Shown here: positions 1 to 55,078 of the stretch, piece after piece
Numbering within the stretch: position 1 is the stretch's first letter
Layout: the number at the start of each line of letters is the position of its first letter
Origin: an uncultured Porphyromonadaceae bacterium
GTDB taxonomy: Bacteria; Bacteroidota; Bacteroidia; Bacteroidales; Muribaculaceae
Reading direction: 5' to 3'
NCBI GenBank assembly: GCA_947176205.1
Contig: CAMWPX010000001.1
Location: 1-55,078 of the forward strand
Length of the DNA stretch: 55,078 bases
Made by a program: the position numbers and the translations under genes
The notes under the pieces: generated by a model
What the model was told of the DNA's origin: nothing
Seen by the model: only the letters and a program-made list of their open reading frames with translations
Databases searched by the model: none

Positions 1-86
1 GTCATGGTTAATTGTTAAAGAGAAAATTCAGTTGACAAATTTTCCTCAGATAATTTCAAAAGATAAGTTACGCCTCAGAGCATTAA

Positions 87-1037
87 TTATTTCGGTTTAA
101 TTATTTTAATAGGGAATTTATATACCTGCATCTGCGAATCCTTTTTTCTCACCTTTCCCATCCATTCATTGAATTTTTTAAAATCTGTTTCACGTGGCAT
201 AAGATTTACATTTTGACCTTCAATCCGAATATTTTTCTCGGATGTTTTATTCTCCTTAGTATTCGCTTTAGAGAATTCATTTGGAGAAAACACAATATAT
301 ACTACATTTAAGTCCAATTTTTTACGTGCATACATCTTTAATCCACCCGCTATATCCACATATTGCGGTTCAGCATGCTGTCGTGAAAAAAACACATATT
401 CTTTATCAGCTTCTATACGATAAGCTCCCTCTTGCTGCCCTTCATATGGCAATATGGCTTGCATTGTATTTTTTGAATCATCATCTTGCAGATAAATAGT
501 CAGCCATCCACTGACGGGAGAATTAAAATACACGTAAAAATTATCTCCATCATAATACTCAAAACCTCTCAGCAAATTTCTGTCCCTATCACAACCGTTA
601 CATAACAATCGTACATCCAAGTCTATTTTCTGATGTTCAATACGTCGGGCTTCTCCTTTTACCTTCACACTATATAACATGCCATACTTCGTAGACTTTT
701 CAGAAACGATTTCAGGCTCCTTAAGGTCCCGAATCCATTCGCCATTGGTATCTGTCTGCGAAACCGTCAGAATAGATGTCTCTGTATGCCCTCCTTCTTG
801 TCGGTCAACCATTATGTTACTTGAGCCATGTTGCACTCCGAAAGCATCTTTCAATAGCTTTATTCTGGCATACTCAATAGCTTTTAGTTTTGCCTCTGCC
901 GGTGTTAAATAATCTGATACAGTACACTCTATCTCGCCTTTTAAAGTAATTATGTCATCATTCCCAGCTAAAACCGGGAATGATGACATAATTAATAGGA
1001 GTACCCAATTACAGCGTTGTATTATATGTCGTATCAT
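87..1037 (-). CDS. Secreted DUF4384-like protein with N-terminal LPP20/FlgT-N-like segment
   Basis: Signal peptide (..SFPVLA-G). N-terminal TPAEAKLKAIEYARIKLLKDAFG helix motif. C-terminal YDGDNFYVYFNSPVSGWLTIYL..ILPY..IEADKEYVFF pattern typical of DUF4384. Confidence 0.6.
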   Translation of the reverse strand: MIRHIIQRCNWVLLLIMSSFPVLAGNDDIITLKGEIECTVSDYLTPAEAKLKAIEYARIKLLKDAFGVQHGSSNIMVDRQEGGHTETSILTVSQTDTNGEWIRDLKEPEIVSEKSTKYGMLYSVKVKGEARRIEHQKIDLDVRLLCNGCDRDRNLLRGFEYYDGDNFYVYFNSPVSGWLTIYLQDDDSKNTMQAILPYEGQQEGAYRIEADKEYVFFSRQHAEPQYVDIAGGLKMYARKKLDLNVVYIVFSPNEFSKANTKENKTSEKNIRIEGQNVNLMPRETDFKKFNEWMGKVRKKDSQMQVYKFPIKIIKPK

Positions 1038-1714
1038 TCAGCTGTTGAGGTCTCTCCCTCTGTATTAAGCCTATCCATGGCATCCATCAAAACTTTCTGT
1101 AATGCCGGATCTTCTGTTTCTGTACTATTGAGCAATGCTTTTGCTGTTTCTTCTTCTGCCAACTTGCGGTCATATGCCAAAACCACAGTAGCTTCATAAA
1201 AACCGGGCTTATTCTTAGCCTCACGTATCATATTCACCACTGGTTCTGTACCGCTTAGCTTTTTTTCTATTACTGACATGGCATTACTTTTTGCATCATT
1301 CAAAGTTTTTGATGATGTTTTCTCAACCACTGTATTCAGTTTAATCGCTGCAGCCACTTTCTGCTCAAGGGAGCCGGCAATATTTTTGATTGAGCGTTCA
1401 CGAGCAAATTCTATGGCAGCTCCGGGATCATCGGTTACAAATGTACCATAACCCATAAGATAAATACGGCGCCCTTTATCATCTCTCATAAATTCCAGTA
1501 CCGTGCGCTCAAATATCTGATCCTCTATCATGGCACTCCCGCCATACGATTCCCATCCTTGTTTCTTTTTTTCTTTAGCTTCTTTTTTAGCTCGCTTCTC
1601 AATTTTATTTTCTTTGATTACACGTGTTCGCATATTTGACATGTCCTGTGCTAAAACGGACATAGTGGGAATACACAAAATTGCAACAACTATAGATACT
1701 ATTATTTTTTTCAT
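1034..1714 (-). CDS. Secreted LPP20-like hypothetical protein
   Basis: Signal peptide (..SVLA-Q). KRAKKEAKEKKKQGW and AAIEFARERSIKNIAGSLEQKV motifs resemble Bacteroidales LPP20-like proteins. 4-bp overlap with the downstream gene. Confidence 0.5.
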   Translation of the reverse strand: MKKIIVSIVVAILCIPTMSVLAQDMSNMRTRVIKENKIEKRAKKEAKEKKKQGWESYGGSAMIEDQIFERTVLEFMRDDKGRRIYLMGYGTFVTDDPGAAIEFARERSIKNIAGSLEQKVAAAIKLNTVVEKTSSKTLNDAKSNAMSVIEKKLSGTEPVVNMIREAKNKPGFYEATVVLAYDRKLAEEETAKALLNSTETEDPALQKVLMDAMDRLNTEGETSTAE

Positions 1715-1744
1715 ATACGTATATATTAATATTTGCTGTTTTTA

Positions 1745-2491
1745 TTAAAATACATAACCTGCACCAACCTGAATAATATGATTGGAATCTGTAAAATCAG
1801 TAGTTAATGTATATCCAAAGGATAAATTAAAGTGTTCTGATGGACGTAGAATGTATCCCAAATCCACTGCCATACCTGATTTTGTCTCTAAATGAGAATA
1901 TTCATAATATTCCTCCCTATCATAATATTCATTATAATAATAACCGCTATACTTCTCCATACCGTGAATATTACCATAACCGATACCTAAAAATAAGAAT
2001 GATGACAGTTTATGAATACTTTTAATAACTCCGACTGTACCTATCATAGGAGTACTTGCGTAACCTACTTCAAAACCCCATTTTGCATAATATCCCCATT
2101 TACCTAACTGACCACCCATAAACCCGACAAACGGGCCATTATCAACAAACCCCCAAAAGCCTATATTTACATTGATGAAGAAGGGATGCTGATTCTGTGG
2201 ATTGAGGGTAAAAATCATATCAGAATTAAAATCAGGCTTAAGTGTTTTACTTTTTAGTCCGGAATATGATGCTGTCAACTTTTTCAATAGTGGATGCACA
2301 TTCATGTTGAATGAACCATCAGCATCAGTAATCACAGATTCTCCCCCGCCAGCTGCATTTACCTCTGCTCCGGGGAGTGGGCTACCGTTCTTATCTACCA
2401 CATAACCTTTCACGTTACGATATACACTCTGTGCCTCAACACTACCTACTGCTATAATAGCAAATAGGACAAAATAAATAATTCGTTTCAT
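1745..2491 (-). CDS. CarboxypepD_reg-like domain plus small outer-membrane beta-barrel
   Basis: Signal peptide. VKGYVVDKNGSPLPGAEV..TDADGSF motif. Amphipathic beta strands ending in the beta-signal GAGYVF. ATG at 2491 preferred over TTG at 2497. Confidence 0.7.
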   Translation of the reverse strand: MKRIIYFVLFAIIAVGSVEAQSVYRNVKGYVVDKNGSPLPGAEVNAAGGGESVITDADGSFNMNVHPLLKKLTASYSGLKSKTLKPDFNSDMIFTLNPQNQHPFFINVNIGFWGFVDNGPFVGFMGGQLGKWGYYAKWGFEVGYASTPMIGTVGVIKSIHKLSSFLFLGIGYGNIHGMEKYSGYYYNEYYDREEYYEYSHLETKSGMAVDLGYILRPSEHFNLSFGYTLTTDFTDSNHIIQVGAGYVF

Positions 2492-2525
2492 TGTCAAATT
2501 TTAACTTAATTATATTAGTAAATTA

Positions 2526-4499
2526 TCAATCAAAAAGGTTGCGCGATTTCCATGTTGACCCAAGAGCCTCAGAGGCTTTGACTGTAGGAGTCTGAGTTGC
2601 CCCAAGTTTATTTTGTACTTCAAAAGCTACATTTTCCGACAACTTTTGGGAAAGTGTCTCCAGTGTAATTTTTCCTCTGCTTTCTTGCAATGCTTTCAGA
2701 AGAAAATATGTAAAAAATCCATGACCTTTTTCTTTGTATGGATTTGCCAGTTGTGAGCCCGTTCCAGCACTGAATACAACCGTATGACCTTTAGCTGCTA
2801 CATCTGCCGCATCCCGAGCAACATAACGAGCTGAATAAATAGACCTTCCGTCACGACCTTGACCTGAAAAACAAGCATCGAGAAAAACTGTTATATTCTT
2901 CGTTTTCATCTTATCAAAATCAGCATACAATTTATCCAGAGCGAACATCGATTCCGGATTTCTTCCATCTGAATCAATGGGAACTAAGTAACTATTTTCT
3001 CCAATTTGGTCGGGCATTCCATGTCCTGCATAAAAAAATATTACATTAAACATACCCGGTTTAATATCGGTCAAATCTTTTATATTGCTAAATGCCTGTT
3101 TCATATTCAAGTATGTAGCATCCGGATAATATTTCACACGGTCTTCCGGAATTCCAAGTACTTTTTTACAATATTCAACCATCATCTCCCCATCACGCAG
3201 TGCAAAATCCACTTTGGATGTTACTTTATTGGCATAATTCTCATTTGATATAATAAGAGCTAAAGTATTTTCATTAAGCAATCCTACAGTTGGAATATTT
3301 ATATCAACATCTGATATTATTTTTTCTTCAACTCCGTTAGCAATATCTACCGTTGTAGATTGGGCTGCTGTAGCATAGTTTAACGAAGGGGTATAACTTT
3401 GTACCAAAGTGGGTAAAGCGCTGTAATCCACTTTAGGTACATTAAGATTATTGAGGACTCGGTTAGTTTCTTCCAAACGCACAGCTTCATTATTCACACT
3501 ATAACAGAACGCTAAGGCTCGTGCGACATTAGCCGCATAGGGCGTGTTATTTAGCACTGTTTGCAATTGGGCTGCCGATTTTTTATACAACATCTTTGCC
3601 TCATTCATTGCTCTTTCATCCCCATTCTTTTTAGCACGTACATATATTAATGTAGCCGCGTTATAACAATCGAATCCAAGATGTGTAATATGGTCAAGAG
3701 TGGCTCCCGGTAAAGCACATAAGCGAGCAAAGCTATGAGTCGCTTTGTCATATTTTCGCTGGCGTTCATATAGCTTTCCCTGATATTCGAGTAATCCTAT
3801 ATGCTCGGGTTGCAATCGCAATGCCTTTTCAAGTAACTCTCCCATTTCAAGGTCATTACCATTATATCCGGCTGCTTCAATTCCTATTACAAGAATATTC
3901 CAGTTATTCGGATATTCTATTGCCCCTTGATAGGCAATATTTGCAGCGGCGCCATAAGCTTTTTGTTCAAAATGACACCGGGATAAACCTTCAAAAGCAA
4001 TCTCTCTGGAAGCAGGGTCTTTACTTTCTAGATAGGCTTCAAAATATCTTATTGAGCTATCATATTGCCGACGATTAAACATATTAGTAGCAGCTAAATT
4101 TGCCAATGTGCCAAATCGAGGTGACAACATCAATGAATCTTTACTTAGACACGGTTGAATAGCTACGTCCACATACATACAGGCATATTTCAACACCTCT
4201 TCCTGATTACCTTTAGAGGCATAATAGTATGCCGCATCAGCAAGACGTGGATATATTTCTTTTAATGCTATTTTACATTTAGTATATATTTCAGAATCAG
4301 ACCGTTCCCCAGCTACAGCTGAAGTAAAACCCTGTGCAGCCGCATAGAGTGATTGATATGCCTTATCATCGGGATTTCTACTCGAAACAATATTACGAAA
4401 ATTCATCAAATTTGTCTGCGAAGCGGATAAATCTATAGCCCCCCAAGCCTTAAATGTGGTGAAAAATAGAATCAATGATATTAATATTTTGTATTGCAT
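2526..4499 (-). CDS. Secreted TPR-repeat caspase-family (peptidase C14) protein
   Basis: Signal peptide (..KAWGA). Helical TPR-like repeats. C-terminal ALIISNENY, FFYAGHG (His), FLDACFSG (Cys), HGFFTYFLLKAL and QTP motifs. Confidence 0.9.
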   Translation of the reverse strand: MQYKILISLILFFTTFKAWGAIDLSASQTNLMNFRNIVSSRNPDDKAYQSLYAAAQGFTSAVAGERSDSEIYTKCKIALKEIYPRLADAAYYYASKGNQEEVLKYACMYVDVAIQPCLSKDSLMLSPRFGTLANLAATNMFNRRQYDSSIRYFEAYLESKDPASREIAFEGLSRCHFEQKAYGAAANIAYQGAIEYPNNWNILVIGIEAAGYNGNDLEMGELLEKALRLQPEHIGLLEYQGKLYERQRKYDKATHSFARLCALPGATLDHITHLGFDCYNAATLIYVRAKKNGDERAMNEAKMLYKKSAAQLQTVLNNTPYAANVARALAFCYSVNNEAVRLEETNRVLNNLNVPKVDYSALPTLVQSYTPSLNYATAAQSTTVDIANGVEEKIISDVDINIPTVGLLNENTLALIISNENYANKVTSKVDFALRDGEMMVEYCKKVLGIPEDRVKYYPDATYLNMKQAFSNIKDLTDIKPGMFNVIFFYAGHGMPDQIGENSYLVPIDSDGRNPESMFALDKLYADFDKMKTKNITVFLDACFSGQGRDGRSIYSARYVARDAADVAAKGHTVVFSAGTGSQLANPYKEKGHGFFTYFLLKALQESRGKITLETLSQKLSENVAFEVQNKLGATQTPTVKASEALGSTWKSRNLFD

Positions 4500-4511
4500 A
4501 GCAGTCCCTTA

Positions 4512-6578
4512 TTAAAATGCATCTATAAACTCAAGCGATACACTGATTTTTCTGAATTGAGCACCCTTTTCTTTCGCCACCTCTATATTGTGACGATAAC
4601 CTACATTCATTGTTGCAAGTTCGGGTAGAAGTTCAGACATTTTTTTCTGCACTGCCTGTGCCCGCATAAATCCAAGTTCCTCATTAGATTGTATCCCGCT
4701 ATTATGATTTACCGAAATTGTTGTCAATGCACCATTTACTTTACACGGTTCCTCGTCAAATTCTCCAAGAAAACCATCATAGGATATCGCTCTGTTTACA
4801 GGCATAGCATCGGCACTACCGGTAATATGAATTATAAGTTCTTTTCCGGGCACAATATAATTGGCAAATTCGGAAATAAACGCCTGACGAATAATCTGTA
4901 ACATAGACTCGGCGGCATGAGAATCCTCGACCCGATATTTCCCAGGCGGAAAATCTTCCGTTGCTGACCCTTCTGCATCAACTTCATAAGCAAAGTCAAC
5001 TACATAATTACGTATGCGGCGACCGGTAGCATCAACACCAACCTCAATACGTGTATCTACGTTAAGCTTTGTATGGTCAGAAATACGATTTGCTGCACGT
5101 GCTTCTTCCATTATTCTATCTTTTATATCCTGCAGAATAACATCCTGACGTGAGGATTGGAGTATGAGGTCAAGTGAAACAAACCCGTCATCTGTATTTA
5201 GAAAATCAAGATTTTGCCCGTCGAGATTATCAAATATGTACGTTTTACCATTAGTGGGGTTGAATACTTCAACATATATGAGCTTGAAGGTATTTTCTTG
5301 AGTTACCATATAGACCTGATTGCTGAATTGTAAATTATTACCATCTCCAAATCCAGGCATATCTTCTACTGGAACTTTCAAATATATATCCGGTAAATTA
5401 TTTCCCAATGATATTATAAGCGTACCGTCCGATGGATTATAACGACCCAGCGTAACCATCCCGAAGTTTCCTAAACCCGCTGTAAGTGCAAGTTTACTAG
5501 ATTCTTGTCGGACGAATAATTCTCGTTGCCTGCTTATACTCTCTTCGTTGACACGCTGTCTGTATTCAACTTCTGTTTCACCAGGACGCATTTTAATCCA
5601 TTCAGACATCAATGCTTCTACTTTCTTATTAATTAATAATATATAGTTTTGTGAAAAACCTGTAAGTTCGCGATAACGGATATTTGTATCCGTAACACTC
5701 GCTAAATACATATTATTATGATTATCAAACACAAATCGAGCATCACTTACCCCCGTTTCATACACTGAAGGTTGGTCAGACAAATCATGGAGGTTAATAA
5801 ATTGCACACGATTACCATCAGCAACAAAACCGGCATAGTTTTCCTCCGGGTGAAAAAACAAATGCGATGTTGTTGATGCAATATCCTCACATTTCTTTAT
5901 AGGTTTAAAATCAGCCGTGGAATATATTTCGAGTTTCCCATTAACACCCAGTAATCCAATACATTCGGATGATGCAGTGAAAGCTACGGATGTAGGGACT
6001 GAAACGGGAAATGATTGACGGAGAGTACCTGCATTAAGATTATACACATCCACTCTATTTTCATATACTACAGCAATATAGTAACCATTGTCACTAACAA
6101 CCAATTCACTTGGCATATCATCTCCAATTGCAAAATTTCTATGAAGTACAAGTGTTTTAGAATCAATCAACTTAATATTTCCTTTATCAGCAACTATCAA
6201 ATGACGACTATCAGGTGAATAACATATTGCTGACGGTGAAACCAATCCTTTAATTTCTCTTCCCGATATATTTGAATTAAGTGCATTAATAGTCACTTTT
6301 GTCTTGTTTTTTTTACCCCAAAGCATTGCATAGGAATAGCCAGCAGGATTAACTTTTATTGCCTGAATTTTATTGCCTAATGAAGCTATTTCATAACCTT
6401 TGAGATTATACGCTTTTTTATTGTTAGTAAAATATATTGAATACCGATAATTATCTATAAGTTCCGGCTTAATATTCTGACCATATTTCATCATTTTATC
6501 TACCATTATTTGCCCTGTGACAGATGGACTTGCCAAAATAATAGACATAGTAAGAAGGAAATATTTGTACCTACGCAT
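4512..6578 (-). CDS. Secreted WD40 beta-propeller protein with C-terminal OmpA-like domain
   Basis: Probable ATG at 6578 (MRRYKYFLL..) with signal peptide. Propeller blades (AICYSPDSRHLIV, LVVSDNGYYIAV, VAFTASSECIG). C-terminal ITGSADAMP..NEELGFMRAQAV..FRKISV resembles the OmpA_C fold. Confidence 0.65.
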   Translation of the reverse strand: MRRYKYFLLTMSIILASPSVTGQIMVDKMMKYGQNIKPELIDNYRYSIYFTNNKKAYNLKGYEIASLGNKIQAIKVNPAGYSYAMLWGKKNKTKVTINALNSNISGREIKGLVSPSAICYSPDSRHLIVADKGNIKLIDSKTLVLHRNFAIGDDMPSELVVSDNGYYIAVVYENRVDVYNLNAGTLRQSFPVSVPTSVAFTASSECIGLLGVNGKLEIYSTADFKPIKKCEDIASTTSHLFFHPEENYAGFVADGNRVQFINLHDLSDQPSVYETGVSDARFVFDNHNNMYLASVTDTNIRYRELTGFSQNYILLINKKVEALMSEWIKMRPGETEVEYRQRVNEESISRQRELFVRQESSKLALTAGLGNFGMVTLGRYNPSDGTLIISLGNNLPDIYLKVPVEDMPGFGDGNNLQFSNQVYMVTQENTFKLIYVEVFNPTNGKTYIFDNLDGQNLDFLNTDDGFVSLDLILQSSRQDVILQDIKDRIMEEARAANRISDHTKLNVDTRIEVGVDATGRRIRNYVVDFAYEVDAEGSATEDFPPGKYRVEDSHAAESMLQIIRQAFISEFANYIVPGKELIIHITGSADAMPVNRAISYDGFLGEFDEEPCKVNGALTTISVNHNSGIQSNEELGFMRAQAVQKKMSELLPELATMNVGYRHNIEVAKEKGAQFRKISVSLEFIDAF

Positions 6579-6601
6579 AGCTGAGTGATTATGATTCGGA
6601 G

Positions 6602-6635
6602 CAAAATTACACAAAAGTTAACAATTACCCCCCCC
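6602..6635 (-). promoter_or_regulatory. Putative island promoter: -7 box TAATTTTG with a G8 tract near the -33 position
   Basis: CAAAATTA at 6602-6609 reads TAATTTTG on the minus strand. C8 run at 6628-6635 lies 18 nt upstream. Confidence 0.45.
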
Positions 6636-6736
6636 ATTAGTTAAATATAATTAAAACAATCAATCGTAAATAATTTTACAGCCGAAGTCAATACTGATGA
6701 CACTGCTGTACTAAGCAAGAAATTTTTCCAAAAAAA

Positions 6737-6790
6737 TTTGTATAACTAAAATTTTAGTTATAGCTTTGCAGCGTAACTAAGGTTTTAGTT
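6737..6790 (+). promoter_or_regulatory. blaI promoter with two BlaI-type operators
   Basis: TTTG at 6737-6740, 20-nt spacer, TAGCTTTG at 6761-6768. Perfect 22-bp palindrome TATAACTAAAATTTTAGTTATA at 6741-6762. Second AACTAA-N4-TTAGTT at 6775-6790. Confidence 0.8.
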
Positions 6791-6791
6791 T

Positions 6792-7172
6792 ATGATGAAT
6801 CAGAAAAAGAAACTTACTGAAAAGGAGTCGGCTATCATGAAGCTGCTCTGGGAGCATGGAGCGATGTTTGTTCGCGAGATGCTCACTTACTATGATGAGC
6901 CGCGTCCGCACTTCAACACCGTAAGCACTACGGTGCGTATTCTTGAGGATAAAGGATTCGTGACTCACGAGGCTGTAGGCTCTTCATACCGCTATAAAGC
7001 CACAGTGTCGCCCGAATATTTCCGCTCACGTACTCTCAGTCAGGTGGTACGTGATTACTTCAGCAATAGTTACACTCAGGCGGTGTCGTCACTCGTGGAG
7101 GAAGAGAAGGTGTCGGTGGACGAACTGCGTGAAATTATCGCCATAATCGAACGTCGCAAAAATCAATCATGA
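6792..7172 (+). CDS. BlaI/MecI/CopY family transcriptional repressor
   Basis: LTEKESAIMKLLW..HFNTVSTTVRILEDKGFV..YFSNSY winged-helix signature. Confidence 0.93.
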   Translation: MMNQKKKLTEKESAIMKLLWEHGAMFVREMLTYYDEPRPHFNTVSTTVRILEDKGFVTHEAVGSSYRYKATVSPEYFRSRTLSQVVRDYFSNSYTQAVSSLVEEEKVSVDELREIIAIIERRKNQS

Positions 7173-8458
7173 CCATGGGACTTCTGCTTGCTTACTCCAT
7201 ATATGGCGGGGTGTTTCTCGCTTTCGGCTACACGGCTTACCGATGGCTGCTGGCCCGACATAAATACGGTATCATCAACCGCCGGTGTCTGCTCGGCATC
7301 TACATGACTGCCCTGCTCGCCATGCCGCTTATCATGTCAGCCTCTCACCTGCTGACGGCTACAGACAGCGTCCAAGGAGCAATAATCGCTGACACTCCCG
7401 CTCTTCAGGGAGTCGTCACCCAACCTGCAGGCGAACTGCGGATTATGTCGTGGCTTATTTGGATATATGCTGCGGGATGCTCGGCTGTAGTGCTGCACTT
7501 CATATACGGACTGGTGCGTCTGCATCTTATCATAGCTTCAGGTGCAAAGGAGAAGTATGGCGACTGTACATTAGTGCGTATAGCCGGGTGCCGTACGCCA
7601 TTCAGCTACGGACGCTATATAGTAATCGGCACACATGAGCATGCACAGACTATGATTATAGCGCATGAGATGGCTCACATCACCCAACAGCACCGGATTG
7701 ACCTGTGGATTGCCCAGGCTGTGTGCACTCTGATGTGGTACAACCCCACGGCATGGCTCATGCGTAACCAGCTGCGGGATGTACATGAATATCTTGCCGA
7801 CGAAGAAGTAATCCGCCAAGGACATGACGTAATCAAATATCAGGAACTATTAATAGAAAAGGCTATCGGTACGAGGTTGCAGCCGTTGACCAATAGCCTG
7901 AATCAAAGTAACATTTATAAACGTATCACTATGATGTACAAAAAGACTCCTTCAGGCGCTACGCGCCTGCGTGTGCTGGGTCTGATGCCCGCACTGATTA
8001 TGGCGGCAACCGTATGTGTTGCATCGCCCGTAGCTTCCACTGTCAACCTTGCTGCCGCCACTTCTATGGCAGAAGCATCGCTGAACTCAAGCAAAGTTAC
8101 ACAAATTTCCGAATCCGCCCAACCCGGCGCTGATTCGGATGTGGAAAAAGCCCCTTACAAACTTGCTTCGTTCAATGGCGGAGAATCCGAACTCATCAAC
8201 TTCCTGATTGAAAACATTCATTATCCCGAGGAGGCACTCAAGGCCGGCGAAGAGGGTAAGGTAATAGTCAAATTCGTGGTGGAAACCGACGGCTCGATTT
8301 CCAATGTGGAAATTACGAAGAGCGTGACCCCTGCTCTTGACAAAGAAGCCATACGTGTGGTTAACTCGATGCCACGGTGGACTCCGGCTTTCAATAAGGA
8401 GGGACAACCCGTACGCTGCTTCTATATCCTTCCGGTATCATTCAAAGCCAAACGTTGA
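7169..8458 (+). CDS. M56 (BlaR1-like) metallopeptidase fused to TonB C-terminal domain
   Basis: TM helices. AHEMAHI (HExxH), WYNP, HEYLAD, KRITMM. C-terminal YPEEALKAGEEGKVIVKFVVETDGSI..LDKEAIRVV..WTPA. Confidence 0.9.
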   Translation: MTMGLLLAYSIYGGVFLAFGYTAYRWLLARHKYGIINRRCLLGIYMTALLAMPLIMSASHLLTATDSVQGAIIADTPALQGVVTQPAGELRIMSWLIWIYAAGCSAVVLHFIYGLVRLHLIIASGAKEKYGDCTLVRIAGCRTPFSYGRYIVIGTHEHAQTMIIAHEMAHITQQHRIDLWIAQAVCTLMWYNPTAWLMRNQLRDVHEYLADEEVIRQGHDVIKYQELLIEKAIGTRLQPLTNSLNQSNIYKRITMMYKKTPSGATRLRVLGLMPALIMAATVCVASPVASTVNLAAATSMAEASLNSSKVTQISESAQPGADSDVEKAPYKLASFNGGESELINFLIENIHYPEEALKAGEEGKVIVKFVVETDGSISNVEITKSVTPALDKEAIRVVNSMPRWTPAFNKEGQPVRCFYILPVSFKAKR

Positions 8459-8497
8459 TACTCAGGTCATACTAATCACTTAAGGCATATAACTGAA

Positions 8498-8531
8498 AGG
8501 ACCGATTCCCTGTAAAATGAGAATCGGTCCT
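8498..8531. terminator. Hairpin between convergent genes (probable bidirectional terminator)
   Basis: AGGACCGATTC-N12-GAATCGGTCCT. Confidence 0.65.
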
Positions 8532-8536
8532 ATGCT

Positions 8537-9094
8537 TTATTCCTCCCGTGGCAAGAGTGAGCGGAGTTCGCCCGTGTAACTGTCCATGACGAATCCCTGT
8601 ACTTTGACTCCCTCAGGGGGCATAAGCGGATGATGGGCTATAAGGTCGACAGTTTCATGCACGGCGGCATCGGTATCCTCAAATCCATGCAGCCACTCGC
8701 GGAGATTGATACCGCAATGTTCCATAAGATTGATATGCTCCTCGCTCACACCGCGTTCTTTCATAAGGTACAGCATCTCGCCGGCATCCATGCCCTGCAC
8801 ACCGCAACCCGTGTGACCTATCACCATTATCTCGTTGACACCAAGTTCATACACGGCTATAAGCAGCGAACGCATAGTGGAGTCAAACGGATTGACTATC
8901 GTGGCTCCTGCATTCTTTATTATCTTGACATCGCCGTTACGGAAGCCTAATGCTGCGGGGAGCAGCTCGATAAGGCGCGTATCCATACAGGTGACTATGG
9001 CTATCTTCTTATCGGGGTACTTGCTTGTGGCAAACCGTTCGTAACCACGATTACGCACAAATTCCTCGTTGAATTTCTTTATTTCCTGAATCAT
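8537..9094 (-). CDS. Beta-class carbonic anhydrase
   Basis: TCMDTRL, KNAGA and GHTGCG zinc-ligand motifs. Confidence 0.92.
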   Translation of the reverse strand: MIQEIKKFNEEFVRNRGYERFATSKYPDKKIAIVTCMDTRLIELLPAALGFRNGDVKIIKNAGATIVNPFDSTMRSLLIAVYELGVNEIMVIGHTGCGVQGMDAGEMLYLMKERGVSEEHINLMEHCGINLREWLHGFEDTDAAVHETVDLIAHHPLMPPEGVKVQGFVMDSYTGELRSLLPREE

Positions 9095-9122
9095 AATTCT
9101 GTATAATCATTATCAAGGGCAA

Positions 9123-9154
9123 CGAATCCGCCGGGAATAAATCCGGCGGATTCG
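9123..9154 (-). terminator. GC-rich hairpin downstream of frr
   Basis: CGAATCCGCCGG-N8-CCGGCGGATTCG, with only a weak U-tract. Confidence 0.6.
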
Positions 9155-9186
9155 CTAATATGGTATATATCGAACCGACCCTATTC

Positions 9187-9744
9187 TTACACAGTAAGAA
9201 TCTCACGCTCTTTGGCAGCAAATAGTTCGTCGATTTTCTTCAGATACTTGTCGTGAAGTTTCTGAGCGGTGTTTTCAGCATCCTTCTCTACATCTTCGGG
9301 CAGACCTTGCTTCACGGCTTTCTTAAGTGCATCAATAGCGTCACGGCGAGCGTTACGCACTGAGATTTTGGCTGTTTCGGCTTCGGCTTTCGACTGCTTC
9401 ACAAGTGTCTTACGACGCTCTTCGGTAAGCGGCGGTATGCAAAGACGGATAACTTCGCCATTGTTTTCAGGCGTGATACCAAGCTCGGAATTGATGATGG
9501 CTTTCTCGATTTCCTTAAACATAGCCTTTTCCCACGGAGTTATGGCTATAGTACGTGCATCGGGCACAGAGATATTAGCCACATTGCTCACAGGAACAGT
9601 GCTGCCGTAGTATTCTACTCGGATGCCGTCGATGAGTTTGGGGCTGGCTTTACCTGCACGGATGTGTGAAAGAGCTTCGTCAAGATACTCCACTGCCATA
9701 GCCATTTTTTCCTCAGCGGGATTCAGATAATCATTTACGTCCAT
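9187..9744 (-). CDS. frr: Ribosome recycling factor
   Basis: [25 protein letters not shown]. Adjacent to pyrH. Confidence 0.98.
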
Positions 9745-9769
9745 AATATAATATTGTGAGGGTTAATAA

Positions 9770-10480
9770 TCAATAAACTACCGTACCTATCGGTTCACCC
9801 GCCACCACTTTGGCGAGATTGCCCGGGGTATCCATGTCAAACACCACTATGGGGAGTCCGTTTTCCTTACACAGAGCCGTAGCCGTAAGGTCCATTACCT
9901 TAAGTCCGCGCGCAAGCACTTCGTCATAAGTAATGCGGTCAAACTTCGTGGCAGTAGAGTCCTTCTCAGGGTCAGCAGTATACACGCCGTCAATGCGCGT
10001 ACCCTTGAGCATCACATCGGCACCAATCTCTATGCCGCGCAAAGCGCTGCCGGTGTCGGTGGTGAAAAACGGATTGCCTGTGCCGCCTGCCATAATGGCC
10101 ACACAACCTGATTCGATAGCCTCGATAGCGCGGCGATTGCTGTAGTGTTCACCTATGGGATACATGTTTATGGCGGTAAACACACGCGCAGGCTGACCGA
10201 TGGCTTCGAGAGCCGAGCTGAGGGCGAGCGAGTTGATAGTGGTGGCAAGCATACCCATCTGGTCACCTTTCACCCGGTCAAATCCTTTGGCTGCACCTTG
10301 CAGACCACGGAATATGTTTCCTCCGCCTATCACTATGCCCACCTGCACGCCCTGACGTACGATTTCGGCTATCTGCACGGCATAATCCGACAGGCGGTCG
10401 CGGTCTATACCGTAGCCTTGAGCGCCCATCAGTGACTCACCGCTGAGCTTAAGGAGTATTCTGTTATATTTTGATTTCAT
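9770..10480 (-). CDS. pyrH: UMP kinase
   Basis: RILLKLSGESL, GGGNIFRG, GTGNPFFTTD, DGVYTADP. Confidence 0.98.
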   Translation of the reverse strand: MKSKYNRILLKLSGESLMGAQGYGIDRDRLSDYAVQIAEIVRQGVQVGIVIGGGNIFRGLQGAAKGFDRVKGDQMGMLATTINSLALSSALEAIGQPARVFTAINMYPIGEHYSNRRAIEAIESGCVAIMAGGTGNPFFTTDTGSALRGIEIGADVMLKGTRIDGVYTADPEKDSTATKFDRITYDEVLARGLKVMDLTATALCKENGLPIVVFDMDTPGNLAKVVAGEPIGTVVY

Positions 10481-10514
10481 GACAATTATGATTCAGGTTA
10501 AACATATCCGGCTG

Positions 10515-11402
10515 TCAACTTCCGGCATTGAGCACAGGCTGGGCTGCTTCATCGGCACAAAGCACCACAAGCAGATTGCTTACCATCATAGCCTTCTTTT
10601 CCTCATCGAGCTTCACCACACCGTCAGCTTCAATACGACGCAAAGCCATATCCACCATGCTTACAGCACCTTCCACTATCTTCTCTCGTGCGGAGATTAT
10701 GGCGGCAGCCTGCTGGCGACGCAACATCACCGCAGCAATCTCGGGAGCGTATGCCAGATAATTGATACGCGCTTCCACCACCTCGATACCAGCCATCGAC
10801 AGTCGGTCATTGATTTTACGTTCGAGCAAATCATTGATTTCAGCGCCACCGTCGCGCAGAGTCAAATCCGATGAACCGGAATCGGTCTGGTCATAAGCGT
10901 AATGCCCGGTAACCTCACGCAGAGCCGCATCGCTCTGGATGCTTACGAATGACGAAGCACCCACGGATGAATCGAGGTCAAACACCACTTTGTAAGTATC
11001 TGATATCTTCCACACCAGCACCATACCGATAAGCACGGGATTACCCACCTTATCATTCACCTTTATAGGCTGAATGTCAAGATTGCGGATACGCAGCGAC
11101 AGCTTCCTGCAGCTCATCAAAGGATTAATCCAGTAGAAACCTACCTGACGTATAGTACCTTTATATTTGCCGAAAAATATTGCCACTCGCGCTTCATTAG
11201 GCTCCTGCGTGAAATAGCCTTTTGACAGAAAACAAAACACTATCACACCAGCCACTATAATTCCCACCGCCAGCTGCTCATTCTCCTCAAACTGGCTGAA
11301 AGCGCCCCACAGCACCAAGGCAGGGAGCAGGATAAAGTTGACCAGCAACATCAGAAAGCCACTGACCACCGTACCCCTGTATTCGTATTCTTCGCTATGC
11401 AT
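10515..11402 (-). CDS. SPFH/band-7 domain membrane protein
   Basis: Two N-terminal TMs. KVNDKVGNP, LAYAPEIAAVMLRRQQA, VSNLLVVLC. Confidence 0.9.
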   Translation of the reverse strand: MHSEEYEYRGTVVSGFLMLLVNFILLPALVLWGAFSQFEENEQLAVGIIVAGVIVFCFLSKGYFTQEPNEARVAIFFGKYKGTIRQVGFYWINPLMSCRKLSLRIRNLDIQPIKVNDKVGNPVLIGMVLVWKISDTYKVVFDLDSSVGASSFVSIQSDAALREVTGHYAYDQTDSGSSDLTLRDGGAEINDLLERKINDRLSMAGIEVVEARINYLAYAPEIAAVMLRRQQAAAIISAREKIVEGAVSMVDMALRRIEADGVVKLDEEKKAMMVSNLLVVLCADEAAQPVLNAGS

Positions 11403-11415
11403 AGTCTCTTACGGA

Positions 11416-12129
11416 TTAGTCTCTGTCGCCGAAGAAACGGAGAAGGTACAGGAACAGGTTGATAAAGTCAAGATACAGATTAAGTGCGCCGATAGTAGCA
11501 AGTTTGCCAACTGATTCATCGGGAGCCATCATAGCCATATTCTTGATTTGCTGAGTATCCCAAGCGGTAAGACCGATAAAAATCAGCACACCGGCACCGG
11601 AGATAATCAACTCCATGGTAGTGCTGTGAAGGAACCAGTTGATAACAGCACATATAATCAGACCTATGAGAGCCATGAACAGAATCGAGCCCCACTTGGC
11701 AAGATTCTGAGTGGTGAAAAATCCATAAACGCTCATCGCTCCGAATACAGCAGCCGCAATAAAGAATGTCTTATAAATCGAGGTCTCGGTATAAATCATG
11801 AAGATGGGGAACAATGCCAGACCGTTGACCACCGAAAAGAGCAGAAACAGCAACGTGGCTGTGGATGACGACATCTTGTTGATAGCGCCCGAAATGGCTA
11901 TCACCAGCCCCACTTCTACTATAAGAAGAATCCACGGTGCCCACGAAGTGCTTGTGTAAAGATTAAGCACAGCCTGTGACTGGCTTGCGAAATAAGCGGT
12001 AAACGCAGTGATAATCAGTCCAAGAAACATTTTCACATACACACGCTTCATAATGGAAGTGACGCGTGTATCCAGCGCAGCCGAATCGCCACCCTGAGAA
12101 TAGTAGTTACGATAATTGTCTGTATTCAT
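11416..12129 (-). CDS. Bax inhibitor-1/YccA family membrane protein
   Basis: Seven TMs. TAWDTQQIK, ALNLYLDFINLFLYLLR. Confidence 0.93.
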   Translation of the reverse strand: MNTDNYRNYYSQGGDSAALDTRVTSIMKRVYVKMFLGLIITAFTAYFASQSQAVLNLYTSTSWAPWILLIVEVGLVIAISGAINKMSSSTATLLFLLFSVVNGLALFPIFMIYTETSIYKTFFIAAAVFGAMSVYGFFTTQNLAKWGSILFMALIGLIICAVINWFLHSTTMELIISGAGVLIFIGLTAWDTQQIKNMAMMAPDESVGKLATIGALNLYLDFINLFLYLLRFFGDRD

Positions 12130-12162
12130 ATCTATCTTATTTTATATTCTTAATTAAAAACA

Positions 12163-13950
12163 TCACATTCTTTCAGGCACCTGTATGCCCAACAATGACA
12201 TAGCCGAACGTACCGTGTCAGCAGTAACACGCGACAGGGTCAGACGCAGCGAGCGTACATTCTCATCATTTTCACGCAGTATCGAGCAGTCATGATAGAA
12301 CTGATTGTACTCCTTGACCAACTCATAAGCGTAATTGGCTATCAACGCCGGTGAGTAGTTTCTTCCAGCCTCAGCCACCACCGAAGGGAAATCGGCAAGA
12401 CGCTGAATCAAAGCTATCTCACGTTCTCCGGGCTTTACGCTCAGATAATCGGTTATCTTCATGCCCGCTTCCTCAGCCTTACGGAGCACAGAGCAGATAC
12501 GCGCATAAGTATATTGTATGAACGGACCGGTATTGCCGTTGAAGTCTATTGACTCCTTGGGGTTAAACATCATATTGCGGCGCGGATCCACCTTAAGCAG
12601 GAAGTACTTCAAGGCTCCCATGCCCACCATTTCGGTTATCTGCTTTATTTCTTCATCAGTGCAGCCGTCAAGTTTTCCAAGCTCCTCGCTCACCTCACGG
12701 GCGGTAGTCACCATCTCGTTCATAAGGTCATCGGCATCCACCACCGTACCCTCACGTGACTTCATTTTACCCTGAGGCAATTCCACCATACCGTAAGAGA
12801 AATGCACAAGGTCTTTACCCCACTTGAATCCGAGCCGGTCAAGCAAAAGCGAAAGCACCTGGAAGTGATAATTCTGCTCATTGCCCACCACATAAATCAT
12901 CTTGTCGATAGGATAATCGTCATAACGCATCTTGGCAGTACCGATATCCTGAGTCATGTACACCGATGTACCGTCGCTGCGTAGAAGCAGTTTGTGGTCA
13001 AGTCCCTCAGCCGTAAGGTCAGCCCACACCGAGCCATCTTCCCGCCTGTACATCTTGCCGGCTTCAAGACCCTCAAGTACTTTTTCCTTACCCTGCAGAT
13101 ATGTATCGCTCTCATAGTAGATTTTATCAAAATCCACGCCGAGCCGCTTATAAGTCTCATCAAATCCGGCATATACCCACTCGTTCATCATTTGCCAGAG
13201 CGAACGCACCTCAGCATCGCCGCTTTCCCATGCACGCAACATGGCTCGCGCCTCGTTCATCAACGGTGAAGCAGCCGCTGCCTCCTCTTCACTCATTCCT
13301 TTGGCTTGCAACTCGGCGAGCTCAGCCTTATAATGCTTATCAAAAAGCACATAAAAATCACCGATAAGATGGTCACCCTTTACACCCATACTCTCCGGAG
13401 TGGCACCATTGCCCCACTTCTTCCATGCAAGCATCGACTTGCATATATGAATGCCTCGGTCATTTACGATATTGGTCTTTATCACCCGGTTGCCACATGC
13501 CTTCAGAATTTCGGCAAGTGAAAAACCGAGCAGATTGTTACGCACATGCCCCAGATGAAGCGGCTTATTGGTATTGGGTGAAGAATACTCCACCATTACC
13601 AGCGGTGATTCATCGGTCACAGCCTTAAATCCGTAGTTAGGAGTATGTGCTATATGATTGAGAACAGATGACCAGAACGAAGGCTCTATAACAATATTAA
13701 GAAAGCCCTTGATGACATTGAATCGGTCAACAGCCGGCTCATTTTCCACCAGCCACTCGCCTATCTCCGTACCCACTGCTTCGGGTGATTTTCTTGCTGC
13801 CTTCACCCAAGGGAAAACCACTATGGTTAGATTACCCTCAAACTCCTTCTTAGTGGTCTGAGGTTGTATCGATGCCGCATCGACATCCACCGAGTAAAGC
13901 TCTTTTACAGCCTTAGCCACGGCTTGCGCTATTATATCATCTATCGACAT
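12163..13950 (-). CDS. argS: Arginine--tRNA ligase
   Basis: EYSSPNTNKPLHLGH, KMKSREG, GNTGPFIQY, C-terminal PERM. Confidence 0.98.
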   Translation of the reverse strand: MSIDDIIAQAVAKAVKELYSVDVDAASIQPQTTKKEFEGNLTIVVFPWVKAARKSPEAVGTEIGEWLVENEPAVDRFNVIKGFLNIVIEPSFWSSVLNHIAHTPNYGFKAVTDESPLVMVEYSSPNTNKPLHLGHVRNNLLGFSLAEILKACGNRVIKTNIVNDRGIHICKSMLAWKKWGNGATPESMGVKGDHLIGDFYVLFDKHYKAELAELQAKGMSEEEAAAASPLMNEARAMLRAWESGDAEVRSLWQMMNEWVYAGFDETYKRLGVDFDKIYYESDTYLQGKEKVLEGLEAGKMYRREDGSVWADLTAEGLDHKLLLRSDGTSVYMTQDIGTAKMRYDDYPIDKMIYVVGNEQNYHFQVLSLLLDRLGFKWGKDLVHFSYGMVELPQGKMKSREGTVVDADDLMNEMVTTAREVSEELGKLDGCTDEEIKQITEMVGMGALKYFLLKVDPRRNMMFNPKESIDFNGNTGPFIQYTYARICSVLRKAEEAGMKITDYLSVKPGEREIALIQRLADFPSVVAEAGRNYSPALIANYAYELVKEYNQFYHDCSILRENDENVRSLRLTLSRVTADTVRSAMSLLGIQVPERM

Positions 13951-13992
13951 TGCTGTATGTAATTATATTCTGTTATGTTAGGAATGACAAAT

Positions 13993-15297
13993 TTACACAT
14001 TTTCTTCATTATTCTCAGCACGCTTGTCAAGCAGTGACTGAAAAAGTTCGGCATACTCGCGTGAAATGCGTGCGAAGGAGAATTTGTCACGCACCTCCTG
14101 ATGCAGCACTTCGGGATTGATGGGATTGGTAAACGCCCATTCTATGCCTCGCGCCACATCCTGTGAATTTTTGTATTCGGCTATATAACCGGTTTTCAGA
14201 TGAGTGAGTATATCACTTTGTCCACCTTTACCAAAAGTCACAGGCACACATCCGGCAGCCATACCTTCTACCAATGTTCCTGGCAAGGTCTCGTAAAGCG
14301 AAGTGGACAACACCACACACGACCGCGCATAAAACTCGCGCAACAACGACGGATCCTGCACCTTGCCTATGAAGCGATGCGGAAAACGCAACTTACCGAA
14401 CACCGACTTGTCACGCACACCGCCGAAGAACAACGCTTCGGTATCACGTGCCAATTCCGGATTGTTATCAAACAGATAGTTGAGCGCCTCTATAGCGTAT
14501 CGTAACCCCTTGATAGGGTCATCAAGCCGCACCGCACCCATTATGATGACATTTTTCTTAAAAGCCAGATTTTTAAGCTGTACAGTGGTATCCACAGTAA
14601 ATGACTCCACCGGGAAAGCATTGTTAATCACCCTCACATCAGCATCACGCATCAGGGAGCTCTCCTTGCATTTCTCGGCAAGCCAATGACTGACAGCCAC
14701 AAAAGTTATATTACCACTATCATAAAGTTTTTTCTTCTTAAGCCATATCTTATGCGATAAATCCTTAGAATTTGTACCTAAAAGATACTGACAATTACCG
14801 CATTGAGCCTTGTATCCCCTGCACTCATAGGCGTGATGGCATATACCTGTCAGATTCCACATATCATGCATGGTCCACACCACGGGTTTACCCATAGCAG
14901 CGAGTTTACCAATCTCCTTGAGCGACATCATGCCTTGGTTCACCCAGCTGAGCATCACCACATCAGCCTCCCTCACCCATGGATGACGGTGGACTGACAT
15001 ACCCACATTGGCTATCGACACCTTAAACAGATTCTTACGTGAAAAGCCGTTGGACAGAGCTATGCGCCCATGCTCCAGCATAAATGTAAGTCCGCGGAAA
15101 AATCTGTGTCCTACTTTCATCACATTAGGGTCGTCACCGGTCTTTGTAAACACTACCATACGGGCATCGATTCCCAACATACGCAAGGCATACATCAGCC
15201 GGTAAGTCACCACTGAGGCTCCGCCCAACAAATCGCTGTGACACACCAGAGCCACTTTCATGGCATTTTCAGGCAATTCGCTACGGTTTGTTTCCAT
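13993..15297 (-). CDS. GT4 (WcaC-like) glycosyltransferase
   Basis: GGA, VWTMHDMWNLTGICH, ETLPGTLVEGMAAG. Confidence 0.88.
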   Translation of the reverse strand: METNRSELPENAMKVALVCHSDLLGGASVVTYRLMYALRMLGIDARMVVFTKTGDDPNVMKVGHRFFRGLTFMLEHGRIALSNGFSRKNLFKVSIANVGMSVHRHPWVREADVVMLSWVNQGMMSLKEIGKLAAMGKPVVWTMHDMWNLTGICHHAYECRGYKAQCGNCQYLLGTNSKDLSHKIWLKKKKLYDSGNITFVAVSHWLAEKCKESSLMRDADVRVINNAFPVESFTVDTTVQLKNLAFKKNVIIMGAVRLDDPIKGLRYAIEALNYLFDNNPELARDTEALFFGGVRDKSVFGKLRFPHRFIGKVQDPSLLREFYARSCVVLSTSLYETLPGTLVEGMAAGCVPVTFGKGGQSDILTHLKTGYIAEYKNSQDVARGIEWAFTNPINPEVLHQEVRDKFSFARISREYAELFQSLLDKRAENNEENV

Positions 15298-15386
15298 ACT
15301 CTATTCTCTGATAAGGGGGTAATTAATTTTTACTCTTATTATATCCCGCACAGGGCGATTTTTTTATCTTTTAATTTTAACTGTTA

Positions 15387-16901
15387 CTATTGCACAATCC
15401 GGTGTCTTTTAGGTATCAGTCGGGTGATACTCCTGAAGCTCAGACGCTCCACCCTCATCACCATGTAAAGATAGGCACACAGCATCAGCGTACGCACAGG
15501 TATTTCTATCCATAGATTATCCACCACCCGATGCAAACCCACCGATACTCCGTAGAGCATCAATGCCGTGAGAAAATATAATGTCAACCTGCCCACACCA
15601 TAACCTATAGGATATTTCACACGACCTACGGCGTAGGACGTGACCATCATCACACCATAGCATGCCAGAGCCGCCCACGCACAACCCATATATCCTATAT
15701 GCGGTACCAACAACACATTAAGCGCCACCGTAACGCCTAATCCGAGCAGAGAAAACCACATACCCCAATGCGTACGGTCAGTAAGCTTATACCATAACGA
15801 CAGGTTAAAGAACACTCCGAAGAAAAATTCAGCTATCATTATCACAGGCACTACTTTAAGTCCGCTGAAATAATCACTGGCTATGAAATAACGCAGAAAA
15901 TCCAGATAAAACATAACCACAAGGAATATCACCATGGCGAATATCACAAACCACTTCATGGCATCGCGATAACCCTGAAGGCGGCTTTCACCACGTTCCT
16001 TGTTCTGAGCGAATATAAACGGCTCATAAGCAAACCTAAACGCCTGTATAAACATCACCATTACTATAGCTATCTTATAGTTGGCACCATATATACCCAC
16101 CTCGGTCATTCCCTGTTCCGGGTCTGCTACCAATCCCGGAAGCAGTATCTTGTCAATGGTCTGATTCATTATACCGGCTACACCAAGCACCAGCAGCGGG
16201 AGTGAATACACTATCATCTCCTTCCACAGCTTGAAGTCAAAGCGCCACTTGAAACCGCGCAACTCCGGATAAAGCACCACAAGATTAAATAACGAACTTA
16301 TAAAGTTGGCAAGAAATATATATCCTATCCCGAAGGTAGGGTCATAAAACCAATCAATCGTAGCCGGGGCCACCTTCCACAACCACGGACATAGCAGAAT
16401 GAAGAACAGATTCAACCCGATGTTCAATCCTATATTCAGACACTTCAGCGTAGCAAACCGCATGGCACGGTGCCTGTAACGCAGATATGAAAACGGCATA
16501 GCCGTAAACGCATCAAGGGCTACCGCAGCCCCCATAAGAGCTATATACGAAGTGTGATGCGACGAATGCAGTAAATAACTCAAAGGAGTCACAAACCACA
16601 ATACACCTATTATAAAGAGCGATGATGTAGTGGCAAGCGACACCAGCGAGGTCGAATACACCACCATCGGGTCAGGATAGCGTTCATGATTGGCAAAACG
16701 GAAAAAACCCGTCTCCATACCATAAATAAGCACCACCAGCACAAGTGCCACATAGGAATATATATAGGTAACCACACCGTATTCCTCGGCAAGAAATGTC
16801 TGGGTATAGAGCGGCACGAGACACCAATTGAGAAATCGCCCCAATATGCTGCTCAGTCCATATACCACCGTATCCTTGGCTAAACTTTTAACTCCGCTCA
16901 T
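15387..16901 (-). CDS. Polysaccharide flippase (MOP/Wzx-like)
   Basis: LAKDTVVYGLSSILGR, multiple TMs, VGIYGANYKIA. Confidence 0.85.
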   Translation of the reverse strand: MSGVKSLAKDTVVYGLSSILGRFLNWCLVPLYTQTFLAEEYGVVTYIYSYVALVLVVLIYGMETGFFRFANHERYPDPMVVYSTSLVSLATTSSLFIIGVLWFVTPLSYLLHSSHHTSYIALMGAAVALDAFTAMPFSYLRYRHRAMRFATLKCLNIGLNIGLNLFFILLCPWLWKVAPATIDWFYDPTFGIGYIFLANFISSLFNLVVLYPELRGFKWRFDFKLWKEMIVYSLPLLVLGVAGIMNQTIDKILLPGLVADPEQGMTEVGIYGANYKIAIVMVMFIQAFRFAYEPFIFAQNKERGESRLQGYRDAMKWFVIFAMVIFLVVMFYLDFLRYFIASDYFSGLKVVPVIMIAEFFFGVFFNLSLWYKLTDRTHWGMWFSLLGLGVTVALNVLLVPHIGYMGCAWAALACYGVMMVTSYAVGRVKYPIGYGVGRLTLYFLTALMLYGVSVGLHRVVDNLWIEIPVRTLMLCAYLYMVMRVERLSFRSITRLIPKRHRIVQ

Positions 16902-16922
16902 GCTCTTTCTGTAATTATAGGT

Positions 16923-17960
16923 CTAAAATAGCGAGCCGGTGTCAGGCGTACGTTTATGTCCCAGATGCACATAAGCAAGCTCTGTCACCTCGCGTCCGCG
17001 TGGAGTACGCTTTATAAACCCCTCTTTGATAAGAAACGGCTCATACACCTCTTCGATAGTACCCGGGTCCTCACCCAAAGCCGTGGCAATGGTGCCAAGC
17101 CCCACGGGTCCGCCTTTGAACTTGGTGATTATCGTGGTAAGTATCTTATTGTCTATCTCATCGAGTCCGTAGCGGTCAATATTAAGTGCTTCAAGCGCAT
17201 AGCAGGCAATTTCGGGCTCTATCACTCCGGAGCCTTTCACCTGTGCGAAATCGCGTACACGGCGCAGCAAGGCATTGGCAATACGTGGTGTGCCACGGCT
17301 GCGTAATGCTATCTCATGAGCCGCCGAAGGCAGACATTTCACTCCGAGCAGACCCGCCGAACGCAAGATTATACGCTCCAGTACCTCATGGTCATAATAC
17401 TCCAGATGGCAGTTGATTCCGAACCTGGCTCTCAGAGGCGATGTCAGCAACCCGCTTCGTGTAGTGGCACCTATGAGTGTAAACGGCGACAGGCTCAGCT
17501 GTACGCTGCGCGCTCCGGGACCTTTGTCTATCATTATGTCTATGCGGTAATCCTCCATGGCGGAATACAGGTACTCTTCCACCACCGGGCTCAGGCGATG
17601 AATCTCATCGATGAACAGTACATCGTTTTCCTCCAGCGATGTAAGTATGCCCGCCAAATCGCCCGGCTTATCCAGCACCGGACCTGAAGTGACCTTAAAT
17701 CCTACCCCGAGCTCATTGGCTATGATTCCTGAGAGCGTGGTCTTGCCCAGCCCGGGAGGTCCGTGAAGCAGCAAATGGTCAAGTGCTTCGCCTCGCATAC
17801 GGGCGGCGGCTACAAACACTTTCAGGTTTTCCACCACCTTGTCCTGTCCGCTGAACGAATCGAATTCCGAGGGGCGCAAAGCCTTCTCTATATCCTTTTC
17901 GCCCTGCGGCATCCCGTAACCTTCACGGGCTGCACGTATGTCAAAATCATCTTCTGTCAT
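16923..17960 (-). CDS. ruvB: Holliday junction branch migration helicase RuvB
   Basis: [42 protein letters not shown]. Confidence 0.98.
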
Positions 17961-18562
17961 TTGCCATTGTAAAGCACCGGATTAGTATCCGGGTCGTTAT
18001 ACATTTTCATCTGGCGGTATACTTTCATATACTTACGCCCATGCTCTATATCGTCGAGAAGCTGATTGATAGCCGTAGTAAGGTCGGCAAGCTGCTCACG
18101 GAGCACAGCAAGCTTTGCACTACACTTGGCTATATGTTCCTCCGAAGCGTCATTGCGCTCTATCTCACGTTCCATGTGATAGATTTTAAGTGCCAGTATC
18201 GACAGACGGTCAAGCGCCCATGCCGGACTCTCCGTATTGATTGTGGCATCAGCAAGCGGCTTAACATCGGCATATTTTTCACGAAAATACGTATCAAGTT
18301 CCTCAACCATATCCGTGCGGTCTTGATTTGAAGCGTCAATACGTCGCTTCAGCGCAAGGGCTGCCACCGGCTCTATGGCGGGGTCGCGTATTATATCCTC
18401 CAGATGCCACTGAACGGCATCTATCATATTTTTGGCGTACAGCGTATGCTCTATCGTACCCGCGGCGTATGGATTGACCACCACGGCATCCACATCATCA
18501 GTCAGATGATAATCATGAGTCGAACGCTCGAATATCTCGTAACATTTATCGGCAAATTTCAT
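17957..18562 (-). CDS. DUF4254-family protein
   Basis: [50 protein letters not shown]. Confidence 0.8.
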
Positions 18563-18597
18563 AATACCAAGTGTTTTTTAAGTTTTCAGATAATTGT

Positions 18598-20151
18598 TTA
18601 TTTTTTAGGTCGTGGAGCAGTATTAGGTTCCACAGGCTGATATCGCTCTATGGCTTTCATCACCTGATACAAATCCACCTTATCGGTAATTCCCATATTC
18701 TTCAGAGCCTTTACATTGCTCGCCTCGTTAGGGGTATTCTTAGCTTTCCACAGAAGCTCCATCACTAATAAAGCCGTCTTATTGGTAGCTCTGCCCACAG
18801 TGGCGAAATAATCATGTGACGCCACAACTTCTATATCACCGGCAGCCAGTGCGTCAATAAGTGCGCCATAGAGCGATGTCGACAGTTTAGCGCGTTCCCA
18901 ACGGTTGGTCGAGTTAAGATAAGCAGCATCCTTTTTCACAGCAGCTGTATCTACAACCGCTAACGGCTCCTCAGCCACGGCTGTTTCCACAGGCACAGGC
19001 TGCACGTCTGCCACCTCCAAAGCTACACCCTCAGGCGCTTGCTCTATCATAGATTGCGTGCTTTCATCCGACTTTGCTTCTGACCCGGATTTATATTCCT
19101 TAATCAAAAACCACCCCAGCCATATCAGTCCGGCGGCAACTAAAGCTACCAAGAGCCATCGAAGAGTAATTGACAACCATTTACGGTTATTTCCATCCTC
19201 AACATATTCCTCCGCCACATCCGTTTCTACTGATTCCTCTTCAGATTCAGTCTCTACGACGGTGACTGTAGTTTCAGCAGCAGCAACCAGACTGACAGCA
19301 GTCACAGGCGGAGCCGGCATTTCTACCTGTGTGTGCAAATCCACATTAAATGTCTCGCCACGGCGTCCCAAGACTCCCCTTGCATGAAAACCATGGAAAC
19401 ATCCACCGCGGAGATTCTGGTATTCATCGCCGTTTTTCTCCATATCAAGCGGAACTTCTATCACCCTGTCATCACCGAAATCAAGACACAGCACCACCGA
19501 TTGATTCTCCACATCCGGCTCAGCGGCACAAACGTTCCTGTCAAGCGGAGTTGTAATGACCGGCAGCGTGGAATCAGGCTGCAGACGGGCATCGGCAGGA
19601 TACACCAGCACAGCCTTGTAATCCATATACGCCGGCTGGTCAGGATAACTCAATATATCGGACAACTCGGTGCGCGAACTATAGCTTCGGCAACATATAC
19701 TGCGGGCTGAGTCATTGACTTTATACGCATCGCTGCAATGGCGTGGCGTTACAGAAAATCCCGATTGTGCTATCAATCCCTCTATAACACCGTCTGTAAG
19801 TTCACCTCCGGCAGCTATACGGGTTCTGACGGCTCCAAACAGATTGATTACCGAACCACCTTCCACCTGTATATCCGCATCCATTCGCACGTTTACCAGC
19901 AATGAAGCCCCGTCATGTCCCGGTGTAAGCACAAAAAACATCAGATTACGTTTTCCGCTTCCCTGCCACATCATGTAGCCTTCGTCCAGAGCCACGAAAT
20001 GAGTGGCTATATCACGCAACGATGGCAACGACACTATGGGCGCTCCGTTAAAGCTCTTATGTACCGGCACACCGTCGGCACCCTTGAAACTTATGGCTAT
20101 ATCCAAATAAGCATATCTTTGTTCCATATCCTGATATGATTCTGACTGCAT
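18598..20151 (-). CDS. Hypothetical single-pass membrane protein
   Basis: 517-aa ORF with an acidic low-complexity linker, one TM (WLLVALVAAGLIWLGWFLI) and a helical C-terminal domain. Confidence 0.7.
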   Translation of the reverse strand: MQSESYQDMEQRYAYLDIAISFKGADGVPVHKSFNGAPIVSLPSLRDIATHFVALDEGYMMWQGSGKRNLMFFVLTPGHDGASLLVNVRMDADIQVEGGSVINLFGAVRTRIAAGGELTDGVIEGLIAQSGFSVTPRHCSDAYKVNDSARSICCRSYSSRTELSDILSYPDQPAYMDYKAVLVYPADARLQPDSTLPVITTPLDRNVCAAEPDVENQSVVLCLDFGDDRVIEVPLDMEKNGDEYQNLRGGCFHGFHARGVLGRRGETFNVDLHTQVEMPAPPVTAVSLVAAAETTVTVVETESEEESVETDVAEEYVEDGNNRKWLSITLRWLLVALVAAGLIWLGWFLIKEYKSGSEAKSDESTQSMIEQAPEGVALEVADVQPVPVETAVAEEPLAVVDTAAVKKDAAYLNSTNRWERAKLSTSLYGALIDALAAGDIEVVASHDYFATVGRATNKTALLVMELLWKAKNTPNEASNVKALKNMGITDKVDLYQVMKAIERYQPVEPNTAPRPKK

Positions 20152-20238
20152 TAATTTACAAATTTAACGAAAATAATTTGACTGCACCTCACCATTAGGA
20201 TATTTTCGCAATCGCAATGTGGCGTTTTCACACATAAA

Positions 20239-20266
20239 AAGGGGTGCGATACAAATCGCACCCCTT
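20239..20266 (-). terminator. Intrinsic terminator of the TonB receptor/lipoprotein operon
   Basis: AAGGGGTGCGAT-ACAA-ATCGCACCCCTT followed by a T-run on the minus strand. Confidence 0.85.
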
Positions 20267-20291
20267 AAAATAGTGATATTTTACTTTCTGA

Positions 20292-23042
20292 TTAATTATC
20301 CCAGGTCAGATTCCACACTGCCACACGGTCAGAATTGTTACCTGAAGCCTGTGAATAAGCGTTGTTGAGTATCTCAAGCACGAAGTCACCCTTGACAGAG
20401 CAGTTCATGGTAAATTCATAAACCTTATTCTTCTCTATAGTGTCAAGTGTTTCGGTCTGAGTAGCCACCACGCTACCGTTTTGCTTGATATTGACGGTAA
20501 ACGAGCACTTCTTTTCATTGAAAGCGAAACCGTAGTTAAGCGTTACCTTGCTTACACCACCTGTGAGAGTGGGCGAGGTAAGCGAACCCTGACGGGCAGG
20601 ACTACCGTCGATTACCAGAGCGTATGTATCGGCATCGGGCAGGAATGAATATACTGCTGAATTAGCATTGTCACCGCCACCGATAGCCAAAGCACACCAT
20701 TTAGCTACCCAACCTTCAGCTTCGCGATCGAGATAACCATTGCTCTTCTCTCCGAATATACTGAAGTTTACCGAATTGGCTCCGGGAGTAGGAGGAGTAA
20801 CAGGGTCGTCACCTCCACCTTGCGAAGTCTCGCCTGTCACTACCTCGTCTATACGATAAGTAGTGTAGTTGGAACCTGCTTCAGCAGAGTAAAGGAAACC
20901 GATATAGACAGTTCCCGAGAACTGGTCAAGTGAGAGTACGCCAGACTCTACCCAGTCTTCACTCCATGAACCTGTAGGAGAAGGTATATTGGCATTGAGT
21001 TTCGTTGCCTGTGCGGTGGCGGGATCAGCCGAAGTAAGCACATATACCTCAAGTGTGCCGTTGCCTTTATATCCTACCATCGACTTGAATGACACGGTCT
21101 TGTTTTCCATCGCGTCAACATTCAGTCCGGGCGTTATGAGCCATGACTGGAAGCCGTTGCTGCCGGCAGTCTTATTATAGCCTGTCACCTCGGCAGAGTT
21201 GTTGCTATTGTAAGTGCGGATAAACCAGCTTGCGTTACCCGAAGTCTGTATGTTGCTCCAGCCTGCGGGAATTGTAGTGCCACCTTCAAAATTCTCATTG
21301 ATTGAAGTCACCACTTCGCCTGATGGCGGAGGAGTGGGTGTGGTACCGCCTTCTATCTTATACTGGTCGGTATTCTTCACACCGGCCACACCGAAGTATG
21401 CTATAAGGTCGCCGTGGAGGTCAACTTTCTTCTTATAGTTACCGGGATTAGCCTTGAGGTTAAGAGCCGAACGAACATCACCGAAAGGCAACTGCACAGG
21501 CACACACTTGTTGTAATCGGTTTCATCAAGGCTTGTGGCTATAAGGATATTGGTTTCGCTTACGGCATCGCCTGTAGCTCCCATCACTGCGCTTGACAGC
21601 GACTTGTCGGCAACATAGCCCACAATGTAACCGCTTACCCACTGTGCGGGAGTGTTTACGCTCTTACCCATGGCAAGCACCTGAGTGGGGTTATAAGGCG
21701 AAGTCTCAGTACCGCTGCCTTCAGCTATGGGGTCACCTTCACCGCCGGGAGTGGGGGTATCGGGTATCTCCAGACCTTCGATACGGAATTCCTTGGTTGT
21801 ACCGGTATTGCCTGTGAATGCATTCATACCGATTTCAGTACCCGGAGTAGCGAGCACCCATATCTGCTTGAGATAGTTTTCAGGAACATCAAGCAAGTTG
21901 CCGTACTGACGCAAGGGTGAATCCTGAGGCAGACGCAGGAGCATTGTATTTTCGAGAGTGTTTGCCTGAGCGTTCTGACCTATGACCAAAGTATTGTTAA
22001 GCTCGGCATCAACGCCCCATACGATATTGTCGGCAGATTCCACTGTCTGTACGCCTGCTTTGAGCGAACCTACTATGTAACCGGTGTACCATGCTGACTT
22101 GGGAGTTTCCGCCTTTATCATAGCTATAGCCTCGTCCACGCTGTACGGATTGGTTTCAGAACCCTTGGGCAGAGTAGGATTGCCGAAGTTCAGCAAGTCG
22201 TCGGTAGAGCGAAGCTGCAGACGCCATTTATAACCCTCTTTATTGTTGTAGTAAGAAGTAACGATACCTACTACGTCGCCGTCGCCCTCAGGCAGCATAG
22301 TGCCCCAGAAATTAGCATAACCGCTGGTACGAACCTCTATGCTCTGATTATTGGCATCCATAAGAACTCGGTCAGTGCTTGGCACCTTATGTGCTGTACA
22401 GAATGCCACTTTACCGCCTTCTTCAAAATGTACGTTGTTAAGACGCACGAGCTGGCTCTCATATTTGAGCATTGCCTCTTTACTGTTACCCAAATCGGAG
22501 ATATTCACTGTGAGAGTATCTATCTTGGAAATCTCGGGCATGCCGTTGAGCTGACGGTGCTGCTCGAAGAATTCCGTAGGCATAAACGAAGGCTGCCAGC
22601 CGTAAGCTGCCGCATACTCCGGATAGCCGAGCTGCTGGATGGTAGAATATTTACCGATGTACATATCAGTAAGGTCCATCACTATCTCCTGACCCACGCG
22701 ATAATTCAGATACAGATTATAGCTGTAAATCGACATCTGTAGTGCCGCGGTCTCGTCCTGAATGATAAGATTGCGGAATATGTTGCCTGCGGCGTCATCT
22801 GAAATCACACGACCTGCCACTACCAGACGCTCACCGCTCTCTGTAGGGGTAATCTGCTTGATATAATTATTATCATCTTCCCAATACATAGCCTTGAGGT
22901 CAGCTATGGTGATATTAGGCGTGAGGGTAGCCACCGGCACCTCCATTTCAGGAGCGTCAAAATCGTCCTGACATGAAGTGACGGCTGCCATAGCGCCGAG
23001 CGCCACAGCCATCATACCCATATATAATTTAATTTTTCTCAT
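20292..23042 (-). CDS. Surface lipoprotein: DUF5689-like, two DUF6359-like repeats and a choice-of-anchor-J-like domain
   Basis: Lipobox AVTS-C followed by acidic QDD. TIADLK..GRVISDDAAGNIFRNLIIQDET. Two G-S/T..PY..W.GYIVG repeats. INENFEG..WLITP domain. Confidence 0.75.
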   Translation of the reverse strand: MRKIKLYMGMMAVALGAMAAVTSCQDDFDAPEMEVPVATLTPNITIADLKAMYWEDDNNYIKQITPTESGERLVVAGRVISDDAAGNIFRNLIIQDETAALQMSIYSYNLYLNYRVGQEIVMDLTDMYIGKYSTIQQLGYPEYAAAYGWQPSFMPTEFFEQHRQLNGMPEISKIDTLTVNISDLGNSKEAMLKYESQLVRLNNVHFEEGGKVAFCTAHKVPSTDRVLMDANNQSIEVRTSGYANFWGTMLPEGDGDVVGIVTSYYNNKEGYKWRLQLRSTDDLLNFGNPTLPKGSETNPYSVDEAIAMIKAETPKSAWYTGYIVGSLKAGVQTVESADNIVWGVDAELNNTLVIGQNAQANTLENTMLLRLPQDSPLRQYGNLLDVPENYLKQIWVLATPGTEIGMNAFTGNTGTTKEFRIEGLEIPDTPTPGGEGDPIAEGSGTETSPYNPTQVLAMGKSVNTPAQWVSGYIVGYVADKSLSSAVMGATGDAVSETNILIATSLDETDYNKCVPVQLPFGDVRSALNLKANPGNYKKKVDLHGDLIAYFGVAGVKNTDQYKIEGGTTPTPPPSGEVVTSINENFEGGTTIPAGWSNIQTSGNASWFIRTYNSNNSAEVTGYNKTAGSNGFQSWLITPGLNVDAMENKTVSFKSMVGYKGNGTLEVYVLTSADPATAQATKLNANIPSPTGSWSEDWVESGVLSLDQFSGTVYIGFLYSAEAGSNYTTYRIDEVVTGETSQGGGDDPVTPPTPGANSVNFSIFGEKSNGYLDREAEGWVAKWCALAIGGGDNANSAVYSFLPDADTYALVIDGSPARQGSLTSPTLTGGVSKVTLNYGFAFNEKKCSFTVNIKQNGSVVATQTETLDTIEKNKVYEFTMNCSVKGDFVLEILNNAYSQASGNNSDRVAVWNLTWDN

Positions 23043-23082
23043 ATTTTTATCTATATATAATATATGTGTGAGGAATCATTTG

Positions 23083-25212
23083 TCAGTCCACTTTTTCATA
23101 AAGTGCCGGCATATCGCCTTTCGAATCGGCATAACAGCCGTAGCTGTTATAAGTCGGATCATACTGTACGAACTTGCTTGTAGACACGTTGGTGATTTTG
23201 AATGTACCGTCAGACTGGGCCACTGCATTCCATACACTGCCTTCCACTGCAGTAGTATCAAAGTTGAATGAATTGTAAGTTCCTTTCTGATATACATATT
23301 TTCCATTTGACATAGTGATGTTATAACCACCGCTAACGGCAGTGAAAGTGTAGGCATTGGCGGCATCCACACCCGTTATCTCACCACCATTGTCAGTCAC
23401 GTCAGTCACATAAAGATAACCGTAATCACGGGTGTCGAGCAACGCACACTTACCGGAAGCCACAATCAGATACTGCTTGCCTGAGGTGATGGCGGTAACC
23501 TTACGGAATGTAGAGCCGGCAGCGGGAGGATTCTCTGAAGCAGCTCCCCATGCATACTCGGTCACACTCTTTATACCTGCGGCACCGAAATATTTTTCCA
23601 GATTACCTTTCAGTGTTATCTTCTTGCCAAGATTATCGGTATTGTCAACAAGATTCACCGCATCACGGACCGCACCGGCAGGAAGCTGTACGGGCACACA
23701 CTTGGTGATATCGGTCTCACCGGCTGTAGCAGCGATAAGGATATTGGTCTTGAGCGCGAACGGACCTGCAAATGCGGCATCGCTGATTGACTTATCGTTG
23801 ATGGCACCTACTATATATCCGGTGCTCCATACGGCAGTACCGGTGGCACCGCCGAGAATCTGAGCCACATCATAGGGCTTATCAGCCGTTCCGTCGCCAT
23901 CACCTGCGGGAGGAGTAGGTACATCGGGAGTGGTACCGCTTTCATTTCCTTTGTCACCCCAAGCATAGAGAGATACTGACTTCAAGCCTGCAGAACCGAA
24001 ATATGTTTCAAGTGAACCTTTGAGAGTAACCTGCTTCTGATAGTTGCCGGGGTTGTCCTGAAGGTTGAGCGCGTCGCGGATAGTTCCTGTAGGAAGCTGC
24101 ACAGGTATGCACTGAGCCACCTCGGTCACATCGGGTGATGCGGCGAGAAGCAGATTGGTCTTCACTGAAGCCGAGCCATTGAAATTAGCTCCGGTCGAGA
24201 GTACCTGACCGTCAATCCAGCCTACTATATAGCCGGTAACCCAAGCCTCACCTGTAGCGCCTGCCAATACCGAGCTTACGCTGTAGGGGTCATCGGCTGT
24301 TCCTTCACCGACTACTTGAGGAGCATAGCTTTCGCCACCGAAGTCCACACAATCGGAAGGCAACTGGAAGAGAAGCTGCCATGTACCGTTGAACTGGCTG
24401 AGGATAGCCGTGATGTCACCGTGACCTGCGGGAAGAGGCTGATCCACGAAATCCGACAGATTGCTGTTACGCACAGTGATTTTGTTGCCCTGAGCGTCGA
24501 TAAGATAACGTGATTCGGCAGTAGAAGAGGTTCCTACTATACCCCAGTTTTCCGTACCACCGCCTATCCACGATACATCTTTGATGCTCACTCTACGGCT
24601 CTGCAGACGCTGCTGGTCCTCAACTGAAGTAGCAGCAAGAAGCTCGGGAATAGTCATCTCGATAGCTGTCACTTTCGACAAATCAGGCAGACCGTTGAGA
24701 TAAGTATGGTCAAGGAATGTCTGTGACTCCATGCGGTCAGTCTGCGGAGTACCGTTGTACTCGCCGGCAGCGCCAAGCTGAAATAGACCGGCATATTTGC
24801 CTGCATACAGACCGGTAACATTGATATAAAATTCTTCACCTACCTTATATTTAGTATAAAGGTGAGGAAGAACACCGGTTGAATTGGTAGTTTTCACCGA
24901 TACGGTAAGAGCATCGGTGGCATCTTCAAACACAAGAGTCTGATAGATATTACCACCTTCGTCATTGGCGATAATGCGACCTGAAAGGATTATATCCTCG
25001 CCGTCGTCGGTCTTACCGACTTCAGTGCAGTAATTTGTTTCAGCCGACCAGTATTTAGCTTTGAAATCGGCTATGGTAGTGTTGGCGACAATACCTTCAG
25101 GAAGTGTAGGTATGTTAAGTGGCGGAACGGCAAGCTCCTCATCGCAGCTTGTCAGGGCTACTGATGAAACCGCAAGAGCCATACACGCCAACAGTGATTT
25201 ATATAATTTCAT
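23083..25212 (-). CDS. Surface lipoprotein: DUF5689-like, two DUF6359-like repeats and a C-terminal beta domain
   Basis: Lipobox ALTS-C-DEE. TIADFK..GRIIANDEGGNIYQTLVFED. Internal repeats GEGTADDPYSV and GDGTADKPYDV. Confidence 0.75.
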   Translation of the reverse strand: MKLYKSLLACMALAVSSVALTSCDEELAVPPLNIPTLPEGIVANTTIADFKAKYWSAETNYCTEVGKTDDGEDIILSGRIIANDEGGNIYQTLVFEDATDALTVSVKTTNSTGVLPHLYTKYKVGEEFYINVTGLYAGKYAGLFQLGAAGEYNGTPQTDRMESQTFLDHTYLNGLPDLSKVTAIEMTIPELLAATSVEDQQRLQSRRVSIKDVSWIGGGTENWGIVGTSSTAESRYLIDAQGNKITVRNSNLSDFVDQPLPAGHGDITAILSQFNGTWQLLFQLPSDCVDFGGESYAPQVVGEGTADDPYSVSSVLAGATGEAWVTGYIVGWIDGQVLSTGANFNGSASVKTNLLLAASPDVTEVAQCIPVQLPTGTIRDALNLQDNPGNYQKQVTLKGSLETYFGSAGLKSVSLYAWGDKGNESGTTPDVPTPPAGDGDGTADKPYDVAQILGGATGTAVWSTGYIVGAINDKSISDAAFAGPFALKTNILIAATAGETDITKCVPVQLPAGAVRDAVNLVDNTDNLGKKITLKGNLEKYFGAAGIKSVTEYAWGAASENPPAAGSTFRKVTAITSGKQYLIVASGKCALLDTRDYGYLYVTDVTDNGGEITGVDAANAYTFTAVSGGYNITMSNGKYVYQKGTYNSFNFDTTAVEGSVWNAVAQSDGTFKITNVSTSKFVQYDPTYNSYGCYADSKGDMPALYEKVD
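23546..24309 (-). repeat. Tandem duplication of a ~118-aa domain within the lipoprotein
   Basis: Units at about 24309-23956 and 23898-23546 share GTAD.PY.V, W.TGYIVG, KTN.L.AA, C.PVQLP.G..RDA.NL.DN, TLKG.LE.YFG.AG.KSV..YAWG. Confidence 0.85.
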
Positions 25213-25259
25213 TTGTTGCTGATTTATAATCGTTAGTAATGTATTTACAACTCTTCGGG

Positions 25260-28016
25260 TTAGAATTTAAGACCCACATTGACAAACACCTTGATACCCT
25301 GAGCGAAATAGTACTTGTTGGCGTATTTCTCACGGGTAAAGTTTGTATAGTCGAAACGACCCTGCTGATAACCATATGTCATTATGTTTTTACGGTTGAG
25401 GATATTATCGACATTGAGGTTGATATTCAGACTCATCGTACGGTTAAGGTATATCATCTTACCGATAGAGGCGTTGAGTGTGAAAGCGTTGTTGAGTTTC
25501 TCTTCACCAGTTATGCCCTTAACAGCCTGCTCAAGCGAAGCAGCGTCGGGATACATGGTCCATAGGTTTTCGAGCGACTCATGACGAATCGGTGAAAGAT
25601 TCACATAGCTGTCACCCATCCATGTGGCGTTAACATTGAAGAACCACATCTTAGGTGCAGCCCAGTCAAGACCGATAGTGGCAGCTTTCTGAGGAGTACC
25701 ACCTATATGATAATTCTTTATAAACGCCTGCGCTTCGCGGTCAGGTTGAGTATTATTTTCGTATGAACGCACGCCCATAGGATTGTTTTTGTAACGGTAG
25801 CTTGCTATGGTACCGGCAGCTGAAAGTGTCAGGCTCGGGATAATCTTGAACGCCATACCGAGTTCCACACCCATGTAGTTCTGCTTTACACCTTTGAGCA
25901 CATAGTTCATGAATGTCTGATTCAAATCATCATAAAAAGCTGTACGCTCGGTAACGTCATACATATTGGTATAGAATCCGCTGATTGAACCGCGGAAACG
26001 GCGGTAGTTCCAGTTATAGGCGAGGTCCACTGACAGCACTCGGGTGCTCTTGAGTCCATCGACCACGTCATCTTTCACGCGGGGTGAGATGTAAGCGCTC
26101 TCAAACAGAGGTGCGCGAGAACCGTACTGAACGTTGAGCGTAAAGGAGTTGCGACCATTGAGCTTATATGTGAAACCAGCTTTTACCGCACCGTTGTCAA
26201 AGCTGTGTGTAGCGCCTCTGCCAAACGAATTATGAGGAGCACGACCGTTCTGCATGTGACCGTCACGGTAGTATGTGGTATATGACAGTTCGAGACCGTA
26301 GTTGATATCCCAGTGAGGAAGCGTAATCATGTTCTGCAACCATGCACGGGCCTGCACGGCATTGATATAATAGTTATAGCCGAAGATATCACCTTCCTGC
26401 ACCTTGCGGTTGGGGTCCATAAGGTTGTTCTGAAGCATATTGGGGTCAGCGGGGAAGTCGCGCTCCGAGAAGGGGTCGACGTCAAGCCAGAATTCACCGC
26501 CGAGAAGGTCACGTACAGTCTTGAAATAATGAGCCGATGTATAGTTGACCGTCACACCGCCCTGCATGGTCGAATGCTCGTTGAAGCGATGGTTGAACAC
26601 GGTATTGAAGATGAAATTTTCCTGATTGGAGTTACGGTCTTCAAGTATATAGGTAGAACCTTTCTTTGAAGCCCCGGGATTTTGAGCGTTGTAATAATTG
26701 TTGAGGTAGTTGGCGTGATAGAGAGCATCCCAGTCAATCTGACGGAAAGACTCATCGGTTTTCCACAACTCGGTGTAGTAGTCATATTTAGCTTCATTGT
26801 CGCTCCAATATGACGGGAGATTACGATAATAGTCAGGTTTGGGGTCATTTGCATTGTTCCACTGGAAAGCCGATGATGAATAATGAGTCCAACGGGCGGC
26901 AAAACCGGTGTTGACCGTAGTATTCTTAGAGGGTTTCCATACCCAGTTGAGGATGAATGTGGGGTCGTAGGTATTGACTATGCGCGAGCTGCGTTTCTTA
27001 CCGTTCTGCCAGCCCCATGCGGGGTTATAGAGATTGTCGCCTGCAAGGTCGTAAGCCTCAAGGAAAGTGGCAGGATTGGTAGCACGCTCGGTAGGTGCAC
27101 CGTAGGTGGTAAATGACAACGAATGCTTATCGTTAATCTGTTTTTCCACCGACAGGAAATAACCACCGGAATTGTAGAACGTACCGGGTATCACACCTTC
27201 GTTGGCGTAACGTCCGACAGCACCTACTGTCAACCCCCAGCCATGCTTGTTGATACCGGTTGAGTAAAGAGCCATGGCACGGAGCATATAAGCGGCATTG
27301 GTATATGATACCGAACCATAGAATCCGGGAGCATAGCTGTCAGCCATAGTGTTTACGTTGGAGCTGCCGCCTATACTTCCGAAGCCGTATGTGCTTGCGT
27401 TCATACCCATGGTAGTGGTACGGTTACGGAACGCACGGTTCATACCGCCGAAAGAACTGTAATTAAATCTGCCGCGGGCGAGGTCGTTGAAAGGAATACC
27501 ATTGACATAAGTGGTATTGAAGAACGAATCATAACCGCGAACGCGGAAACGCATCAGGCTGAAGTTATAGCTTGCGGCATTGTTGAAGATGTTGTCGCTG
27601 CTGCCGGTAAGCACATTCACATTCTGCGCGTTACCCTCTTCATCCTCAATCACGTTCTGGTCGAAAAGAAGTTCCTGCGATGTCTCCGAATAGCTGCTCG
27701 CCGCATTCTGTGACATAACTATACCCACATTACCCATAGAAGTAATGGTCTCGGTGATGGTCACAGGCTGATTCAAATCATCGTAGCCATAGGCGGCGAT
27801 GGATATCACATCGTTGCCCGGAGTGATTTTATCAATCACAAAGGTACCGTCGGGTCCGGTCATAGCCACCGCTCCCCGGTCATTGAGCATGACAGCGGCA
27901 CCCGCTACAGGCACACCCGTGGAGGAATCGACCACCACGCCGCGCAGCCCCGACTGTTGCGCTAAGCCGGGCAACGCTACTGTCAATAACGTTAGAAGAA
28001 ATAATTTAATTCTCAT
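25260..28016 (-). CDS. TonB-dependent outer-membrane receptor (non-SusC type)
   Basis: Signal peptide, N-terminal CarboxypepD-like domain, plug (FRVRGYD..YVNGIPFND..GSIGGSSNV), beta-barrel ending VNVGLKF. No SusD neighbour. Confidence 0.88.
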   Translation of the reverse strand: MRIKLFLLTLLTVALPGLAQQSGLRGVVVDSSTGVPVAGAAVMLNDRGAVAMTGPDGTFVIDKITPGNDVISIAAYGYDDLNQPVTITETITSMGNVGIVMSQNAASSYSETSQELLFDQNVIEDEEGNAQNVNVLTGSSDNIFNNAASYNFSLMRFRVRGYDSFFNTTYVNGIPFNDLARGRFNYSSFGGMNRAFRNRTTTMGMNASTYGFGSIGGSSNVNTMADSYAPGFYGSVSYTNAAYMLRAMALYSTGINKHGWGLTVGAVGRYANEGVIPGTFYNSGGYFLSVEKQINDKHSLSFTTYGAPTERATNPATFLEAYDLAGDNLYNPAWGWQNGKKRSSRIVNTYDPTFILNWVWKPSKNTTVNTGFAARWTHYSSSAFQWNNANDPKPDYYRNLPSYWSDNEAKYDYYTELWKTDESFRQIDWDALYHANYLNNYYNAQNPGASKKGSTYILEDRNSNQENFIFNTVFNHRFNEHSTMQGGVTVNYTSAHYFKTVRDLLGGEFWLDVDPFSERDFPADPNMLQNNLMDPNRKVQEGDIFGYNYYINAVQARAWLQNMITLPHWDINYGLELSYTTYYRDGHMQNGRAPHNSFGRGATHSFDNGAVKAGFTYKLNGRNSFTLNVQYGSRAPLFESAYISPRVKDDVVDGLKSTRVLSVDLAYNWNYRRFRGSISGFYTNMYDVTERTAFYDDLNQTFMNYVLKGVKQNYMGVELGMAFKIIPSLTLSAAGTIASYRYKNNPMGVRSYENNTQPDREAQAFIKNYHIGGTPQKAATIGLDWAAPKMWFFNVNATWMGDSYVNLSPIRHESLENLWTMYPDAASLEQAVKGITGEEKLNNAFTLNASIGKMIYLNRTMSLNINLNVDNILNRKNIMTYGYQQGRFDYTNFTREKYANKYYFAQGIKVFVNVGLKF

Positions 28017-28212
28017 AAGAACCTTTTTGAAAGTTGGTTATTGATGGTTAATATATTGATTTATTATTATTTACATAGCACTTTACACACCCGTATGCCA
28101 CATGCTCCAGCCATAATGACCATACATGTGTCATCGCGATTGATTACAAGTCTCCAAAATTAACTATAAATAACGAAATAAAGCCCCATTTGCACACTTT
28201 TTTTCATTTCCG

Positions 28213-28236
28213 GATATGTTAAACCGATATGTTAAA
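28213..28236. repeat. Direct repeat GATATGTTAAA x2 between divergent promoters
   Basis: Exact 11-mers at 28213-28223 and 28226-28236. Confidence 0.6.
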
Positions 28237-28357
28237 ATCCTTATGGGAAAATACGGAAAAGCATTTTGCCGACACATTTTTTTAGAGATTGAAAGATATT
28301 GTATAATTTTACAGCAACTAATCTAACTGTTTTAACCATTCTATACCTGCTCTGAAA

Positions 28358-29410
28358 ATGAGAAATCGTATCCTTACACTTGCAGTGACCCTTTTAGCCA
28401 TAGCCGGCACCTGCTTTGCCCAGCAATACCAATCGTTCGGCGTAGCTTTCTACAATCTCGAAAACCTCTTCGATACCATCCCCAACAATCCGCTCGGTCG
28501 CGACCTCGAATATACACCCCGCGGACAGAAACAGTGGGGTACAAAACAATATCGTAACAAACTCGCCAATCTGGCGCAGACTATAGCCGCCATGACCACA
28601 CAGACCACTCCCATCGGACCGGCTGTGATTGGTGTATCGGAAATCGAAAACAAAACCGTACTCGATGACCTTGTCAAAGAACCCGCTATAAAAAAATGGA
28701 TGCTTCAGGTGGTTCACCACGATTCACCCGACAAACGTGGCGTTGACGTGGGTCTGCTTTACAATCCCCGCCTGTTCAAGTTCATCGATGTAACCAACCA
28801 TCGCCTCGTGATACCCCGCGAAGGATTTGAAAATTTCCGCACACGCGACCAGATGTGTGTGACCGGCATACTCGGAGGTGACACCGTCAGCATAATCGTA
28901 AACCACTGGCCCTCTCGTCTGGGCGGACAAGAGCAGTCATCACATCTGCGTGAAGCTGCTGCTGCCCTAAGCAAGCACATAGCCGACTCTTTGTGGGCAA
29001 TACGCCCCAACCAAGGTGTGATAATAATGGGTGACCTCAACGATGACCCGCAGGACAAATCTTGTGCCAACGTACTCGGCGCTAAGAAAAAAGCCGCCGA
29101 TGTAGAACCACACGGATTTTATAACCCTTGGTGGAAAATGCTCGATGACGGTATCGGAACTCTCGCTTACAAAGGCTCCTGGAATCTGTTTGACCAGATT
29201 ATCGTGAGCGGTACCCTGCTCAAACCGCATGTACCTGCCGGAGGTGTATATTACTGGAAGTGTCAGGTCAACAGTTTTGAATTCCTCAAGGACACCGAAG
29301 GCAATCGCGCCGGTTATCCCCGCCGCACTTACGCCGGCGGTATATGGCTCAACGGTTATTCTGACCACTTCCCCACAGAAATCTTCCTCCTCAAAGAAGT
29401 CAACAACTGA
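28358..29410 (+). CDS. Secreted endonuclease/exonuclease/phosphatase (EEP) family nuclease
   Basis: Signal peptide. FYNLENLFD, GVSEIEN, NHWPSR, MGDLNDDP, FDQI, GYSDHFP. Confidence 0.92.
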   Translation: MRNRILTLAVTLLAIAGTCFAQQYQSFGVAFYNLENLFDTIPNNPLGRDLEYTPRGQKQWGTKQYRNKLANLAQTIAAMTTQTTPIGPAVIGVSEIENKTVLDDLVKEPAIKKWMLQVVHHDSPDKRGVDVGLLYNPRLFKFIDVTNHRLVIPREGFENFRTRDQMCVTGILGGDTVSIIVNHWPSRLGGQEQSSHLREAAAALSKHIADSLWAIRPNQGVIIMGDLNDDPQDKSCANVLGAKKKAADVEPHGFYNPWWKMLDDGIGTLAYKGSWNLFDQIIVSGTLLKPHVPAGGVYYWKCQVNSFEFLKDTEGNRAGYPRRTYAGGIWLNGYSDHFPTEIFLLKEVNN

Positions 29411-29478
29411 CCCGCAGCATACAACTAAATCCACTTATATTCTGGGGCTTATTTATTTAAGACTCAATGTTAAAATAA

Positions 29479-29510
29479 TTCGGGGCGGCTTTTCTCAAAG
29501 GCGCCCCGAA
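29479..29510. terminator. Hairpin between convergent EEP and sigma genes
   Basis: TTCGGGGCG..CGCCCCGAA with inner CTTT/AAAG pairing. Confidence 0.7.
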
Positions 29511-29639
29511 AAATTATCATCTCTTTATTTTTTATTTTCGCAATTATGATTTTTCTGTGTGTGTTTTCTTCTTGGTATTGCTTTATTGTAACTAAGATTA
29601 ATTGACTTCTGATATAAAGTGGAGAGAGGAGAAGCGTAA

Positions 29640-30143
29640 TCAGCAGTAGTCGCTGAAACGTGACTGTAATTTCTGACGTACGTTGAATATACGGCTTTTA
29701 ACTGTGCCCAGGGCGAGATTCATCTTTTCTGCAATCTCAGGATAGCTGTAGCCTGAGATGAACATCGAGAAGGGAATGCGATAGATATCGGGAAACTCGT
29801 TAAGTGCGCTTACTACCTCGGAAGCGGTATAAGAAGATTCGGGTGACTCTACGCCGGGTTCCTGAGAGAGATTGATGTAGTATTCATCGTCAGTGCTATC
29901 CATAATCACTGAAGCACGTGAGGTCTTACGATAGTTGTTGATAAATATATTACGCATTATGGTCAGTGCCCAACCCTTGAAGTTGGTGTCCTGAGTATAT
30001 TTGTCTTTGTTTTCAATTATTTTCAGTGCTGTATCCTGAACCAAATCATAAGCGTCTTCACGGTTAGAGGTCAGACGATATGCAAAGCTGAATAATTTCT
30101 CTTGAATAGAAGCAAAATTGTATTGAACGGTAGCAGTTTCCAT
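29640..30143 (-). CDS. ECF-type RNA polymerase sigma-70 factor
   Basis: DAYDLVQDT, NFKGWALTIMRNIFINNYR, GYSYPEIAEKMNLALGTVKSRI. Confidence 0.93.
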   Translation of the reverse strand: METATVQYNFASIQEKLFSFAYRLTSNREDAYDLVQDTALKIIENKDKYTQDTNFKGWALTIMRNIFINNYRKTSRASVIMDSTDDEYYINLSQEPGVESPESSYTASEVVSALNEFPDIYRIPFSMFISGYSYPEIAEKMNLALGTVKSRIFNVRQKLQSRFSDYC

Positions 30144-30433
30144 AAGAGTAATTTTTAATGTGATAACTTTTTATGATCTGAGTTTGAGATTGGTTTCGTT
30201 TGATTGACATTGCAAAATTACGGAGAAAATAAAAAAATCAAGCGTTTTAAGGTTAAAGAAAGTTAATCTGATTACATAGTTGTTACATCACTTTGCATGC
30301 CACTGATTATCAGGCTGTGAAAAGTTCGCTCTGATTTTACAAAAAAAAGAATTAAATTTGCATGCATCATTTGGGGCTCTTGAGTTGTTAATACATAAAG
30401 TCTCAATTAATAATCACTTAACACGTAAATTAT

Positions 30434-30814
30434 ATGGAAACTACACGTCAAGCTAAAATATCACGCCTGATTCAGAAAGAACTCAGTGAAATATTCCGCC
30501 GGCAGACTGCCAAAACCCATGGAGTGCTGGTATCGGTAAGCAATGTAAAAGTATCGCCCGACCTGAGCACAGCCAAAGCATACCTTTCAATATTCCCCTC
30601 GGAAAAAGCGCCTGAGGTAATGGAGAATATCAATCGTTCGGCTAAGACGATACGCTACGAACTCGCACAGATAGTCAAATCACAGCTTCGCAAGACTCCC
30701 GAACTGGCATTTTATCTCGATGACTCTCTCGATTATATCGAAAGCATAGACCGTATTCTCGCCGAAGATGCAAGCAAACGCCAGCATAACACGGAAGAGG
30801 AGCTTCCGGAATAA
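30434..30814 (+). CDS. rbfA: Ribosome-binding factor A
   Basis: RQAKISRLIQKELSEIF, VSPDLSTAKAYLS, LRKTPELAFYLDDS. Confidence 0.96.
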   Translation: METTRQAKISRLIQKELSEIFRRQTAKTHGVLVSVSNVKVSPDLSTAKAYLSIFPSEKAPEVMENINRSAKTIRYELAQIVKSQLRKTPELAFYLDDSLDYIESIDRILAEDASKRQHNTEEELPE

Positions 30815-30856
30815 TCCATACCTGTCAGGAAAAAGTAATTATATATACATTATATT

Positions 30857-32071
30857 ATGGTATCGCTGCGTATAGCGTTACGCTACCTCATCTCGAAAAA
30901 GAAATATCACGCCGTCAACATCATTTCTTTGGTGTCAATGGCGGGTGTGGCTGTAGCAGCTCTCGCACTGGTATGCGTGCTGTCAGTGTTCAACGGCTTT
31001 TCCGATATGACATATTCCCAGCTATCGCAGCTGAACCCTGACCTGAAAGTAATTCCTGACAAAGGTACAGTAATAGAACAGTGTGATTCACTTACTGAAG
31101 CATTGTCGATGATTCCGGGTGTTGCTGCTGCCATGCCTGTGATTCAGGAACAGGCTCTTGCCCTATATGACCAAAAACAAGTGCCCGTGACCCTCACTGG
31201 TGTTACCGACGGCTATGCCGCGACCACAGGCATCCGCGCCATGATAATTGACGGAAGTTTTTCTACCGACAATGAATATTCAGAGCCGGCGGCAGTGCTG
31301 AGCGCTTCGGTAGCCATGTCACTTGAAGCATTTCCCAACTCGATATCGCCGCTTACCATCTATGTACCGCGGCGTATAGGTCATTACAATCCCGCCATTC
31401 CAATGGCAGCATTCCGTACAGATTCATTTGCCATAAGCGGAGTATACGAATCATATTACAGCGATGAGAATGAAGCTTCCGTAACAGTAGCTCTGGAATA
31501 CGCACGCCAACTGCTTGATATGCCCGACCAAGCATCGTCAATATATATCACTCTTGCTCCGGACGCTGATTCCGATGCTGTAATGACAGCTATAAAGCAG
31601 ATGACCCAAGGAAAATACAGAGTGCTTGACCGACTGAATCAGACCGATACATCGCTCAAGATGATATCTATAGAAAAATGGGTGACTTTTCTGATGCTTG
31701 CATTTATTCTGCTTATAGCGTCATTCAATGTCATTTCTACTTTATCGATGCTAATTATTGAGAAAAATTCCGACACGCACATACTACGAGCCATGGGTGC
31801 CACGACTCAAATGCTTCGCCGTATTTTCATGTGGCAAGGGTGGCTCATCACCGTAATAGGAGGTATAGCGGGTACCTTGACAGGATGTCTACTGTGCCTT
31901 GCCCAGCAAAAGTGGGGTTTCATAAAACTCAACGGCGATGCATCGCAACTCGCCATTACTTCCTATCCGGTAAGACTTGACATAGCCGATGTTGCCTTAG
32001 TAATAATGCTCGTGGCTGTGCTCGGGTGGGTCATCAGTGTGATAACCTCCCGCATGGCACTACGCAAATAA
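30857..32071 (+). CDS. LolC/E-like (FtsX family) ABC permease
   Basis: IALRYL..VLSVFNGF, IASFNVISTLSMLIIEK..LRAMGA, YPV. Confidence 0.88.
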   Translation: MVSLRIALRYLISKKKYHAVNIISLVSMAGVAVAALALVCVLSVFNGFSDMTYSQLSQLNPDLKVIPDKGTVIEQCDSLTEALSMIPGVAAAMPVIQEQALALYDQKQVPVTLTGVTDGYAATTGIRAMIIDGSFSTDNEYSEPAAVLSASVAMSLEAFPNSISPLTIYVPRRIGHYNPAIPMAAFRTDSFAISGVYESYYSDENEASVTVALEYARQLLDMPDQASSIYITLAPDADSDAVMTAIKQMTQGKYRVLDRLNQTDTSLKMISIEKWVTFLMLAFILLIASFNVISTLSMLIIEKNSDTHILRAMGATTQMLRRIFMWQGWLITVIGGIAGTLTGCLLCLAQQKWGFIKLNGDASQLAITSYPVRLDIADVALVIMLVAVLGWVISVITSRMALRK

Positions 32072-32080
32072 ATCTTCAGG

Positions 32081-32716
32081 TCAGGACAATTTACGTATAA
32101 GGGTCAGACCGTCGCGCAATGGCAGTATTACCGTTTCCACACGCGTATCGGCAGCTATCATATCATTGAATTCCATTATACCGTGTGTCTGCGCGTCACT
32201 GCCTGATGGCTCTGAAAGCACTTTACCATCCCACAAAGTATTATCAGCCACAATGAATCCTCCGGGCGTAAGCCTGTCAATTATCATCTGATAATACTGA
32301 ATGTAATGCCGCTTGTTGGCATCGATATACACCATATCCCACTCACCTTGCAGTTTCGGCACTATTTCCAGCGCATCGCCTATATGAAGATTTATCTTAG
32401 GCGGTAATCCACAGTTGGCGAATCGTTCACGCAACTCATCTTCCATCTCATCATAAATCTCCACTGTGTCAATGATACCGTCTTTTCCCATGGCTTCAGC
32501 TATACAGAGAGCTGAATATCCCGTAAATGTACCCAGCTCAAGCACACGCTTGGGCTTTATCATGGCTGTAATCATCTTAAGCACACGTCCCTGAAGATGA
32601 CCGGAACACATACGCGGATACAGATGATGCAGATGCGTATGACGATAAAGCTGCCGCAAAGGTTCGGGTTCGGGCGATATATGACCTAATATATATTCAT
32701 CTATCGTATCACACAT
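32081..32716 (-). CDS. Class I SAM-dependent O-methyltransferase (TrmR/CCoAOMT-like)
   Basis: LELGTFTGYSA, YIDANK, ADNTLW, LPLRDGL. Probable ATG at 32716. Confidence 0.9.
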   Translation of the reverse strand: MCDTIDEYILGHISPEPEPLRQLYRHTHLHHLYPRMCSGHLQGRVLKMITAMIKPKRVLELGTFTGYSALCIAEAMGKDGIIDTVEIYDEMEDELRERFANCGLPPKINLHIGDALEIVPKLQGEWDMVYIDANKRHYIQYYQMIIDRLTPGGFIVADNTLWDGKVLSEPSGSDAQTHGIMEFNDMIAADTRVETVILPLRDGLTLIRKLS

Positions 32717-33720
32717 CGCAGTCCGCCGGCACATACCGAATCAATGGTTTTACGCATAATTTCCACACACCGCTGAGGATAGAGCCCCACAGCGGTCTCG
32801 CCGCAAAGCAGCAGCGTATCAGTACCCTCCATTACAGCCAGAGCGATATCACTGACCTCGGCACGCGTAGGCTCGGGAGCATTAAGCATCGACTGAAGTA
32901 TCTGAGTAGACACAATCACAGGTTTGTCATCACGGCGACATAACGACACTACCTTATGCTGAATGACAGGTATCATCCACAATGGTACCGCCGTACCGAG
33001 GTCACCGCGAGCCACAAGCAATCCGTCGGACACGGCAAGTATATCGTCCATCCGCTCCACAGCTTCTCCACACTCTATCTTCGAATAAAGCGTTATACCC
33101 GTACCCTCCAACAATGCTCTGACCTGACGGACATCATCGGCTGAACGCACAAACGAGTGTGCAATCATATCTATCCCCGCTTCACAGGCAGCTTCGATAC
33201 ACAAGCGGTCATTGTCAGACACAGCAGGCATGTCAGGCAATAACGTGCCGGGCAACGCCACCGTCTTTCGCGAATCAAGCACACCGCCTTCGGTTACCTC
33301 GGCATGTATCCCCTTACCGTCAACCCCGGTGATTTTAAGCTGTATATCTCCGTCGTCAATCAGTACTTTTGTCCCATAACCCTTACATGTGTCTATACCT
33401 TGACAATTGACATAGATAATCTGCCTTGAAGAAAGTTCAATACCATATTTTATTGTCACCTTGTCGCCGGTAGCAAATGTCGCCGGAGCTGCGACAGCAG
33501 TAGTGCGTATCTCTGCACCTTTAGTATCCATAAGTATTTTTATCGCCGGGTCGATATCGCGTATGGTCTTGACCATAAATCGCAATTCGTCGGGGGTCAC
33601 ATGGGCTGAGTTGATTCGCACGCTGTCCATACCGCACTGACGGAGTGATGTAATGAATTCTGGGGTGCAACGCTCGAGTGTGAGCGTCGCCATTATATTT
33701 ACTTCTGATTGAGTTTTCAT
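32701..33720 (-). CDS. pyk: Pyruvate kinase lacking the C-terminal domain
   Basis: RINSAH, MDTKGAEIRT, HSFVR, SKIE, VARGDLG, STQ, PTRAEVSD, GETAVG.YP. Only 339 aa, ending just after the barrel. Confidence 0.85.
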   Translation of the reverse strand: MKTQSEVNIMATLTLERCTPEFITSLRQCGMDSVRINSAHVTPDELRFMVKTIRDIDPAIKILMDTKGAEIRTTAVAAPATFATGDKVTIKYGIELSSRQIIYVNCQGIDTCKGYGTKVLIDDGDIQLKITGVDGKGIHAEVTEGGVLDSRKTVALPGTLLPDMPAVSDNDRLCIEAACEAGIDMIAHSFVRSADDVRQVRALLEGTGITLYSKIECGEAVERMDDILAVSDGLLVARGDLGTAVPLWMIPVIQHKVVSLCRRDDKPVIVSTQILQSMLNAPEPTRAEVSDIALAVMEGTDTLLLCGETAVGLYPQRCVEIMRKTIDSVCAGGLRCVIR

Positions 33721-34142
33721 AATAATGATTCTATTGCCAAACGATAACTATCCATACCGAATCCGGCTATGACACCCTTGCACACAGATGAAATAAGAGA
33801 AGTGTGGCGAACCGATTCACGTGCCCACACATTGGATATGTGCACTTCCACCACGTTGACCGGTATCGATGCTATGGCATCAGCTATAGCCACGGAGGTG
33901 TGGGTGTAAGCACCTGCATTAAGTACTACACCGAGCATATCTTCCTCATCAAAGCCCACACTATGGAGTTTGTCGATTATGTCACCTTCATGATTGCTCT
34001 GAAAATAATCTATAATCACATCAGGATAAGTTTCACGGAGAATATCGAGATATTGCTCCATTGACTCCTTTCCGTAGATGTGAGGCTGACGCTTTCCAAG
34101 CAGATTGAGATTCGGACCGTTGATTATCAATATAGTTTTCAT
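33717..34142 (-). CDS. aroQ: Type II 3-dehydroquinate dehydratase
   Basis: INGPNLNLLG.R, QSNHEG, NAGAYTHTS, EVHISN. True ATG at 34142. Confidence 0.96.
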   Translation of the reverse strand: MKTILIINGPNLNLLGKRQPHIYGKESMEQYLDILRETYPDVIIDYFQSNHEGDIIDKLHSVGFDEEDMLGVVLNAGAYTHTSVAIADAIASIPVNVVEVHISNVWARESVRHTSLISSVCKGVIAGFGMDSYRLAIESLL

Positions 34143-34411
34143 AATGAAGAATTTACCAACATATATACAGCTATGTGCGACAGCACCATCAGAGCAAGCA
34201 GAATCCACGCCAGAGCCCTGCGCTGCGGATAGCACTGATAAGCGAGATAGGCTGCCACCACCACATAAAACGGATACATCCACACCAGAACTTTGTTAGG
34301 TGAATCCACCGGCAGTGATGACAGAAGCATCGGAAACTGAAATACCGGCAGTGACACAAGGAGTATCACCCATATCATCCAGCGGGGTGTAGCTGGTGCC
34401 GATGGCATCAT
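34139..34411 (-). CDS. Small hypothetical membrane protein
   Basis: Three hydrophobic segments. ATGA overlaps with both neighbours. Confidence 0.7.
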   Translation of the reverse strand: MMPSAPATPRWMIWVILLVSLPVFQFPMLLSSLPVDSPNKVLVWMYPFYVVVAAYLAYQCYPQRRALAWILLALMVLSHIAVYMLVNSSL

Positions 34412-35460
34412 GACCTGCCCCCTTTCTTCGCCTTACGCTTTGATTCCTTATACGCGTCAACCGTAACCTGAATACCGCGACGAAGCGGGAACTGAGGTGA
34501 AAAGCCGAAGTCACGCACAGCATCGGAAATATCACAAGCCCAGTTACGCTGCTTCATAATCTTGAATTTATCACGGTTAAGCGTCGACGGCTTGGCTCGC
34601 AGAGCACCTATTTTCTCAGCCACAACCGAAGCCACATAGGCAGTCCACAGCGGTAATTTCACCGGGATGACCCATTTGGTACCGAGCTCATCAGCCACAA
34701 TCTTCCGGAATTCACTCTGTGTATAAGCCCTGTCTTCGGATATTATATATTTGTGTTTTAATGTGGCAGGCTTAACGATAGCGTCAAATATAGCATTGAC
34801 CAAATCCTCCACATATATGAATGTAAGCATCTGTTTGCGATATCCCACCCCGAAATCAAAGTGTGAGTCGATGCTCTTTATCATCATCAGATAATCCTGC
34901 TCGTGAGGTCCGTACACACCTGTGGGACGGAATATGGTCCAAGGCACATCGGCACATGTCTCAAGGAAGGTCTCCGCTTTGATTTTCGATACTCCGTAAC
35001 GGGTATTGGGCTGAGGTATCATACCCGAGTCCATAGGTGTGTAACCGCGTTCATCGCCCGGACCCAACGCACTCAGACTGCTCATGTAGAGCAACCGCTG
35101 GGCAGGCAACAGCCCTGACAGCCGAAGCGCTTCCACAAAATTACGGAGAGTCAGATAATTGATGCGGTTAAAATCAGCGAAATTAACACACTTCGTAGCT
35201 CCGAGATTATACACGATGTAATCCCAGCGCTCACCCTCAGGCATTGACTCACGCAGAGTGGCAGCCATAGATTCGGCATTATCATAATCAAGTACCACGA
35301 AGTGCAGACGCCCGTCGGTAAGATAACGGCGCGACGTAGACTCGCGCACAGCCACCCACGTATCATATCCGCGACGTAACGATTCGGCGGCTATAAATCC
35401 ACCTATAAAACCACCGGCACCTACCACCAGTACTTTCTTCTTTTTATCCGTTTCCTGCAT
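34408..35460 (-). CDS. NAD-dependent epimerase/dehydratase (extended SDR)
   Basis: GAGGFIGG, MSSL, YGVSK, RPTGVYGP. Confidence 0.9.
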   Translation of the reverse strand: MQETDKKKKVLVVGAGGFIGGFIAAESLRRGYDTWVAVRESTSRRYLTDGRLHFVVLDYDNAESMAATLRESMPEGERWDYIVYNLGATKCVNFADFNRINYLTLRNFVEALRLSGLLPAQRLLYMSSLSALGPGDERGYTPMDSGMIPQPNTRYGVSKIKAETFLETCADVPWTIFRPTGVYGPHEQDYLMMIKSIDSHFDFGVGYRKQMLTFIYVEDLVNAIFDAIVKPATLKHKYIISEDRAYTQSEFRKIVADELGTKWVIPVKLPLWTAYVASVVAEKIGALRAKPSTLNRDKFKIMKQRNWACDISDAVRDFGFSPQFPLRRGIQVTVDAYKESKRKAKKGGRS

Positions 35461-35594
35461 ATCGTTAATTATCAGTTCACCGCAAAATTACAAAAATTTT
35501 TCACCAAGCATCTTATCTTATCATCACAAATGGCTGCAAGCCGATAATTTTGGGAAAATATGGCTATATTTGCAGTATTAATGCAATAAGGCGT

Positions 35595-36386
35595 ATGGGT
35601 AAAAATAAATTAAAGAAATTCGGAGAGATGCAGCAGATACCTTTTGTGCTGCAATATCCGTGGGCTGTGCTACAGCGCGAACAGTTTCCGCTGAAAGGAC
35701 GATGGCACGCTGACTTTTTCCATAACGATAATCCTATAGTGCTCGAACTCGGCTGCGGTAAAGGAGAATATACCGTAGGACTCGCCAATGAATTTCCTGA
35801 CCGTAATTACATAGGAATAGACATAAAGGGCGCCCGAATGTACACGGGAGCAAAACAGGCTCTTGACCGTAAGATGTCAAATGTGGCTTTTCTACGCACT
35901 GACATCGAACTGCTTACTCACTTTTTCGCTCCGGGCGAAGTGGCTGAAATATGGATAACGTTCCCCGACCCACAGATGAAAAAAGCCCGCCGGAGACTTA
36001 CGTCGACACGTTTTCTCGAACTGTACCGTCATGTACTCGTGCCCGGAGGTATCGTCAACCTGAAGACCGACAGTCCGTTTTTGTACACCTACACCCGATA
36101 TCTGCTTGAGGAAAACGGCATCAAGCCCGATGTTTGTACGGACAATCTCTATGACGGCAAATATGACAACCGCATACTGGGCATACGCACATTCTACGAA
36201 CAGCAGTGGCTTGACCGCGGACTTACCATCAAATACATCTCTTTCGGTCTGAATCCGACGCCGGCTCTTAAAGAACCGGAAGTGGAAATAGAGTTTGACA
36301 CTTACCGCAGTTTCTCACGTGGCGAGCTCCAGTGTCCGCAGCTATGCAACCCGAAAATAACACCTAAATCACAACCTGACGACTAA
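35595..36386 (+). CDS. trmB: tRNA (guanine-N7)-methyltransferase
   Basis: LELGCGKGEY, GIDIKGAR, ITFPDPQ, LKTDS. ATG at 35595. Confidence 0.95.
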   Translation: MGKNKLKKFGEMQQIPFVLQYPWAVLQREQFPLKGRWHADFFHNDNPIVLELGCGKGEYTVGLANEFPDRNYIGIDIKGARMYTGAKQALDRKMSNVAFLRTDIELLTHFFAPGEVAEIWITFPDPQMKKARRRLTSTRFLELYRHVLVPGGIVNLKTDSPFLYTYTRYLLEENGIKPDVCTDNLYDGKYDNRILGIRTFYEQQWLDRGLTIKYISFGLNPTPALKEPEVEIEFDTYRSFSRGELQCPQLCNPKITPKSQPDD

Positions 36387-37489
36387 TGATAAAACTATAT
36401 CCCCAACTGATACTTGATGCACTGAGCACAGTACGCTATCCGGGCAACGGCAAAAATATAGTGGAGCTCGGCATGGTGGCTGACGACATCCGTATAGACG
36501 GACTCAAAGTCAGCTTCTCGCTGATATTCCCCAAAAGTACCGACCCGTTCATGAAATCGATTCTCAAAGCGGCTGAAACCGCTGTCCACACCCATATATC
36601 ACCCGATGTTGAGGTCACGGTTACGGCTTCGACTCCACAACCTGCTGCGGCACCCCAACGTCCTATACTCCCCGGAGTTAAAAACATCGTGGGCATATCG
36701 TCAGGCAAAGGCGGAGTGGGCAAAAGCACCGTAGCAAGCAATCTTGCCGTGGCGCTCGCACGCGAAGGTTATAAAGTAGGTCTGCTCGATGCCGATATAT
36801 TCGGTCCGTCGGTACCCAAAATGTTCGGGCTGGAAGATGAGACCTTGTATATGCACGAAGTGGACGGCAAAGAGTTAATCATACCAGCCGAACGCTATGG
36901 TGTGAAAGTACTTTCAATTGGTTTCTTAGTAGACAAAAACGCTCCTGTACTATGGCGCGGAAGCATGGCATCAAACGCTTTGCGCCAGCTGATAGAAGAT
37001 GCTGACTGGGGCGAACTGGATTATTTCCTGATAGATATGCCCCCGGGTACAAGTGACATCCACCTGACTCTCGTGCAGACACTCGCCATCACAGGAGTGG
37101 TGGTGGTAAGCACACCGCAGGAAGTCGCGCTTGCAGATGCCCGCAAAGGTATAGCCATGTTCATGGGTGAGAAAATCAATGTGCCTGTGCTTGGTCTTGT
37201 AGAAAACATGGCATGGTTCATACCCGAAGCTCACCCTGATGAACGATATTACATATTCGGCAAAGAGGGGGCTGTACGGCTTGCCGATGAACTTGGTGTA
37301 AAACTGCTGGCACAGATTCCAGTGGTAGGCTCGATATGCGACGGCGGCGACTCCGGCGAACCGATAGCGGCTAAAGACACCATCACGGCTCACGCATTCA
37401 TGCATCTGGCTCACGAGGTGACAGAAGCGGTGGATGAACGCAACGGGACTCTCCCTCCCACTGTTAAAGTCAACGTAACCCGTAAATAA
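36386..37489 (+). CDS. mrp: Mrp/NBP35 Fe-S carrier ATPase
   Basis: SGKGGVGKST, DADIFGPS, DMPPGTSD, ENM. Confidence 0.94.
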   Translation: MIKLYPQLILDALSTVRYPGNGKNIVELGMVADDIRIDGLKVSFSLIFPKSTDPFMKSILKAAETAVHTHISPDVEVTVTASTPQPAAAPQRPILPGVKNIVGISSGKGGVGKSTVASNLAVALAREGYKVGLLDADIFGPSVPKMFGLEDETLYMHEVDGKELIIPAERYGVKVLSIGFLVDKNAPVLWRGSMASNALRQLIEDADWGELDYFLIDMPPGTSDIHLTLVQTLAITGVVVVSTPQEVALADARKGIAMFMGEKINVPVLGLVENMAWFIPEAHPDERYYIFGKEGAVRLADELGVKLLAQIPVVGSICDGGDSGEPIAAKDTITAHAFMHLAHEVTEAVDERNGTLPPTVKVNVTRK

Positions 37490-37498
37490 GCTCCGATT

Positions 37499-38278
37499 AT
37501 GCAGACAGTGTTATTCCACGAAACGATATTCGGACCGATTCACTCACGCCGGCTCGGCACCTCACTTGGTGTAAATCTTTCACCTGCCGATGGGAAAGTA
37601 TGCTCTTTTGACTGCTTATACTGCGAGGCAGGGTTCAACGCACAAGGTCCGGGTAAAGCGGGGCTTCCTCCGCGCCATGAAGTAAAACGCCTGCTTGAAG
37701 ACAAACTGCGCTCCATGAAGCAAGCAGGTGAACCACTTGATGTAATCACATTCTCCGGCAACGGTGAACCCACCATGCATCCTGACTTCGAAGGCATTAT
37801 AAATGACACGCTTGAGCTGCGCGACACCTATTTCCCGGCTGTAGAAGTAAGCGTACTCTCCAATTCCACCCGACTGGACCGACCCGACGTATGTGCCGCC
37901 CTCAGACGTATTGACAACAATATCCTCAAACTCGACTCAGCTGTAGACGCCACCATAAAAATACTTGACCGTCCGGTAAATCCGGCTTTTACCGCCGAGC
38001 GTGTCATAGGACAATTAGCTGATTTCGGACAACAATGTATAATTCAGACCATGATTCTCAAAGGAGAATATGAGGGTAACAAAGTTGATAATACTACGGA
38101 TGAGGAGATTGATGCTCTGATTGCCGCATATCGCCGCATAAAACCACGTAAGGTCATGCTTTACTCCATTGACCGCCGCACTCCCGCTACAAATCTTGTA
38201 AAAATAGATTTGGAGCACCTCCGCTCGATAGCCTCACGTATTAATGAAGCCACAGGTATACACGTGCAAGTCAACTGA
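37499..38278 (+). CDS. Radical SAM protein (COG0731-like)
   Basis: FGPIHSRRLGTSLGVNL, CSFDCLYC, TFSGNGEPT. Confidence 0.9.
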   Translation: MQTVLFHETIFGPIHSRRLGTSLGVNLSPADGKVCSFDCLYCEAGFNAQGPGKAGLPPRHEVKRLLEDKLRSMKQAGEPLDVITFSGNGEPTMHPDFEGIINDTLELRDTYFPAVEVSVLSNSTRLDRPDVCAALRRIDNNILKLDSAVDATIKILDRPVNPAFTAERVIGQLADFGQQCIIQTMILKGEYEGNKVDNTTDEEIDALIAAYRRIKPRKVMLYSIDRRTPATNLVKIDLEHLRSIASRINEATGIHVQVN

Positions 38279-38302
38279 TAGAAACCCCACCCATCATTGT
38301 AT

Positions 38303-39298
38303 ATGCTACACTCGTCATTACGTATGATTATAATCGCATGCACGATATTGTGCTGCGCCTTAACCTCATATCCGCAGTCAGCCATGAACCGACAAAACAA
38401 TCTCATAATACCGCCGCCACTCACCACGGGTGCACGCATAGCATTAATCTCACCAGCCGGACGAGCCAAAGACGCTAATGTAACAGAAGCCATGAAAGTA
38501 CTTGAGGCACAAGGTTGGAAACCGTATCTTACTCCCCACGCCATGGGTAGCAGCGGCACATTCAGCGGTACTGCCGACGAACGCCTCTCTGACTTCCGTC
38601 AGGCATGGCTTGACGAATCGACAAAAGCCATAATCTGCACACGCGGAGGATACGGCGCGGTTCATCTGCTTGACAGCATTGATGCCCTCGCCCTGCGTGC
38701 TCACCCCAAATGGCTGGTGGGATTCAGTGACATATCGGCTCTACACTCGCTGCTTTCAAGTCAAGGAATAGCGAGCGTGCATGGTCCGATGGCTAAACAT
38801 ATCAGCGCCAGACATGGTGACAACCCCGACTTCAAGGCTTTGGTAAACGTACTTACCGGACAAGGCGTAGACTATACATTTGAATCACACCGCCTCAACC
38901 GCAAAGGCTCTGCCACAGGTGCGCTCTGCGGCGGTAATCTTTCGGTGATAGCCAACCTTATCGGCACTCCGTATGACGCTATTCAACCTGGCTCAATACT
39001 GCTGATAGAAGATATCGCCGAACCGGTCTACAAGATAGAGCGAATACTGTATCAACTGCGGATGAGCGGCATTATGGAAAGACTTGGCGGACTGATAGTG
39101 GGAGAATTTACCGACTACCGTCCCGATGTCAACCACGAATCCATGGAATCCATGATAGCCAAAGCCGTAAGCGGCTATGACTTTCCTGTGGCTTACGGCA
39201 TACCGGTAGGTCACGACGAAAAAAATCTGCCTCTTATCATCTCGGCTCCGCTCACACTTACGGTCACTACCGACGGCACCAGAATTACTCAGAAATAA
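38303..39298 (+). CDS. S66 family LD-carboxypeptidase with signal peptide
   Basis: RGGYG, GFSDIS (Ser), GGNL, IEDIAE (Glu), GHD (His). Start codon uncertain. Confidence 0.9.
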   Translation: MLHSSLRMIIIACTILCCALTSYPQSAMNRQNNLIIPPPLTTGARIALISPAGRAKDANVTEAMKVLEAQGWKPYLTPHAMGSSGTFSGTADERLSDFRQAWLDESTKAIICTRGGYGAVHLLDSIDALALRAHPKWLVGFSDISALHSLLSSQGIASVHGPMAKHISARHGDNPDFKALVNVLTGQGVDYTFESHRLNRKGSATGALCGGNLSVIANLIGTPYDAIQPGSILLIEDIAEPVYKIERILYQLRMSGIMERLGGLIVGEFTDYRPDVNHESMESMIAKAVSGYDFPVAYGIPVGHDEKNLPLIISAPLTLTVTTDGTRITQK

Positions 39299-39359
39299 GA
39301 GTAATTGAGGTACACTCCTAACTTACACGCGGATACATCTGATATTTGACAAGAAACCA

Positions 39360-40442
39360 TCAAATGTATCTGTCATCGAAACGTAGCTGAACTTCATGCA
39401 CCATCTGGCGTATTTTCTGCTCTTCGTCCTTGGGACAAATCATAAGGACATCACCGGCATCAGCCACTATACAGTCTTTGATACCTGACACCACCACGAG
39501 TTTATCCTTGGGTGCCATAAATATATTGCCGGAGGAATTATAAGCCACCACATTGCAGTTCTGAGTCACATTTCCGCTGATATTCTTGGGAGAATTTTCA
39601 TAAAGCGAACCCCATGTCCCGAGGTCGCTCCATCCGAAATCCGCACACTCCACATACACATTGTCAGCCTTTTCCATCAGACCGAAATCTATGGATATCG
39701 ACGGACACATCGGAAAGTTACGGTCAACGAACTCCTGTTCCTGCGCCGTACCGAATTCACCGCGTCCCATATCAAACACTGCGGCGAGGTCAGGCATGTA
39801 GCGGTGGATAGCATCGATGATAGTGCTCGTTTTCCACAAGAAGATACCGGCATTCCAGAAAAATTCGCCTGAATCAACAAATACCTGAGCCAAGTCCCGG
39901 TCCGGTTTCTCGGTAAACGTTTTCACCTTTAATATGCCGGAAATTTCTTCGTTGTCCACCTGTATATAGCCGTAACCCGTCTCGGGACGTGTGGGTGTGA
40001 TACCGAGCGTGAGCAATGCATCATGATTTTCCACAAACTCAAATCCTTTTGCCACGCACTCGTCAAACACTCGTTCACGCGTGATGAGATGGTCGCTCGG
40101 AGTCACAATCATAGATGACCCCGGGTCTGTAGCTGCTATATGATACGCGGCCCACGCTATGCACGGAGCTGTATTTCTGCGGTCAGGTTCAGTAAGTATA
40201 TTGGTAGACGGTATTTCGGGCAGCTGCTCCTCGACAATAGCCTTATAACGACCGTTGGTCACCACAAGAATATGGTCTACCCCTACGATGGGCATCATGC
40301 GGTCAAAGCACATCTGAAGCAGTGTGCGCCCCGTACCTAAGAAGTCGATAAACTGTTTAGGCTTGTCGACACGGCTATAAGGCCAGAAACGGCTTCCTAT
40401 GCCGCCGCACATTATCACACAATATCTATTGGTATTTCCCAT
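39360..40442 (-). CDS. manC: Mannose-1-phosphate guanylyltransferase
   Basis: MCGGIGSRFWP, PKQF, RNTAPC, PETGYGYI, FTEKP, WSDLGTW. Confidence 0.93.
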   Translation of the reverse strand: MGNTNRYCVIMCGGIGSRFWPYSRVDKPKQFIDFLGTGRTLLQMCFDRMMPIVGVDHILVVTNGRYKAIVEEQLPEIPSTNILTEPDRRNTAPCIAWAAYHIAATDPGSSMIVTPSDHLITRERVFDECVAKGFEFVENHDALLTLGITPTRPETGYGYIQVDNEEISGILKVKTFTEKPDRDLAQVFVDSGEFFWNAGIFLWKTSTIIDAIHRYMPDLAAVFDMGRGEFGTAQEQEFVDRNFPMCPSISIDFGLMEKADNVYVECADFGWSDLGTWGSLYENSPKNISGNVTQNCNVVAYNSSGNIFMAPKDKLVVVSGIKDCIVADAGDVLMICPKDEEQKIRQMVHEVQLRFDDRYI

Positions 40443-40560
40443 GAGTAAAAATCTGATGATGTATAACGGGTGCTAAGATAATCATTAACTTCCTATTTTC
40501 CTATTTTATCTATAAAATATTGTTTTTAACTTTGCGTCGGATTTATAATAACAAACCTAT

Positions 40561-41382
40561 ATGTCAACTTACAACGAATCTGCCAAACCCAAGGTAACTA
40601 CAGCCCGCTTGCTTGAAATGAAGCATAATGGCGAAAAAATCGCTTGCCTCACCTCATATGATTTCACCATGTCATCAATTGTTGATGCCGCCGGTATAGA
40701 CCTTATTCTGGTTGGTGACTCAGCCGCAAACGTAATGATGGGCTATGACACTACCCTACCTATAACACTCGATGACATGATAACATTTGCCAAAGGCACC
40801 GTACGCGGAGCCCGACGTGCCATGGTTATCGTTGACCTGCCTTTCGGATACTATCAGGGCAATCCGGAAATCGCCCTGGCATCAGCCGTAAGAATCATGA
40901 AAGAAACAGGTGCCGCAGGTGTGAAACTGGAAGGCGGTGAGGAAATTCTTGATTCTATAAAATGCATTCTGTCAGCGGGTATACCCGTATGCGGACATCT
41001 TGGGCTCACACCCCAGTCCATCAATAAATTCGGTGGCTATGGAGTTCGTGCCAAAGAAGAGGCAGAAGCAGAGCGTCTGATAAGCGATGCACGCATGCTT
41101 GACGAAGCCGGATGCTTCGCTATAGTACTTGAAAAAATTCCGTCGGCTCTCGCTGCCAAAGTAACATCATCGGTATCGGTACCGGTAATCGGTATCGGTG
41201 CAGGAAACAATGTCGATGGTCAGATACTCGTAGTGCAGGACATGCTGGGCATGAACCGCGGTTTCTCACCAAAATTCGTACGTCACTATGCATCACTCGC
41301 TGATGTCATGGAGCAGGCACTCGGTCAATACGTAACCGATGTTAAAGCTGTAGACTTCCCCAACGCTTCAGAGCAGTATTAA
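40561..41382 (+). CDS. panB: 3-methyl-2-oxobutanoate hydroxymethyltransferase
   Basis: LTSYD, LVGDS, DLPFG, VKLEGG, GHLGLTPQ. Confidence 0.97.
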   Translation: MSTYNESAKPKVTTARLLEMKHNGEKIACLTSYDFTMSSIVDAAGIDLILVGDSAANVMMGYDTTLPITLDDMITFAKGTVRGARRAMVIVDLPFGYYQGNPEIALASAVRIMKETGAAGVKLEGGEEILDSIKCILSAGIPVCGHLGLTPQSINKFGGYGVRAKEEAEAERLISDARMLDEAGCFAIVLEKIPSALAAKVTSSVSVPVIGIGAGNNVDGQILVVQDMLGMNRGFSPKFVRHYASLADVMEQALGQYVTDVKAVDFPNASEQY

Positions 41383-41397
41383 CGCTCACGCCACACA

Positions 41398-42726
41398 ATG
41401 GGGCTTACCGCCAAGATATTACGACTTGGGACACCCATTCTCATCGGTCAGATAGGAACGATAGCAGTCGGATTTGCCGATACCGCTATGGTTGGGCATT
41501 ATCATACCGATGCCTTGGCTTCGGCTTCGTTTGTAAATAATTTTTTCAACCTCGTTATTCTCTCGGCCATGGGGTTCTCCTTCGGTATTACCCCTCTGGT
41601 GGGTGCGCTTTATCCACAGAATAAATTGAGCGGCATAGGCTCACTGATGCGTAGTGCATTGGCAGCCAACGTCATGTTCGGATTATTGGTAATCGTCTTG
41701 ATGACTATAGCCTACTGCTGCATAGGCTACATGAATCAGCCGCCCGAACTACTCCCGCTTATCCGGTCATATTTTTTGATTTATCTCCTCGGAATTATTC
41801 CGGTGGTGATATTCAACGCCTTTTCACAGTGGGCATACGCCATCGGTCGGACAGGTATGCCTATGTGGATTATTCTCAGTGGTAATATTGTGAATATTTT
41901 AGGCAATTACCTGCTTATTGAAGGTCACTTGGGTTGCCCAGAATTAGGACTCAACGGAGCCGGAATAGCCACATTGATTGCCCGCTCTCTGTGTGCCATT
42001 GCCATAGCCGGAATATTTTTCCTGAAAAAAGAATACAGGGTTTATCGTCATGGATTCACCGACGCATATGTCAACCGTAAATCACTCGGTCTGGTATGGC
42101 GGACATCGCTTCCGGTAGCTGTGCAGATGGCTTTTGAAGCCGGAGCGTTCTCATTTGCCGGAGTGGTTGCCGGATGGTTCGGTACAGTAGAACTGGCTGC
42201 CTATCAAGTTATCGTAATACTGGGCACACTTGGATTCTGCACATATTACTGCATGGGCTCGGCGACATCGATAGTGGTAGCCAACGCTAACGGTCTTAAT
42301 GACTGCGCGATGATGCGCCGCGGAGCATTCGCCGGCTTCAAAGTGCTGCTATGCATGGCTACCCTGTCATCACTGCTGTTCATATTCGCGGGACAGTATC
42401 TGCTGATGCTGTTCACATCTGACCAGCGGGTGACCGCTATGGCTCTGTCAGTATTAGTCCCACTCGTGCTGTATCAGTATGCCGATGCCACTCAGATTAA
42501 TTTCGCCGGCGCACTTCGTGGCTCATCGCATGTTATGCCCATGCTATGGATAGCCATAGTGAGCTACGGAATAATAGGTGTTCCCGCCACATATCTTATG
42601 GCTGTGACATTTAACGGCGGCATTTACGGAATTGTTCTGAGTTTTTCGGTATCGCTGCTGTGCGCCGCATCGCTATTTTTATACACATTTATGAAAGTGA
42701 CCCGGATTAACAGTAATGTTTCATAG
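41398..42726 (+). CDS. MATE efflux transporter
   Basis: DTAMVG, GLNGAGIAT, about 12 TMs, GALRG. Confidence 0.92.
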   Translation: MGLTAKILRLGTPILIGQIGTIAVGFADTAMVGHYHTDALASASFVNNFFNLVILSAMGFSFGITPLVGALYPQNKLSGIGSLMRSALAANVMFGLLVIVLMTIAYCCIGYMNQPPELLPLIRSYFLIYLLGIIPVVIFNAFSQWAYAIGRTGMPMWIILSGNIVNILGNYLLIEGHLGCPELGLNGAGIATLIARSLCAIAIAGIFFLKKEYRVYRHGFTDAYVNRKSLGLVWRTSLPVAVQMAFEAGAFSFAGVVAGWFGTVELAAYQVIVILGTLGFCTYYCMGSATSIVVANANGLNDCAMMRRGAFAGFKVLLCMATLSSLLFIFAGQYLLMLFTSDQRVTAMALSVLVPLVLYQYADATQINFAGALRGSSHVMPMLWIAIVSYGIIGVPATYLMAVTFNGGIYGIVLSFSVSLLCAASLFLYTFMKVTRINSNVS

Positions 42727-42819
42727 ACCCCGATTAAAATTTGCAGGATAAATAATATATCGTACTTTTGTAAACAAATCCAAAAAGGATAAACATTTCT
42801 TAACTTCATCACCGTCTCC

Positions 42820-44661
42820 ATGGATTACGGATTTTTAGATTTATTGTGTTTGCTTGGCTCCGTAGGGTTGTTTCTCTACGGTATGAAAGTAATGAGTGAA
42901 GGATTACAGAAAGCGGCGGGTGACCGTCTGCGTAATATCCTCTCAGCCATGACACGCAATCGCTTTACCGGCACACTTACCGGTTTTGCCATAACAGCGC
43001 TCATTCAGAGTTCATCGGCATCGACAGTGATGGTGGTAAGTTTCGTCAACGCCGGTCTGATGACTCTGGCTCAGTCAATGGCTGTAATCATGGGTGCCAA
43101 TGTGGGCACCACCTTTACAGCTTGGGTTATATCGCTATTTGGCTTCAAAGTCAATATGTCGGCGTTCGTACTCCCGCTGTTTACCATAGCCATACCGCTT
43201 CTTTTCTCTAAGAAAAGCCGCACTAAATCCATCGGTGAGTTCTTGGTAGGATTCTCGTTTCTGTTCATGTCGCTTGACCTTATCAGCAAGTATGTGCCTG
43301 ATTTGCAAAGCAACCCCGAAATGTTTGCCTTCCTGCAACAATATACAAACTTAGGCTTCGGTTCCGTACTGATATTCGCACTGGTTGGACTGGTACTTAC
43401 CATGATTATACAGTCATCGGCAGCCACATTCGCCATCACATTGATTATGTGCAGCAAGGGCTGGATTGGATTTGAACTGTCGTGTGCGCTGGTTTTAGGT
43501 TCTAATATCGGTACTACGGTAACCCCTATCCTTGCGTCTCTTAGCGGTAATACAGCGGCAAAACGCACCGCCATGGGACACCTGCTCTTCAATCTGTTCG
43601 GCAGTCTTTGGGTACTTGCTGTATTTTTCCCATTCGTGCACCTCAATGTCGACATAACACAATGGCTTGGTCAAGGTGACCCCGAAGCACTGTCCGGCTA
43701 CGTGCATTACATACAAACACATGACCCCGACGCCTACAACCTACTATTTAACAACTCCTTGCCAAGCACACACCCGCTGTATGACAAAGTATCCGCCATG
43801 CAACTTGATATCGACCGCATGCAGCAGAGCGTGTCGATAGGACTGTCGGTATTCCACACCGTATTCAATCTTATCAATCTTTTCATAATGATATGGTTCA
43901 CCAACGTATATGTCAAGATTGTGGAACGTCTCATACCGGCCAAACACAAACAGGATGAGGAATTCCAGCTCAAATTTATCTCGCGCGGTCTTCTTAATGC
44001 CTCCGAGCTCAACATAGCCCAGGCAGAAAAAGAAATAGCCGTGTACGGCGAACGCGTGGCACGCATGATAGATATGGCACAGGAACTTGTACACACCAAA
44101 TCGGACTCCGAAGAATTCAATCACCTTTATTCGCGGCTTGAGAAATATGAAGATATATCTGACCGTATGGAGATAGAAATCGCCCATTATCTCAACCGTT
44201 GTTCCGAAGGTCGACTGTCAAATCAAAGTAAACACCGTATAGCCGGCATGCTCCGAATAGTAAGTGAGATTGAGAGCATAGCCGATGGCTGTCTCGGAGC
44301 CGGAAAAATACTCGTGCGCCGCAATCAGAGCGGGTCGAAGTTTACCGATGAGATATACACCAATATCGACGTCATGTTCGGTTACGTCAAGAAAGCCATG
44401 GAACAGATGCTTGTGCTGCTTAATGACATAGAGCATGCACAGGAAGCCGATATCATCCGCTCTTACAACATGGAACGCGAGATAAACAACTATCGCAATC
44501 AGCTCCGCACCGCCAATATCGAAAACATCAATAATCATCATTACGAATATCAGGCGGGTATATATTACATGGATCTCGTATCTGACATAGAAAAAACAGG
44601 TGACTACATCATAAATGTGGTGGACGCCATCAAAGATCAGATTCGCACGGTGCCTGATTAA
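42820..44661 (+). CDS. Na+/Pi cotransporter family protein with PhoU-like C-terminus
   Basis: Two QSSS/QSSA repeats, GANVGTT and GSNIGTT, C-terminal EKTGDY. Confidence 0.93.
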   Translation: MDYGFLDLLCLLGSVGLFLYGMKVMSEGLQKAAGDRLRNILSAMTRNRFTGTLTGFAITALIQSSSASTVMVVSFVNAGLMTLAQSMAVIMGANVGTTFTAWVISLFGFKVNMSAFVLPLFTIAIPLLFSKKSRTKSIGEFLVGFSFLFMSLDLISKYVPDLQSNPEMFAFLQQYTNLGFGSVLIFALVGLVLTMIIQSSAATFAITLIMCSKGWIGFELSCALVLGSNIGTTVTPILASLSGNTAAKRTAMGHLLFNLFGSLWVLAVFFPFVHLNVDITQWLGQGDPEALSGYVHYIQTHDPDAYNLLFNNSLPSTHPLYDKVSAMQLDIDRMQQSVSIGLSVFHTVFNLINLFIMIWFTNVYVKIVERLIPAKHKQDEEFQLKFISRGLLNASELNIAQAEKEIAVYGERVARMIDMAQELVHTKSDSEEFNHLYSRLEKYEDISDRMEIEIAHYLNRCSEGRLSNQSKHRIAGMLRIVSEIESIADGCLGAGKILVRRNQSGSKFTDEIYTNIDVMFGYVKKAMEQMLVLLNDIEHAQEADIIRSYNMEREINNYRNQLRTANIENINNHHYEYQAGIYYMDLVSDIEKTGDYIINVVDAIKDQIRTVPD

Positions 44662-44692
44662 GCCCTTTTATGACCGCTTTTATTAAAATTTG

Positions 44693-44755
44693 GTCACAAA
44701 GCAGCCACAGAGTAAAACATCTTTTGTAAGGTATCCTTTTTTATCTATAAATTTG
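44693..44755 (+). promoter_or_regulatory. Response regulator promoter with Pho-box-like 11-bp-period repeats
   Basis: GTCACA at 44693, GCCACA at 44704, AAACAT at 44715. TTTG at 44723-44726, 21-nt spacer, TAAATTTG at 44748-44755. Confidence 0.5.
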
Positions 44756-44826
44756 TATGAGGATAAGGGTCATAATACCCTCCATCCTCATTCACATTTT
44801 CTTGTCAACGATACAACCCTATCTTA

Positions 44827-45546
44827 ATGCCAGACAACCAGACTAATAACAACGGAGCGCAATCAGCAGGGCAACTGCTGATTATCGACACCGACACGAT
44901 GCTTAGCGAACTTCTTCACATCAAATTCGAGGGTGAGGGATTCAAAAGCGTTGAGGTTAAGTCTGCCGAAGAAGCCTTTGCTCTTGATCTGACACATTTT
45001 AACCTGATTATCATCGACATGATGGACGAAAAGTTTACCGGGCTGGATTTCACCCGCAAACTCCGTCATGACCATGACACATACAATATACCTGTAATCA
45101 TAGCTTCCAAGCATTCATCGGAAGATGACATAGTCGATGGTCTTGATGCGGGAGCCGATGATTACATGGCAAAGCCATTTTCATCACGCGAGCTGATAGC
45201 CCGTGTGCGCTCGGTATTACGCCGACGTCGCATGATGTCAGCACGCCGGGCGGTAACCGAACTGCGCTACAATGATTTGGTGGTCGACCTCGGAGCCGGT
45301 ACAGCAAGCATAGCCGGTGAACAGCTCTCGCTTACCCGCATAGAATATCTCATTCTGGCCATGTTCCTGAGAAACAGAAACACATATCATACTCGCGCCG
45401 ATATTCAGCGTGAAGCATGGGAAGACGAAACAGGTGTTTCAGACCGTGCCGTTGACACCAACATATCACGTCTTCGTAAAAAGCTCGGCAAATACGGCAA
45501 TTGTATTGTCAACCGCCAGGGCTTCGGCTACGGATTCCGTGAATAA
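44827..45546 (+). CDS. OmpR/PhoB-family response regulator (orphan)
   Basis: Receiver IIID..GADDYMAKPFS. Winged helix LTRIEYLIL..RAVDTNISRLRKKL..GFGY. Confidence 0.92.
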   Translation: MPDNQTNNNGAQSAGQLLIIDTDTMLSELLHIKFEGEGFKSVEVKSAEEAFALDLTHFNLIIIDMMDEKFTGLDFTRKLRHDHDTYNIPVIIASKHSSEDDIVDGLDAGADDYMAKPFSSRELIARVRSVLRRRRMMSARRAVTELRYNDLVVDLGAGTASIAGEQLSLTRIEYLILAMFLRNRNTYHTRADIQREAWEDETGVSDRAVDTNISRLRKKLGKYGNCIVNRQGFGYGFRE

Positions 45547-45567
45547 ATTCCAATCACACTTATTGCA

Positions 45568-46182
45568 ATGACCAAGCTACATTCGCCGCTACCCGATTGC
45601 TTCGATACGACGATAATAGAAGCAGGGTGCGATGAAGCCGGCAGAGGTTGTCTCGCCGGTCCGGTATTTGCCGCAGCCGTCATACTCCCCCACGGATTCA
45701 CCCATAAGTGGCTTAACGACTCAAAACAAATAAGTGAATCACGCCGCAATGAACTGCGCCGAATCATCGAATCAGAAGCTGTAGCATGGGCTGTAGGCAT
45801 TGTCGACAACACGGAAATAGACCGCATCAATATACTCAACGCATCTATACTTGCAATGCATCGCGCTCTTGATGCCCTAAATACACCTCCTCAAGCCATT
45901 ATAGTCGATGGCAACCGTTTCAAGCCGTACAAGGATATCCCGTACACCACCTTCGTAAAAGGCGACGGCCGATTCGGAAATATAGCGGCAGCATCGATTC
46001 TCGCCAAGACTCATCGCGACGAATACATGGTAAATGCCCACGCCCAATATCCACATTATGGCTGGGACGTAAACAAAGGCTACCCTACCCGTGCACACCG
46101 CACGGGTATAGAAATCCACGGACCATCTCCGCTCCACCGGATGAGTTTCCGCCTTATCGATACACAACTGACTCTTTTCTGA
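45568..46182 (+). CDS. rnhB: Ribonuclease HII
   Basis: GCDEAGRGCLAGPV, LNDSK, VDGN, KGD, AAASILAK, KGYPT, HRMSF. Confidence 0.97.
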   Translation: MTKLHSPLPDCFDTTIIEAGCDEAGRGCLAGPVFAAAVILPHGFTHKWLNDSKQISESRRNELRRIIESEAVAWAVGIVDNTEIDRINILNASILAMHRALDALNTPPQAIIVDGNRFKPYKDIPYTTFVKGDGRFGNIAAASILAKTHRDEYMVNAHAQYPHYGWDVNKGYPTRAHRTGIEIHGPSPLHRMSFRLIDTQLTLF

Positions 46183-46195
46183 CATCCCACAAATC

Positions 46196-46777
46196 ATGAG
46201 CGACACCAACTCTCACCACATACTACGTGCCCTCATAGCCGGACTTTTTGCTATCATCACTATATTTGCTTACGGTATGGTGCTTGTACTGCAAGACGAC
46301 ACGCTAATCACACCATGGATACCGGTAATGCTCTCGCTTGCGATTGCCGTAGTGACCGCTGACCGCTGTCTGCATGCGTGGAGCCGCCTTACAGGATACA
46401 CCAACCGCTGGATAAATACTGCGTGCCATGTAATAGCCGTTACCGGAGCTATAGCCGCAATTTTTTATTCGCTCAATTATTTTCTTTCCGATAAATCAAG
46501 TACACAAATGCAGCCGGTAGTAGTGGAAAGCCGATATACGGAAACCCATCACCATACCCGCAGAGTGGGCAGAGGACACTATGTGCAGGGAAGCCCCTAC
46601 AAAGTCCACTACGTAAATGTAAGATTCGAAAACGGAAAAGAAAAAGCCGTGTTACTGCCGCTCAAGGAATACAAATACACACATATAGGTGATACCCTGA
46701 TGTTTGAGCTTCAGCGCGGTTTTCTTGGCATCCCGGTAATCAAACGCTCCAAGACTCCTGCCCGCAGTAATAAGTAA
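46196..46777 (+). CDS. Hypothetical membrane protein
   Basis: Three TMs followed by a basic beta-rich C-terminus. Confidence 0.7.
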   Translation: MSDTNSHHILRALIAGLFAIITIFAYGMVLVLQDDTLITPWIPVMLSLAIAVVTADRCLHAWSRLTGYTNRWINTACHVIAVTGAIAAIFYSLNYFLSDKSSTQMQPVVVESRYTETHHHTRRVGRGHYVQGSPYKVHYVNVRFENGKEKAVLLPLKEYKYTHIGDTLMFELQRGFLGIPVIKRSKTPARSNK

Positions 46778-46827
46778 GATACAGGACTAACTATATACTT
46801 ACCGACATTTTCATTATATAAACAAAA

Positions 46828-46853
46828 GCGGTGCAACCATGAGGTCACACCGC
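46828..46853 (-). terminator. Terminator downstream of ino1
   Basis: GCGGTG..CACCGC stem followed by TTTTGTTT on the minus strand. Confidence 0.6.
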
Positions 46854-46901
46854 CGGGAGTTGAATTTAGTTGAAAGGGAGGTATCTTCTTATCAAATCAG
46901 A

Positions 46902-48209
46902 TTAGTCGATTTCTTCATCAGCCTCATAGCCGCCCATCTCACGAATAGCGTTTTTGAGCATCACATACTGCTGGAACAGATGATTTACTGGAACTTCACC
47001 CTTGGTATAGTCATGCATCGGGCTCTTGAGGAAGAAGCTCAGGAAGCGCTGTATGCCATGACGACCGGCACGTGCTGCAAGGTCGCTGAGCAATACGAGG
47101 TCAAGGCACAAAGGAGCTGCAAGGATAGAATCGCGGCAGAGGAAGTTAATCTTAATCTGCATCGGGTAACCCATCCAGCCGAAAATATCGATGTTATCCC
47201 AGCCTTCTTTATTGTCGTTGCGTGGGGGATAATAGTTGATACGCACCTTGTGGTAGTAATCGGTGTATAAATCAGGCTGCTCTTCCGGTACGAGGATTGA
47301 CTCGAGTGTAGAAAGTTTTGACACTTCTTTTGTACGGAAGTTAGCGGGCTCGTCAAGTACAAGACCGTCACGGTTTCCGAGGATATTGGTTGAGAACCAA
47401 CCGCTCAGACCAAGACAACGAGTACCGATTATGGGGGCGAAACCTGATTTTACAAGTGTCTGACCGGTCTTGAAGTCCTTACCTGCGATAGGCATTCCGG
47501 TCTTTTCGCTGAGTTCCCACATAGCAGGAATGTCAACTGTAGTATTGGGGGCGCCCATAATGAAGGGAGCACCTTCGCTCAATGCAGCGTAAGCGTAACA
47601 CATTGAGGGTGCGATATGCTCTTTGTCGTCGGCTTTCATAGCCTTTTCCAAATCAGCGAGCGTACCATGTACGTTTTCATCCACCGGTACATAAACCTCA
47701 GTAGAAGCAGCCCAAAGCACAACCACGCGATCCACACCATACTCTTTCTTGAAGTTACGGATATCCTCGCGAAGCTGTTCCACCATTTCCCAACGGGTTT
47801 TGCCCACCATTACATTATCACCGTCAAGGCGCTTTGCATAATTGTGGTCAAATGCGGCTTTCATGGGCTTGATAGCTTCAAGCTCATCCTTTACGGGATT
47901 GATATCTTTTTCTTTAAGAACTTCAGCGTTGATGGCGCTTTCATATGCATTGGCAGGATACACGTCCCATGCACCGAACACGATATCATCAAGTTTGGCA
48001 ATAGGCACAATATCTTCATATTTAAGATATTTCTTGTCAGCACCTTTACCCACGCGAATCTTGTCATATTGGGTCATAGAACCAACAGGCTTTGCAAGAT
48101 TCTTGCGAGCCATGAGGACACCGGTCATAAATGTAGATGTAACAGCACCGAGACCTACCACGAGGACTCCGAGCTTGCCATCAGCGGGTTTTACATTTGA
48201 GGCTTTCAT
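46902..48209 (-). CDS. ino1: myo-Inositol-1-phosphate synthase
   Basis: VGLGAV, LWAASTE, GKDFKTGQTLVKS, NILGNRDG, RDSILAAP, FLKSP. ATG at 48209. Confidence 0.95.
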   Translation of the reverse strand: MKASNVKPADGKLGVLVVGLGAVTSTFMTGVLMARKNLAKPVGSMTQYDKIRVGKGADKKYLKYEDIVPIAKLDDIVFGAWDVYPANAYESAINAEVLKEKDINPVKDELEAIKPMKAAFDHNYAKRLDGDNVMVGKTRWEMVEQLREDIRNFKKEYGVDRVVVLWAASTEVYVPVDENVHGTLADLEKAMKADDKEHIAPSMCYAYAALSEGAPFIMGAPNTTVDIPAMWELSEKTGMPIAGKDFKTGQTLVKSGFAPIIGTRCLGLSGWFSTNILGNRDGLVLDEPANFRTKEVSKLSTLESILVPEEQPDLYTDYYHKVRINYYPPRNDNKEGWDNIDIFGWMGYPMQIKINFLCRDSILAAPLCLDLVLLSDLAARAGRHGIQRFLSFFLKSPMHDYTKGEVPVNHLFQQYVMLKNAIREMGGYEADEEID

Positions 48210-48448
48210 AATCAACGAAAGAGAATAAAATGTGATATTAACTGTTTTTCGATACTAAAGTCAGCGCATAAAACTACACACTGACACACTTCATTACATT
48301 GTGCACGTAAAAGTACACCTAATTTTCCAAATGCAAAATTTTTTTACTTTAATATTTTATTATATTTGTTAACCGAGCATAATTTAATGCCGTATTTACC
48401 ACAAATGGGTTAATAAACATCAAAACTATTTAACGTTTGGTTAACTAA

Positions 48449-49156
48449 TCATAATGCCACATCAAGCACCTGAGAGAGTTGAGTAATGGCTGATGGATGA
48501 ATCACAGCATCCTCCTCGGCAGTCCAGCCCTTTCCTTTTAACCATGCCACCTGACATCCTATGCTCTGTGCCGGCAGTATATCCTTCTTATAGCTGTCGC
48601 CTATCACAAGCACCTGTCCGGCGGGTAATCCCAATGCCTTGACTCCCATACGGAATATTTCGGGGTCGGGCTTACGCACACCTACCACAGCACTCTCTAT
48701 CACCTCACGGAAATAATGCTGAAGATTAAAATCAGCAAGCACAGCACCGACATTGCCATAAAAATTAGACACAAGCACCAACGGATAGTGTTGATAAAGA
48801 GTCTCGATTACAGGTCGGGCTTCTTCCACACTCATCCGAGCCGCCTGATAACAGTAATCAGCCACTTCCGAGGCATATCCCCCTGCACTATCTGCAGTTA
48901 CCACACCGGCATCGACAAGAAAACCGAGTTCGATACGCATCTTTATCAACAGGAGATCATGAAAATTATGGTGAGGAAGAATATGCGGATGGCGTGCAAG
49001 CTCACGCTCGGCATACACGTACGCATCACGAAATATCTGTTTCTCCACCGGTACCCCGGCAGCTTGATAGCCATCCCAGATTATCTCGCTCCAATGCACT
49101 CCACGGCTATCTATGGTACCGCCGTAATCGAAAATAATACCTTTAATATCTGCCAT
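48449..49156 (-). CDS. HAD-family hydrolase
   Basis: FDYGGTID, VSN, KPDP, IGDS..D. ATG at 49156. Confidence 0.9.
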   Translation of the reverse strand: MADIKGIIFDYGGTIDSRGVHWSEIIWDGYQAAGVPVEKQIFRDAYVYAERELARHPHILPHHNFHDLLLIKMRIELGFLVDAGVVTADSAGGYASEVADYCYQAARMSVEEARPVIETLYQHYPLVLVSNFYGNVGAVLADFNLQHYFREVIESAVVGVRKPDPEIFRMGVKALGLPAGQVLVIGDSYKKDILPAQSIGCQVAWLKGKGWTAEEDAVIHPSAITQLSQVLDVAL

Positions 49157-50102
49157 CACGTAATTCTTTAGTAAACCGCTTACAGATGCGTTCGTGGCGC
49201 ACAACCATATAAATCAGAAGAGTATTGAGTACCGTGAGCTCAAAGGCGAAATACAGCCACGGCATACACAGAAATAGCGAAGTAAACAGAGCTATTGTAC
49301 GCCAGTTAAACGACAGGATATTGGTGAATTTCATCAACGGTAGACTCTGCCTGCGGAATGCTTCACGGAAATCCACGGGTATCTCCCCGGAGGGAAAACG
49401 TCTATGAAGCTCTTCGCGCAATTCCTGCATAGCCGGAGTAGTTTTCTCCTGATTCATAGTATAGTTAGTGTAGACAGTCATAGTAAGTTTCTTCCAAAAA
49501 TTACGTGACCATGACAACTCGACAAGCTGTCGGCGCAGATTGGCTGAAGATTCAAGCTCGCTACCGTCACGCCCTTTGAGGAAATAAAGATGAAACTGAC
49601 GGTAATAATCAGCCATAGCAGCCTGCTTGGCATGACATATACCGGTAATAACCGCTATAAGCCATATCAGCCACGGGCGAACCATGAAAAACTCCGACGT
49701 CGCATTCTCACGCATGCAGATGGCTATATAAATAGTAGCAAACCACACATCACCGCTAAGACCATCCAGTATACGCCCTATACGCGAATACTGATGCGTC
49801 ATGCGAGCGAGCTGTCCGTCGGCGCTGTCAAACGAATTAGCCCATATGAGGAGAAGCATGCCCGCTACATTAATCCATATATTGGAATAATAGAACGCTA
49901 TACCCGCTCCTATACCCAGAAATATGGAAGCTATGGTAATAGCATTGGGGGTGACCCCAAGGCGTTTGGCGGCACACGCCCATGCATAACCTATGGGACG
50001 ATAAAATGCCAAATCTATGCCTTCTTCGGTATCAAGTGATTTGAGCGAGGCACGATAATCAGAAGCGGGAGTATTTTGAATAGAATTATTTTCAACCGTC
50101 AT
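49143..50102 (-). CDS. CDP-alcohol phosphatidyltransferase
   Basis: TPNAIT, DSADGQLAR..GRILDGLSGD (DxxDGxxAR..GxxxD). Confidence 0.93.
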   Translation of the reverse strand: MTVENNSIQNTPASDYRASLKSLDTEEGIDLAFYRPIGYAWACAAKRLGVTPNAITIASIFLGIGAGIAFYYSNIWINVAGMLLLIWANSFDSADGQLARMTHQYSRIGRILDGLSGDVWFATIYIAICMRENATSEFFMVRPWLIWLIAVITGICHAKQAAMADYYRQFHLYFLKGRDGSELESSANLRRQLVELSWSRNFWKKLTMTVYTNYTMNQEKTTPAMQELREELHRRFPSGEIPVDFREAFRRQSLPLMKFTNILSFNWRTIALFTSLFLCMPWLYFAFELTVLNTLLIYMVVRHERICKRFTKELRDGRY

Positions 50103-50124
50103 GTCGTAAAAGAAACGAAGTTAA

Positions 50125-50994
50125 TTATTTATCTTTATGGGCTTTGATGGCAGCAAGCACACAGCGTGCTATATGCGGGGCGGCTTCCACACGGCATGGA
50201 GCGAAACTGGGCCAATCGTTAAAATCAATAATCCGGATTACACCTTCCGGCGATACTATACAGTCACCTCCGTAAATTTTCACATCAAGTGCATCGGCGG
50301 CATCATGGCATATTTTCATAAGATGCACCTTATCAAACGCTATACCACGCGAATGACCGTTGATAGCTTCGTGACCATACTTGCTGTGACCTTCGTCAAA
50401 AGGATAAAACCAATAGAAAAAGGGTGTACCCTGTACACCATAGAATTTAATCAAATCACCGGGAAGATGACGATTGATGACAGCACGTTTGATTCCGCGT
50501 AAAAAATACTCCTGCAGCACTTCCTGCGCCTCTTCGACATGACGCACATAGCTTACATCCTCTTTATGCATGGCGTGGAAATCACCACGTTTTATCCAGC
50601 ACTGCGTAAATCCGGCATCGGTCATCACTTTCCGGATAGCTTGATCCGTATCTACAATCAGACTTTCCGGATAAGGGATATTGCTTCCGAGCAATATTCG
50701 GGTCATGCGCTCGCGCGTACAGTTCTCGATACCGTAGCCTGAATTTATCACAAGCACACCGGCATTTTCCATAGCCTGAAGACGCATAATCGACCGCTGC
50801 TCCCGACACATGTTCATTACCACCGACTCATGGACTTCTCCGGCTATCAATTGCTCTTCGCTGTAGATATTGACCACACAACCGCGTTTGCGAAGATGAT
50901 CAGCCACAAGATTGAAAATAGCAGCGTCATTGCCTATGTGATTAGGCGAAAACGCTCCGGCACGCATTATTCCCGCTATAGTTATATCAGCCAT
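50125..50994 (-). CDS. ATP-grasp-fold protein (ITPK1-like motifs) in the inositol cluster
   Basis: VINS..IENC.R, WIKR, HLPGDLIKFYGV, IYGGDCIV..IIDFNDWPSF. Confidence 0.6.
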   Translation of the reverse strand: MADITIAGIMRAGAFSPNHIGNDAAIFNLVADHLRKRGCVVNIYSEEQLIAGEVHESVVMNMCREQRSIMRLQAMENAGVLVINSGYGIENCTRERMTRILLGSNIPYPESLIVDTDQAIRKVMTDAGFTQCWIKRGDFHAMHKEDVSYVRHVEEAQEVLQEYFLRGIKRAVINRHLPGDLIKFYGVQGTPFFYWFYPFDEGHSKYGHEAINGHSRGIAFDKVHLMKICHDAADALDVKIYGGDCIVSPEGVIRIIDFNDWPSFAPCRVEAAPHIARCVLAAIKAHKDK

Positions 50995-51023
50995 AGGAAG
51001 GTGATTATTTGGAGGTTATTTGA

Positions 51024-51728
51024 TTATTTCTGTAATATAAATTTCTCTGCAGTAAGAATATCTGCTGCATGGTCCACATCTATTATCTTAGAAAAAGGAT
51101 ATGCTCGTAGCGAAAGACCTTCATCGACCAACGCACGCTGATAGTTACGCATGCGTGACACTCCGCCTTCTACACACCGCGCGAGAACTTCAAGGGCACG
51201 TGAATCAAGTCCGTAGATACCGCCCGATATATAACGGTCACTTCCTGATGGTGTGTCACGGAACGCCGTAATCTTCATCTGCGAATCGACATCTATATAA
51301 AGAGGCTTTTCATCATCAATGTACGACGTCACCCCCATATAACCGTCAGCTGAGCTATCGGACTCAAAAGCTTCGACATAACGGCGAAAATCATCCGCAC
51401 GGAATATAGTGTCGACCGTAGTGAGTACAAATTTCCCATCGGCGGCAAATTTTCTGCTCACTTCATAAAAACTATGCATGGAACTTGGCGTGGACTTAAC
51501 CACCAGATTAAACGGCACCGGAAACGAGAGTGATTCAAGATATTCACGAACCTGAGTCATCTGCTCATTAACTATAACGCTAAGTGACTGGGCATTGCAT
51601 TGGAGGAAAATATCTATCAGACGCTTTATCATCGGCTGACCGCAGAGCTGAACCAACGGTTTTGGCAGCGCCACTCCTTCCTGCACAAGTCGGGAGCCTT
51701 CGCCCGCAGCTATAATGGCATAATTCAT
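51024..51728 (-). CDS. Sugar-phosphate nucleotidyltransferase (possible inositol-phosphate cytidylyltransferase)
   Basis: IIAAGEGSRL..PKPL, VD, DVDH..D. ATG overlaps the pdxA stop. Confidence 0.85.
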   Translation of the reverse strand: MNYAIIAAGEGSRLVQEGVALPKPLVQLCGQPMIKRLIDIFLQCNAQSLSVIVNEQMTQVREYLESLSFPVPFNLVVKSTPSSMHSFYEVSRKFAADGKFVLTTVDTIFRADDFRRYVEAFESDSSADGYMGVTSYIDDEKPLYIDVDSQMKITAFRDTPSGSDRYISGGIYGLDSRALEVLARCVEGGVSRMRNYQRALVDEGLSLRAYPFSKIIDVDHAADILTAEKFILQK

Positions 51729-52828
51729 CACTCGTCAGATTTAGTCAGATCAAGCACTACATTGTCTTTCTTATTACGCTCCACATAATGCTTGGCAAGC
51801 GGGTTGCGGTAAGCTTCGTGATGCCGGCGACGGCTGCGATAGATATCTATAGCCTTATAAATAGCGCTACGCATCGATTCTTCCGATGCTTCCCACTTAC
51901 CGGCTATATCGTATCCGGTGCCATGGTCAGGTGATGTACGGACAAAAGGAAGCCCGGCGGTAAAATTGACTCCGGCATCCATAGCAAGAGTCTTGAATGG
52001 AATAAGTCCCTGGTCATGATACATAGCCAGTATACCGTCAAACCTGTTGTAAAGTCCGGCACCGAAAAATCCATCGGCGGCATACGGACCGAAACAATTG
52101 ATTTTTTCTTCCTGCGCCGCCTTGATGGCAGGTATTATTTGCTCCGTTTCCTCGGAACCCAAAAGTCCGTCCTCACCACTATGGGGATTAAGTGCGAGCA
52201 CCGCTATACGTGGATGAGGAAGAGAGAAGTCCCGCTCAAGCGAGTCACTGAACTGACGCAACTTTTCAAGCACGGCATCCTTACTTACACCCATAGCGAC
52301 CGAAGATATAGGAGTATGTATGGTGACAAGAGCCACGCGGATAGTATCATTGCATAATACCATCAATGCATTGTCACCGTTTTCACCAAGCGATGCCTGC
52401 AGATATTCCGTATGACCCGGAAACGGAAACTGCTCGCCATGAATGGAATGTTTGCTTATGGGAGCTGTTACGAGCACATCGATGTCACCGGCACGCAAGT
52501 CAGCCACAGCACGCTCAAGCGCAGCGAAAGCGGCTTCACCGGCTTCTTTCGATGACACTCCGGGTGTAGGACGCACCGATTCATCCACCACGTTGATTAT
52601 ATTAATCTGGTCAGCTCTGGCTGCATCTGCAGCTGCTATCTGGCACAAGGATATCGACGGCTGCTGAGCCTGCTTGAGATAATGGGCGGCTATCTTTGCC
52701 GAGCCATATATTATAGGGGTACAAAGTTCGAGCATGCGGCTGTCGTCAAGAGCTTTGAGTATAACCTCATAGCCTATGCCGTTGATGTCGCCGTGAGTAA
52801 TGCCGACTTTTATCTTTTTTTCTGACAT
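51728..52828 (-). CDS. pdxA: 4-hydroxythreonine-4-phosphate dehydrogenase
   Basis: GDINGIGYE, TAPISK, GHTE, LNPHSGE, AMYHDQGL, RTSPDHGT. Confidence 0.95.
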   Translation of the reverse strand: MSEKKIKVGITHGDINGIGYEVILKALDDSRMLELCTPIIYGSAKIAAHYLKQAQQPSISLCQIAAADAARADQINIINVVDESVRPTPGVSSKEAGEAAFAALERAVADLRAGDIDVLVTAPISKHSIHGEQFPFPGHTEYLQASLGENGDNALMVLCNDTIRVALVTIHTPISSVAMGVSKDAVLEKLRQFSDSLERDFSLPHPRIAVLALNPHSGEDGLLGSEETEQIIPAIKAAQEEKINCFGPYAADGFFGAGLYNRFDGILAMYHDQGLIPFKTLAMDAGVNFTAGLPFVRTSPDHGTGYDIAGKWEASEESMRSAIYKAIDIYRSRRRHHEAYRNPLAKHYVERNKKDNVVLDLTKSDE

Positions 52829-53011
52829 ATAAAGTAATATTTATTCAATTTGCGAATTTACTCATTTTTTCACAAATCACCCCCCTTTTCCCCCTCATAA
52901 ATTAACGACAAAACGCGACAAAGCATCTAACGCCCTTGTATCGCATACTTTATTATCCATAGTTTGCCATCATCAATCGTAAACATTAAGAATCAGCACT
53001 ATATATTGAAT

Positions 53012-53053
53012 ACTATAGTCAGTTGTACTATGGTATTCACTCCATTACATTTG
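53012..53053 (+). promoter_or_regulatory. Putative C-box double operator and leaderless promoter
   Basis: ACTATAGT at 53012-53019 and ACTATGGT at 53027-53034 (15-bp period) flank GTTG at 53022-53025. TACATTTG at 53046-53053 ends 4 nt before the ATG. Confidence 0.6.
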
Positions 53054-53057
53054 TAAT

Positions 53058-53291
53058 ATGAAAGATATTGACCAATCCATAGCTAAAATGTTGCGGGAAA
53101 TAAGAGAATCTCGCAAAATATCTCAAGAGACCCTATCGTTTGATTCTAATCTTCATAGAACCTATATAAGTCAATTAGAGCGAGGATTAAAATCCGTCAC
53201 CGTTAAAACCCTTTTGAAGATTACCACTGCTTTAGACATTGAAATTGATGATTTTATTAAATTAGTTAATGATGACCGTAAAACACTATAA
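53058..53291 (+). CDS. XRE-family HTH controller (C) protein
   Basis: LREIRESRKISQETLS..LHRTYISQLERG. Lies directly upstream of the putative REase. Confidence 0.85.
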   Translation: MKDIDQSIAKMLREIRESRKISQETLSFDSNLHRTYISQLERGLKSVTVKTLLKITTALDIEIDDFIKLVNDDRKTL

Positions 53292-54012
53292 TCTTACCGA
53301 AGAAAACGAGAATCGCCTATTGACTGGACTGAAAGCTGCTGTGTCCATTCCGATTATTGACAGTATAGAAGACTTTATTTGGGAAAGTATATTCTGTTAT
53401 ATGAAGCAAATACCATATATTGACCCATTCAAAAATACAAGAAGTAAAAAATTATATGACATTACTGATTCTGAAAATAACATCGGATGGTCTGCAAAGG
53501 CTTTACAATGGTCATTGACTCCTGGAAGTGAATTTGAAATAGTAATCCAAAGGGCAGATGTTTTCAAAAAAGCTGAAAGTTTAGGATTCAATAATCTGAA
53601 TATTGATTCAGACCCTAATATAATTGGAGCTGCGCTATTGAAACATTGGCACTTGAAAATTAATGAAGATGCCAAGAAACAGAATGTTAAGGATAAACGA
53701 ATATGTATTCTTCTAAAAAATAAAGCTTGTACGAAATTTGCTTACATAGAAGAAGACATAGCAATTTATGATACCGATGAACTAGAATGGATGTGGTCTG
53801 ATTCAGATAAGACCGGGCTTAAAGGAATTCGTAAAACCGATGGCTTTTGCGTATACAAGTGGTACCATAATCAAACACAATTCTTCGAGAGGTTCAAATT
53901 TGAACAATCATCTAAAATTTATAATATCGACTTGCACCGCTTGAGCTTAAATCATTTTATAGATTTGATACACAAAGAATTGAGTGAAGATGAAAATAAT
54001 TTATGCTGTTGA
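53269..54012 (+). CDS. Putative type II restriction endonuclease
   Basis: Sits between the C gene and a convergent 5mC MTase. E..(LY)D..GWSAK resembles a PD-(D/E)xK variant with SxK. Confidence 0.6.
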   Translation: MMTVKHYNLTEENENRLLTGLKAAVSIPIIDSIEDFIWESIFCYMKQIPYIDPFKNTRSKKLYDITDSENNIGWSAKALQWSLTPGSEFEIVIQRADVFKKAESLGFNNLNIDSDPNIIGAALLKHWHLKINEDAKKQNVKDKRICILLKNKACTKFAYIEEDIAIYDTDELEWMWSDSDKTGLKGIRKTDGFCVYKWYHNQTQFFERFKFEQSSKIYNIDLHRLSLNHFIDLIHKELSEDENNLCC

Positions 54013-55078
54013 AAAGACTTGTTATTTCCCAATAAGTCTTTTATAACATTAGCCATAGTGTACATAATTAACGACGGAACAGCATTACCGATTTGAGCTG
54101 CTTTCTCTATATAAGTCCCCGAAAAAACAAAATCATCTGTAAAACATTGCAATCTGGCAGCTTCCCTTATTGTTATCAAACGAGCATTCTTTGGATGACC
54201 ATATCTACCCGAACCAGGATGAAAACACCACCGAGTAATAGTCTGAGCCACATTATCAAAATCAAGGCGCCCATATGCTCCACTATATCCTCCTTTAGGT
54301 CTTATTTCCGGTGGAAGATCCTTGATTCCCTGTCCCGCAGAAAGAGAACGCATCCGCTCTAACTGAACACCTTTCAATTCTCGTGTTATATGGTCGTGCA
54401 ACAACCCGGAATCGCGCCTCATAAATCTCTGATAATCATTGACTGCCGGTTTATCATATTCCATAACCAAAGCTCCTTCCCCATTCTCTAATTCAGGCAA
54501 ATCACATATAGCATCCCAAGCTGAAACATAAGTCTTGTTTATACTAAATAGACTTTCGGCATTTGCTTTCTGATGTGTCGGTTCTGGGAAATAAGGTTTT
54601 TTACCATTTCGAGTTGCTAAGAAAAAACAACGGGAACGTCTTTGGGGAACTCCGTAATCTGGGGCAAATAAAACTTTTACTGCAACCATATACCCGAGTT
54701 CTTCCAAATGTAAAACAATTTGTCTTCTTATCTCTCCATTAAAAGCATTATAAATTTCTGCCACATTTTCAATAACAACAATCTTCGGCAGAAATTCATC
54801 GACAAAACGAATATAATCTTTGTATAACTGATTGCGGGAATCTTCAAGAAATCGATATACAGAAGGAACATTTTTAGAAAATCCCTGACAAGGTGGTCCG
54901 CCCACCATACAATCCAACTCCCCCTTATCCAATTTCAAATCTTTTCTGATATCCGCCGCATTGAAGTCTCTGATATCTCCTTTATATGTTTTTGCATCAG
55001 GGTGATTCAATTGAAAGGTTTTGATGGCAGGTTCCCAAATATCAAGACCACCTATTATATCAAAACCAGCCTTATACC
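53952..55078 (-). CDS. DNA (cytosine-5)-methyltransferase, 5' end outside window
   Basis: GGPPCQGFS, ENV, YGVPQRRSR, REAARLQ, QIGNAVP. The frame stays open upstream of 55010 (..KAGFDIIGGLDIW..) to the window edge. Confidence 0.95.
   Translation of the reverse strand, partial: YKAGFDIIGGLDIWEPAIKTFQLNHPDAKTYKGDIRDFNAADIRKDLKLDKGELDCMVGGPPCQGFSKNVPSVYRFLEDSRNQLYKDYIRFVDEFLPKIVVIENVAEIYNAFNGEIRRQIVLHLEELGYMVAVKVLFAPDYGVPQRRSRCFFLATRNGKKPYFPEPTHQKANAESLFSINKTYVSAWDAICDLPELENGEGALVMEYDKPAVNDYQRFMRRDSGLLHDHITRELKGVQLERMRSLSAGQGIKDLPPEIRPKGGYSGAYGRLDFDNVAQTITRWCFHPGSGRYGHPKNARLITIREAARLQCFTDDFVFSGTYIEKAAQIGNAVPSLIMYTMANVIKDLLGNNKSFQQHKLFSSSLNSLCIKSIK

What the first reader, a model, noticed from the sequence alone, without database searches (positions are those of the whole stretch)
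87..6578. Candidate extracytoplasmic caspase system: five-gene, all-exported operon on an AT-rich island
Seen: five tightly spaced co-oriented genes (gaps of at most 35 bp, one 4-bp overlap), each with an N-terminal signal peptide. They encode WD40+OmpA-like, TPR+caspase, CarboxypepD+beta-barrel, LPP20-like and DUF4384-like proteins, on DNA much more AT-rich than the core. Known: characterised bacterial caspase-family proteases (gasdermin-activating, CHAT/Craspase-type) act in the cytoplasm in defence, often with TPR/WD40 sensors. Inference: this is a periplasm/outer-membrane module in which a barrel and peptidoglycan-anchored scaffold gate a TPR-regulated protease, for envelope-level phage or competitor sensing, or for processing a surface structure. 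I know of no functional characterisation of this arrangement.
Basis: partly seen in the sequence, partly recalled or inferred. Interest (0 to 1): 0.82.

Follow-up and report, generated by a model that had tools for sequence, protein, structure and literature searches.

The report
Periplasmic caspase on ring-like scaffold
Five neighbouring genes of a gut Bacteroidales bacterium encode a caspase-type protease and four partner proteins, all predicted to be exported, and the same core recurs in many uncultured relatives; it likely forms an undescribed protease switch under the outer membrane, built on proteins resembling flagellar ring subunits in a genome where no flagellar L-ring gene was found.

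Summary
In detail: five co-oriented genes (gaps 12, 34, 30, -4 bp), 37% GC against 48% for the rest of the contig, each with a signal-peptide-like N-terminus, and an intact caspase His-Cys dyad. The unit is conserved: the same order occurs in 5 of 77 loci, and the caspase lies beside gene E in 70 of 77. In the genus, 12 of 36 other genomes carry both and 24 neither. The core is caspase + E (+ D). The WD40/OmpA protein, barrel and TPR are swappable parts, and AT-richness is not conserved. E's model has an N-domain with FlgP-like topology (ring-forming hairpin insert) and an Ig-like DUF4384 domain; D is LPP20-like. Best reading (0.4): a periplasmic scaffold clusters an Arg/Lys-type, MALT1-like protease whose variable repeat domain picks the trigger. 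Binding, rings and purpose are untested; no death effector or defence-island link was found. The operon probably continues into contig C8, a second LPP20/transglutaminase cassette behind an unlisted structured leader RNA. Ten literature searches found no description; this scan noted the family before on other DNA.

The parts
4512..6578 (-). Gene A, 688 aa: signal peptide, WD40-type propeller (~25-310), conserved middle domain (~311-463) also found in many of the caspases, C-terminal OmpA-like domain with a ~45-residue insert (G587-x-A-D590 ... N632 ... R639)
   Evidence: propeller; middle domain shared; OmpA weak in 7 of 28; hhalign 86%; D590, R639 in 28 of 28
2526..4499 (-). Gene B, 657 aa: signal peptide, TPR region, C14 caspase-like domain (392-657) with H493/C543 dyad and invariant D436, D541
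   Evidence: (nearest solved relative MALT1, E 4e-8)
1745..2491 (-). Gene C, 248 aa: signal peptide, CarboxypepD_reg-like domain, small outer-membrane beta-barrel ending in Y-V-F; barrel segment 29-42% identical among orthologues; up to four tandem copies
1034..1714 (-). Gene D, 226 aa: signal peptide, basic N-terminal extension, LPP20-like domain, C-terminal helix; family of 1473 clusters at 50% identity with no common Pfam family
   Evidence: hhalign 96% to an 8-row LPP20 set
87..1037 (-). Gene E, 316 aa: signal peptide, N-domain beta-alpha-(beta-hairpin)-beta-beta as in FlgP/FlgT-N, Ig-like DUF4384 domain
   Evidence: pLDDT 91.8; top Foldseek hit 9hmf_A, E 4.6e-3
6602..6656 (-). Conserved promoter-like element: TTAA(C) direct repeat, G8 run, TAATTTTG (fits the Bacteroidota -7 box TAnnTTTG, recalled); same element with G5-G8 before gene A in five other loci
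1..86 (-). Spacer after E up to the contig end; the last 9 nt equal the first 9 nt of contig C8, the probable continuation

Best explanation
The operon encodes a caspase-type protease with an intact catalytic dyad and four partners that are predicted to be exported and likely assemble into a protease switch in the periplasm, under the outer membrane. Shown: gene content, conservation, linkage of caspase and E, swapping of the caspase N-terminal repeat domain. Predicted: A, B, D and E are soluble periplasmic proteins (type I signal, no lipobox) and C is an outer-membrane barrel. Inferred: E (FlgP-like domain with a polar hairpin) and D (LPP20-like) oligomerise into a ring or lattice; A ties it to peptidoglycan through its OmpA-like domain and C to the outer membrane; the caspase domain docks on the DUF4384 domains of E. 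Inferred: when the variable repeat domain of B (TPR here) or the propeller of A binds its ligand, the clustered caspase domains dimerise as MALT1 does (recalled) and cut envelope proteins after Arg/Lys. The purpose is most likely a response to foreign or damaged material in the envelope; substrate and trigger are unknown.
For: Caspase beside E in 70 of 77 E-seeded loci, 43 of 45 with 5 kb on both sides, same strand in 68 of 70; E beside the caspase in 16 of 20 caspase-seeded loci. In the same 61 genomes, 19 have a caspase match at E<1e-30 and 18 of them have E; the 19th has E in its locus; 24 of 36 same-genus genomes have neither. Caspase and E trees agree in part (distance rank correlation 0.54, 0 of 500 permutations; 25 of 43 supported splits shared). 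DUF4384 is listed as an accessory domain of 23 cyanobacterial orthocaspases (PMC8283722 Table 1 passage). A's C-terminal part is fused to the caspase in L067 and A is followed by a caspase in 27 of 28 cases. E model and top Foldseek hit; ring formation goes with this insert in the FlgP family (PMC12222027 passages). Dyad in 78/79 and 79/79 rows, two invariant Asp aligned with MALT1 Asp positions. Repeat-domain swapping, five related clusters in this one genome, and a different cassette at the orthologous site of a close relative.
Against: The FlgP match is weak (E 4.6e-3, TM by target 0.37, rmsd 8.2) and did not appear among the top 50 rows of either VIA list, which the Ig domain filled. D against E's N-domain reaches only 43% in hhalign, and D's insert shows an i,i+4 hydrophobic pattern more like a helix than a ring-forming hairpin. 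D is missing from 25 of 77 loci and occurs in 6 genomes without a strong caspase match. No E-caspase fusion was found in one search for longer forms (weak). The E profile was built partly from caspase neighbours in those genomes, so the positives are partly circular; kin are not independent. No consistent substrate or effector gene is seen, and no inner-membrane output beyond an output-less CHASE2 protein in 5 of 77 loci. The window's caspase lacks the middle domain shared by A and other caspases.
Confidence: 0.4

Rival explanations
1. A maturation or release machine for a surface structure: the LPP20/FlgP-like proteins brace an outer-membrane assembly site and the caspase (with the LapG-like enzyme where present) trims adhesins or lipoproteins, as gingipains do for type V pili and LapG does for LapA (both recalled).
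For: A transglutaminase-like protein with a D-C-E-D motif is in 29 of 77 loci (DUF553 weak) and in the probable continuation C8. Large lipoproteins, PEGA, FGE-sulfatase and Fn3 proteins sit in some clusters. Caspase-less LPP20/transglutaminase clusters exist (C2, C8, L162, L163), so the scaffold can work without the caspase.
Against: No conserved cargo family recurs across the 77 loci; five loci with the exact five-gene order have unrelated neighbours on both sides. Fixed cargo would not obviously need six interchangeable repeat families on the protease.
Confidence: 0.27
2. A structural brace between outer membrane and peptidoglycan, with the caspase as a quality-control or disassembly protease for the scaffold itself (for example cutting the basic N-terminal extension of D).
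For: FlgP-family rings line the outer membrane, and a ring protein encoded next to flgP protects its barrier in H. pylori (PMC11756786 passages). A protease-derived protein (PflC) docks on FlgP rings (PMC12222027 passages). D has conserved Lys in its N-extension.
Against: Patchy presence (24 of 36 same-genus genomes lack it; 1 weak match in 120 near-complete phylum genomes), several paralogous clusters per genome and cassette exchange fit an accessory recognition function better than housekeeping.
Confidence: 0.15
3. A classical anti-phage abortive system in which the caspase activates a separate death effector, as gasdermin-associated proteases do.
For: PADLOC caspase model hit, E 2e-9; TPR/WD40/LRR sensors; patchy spread; low GC in this copy.
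Against: Signal-like N-termini on nearly all members. Of 95 flanking ORFs only four had PADLOC hits, all generic enzyme folds or another caspase. No gasdermin, NTPase or TIR family among 32 accessory proteins and 29 caspase N-termini scanned. Below the EACC1-type caspase cut-off (50 vs 140 bits).
Confidence: 0.1
4. A chance cluster of foreign genes.
For: Low GC in this copy.
Against: Same gene order in five other genomes, shared promoter element, linkage counts above.
Confidence: 0.01

Closest known systems
FlgP basal disk (Campylobacter), FlgT/FlgP H-ring (Vibrio) and H. pylori Lpp20: SHS2-like LPP20 family
   Same: E's N-domain has the beta-alpha-hairpin-beta-beta order described for FlgP, and its top Foldseek hit is a 106-residue chain of the C. 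jejuni scaffold (taken to be FlgP from its size; not confirmed). D matches LPP20-type proteins.
   Different: No FlgH found in this 92%-complete genome; D and E have no lipobox; E carries an Ig-like DUF4384 domain; partners are a caspase, a barrel and an OmpA-like protein.
MALT1 paracaspase / bacterial orthocaspases (Pfam Peptidase_C14)
   Same: Caspase fold by sequence, His-Cys dyad, acidic residues at the positions that favour basic P1.
   Different: Predicted exported, fused to swappable repeat domains, tied to LPP20/DUF4384 partners. Exported bacterial metacaspases were noted only as architectures (46 sequences with an N-terminal helix, PMC3501461 passages).
Gasdermin-associated caspases, EACC1/EACC2 and other caspase conflict systems
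   Same: Constant caspase with variable repeat sensors; a domain shared between two neighbouring genes, as with effector-associated domains.
   Different: Those act in the cytoplasm with NTPase, TIR or pore effectors (PMC8195603 and bioRxiv 2023.09.22.558884 passages; gasdermin part recalled); none was found here.
LapD-LapG-LapA adhesin release (recalled)
   Same: Related clusters hold a periplasmic transglutaminase-like Cys enzyme and sometimes a membrane sensor (CHASE2).
   Different: No such enzyme in the five genes; the CHASE2 protein has no cytoplasmic output domain in Pfam; no conserved giant adhesin.

Membership tests
Peptidase C14 (caspase-like) | Pfam PF00656 above cut-off | tested here: met
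   73.8 bits vs 21.4
Peptidase C14 (caspase-like) | His-Cys dyad | tested here: met
   H493, C543; 78/79 and 79/79
Peptidase C14 (caspase-like) | Proteolytic activity, basic P1 | not testable with these tools
   inferred from D436 and D541 aligned to MALT1
Gasdermin-associated / EACC1 caspase defence systems | Cytoplasmic protease without export signal | tested here: not met
   signal-like N-terminus in 87 of 92 by a crude rule, Gln rule 57 of 89
Gasdermin-associated / EACC1 caspase defence systems | Adjacent gasdermin, EACC1, STAND or TIR gene | tested here: not met
   none in the five genes, 95 flanking ORFs or the 61 accessory proteins and N-termini scanned; NF047832 50 vs 140 bits
LPP20 family (PF02169) | Pfam LPP20 above cut-off | tested here: not met
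   D: no hit; 1 of 141 relatives at E 0.002
LPP20 family (PF02169) | Remote homology to LPP20-type domains | tested here: met
   hhalign 96% to an 8-row set of which 3 rows pass Pfam's cut-off; Atlas lead 0.87, LPP20 in 24% of members
LPP20 family (PF02169) | Lipobox cysteine | tested here: not met
   none in D; 3 of 69 D relatives called lipoprotein
FlgP/FlgT-N ring formers | SHS2-like fold with beta-hairpin insert | tested here: inconclusive
   topology present in E model; Foldseek E 4.6e-3; not listed by VIA; no model of D
FlgP/FlgT-N ring formers | Ring oligomer | not tested
FlgP/FlgT-N ring formers | Part of a flagellar motor | tested here: not met
   FlgH not found in G000, controls rang in 3 of 14
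OmpA-like peptidoglycan-binding domain | Profile match and conserved G-x-x-D ... N ... R motif | tested here: met
   hhalign 86%, controls under 3%; D590, N632, R639 invariant; Pfam only weak, 7 of 28
OmpA-like peptidoglycan-binding domain | Binds peptidoglycan | not testable with these tools
   needs a binding assay
Lap adhesin-release system | LapG-like enzyme, LapD-like c-di-GMP receptor and LapA-like adhesin together | tested here: not met
   enzyme in 29 of 77 loci but not in the five genes; CHASE2 protein without GGDEF/EAL; no conserved adhesin

The most novel reading that the evidence does not exclude
A periplasmic inflammasome: FlgP-like rings, the same fold that braces flagellar motors, display DUF4384 domains that cluster and switch on a MALT1-like caspase when exchangeable LRR/TPR/WG/WD40 sensors or variable outer-membrane barrels detect an invader in the envelope; cassettes are swapped at fixed loci and some are controlled by an unlisted structured leader RNA.
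Probability: 0.2. Interest if true: 0.92.

Novelty: categorically new. Interest (0 to 1): 0.68.

Why it matters
Characterised bacterial caspase-like proteases work in the cytoplasm (recalled). A conserved exported caspase with a fixed scaffold partner and swappable repeat domains would give the first testable case of caspase signalling in the periplasm. It would also give the LPP20/FlgP fold a non-flagellar job, which bears on where flagellar disks came from. The system is frequent in uncultured gut Bacteroidales (12 of 36 same-genus genomes) but almost absent from a draw of 120 near-complete phylum genomes, which may be why it has not been studied. The five-gene form is small enough to express whole.

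Tried and rejected
Single-sequence structure of A failed (pLDDT 37) and was not used. Complex prediction of caspase with E was not available, so binding is untested. Metagenome scan with E peptides found no relative. No longer or fused E forms (weak evidence). No useful PDB sequence hits for D, E, A's C-terminal or middle domain (best was a 73-residue uncharacterised protein at E 0.023). VIA-align lists were filled by generic Ig-like matches (RbmA, alpha-2-macroglobulin, GbpA; Z about 8) and say nothing on E's N-domain. The hydrophobic-moment test failed its own helix control and is not relied on; the column means only show that E's hairpin is polar, against a membrane pore. No RNA holder listed; three DNA runs of one study cover the operon in short pieces and none bridges the contig end. 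Sigma-70 and terminator scans were at chance level. An ATG at the contig end looked like a sixth gene but the matching frame at the start of C8 closes after 12 codons. The divergent blaI/M56 pair is not a partner: 10 of 11 homologous sites inspected showed no cluster gene in the stretch held (1.5-kb flanks for all, longer stretches for five). My first ORF caller missed genes in high-GC loci; counts were redone on six frames, and some of the 95 flanking ORFs may be spurious. Literature searches listed no paper on this arrangement.
Full report
Setting. The window is the whole of contig C1 of a 1.93-Mb, 92%-complete assembly. Close homologues of E carry Muribaculaceae, Duncaniella and Bacteroides labels, and near-identical DNA is in gut metagenomes, so the host is a gut Bacteroidales bacterium.

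Observation. The five ORFs, spacing, low GC and signal-like N-termini are as described. None has a lipobox; C ends in Y-V-F, as do 11 of the 33 C-like proteins, with other x-x-F endings in several more. By established Bacteroidota sorting rules (recalled) A, B, D and E would be periplasmic and C an outer-membrane protein. I did not scan specifically for T9SS C-terminal domains, but Pfam and NCBIfam reported none on the five proteins.

The protease. B residues 392-657 are a C14 domain. In 79 aligned relatives H493 is kept in 78 and C543, D436 and D541 in all. The nearest solved relative by profile is the MALT1 paracaspase (E 4e-8), ahead of metacaspases, and the two Asp residues align with Asp in MALT1. 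Basic P1 preference and activation by dimerisation are inferred from MALT1 and orthocaspases (PMC8283722 passages; dimerisation recalled). The N-terminal part is exchangeable: TPR, BspA-LRR, WG repeats, Sel1, WD40, CARDB or unassigned (30 proteins; 29 of 69 N-termini scanned).

Conservation and core. A scan of GTDB genomes with an alignment of close E relatives gave 77 loci. On six frames a caspase is present in 70, D in 52, the transglutaminase-like gene in 29, A in 21 and CHASE2 in 5; five of the seven caspase-less loci have under 2.2 kb on one side of E, and two well-flanked loci (L054, L096) truly lack it. The exact order A-B-C-D-E is in L045, L046, L047, L049 and L050 with unrelated neighbours; A-B with C and E but no D is in L048, L051, L052 and L053. 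In one fixed draw of 61 genomes the caspase matched at E<1e-30 in 19, E in 18 (the 19th found) and D in 25. Within the genus the 12 of 36 genomes with the caspase are exactly the 12 with E. The positives are partly circular because the E profile included neighbours of those caspases; the 24 double negatives are not, though some genomes are incomplete. In 120 near-complete genomes drawn across the phylum E matched once, weakly. The core is therefore caspase + E, usually with D next to E (47 of 52).

The scaffold proteins. With 114 sequences E folds confidently (pLDDT 91.8): strand 5-16, helix 22-42, hairpin 44-73, strands 75-108, then a beta-sandwich (mature numbering). Foldseek's top hit is chain A (106 residues) of the C. 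jejuni flagellar periplasmic scaffold, E 4.6e-3, 24% identity over 104 columns; the paper gives FlgP as 11.5 kDa, describes the same SHS2-like fold with a ring-forming hairpin in FlgP, shares the fold with Lpp20 and FlgT, and links ring formation to that insert (PMC12222027 passages). The match is weak and the VIA lists did not test this domain. The DUF4384 part is an Ig-like sandwich with only generic matches (Z about 8). E's hairpin is polar on average, so a soluble ring is more likely than a membrane pore. D has no Pfam family but matches LPP20-type proteins by profile (96%); its insert looks more helical than hairpin-like, so D may resemble Lpp20 more than FlgP. A's C-terminus matches OmpA domains (86%) with the Asp and Arg of the peptidoglycan motif invariant (role of these residues recalled). 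A's middle domain recurs in many caspases, and L067 fuses A's C-terminal part to a caspase. FlgH was not found in the genome.

Genome context. The genome has four further related clusters: C84 and C48 with LRR-caspase, E and D (C48 also transglutaminase-like and CHASE2), and C2 and C8 without caspase but with LPP20, DUF6175 or PEGA, and transglutaminase-like genes. The minus strand of C1 ends in the 9 nt that begin C8; a second contig gives 8 nt, so the overlap alone is weak. Synteny supports it: in relative G031 the orthologous blaI-M56-carbonic anhydrase genes (64-96% identical) face a leader 84% identical to the start of C8, then a different caspase-less cassette, then a transglutaminase-like gene 89% identical to C8's. 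The C8 cassette is also AT-rich (0.38). So A-E is probably an insertion at a site where cassettes of this family are exchanged. No read bridges the join. No integrase or defence enrichment was seen.

Regulation. Upstream of A lies a TTAAC repeat, a G run and a TAnnTTTG box, kept in six loci with G5-G8; length variation between species suggests but does not show slipped-strand control. Many other clusters have a separate 300-nt leader (see Noticed in passing).

Mechanism and verdict. The best-supported reading is a periplasmic protease switch on an LPP20/FlgP-like scaffold (0.4); surface-structure maturation (0.27), structural brace (0.15) and classical abortive defence (0.1) remain. Linkage and domain swapping are shown; export is predicted; rings, binding, activation and purpose are inferred and untested.

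Literature. Ten searches (listings and abstract starts only) showed no description of this arrangement. I read passages, not whole texts, of PMC3501461, PMC12222027, PMC8195603, PMC11756786, bioRxiv 2023.09.22.558884 (112) and PMC8283722. I opened no supplements; gene-neighbourhood tables there could list this module, and subscription papers are not searched. Six earlier notes of this scan describe the same family on other genomes; they are unchecked AI notes and are not counted as support.

Noticed in passing
G000:C8:286-607 (L044:286-607), just beyond the probable join at window position 1: A ~300-nt leader with two conserved structured domains ending in a stem plus U run. 23 hits in 1.81 Mb of loci, 19 flagged within 2.5 kb upstream of a core gene and 3 more in front of cluster genes by eye (loci were chosen around the clusters). 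18 of 37 pairs show compensatory change, above 500 of 500 shuffles and all slid controls (structure derived from the same alignment). No Rfam match. Nine matches in G000, several before other exported-protein genes.
   Followed up: partly
G000:C2:7908-15871 (L043) and G000:C8:637-7685 (L044): Caspase-less clusters of the same broad family: DUF6175, LPP20 proteins, PEGA-barrel, transglutaminase-like, CHASE2 and partner.
   Followed up: partly
L163:5930-14376: Close relative carries a different AT-rich cassette (two lipoproteins, D-like, 299-aa protein) at the orthologous site next to blaI: cassette exchange.
   Followed up: partly
L051:6700-9899: Four tandem copies of the C-type barrel gene; N-domains 55-90% and barrels 48-62% identical to each other.
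   Followed up: partly
L073, L075, L081, L107 (e.g. L073:1642-2223): ECF-type sigma factor gene directly upstream of the cluster, in L075 followed by a C39-peptidase protein.
   Followed up: no
L072:8769-9125, L078, L089: LytTR-only gene directly before D.
   Followed up: no
window 6601-6635: One contig of run X1 matches only this 35-nt promoter/G-run stretch and runs on unlike the window on both sides, so the motif occurs elsewhere in that sample.
   Followed up: no
window 6792-8458 (+): BlaI/MecI-type repressor and M56 peptidase-TonB-C gene, divergent from the operon (labels from sequence, recalled); not linked to the cluster at most homologous sites.
   Followed up: partly
window 53269-55010: A second AT-rich patch at the other contig end: a 247-aa ORF and a cytosine methyltransferase-like ORF (GGPPCQGFS motif, recalled), probably a restriction-modification pair.
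   Followed up: no
L052:558-4899: Two vWA-like genes and a kinase-like gene (TerY-type triad, recalled) directly upstream of gene A.
   Followed up: no
L059:1599-2666, L113:3614-4453: A second, more divergent exported C14 protein inside the cluster.
   Followed up: no

Follow-up and report, generated by a model that had tools for sequence, protein, structure and literature searches.

Inositol-phosphate kinases of the ATP-grasp fold have been described from eukaryotes and Asgard archaea; according to the available part of that work, ITPK1 phosphorylates Ins3P, and Lokiarchaeal ITPKs flank genes for myo-inositol-phosphate synthase, MIPS (PMC6900528). ITPK1 is called a 1-kinase in PDB titles. In Bacteroidota, a PIP synthase of the BT_1523 type uses MIP directly, as stated in the available sections of PMC9246714. 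The same sections present an alternative inositol-lipid cluster of Bacteroidota, found in Bacteroides (Phocaeicola) vulgatus and Prevotella, as putative, with its PI-DAG/PI-DHC output unconfirmed there, and propose that it works without a PIP intermediate; they give the B. vulgatus gene tags BVU_RS13095, RS13105 and RS13115 and report PI-DHC in B. vulgatus and P. veroralis (PMC9246714). Inositol lipids of P. vulgatus, of most Prevotella and of Muribaculaceae are predicted to be made by this alternative cluster.

The locus considered here is part of a window of 55,078 nucleotides, i.e., the whole stretch of DNA that was analysed. On its minus strand, PdxA, an NTP transferase, an ATP-grasp gene, a CDP-alcohol phosphotransferase, a HAD hydrolase and MIPS follow each other in this order:

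51728..52828, minus strand: PdxA, the upstream neighbour
51024-51731, minus strand: NTP transferase (Pfam, PF00483), whose likely start, ATG at 51728, overlaps the stop codon of PdxA
50125..50994, minus strand: ATP-grasp protein P0001, 289 aa, one open frame; candidate inositol-phosphate kinase
50587..50598, minus strand: W133-I-K135-R motif, K135 being the Lys common to every ATP-grasp group compared
50440..50448, minus strand: K183-F-Y185, with K183 aligned to human ITPK1 K199 and Arg at this place in RimK/LysX
50203..50226, minus strand: D257-F-N259-D-W-P-S-F264 loop, matching N-D-F-P-[SG]-F of MIPS-linked archaeal-type ITPK homologs
49143..50102, minus strand: CDP-alcohol phosphotransferase (Pfam, PF01066), the motif's fourth Asp not at the canonical +4
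48449..49156, minus strand: HAD hydrolase, likely ATG at 49156; motif I is D-Y-G-G-T-I-D, with no second Asp at +2
46902..48215, minus strand: MIPS (Pfam, PF07994 and PF01658), source of Ins3P
46827..46854, minus strand: terminator-like hairpin 3' of MIPS, a consensus match only

The ATP-grasp gene is separated from its flanking genes by 29 and 22 nt, the HAD frame probably overlaps that of the CDP-alcohol transferase, and the gap between HAD and MIPS is 233 nt. The initial annotation had placed a 289-aa frame between a nucleotidyltransferase and a CDP-alcohol transferase, and the PF00483 and PF01066 matches on either side bear this out. The role of K199 in ITPK1, where it contacts the inositol phosphate, is that given in the available part of PMC6900528. 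Seven terminator-like sites were found versus 5.0 expected, and the counts of promoters and of terminators were at chance level. The end of the window (53269-55078) holds, as read from the sequence, one ORF that resembles DNA cytosine methyltransferases and another, of 247 aa, that looks divergent; they are probably a restriction-modification pair.

With an NTP transferase, a CDP-alcohol transferase and a HAD near MIPS and without BT_1523, the locus fits the cluster of PMC9246714; a BT_1523-type PIP synthase was not found in the window's own genome, which is 92.5% complete. The three B. vulgatus tags given in that paper leave out two genes, presumably RS13100 and RS13110. In B. finegoldii, the order is NTP transferase, a hypothetical protein belonging to the ATP-grasp family, CDP-alcohol transferase, an LPG-synthase-like gene and HAD. 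Since the ATP-grasp family and LPG-synthase-like genes of B. finegoldii occupy the skipped slots, RS13100 is probably the B. vulgatus ortholog of the ATP-grasp gene, which may have been drawn without a label in Fig. 6b of PMC9246714. The terms 'ATP-grasp' and 'RS13100' have zero occurrences in the text and supplements searched of that paper, and full-text literature searching, from which most subscription papers were missing, found no paper naming the family, whose displayed members are almost all called 'hypothetical protein'. The ATP-grasp gene is real, conserved and unannotated, and it is absent from the published model of the putative pathway.

The family comprises 5761 clusters at 90% and 1027 representatives at 50% identity, and the closest named relatives of P0001 are mainly from Muribaculaceae and other Bacteroidales. 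The motifs quoted in the initial annotation, i.e., WIKR (133-136), HLPGDLIKFYGV (176-187) and IYGGDCIV...IIDFNDWPSF (240-264), are all present in P0001 as given there. For residue counts, 116 relatives that are 33-86% identical to P0001 were aligned. W133, K135, G179, F184, Y185, G242, G243, N259 and P262 are invariant in this alignment, K183 is kept in 115 and D257 in 114 of the 116 sequences, and because of this conservation throughout the family, the motifs are not due to chance. An AlphaFold2 model of P0001 (pLDDT 96.5) matches ATP-grasp enzymes along its entire length in a fold search.

The gene is tightly linked to the other genes of the cluster. Among the best 80 of 584 GTDB loci, some of which are broken by contig ends, the CDP-alcohol transferase was found in 80, HAD in 76, NTP transferase in 74 and MIPS in 53, and MIPS was located elsewhere in the genome in 23 of 24 genomes chosen for its absence from the locus. 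A set of 201 Bacteroidales genomes contains the ATP-grasp gene in 27, the transferase in 31 and MIPS in 33 cases, and all 27 ATP-grasp carriers also have the transferase and MIPS. Four Bacteroidales genomes contain a related transferase without the ATP-grasp gene; three of these four loci have no adjoining NTP transferase and HAD, the other is a truncated NTP-transferase fusion, and no substitute kinase was detected among the scanned neighbours of the four transferases. Phylum-wide, 24 of 401 sampled genomes carry the ATP-grasp gene, and of 20 regions with more distant copies of it, 19 contain the transferase, 18 the NTP transferase, 17 HAD and 16 MIPS. PdxA is upstream in 64 of the 80 close loci (best 80 of 584) versus one of the 20 distant regions, and is probably not a member of the pathway. 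As kin are not independent, these co-occurrence counts show linkage and are not a statistical test. Gene fusions were also encountered: an N-terminal NTP transferase is present on six of the 13 ATP-grasp representatives scanned, and 19 long homologs include three NTP transferase/ATP-grasp/CDP-alcohol transferase, 11 NTP transferase/ATP-grasp and four ATP-grasp/CDP-alcohol transferase fusions and one other protein. Two NTP-transferase fusions were found in genomes. The tight linkage and the fusion to cluster genes substantiate the earlier placement of the gene within an inositol-lipid operon, and the enzyme belongs to the core of the CDP-inositol-type lipid cluster of Bacteroidota.

Two of its neighbours have unusual motifs. 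In homologs of the CDP-alcohol transferase, the canonical fourth position holds Asp in one and Gly in 97 of 100 sequences, and Asp or Asn is found one position later in 98. The non-canonical motifs of the transferase and HAD are conserved features of the cluster, and because of them the putative roles of these two proteins are uncertain as well.

Several variants of the cluster were observed. Orphan transferase paralogs (D-C-x-D-G-Q-L-A-R; loci L290, L291, L292 and L294) occur without NTP transferase or ATP-grasp genes, three of them adjoining acyltransferase genes. At L293:620-1897 (genome G556), an NTP transferase and a truncated transferase form one frame, the ATP-grasp gene is absent and MIPS was not found; this fusion is either a deletion or an assembly error. 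At L295 (G515:C8), in a genome of the window's family, the ATP-grasp gene is separated from the transferase by an insertion of PgpA, GtrA, PIP-synthase-like and PAP2 genes, i.e., genes of the BT-type route. Tandem ATP-grasp pairs are present in four of 24 carriers (G380:C1, G100:C51, G172:C4 and G376:C9; L110, L113), and G100 has two whole clusters. In distant Bacteroidota, the clusters (L110-L117, L119-L121 and L128) are extended by genes for a class III aminotransferase and an inositol-2-dehydrogenase-like protein in 12 of 20 regions, often together with MlaEFD and an LPG-synthase-like gene, and possibly represent an amino-inositol lipid pathway. Genes for DUF4833 and DUF5686 (L123:2521-3087 and L123:8569-11163) recur at cluster edges in several families.

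The initial annotation considered the protein to be an ITPK1-like kinase. As regards the ATP-grasp fold, this was correct: the model of P0001 matches 2QB5 with Z 20.2 and an rmsd of 3.0 over 261 aligned residues. The structure check it had proposed, ITPK1 versus RimK/LysX, went slightly the other way, with Z values of 22.0-22.4 for RimK and 21.3-21.9 for ArgX/LysX versus 20.2 for human, 19.1 for plant and 17.7 for Entamoeba ITPK1. The matches listed by Foldseek include no ITPK and are all ligases. As a test of kinase versus ligase, the fold search did not discriminate, with a slight lean to the ligases. When the PDB was searched with a family profile, the ligase PsnB came first (7drm, E 4e-7), followed by six ITPK sequences (E 4e-4 to 2.5e-3) and then by ligases, the ITPK structures ranking above ArgX/LysX (E 0.04-0.39). 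P0001 itself gave no match below E 0.19 in a phmmer search of the PDB, and no Pfam family, PF05770 included, at E<=1. PF05770 matches at E<=0.1 in four of the 116 family members (best 0.0064) and was not found in the window's own genome; one archaeal-type ITPK control likewise remained below the PF05770 cut-off. With the ligase models TIGR00768 and TIGR02144, P0001 scored 27.9 and 26.3 bits versus cut-offs of 143.4 and 275.6, respectively.

The ITPK controls were gathered by a motif scan, and 21 of the 22 scanned matched PF05770. Their profile retrieves ITPK structures only, many of the controls are ~300 aa long and adjoin MIPS like the Lokiarchaeal pairs of PMC6900528, and the archaeal-type ones are presumably from Asgard archaea. 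A second, RimK-like ATP-grasp gene of ~270 aa is found divergent beside an archaeal-type ITPK-MIPS-ITPK block (L190:4048-4863, L186:1874-2680, L130 and L191). When the profile was split, residues 1-235 of P0001 gave median scores of 11.5 and 15 bits with RimK/LysX versus 2.9 bits or less with ITPKs, and the ITPK signal was confined to the last 54 residues (236-289), the region used to select the controls. The likeness to ITPKs is partial: P0001 has no PF05770 match and, by profile score, resembles them in these 54 residues only. Archaeal-type ITPKs ranked above RimK with the whole profile, but this ranking was given no weight, as a C-terminal motif had served to choose the controls and the advantage was gone without that part. 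Scores from hhalign (ITPK set 119.7, RimK/LysX set 93.9, RimK alone 95.3, single ITPK subsets 71-84) were dropped as evidence because they depend on alignment depth. In a tree made by a quick method from 48 rows (12 family, 16 ITPK, 12 RimK/LysX, five Ddl and three other sequences), the family forms a long-branched clade of its own outside the ITPK clade (support 86), at an open fork; an AU test on this tree (p-AU 0.51 for family plus ITPK and 0.18 for family plus RimK/LysX) rejected neither sister. On the tests run, the ATP-grasp protein represents its own family rather than an established member of the ITPKs.

Several residues are of the kinase type. The K183 column, which played no part in choosing the ITPK controls, holds Lys in 115 of 116 family members and in 16 of 16 ITPK rows, and Arg in 12 of 12 RimK/LysX rows. 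The DxNxWPSF loop, equivalent to the D295/N297/G301 region of ITPKs, is nearly invariant in the family (N259 and P262 in 116, D257 in 114, F264 in 113 and S263 in 111 of 116), with W in place of the ITPK F at position 261. The contrast between D-x-N in P0001 and the E-x-N of RimK/LysX/Ddl, which the initial annotation had made for RimK-type ligases, holds across the family: the RimK/LysX controls have E-x-N and D-x-R in 25 of 25 sequences, and the ATP-grasp family has D-x-N and K instead. The G[TS][QW]G loop is present in 23 of 25 RimK/LysX sequences, in none of 34 ITPKs and in none of the 116 family members. Other ITPK residues have been lost: according to a mapping by profile alignment rather than by superposition, the equivalent of K59 is M62 in 113 of 116 members, that of H167 is E145, which is variable across the family, and that of R212 is Y197 in 90 of 116; R212 is likewise absent from T. 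cruzi ITPK1. Thus, the proposed likeness to ITPK1 stands for the K199-equivalent Lys, the DxN loop and the missing G[TS][QW]G loop, but not for K59, H167 and R212. From these residues, kinase activity is likely, and the protein probably acts in the manner of inositol-phosphate kinases, although its pocket would be less basic.

A clue to the substrate comes from genomes without MIPS. In genome G370, which is 100% complete, the cluster is present, MIPS is absent from the genome and a PfkB gene occupies the slot after HAD. Among 81 genomes from the family of G370, f19, six have the ATP-grasp gene; MIPS is found in none of these six, and PfkB directly follows HAD in all six, although these syntenic loci probably go back to one event. 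The f19 PfkB has myo-inositol kinase TM0415 as its best PDB match (E 4e-26) and keeps the acceptor residues D11, N78, L116, Q141 and R145, but has Gln at the place of S89 and lacks the PPi arginines. In the available part of PMC5931981, TM0415 uses PPi and yields Ins1P, its relative MI3K_TK uses ATP and yields Ins3P, and a homolog in which S89 is replaced by Gln fails to form Ins1P. Because TM0415 itself makes Ins1P, the product of the f19 PfkB has to be deduced from context and from the S89-to-Gln change. PfkB is present in eight of the 81 f19 genomes, i.e., in the six ATP-grasp carriers and in G426 and G476, both of which have a BT_1523-type PIP synthase and lack the ATP-grasp gene and MIPS. 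The remaining three f19 genomes with a PIP synthase have no PfkB and, as predicted beforehand, MIPS is present in all three. In a class-wide sample, PfkB was detected in 11 of 401 genomes, four with the ATP-grasp gene and seven with PIP synthase, and ten of these 11 also have MIPS. The PfkB subfamily (loci L123:3114-4049, L283-L287, L288:6710-7567 and L289:6818-7690, related to TM0415/MI3K) is found only in genomes with either inositol-lipid route and stands in for MIPS in eight; outside f19, its neighbours show no consistent inositol context, and MFS transporters adjoin it in two of ten cases. The subfamily is a candidate for a myo-inositol 3-kinase that serves salvage in Bacteroidota. MIP being the direct substrate of PIP synthase, the product supplied by PfkB is most likely Ins3P, and the retention of the ATP-grasp enzyme beside it argues against a free-inositol kinase and places the enzyme after Ins3P. 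Of the functions envisaged in the initial annotation, inositol salvage is disfavoured, as the neighbouring PfkB takes over that function where MIPS is missing, and the production of inositol polyphosphates is disfavoured by the lost K59, H167 and R212 equivalents.

The product of MIPS is D-Ins3P, the head group of PI is linked via D-1, and in the PIP-synthase route it is the unsubstituted 1-OH of Ins3P that reacts. If the inositol is activated instead, this 1-OH has to be phosphorylated beforehand for the same lipid to be obtained, hence the proposed conversion of Ins3P to Ins(1,3)P2. In such a route, for which kinase chemistry, Ins3P as the substrate, position 1, the order of the steps and the lipid product are presumed, Ins3P would be provided by MIPS, or by the PfkB inositol kinase where MIPS is absent. 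The ATP-grasp enzyme would phosphorylate the 1-OH of D-myo-inositol 3-phosphate to yield Ins(1,3)P2, and activation of the 1-phosphate thus added, by the NTP transferase, would give a CDP-inositol phosphate from which the CDP-alcohol transferase would move inositol phosphate onto diacylglycerol or dihydroceramide. HAD would take off the 3-phosphate, either before or after transfer to the lipid. The likely purpose would be to attach the lipid through D-1, as is usual for PI; activating Ins3P directly could not give this linkage. We give even chances to the view that the enzyme works downstream of Ins3P, probably as a 1-kinase of Ins3P that feeds the synthesis of CDP-inositol-phosphate, and is not a salvage or polyphosphate kinase. 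It counts against this route that Rhodothermus reportedly makes an inositol lipid via IPCT/BEPIS with no mention of such a kinase, as cited in the available part of PMC4587543, and that the pathway is proposed in PMC9246714 to do without a PIP intermediate.

The same kinase-type residues would equally suit a late kinase that acts on CDP-inositol or on the finished lipid and leaves a phosphorylated head group, i.e., a PIP-type lipid. Such a kinase would fit the MIPS/PfkB pattern and the fusions to the membrane transferase (four plus three of the 19 long homologs). However, fusions to the NTP transferase are commoner (11 plus three of the 19), the HAD conserved in the operon (76 of the best 80 loci of 584) suggests removal of a phosphate, and PI-DHC was reported in B. 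vulgatus and P. veroralis with PIP unmentioned in the available sections (PMC9246714), which makes a late kinase unlikely. Alternatively, HAD or an inositol monophosphatase might strip Ins3P, and the ATP-grasp enzyme might then make Ins1P as a free myo-inositol 1-kinase, which would also allow salvage. The loss of the phosphate-contacting K59, H167 and R212 equivalents agrees with a free-inositol substrate, five of five genomes tested carry a gene of the inositol monophosphatase family, and the inositol-dehydrogenase-like and aminotransferase genes in 12 of the 20 distant regions could act on a free cyclitol. Yet, this kinase would be redundant or futile beside the operon PfkB in six of six MIPS-less carriers, and MIPS is kept in 27 of 27 Bacteroidales carriers; we regard this possibility as decidedly unlikely.

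The fold, nearest to RimK/LysX/Ddl, would rather suggest a ligase that forms an amide or ester and thereby modifies the head group or the lipid, e.g., on an aminocyclitol, and so would the weak N-terminal matches to the MptN, RimK and LysX models, the position of PsnB at the head of the PDB profile search and the aminotransferase in 12 of the 20 distant regions. A ligase is nevertheless quite unlikely, as the family has neither E-x-N nor D-x-R nor the G[TS][QW]G loop, the TIGR00768 score (27.9 bits) is far from the cut-off (143.4), and an aminotransferase match was found in none of the best 80 (of 584) close loci and none of the six f19 loci. Finally, soluble inositol polyphosphates might be made from Ins3P, as by ITPK1 and the Lokiarchaeal kinases. 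The loop is nearly identical to that of MIPS-linked archaeal-type ITPK homologs, Atlas gives an Asgard PF05770 cluster at 0.97, and the tandem copies in four of 24 carriers recall the Lokiarchaeal pairs. But with Met for K59 in 113 of 116 members, a variable H167 and Tyr for R212 in 90 of 116, with fusions of the family to lipid-pathway enzymes, and with archaeal-type control loci in which queries for the NTP transferase, the CDP-alcohol transferase and HAD found nothing, this appears highly improbable.

If an Ins3P 1-kinase is indeed required and has been overlooked, this would explain a possible failure to rebuild the pathway with just the three genes named so far, and the scheme would change to include a phosphorylated intermediate after all; four soluble proteins with defined substrates would then allow the pathway to be tested. 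Gut Bacteroidales would then be producers of an inositol bisphosphate. Tentatively, and with somewhat less than even confidence, we propose that P0001 represents the first bacterial ATP-grasp inositol-phosphate kinase family, with the catalytic loop of the ITPKs of archaea and eukaryotes, and that it serves a third route to PI and inositol sphingolipids, leading from Ins3P via Ins(1,3)P2 and CDP-inositol-3-phosphate to the lipid. Such a bacterial family, a candidate bacterial sister of ITPK1, would bear on the origin of ITPK1 chemistry. The PfkB is a candidate for the inositol kinase needed by MIPS-less Bacteroidota; no candidate for an inositol kinase had been found in Tannerella forsythia, according to the available part of PMC4587543.

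Compared with known systems, P0001 scores best with the RimK/LysX/ArgX ligases (TIGR00768; 4IWX, 7QYS, 3VPB), e.g., Z 22.4 and an rmsd of 2.9 over 253 aligned residues for 7QYS; it is similar to them in size and nearer to them in the N-terminal domain, but lacks E-x-N, D-x-R and G[TS][QW]G and stays far under the family cut-off. The IPCT/BEPIS CDP-inositol route of Rhodothermus marinus (Jorge et al. 2015) likewise combines MIPS, a nucleotidyltransferase and a CDP-alcohol transferase and activates the inositol rather than the lipid, but, as cited in the available parts of PMC4587543 and PMC9246714, has no ATP-grasp step. The best PDB matches of the window's NTP transferase are sugar-1-phosphate nucleotidyltransferases, with no IPCT listed among those at E<=1e-5, and its score with NF041135 (40.6 bits) is below those with the GlmU and RmlA models. 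The cluster of PMC9246714, as far as its available sections show, shares the NTP transferase, CDP-alcohol transferase, HAD and MIPS with the window, the genome of which is without a BT_1523-type PIP synthase. With ITPK1/LcIK (PF05770; 2QB5, 2ODT, 1Z2N, 7PUP, 8OXE; available part of PMC6900528), the family shares the ATP-grasp fold, the K199 equivalent, the D-x-N-x-[FW]-P-[SG]-[FY] loop and the linkage to MIPS. Unlike ITPKs, it has no PF05770 or PF17927 match and has lost the K59, H167 and R212 equivalents, whilst it possesses an invariant set of its own (R11, S16, D23, M62, D146 and H176), forms a separate clade and is found fused to lipid-pathway enzymes.
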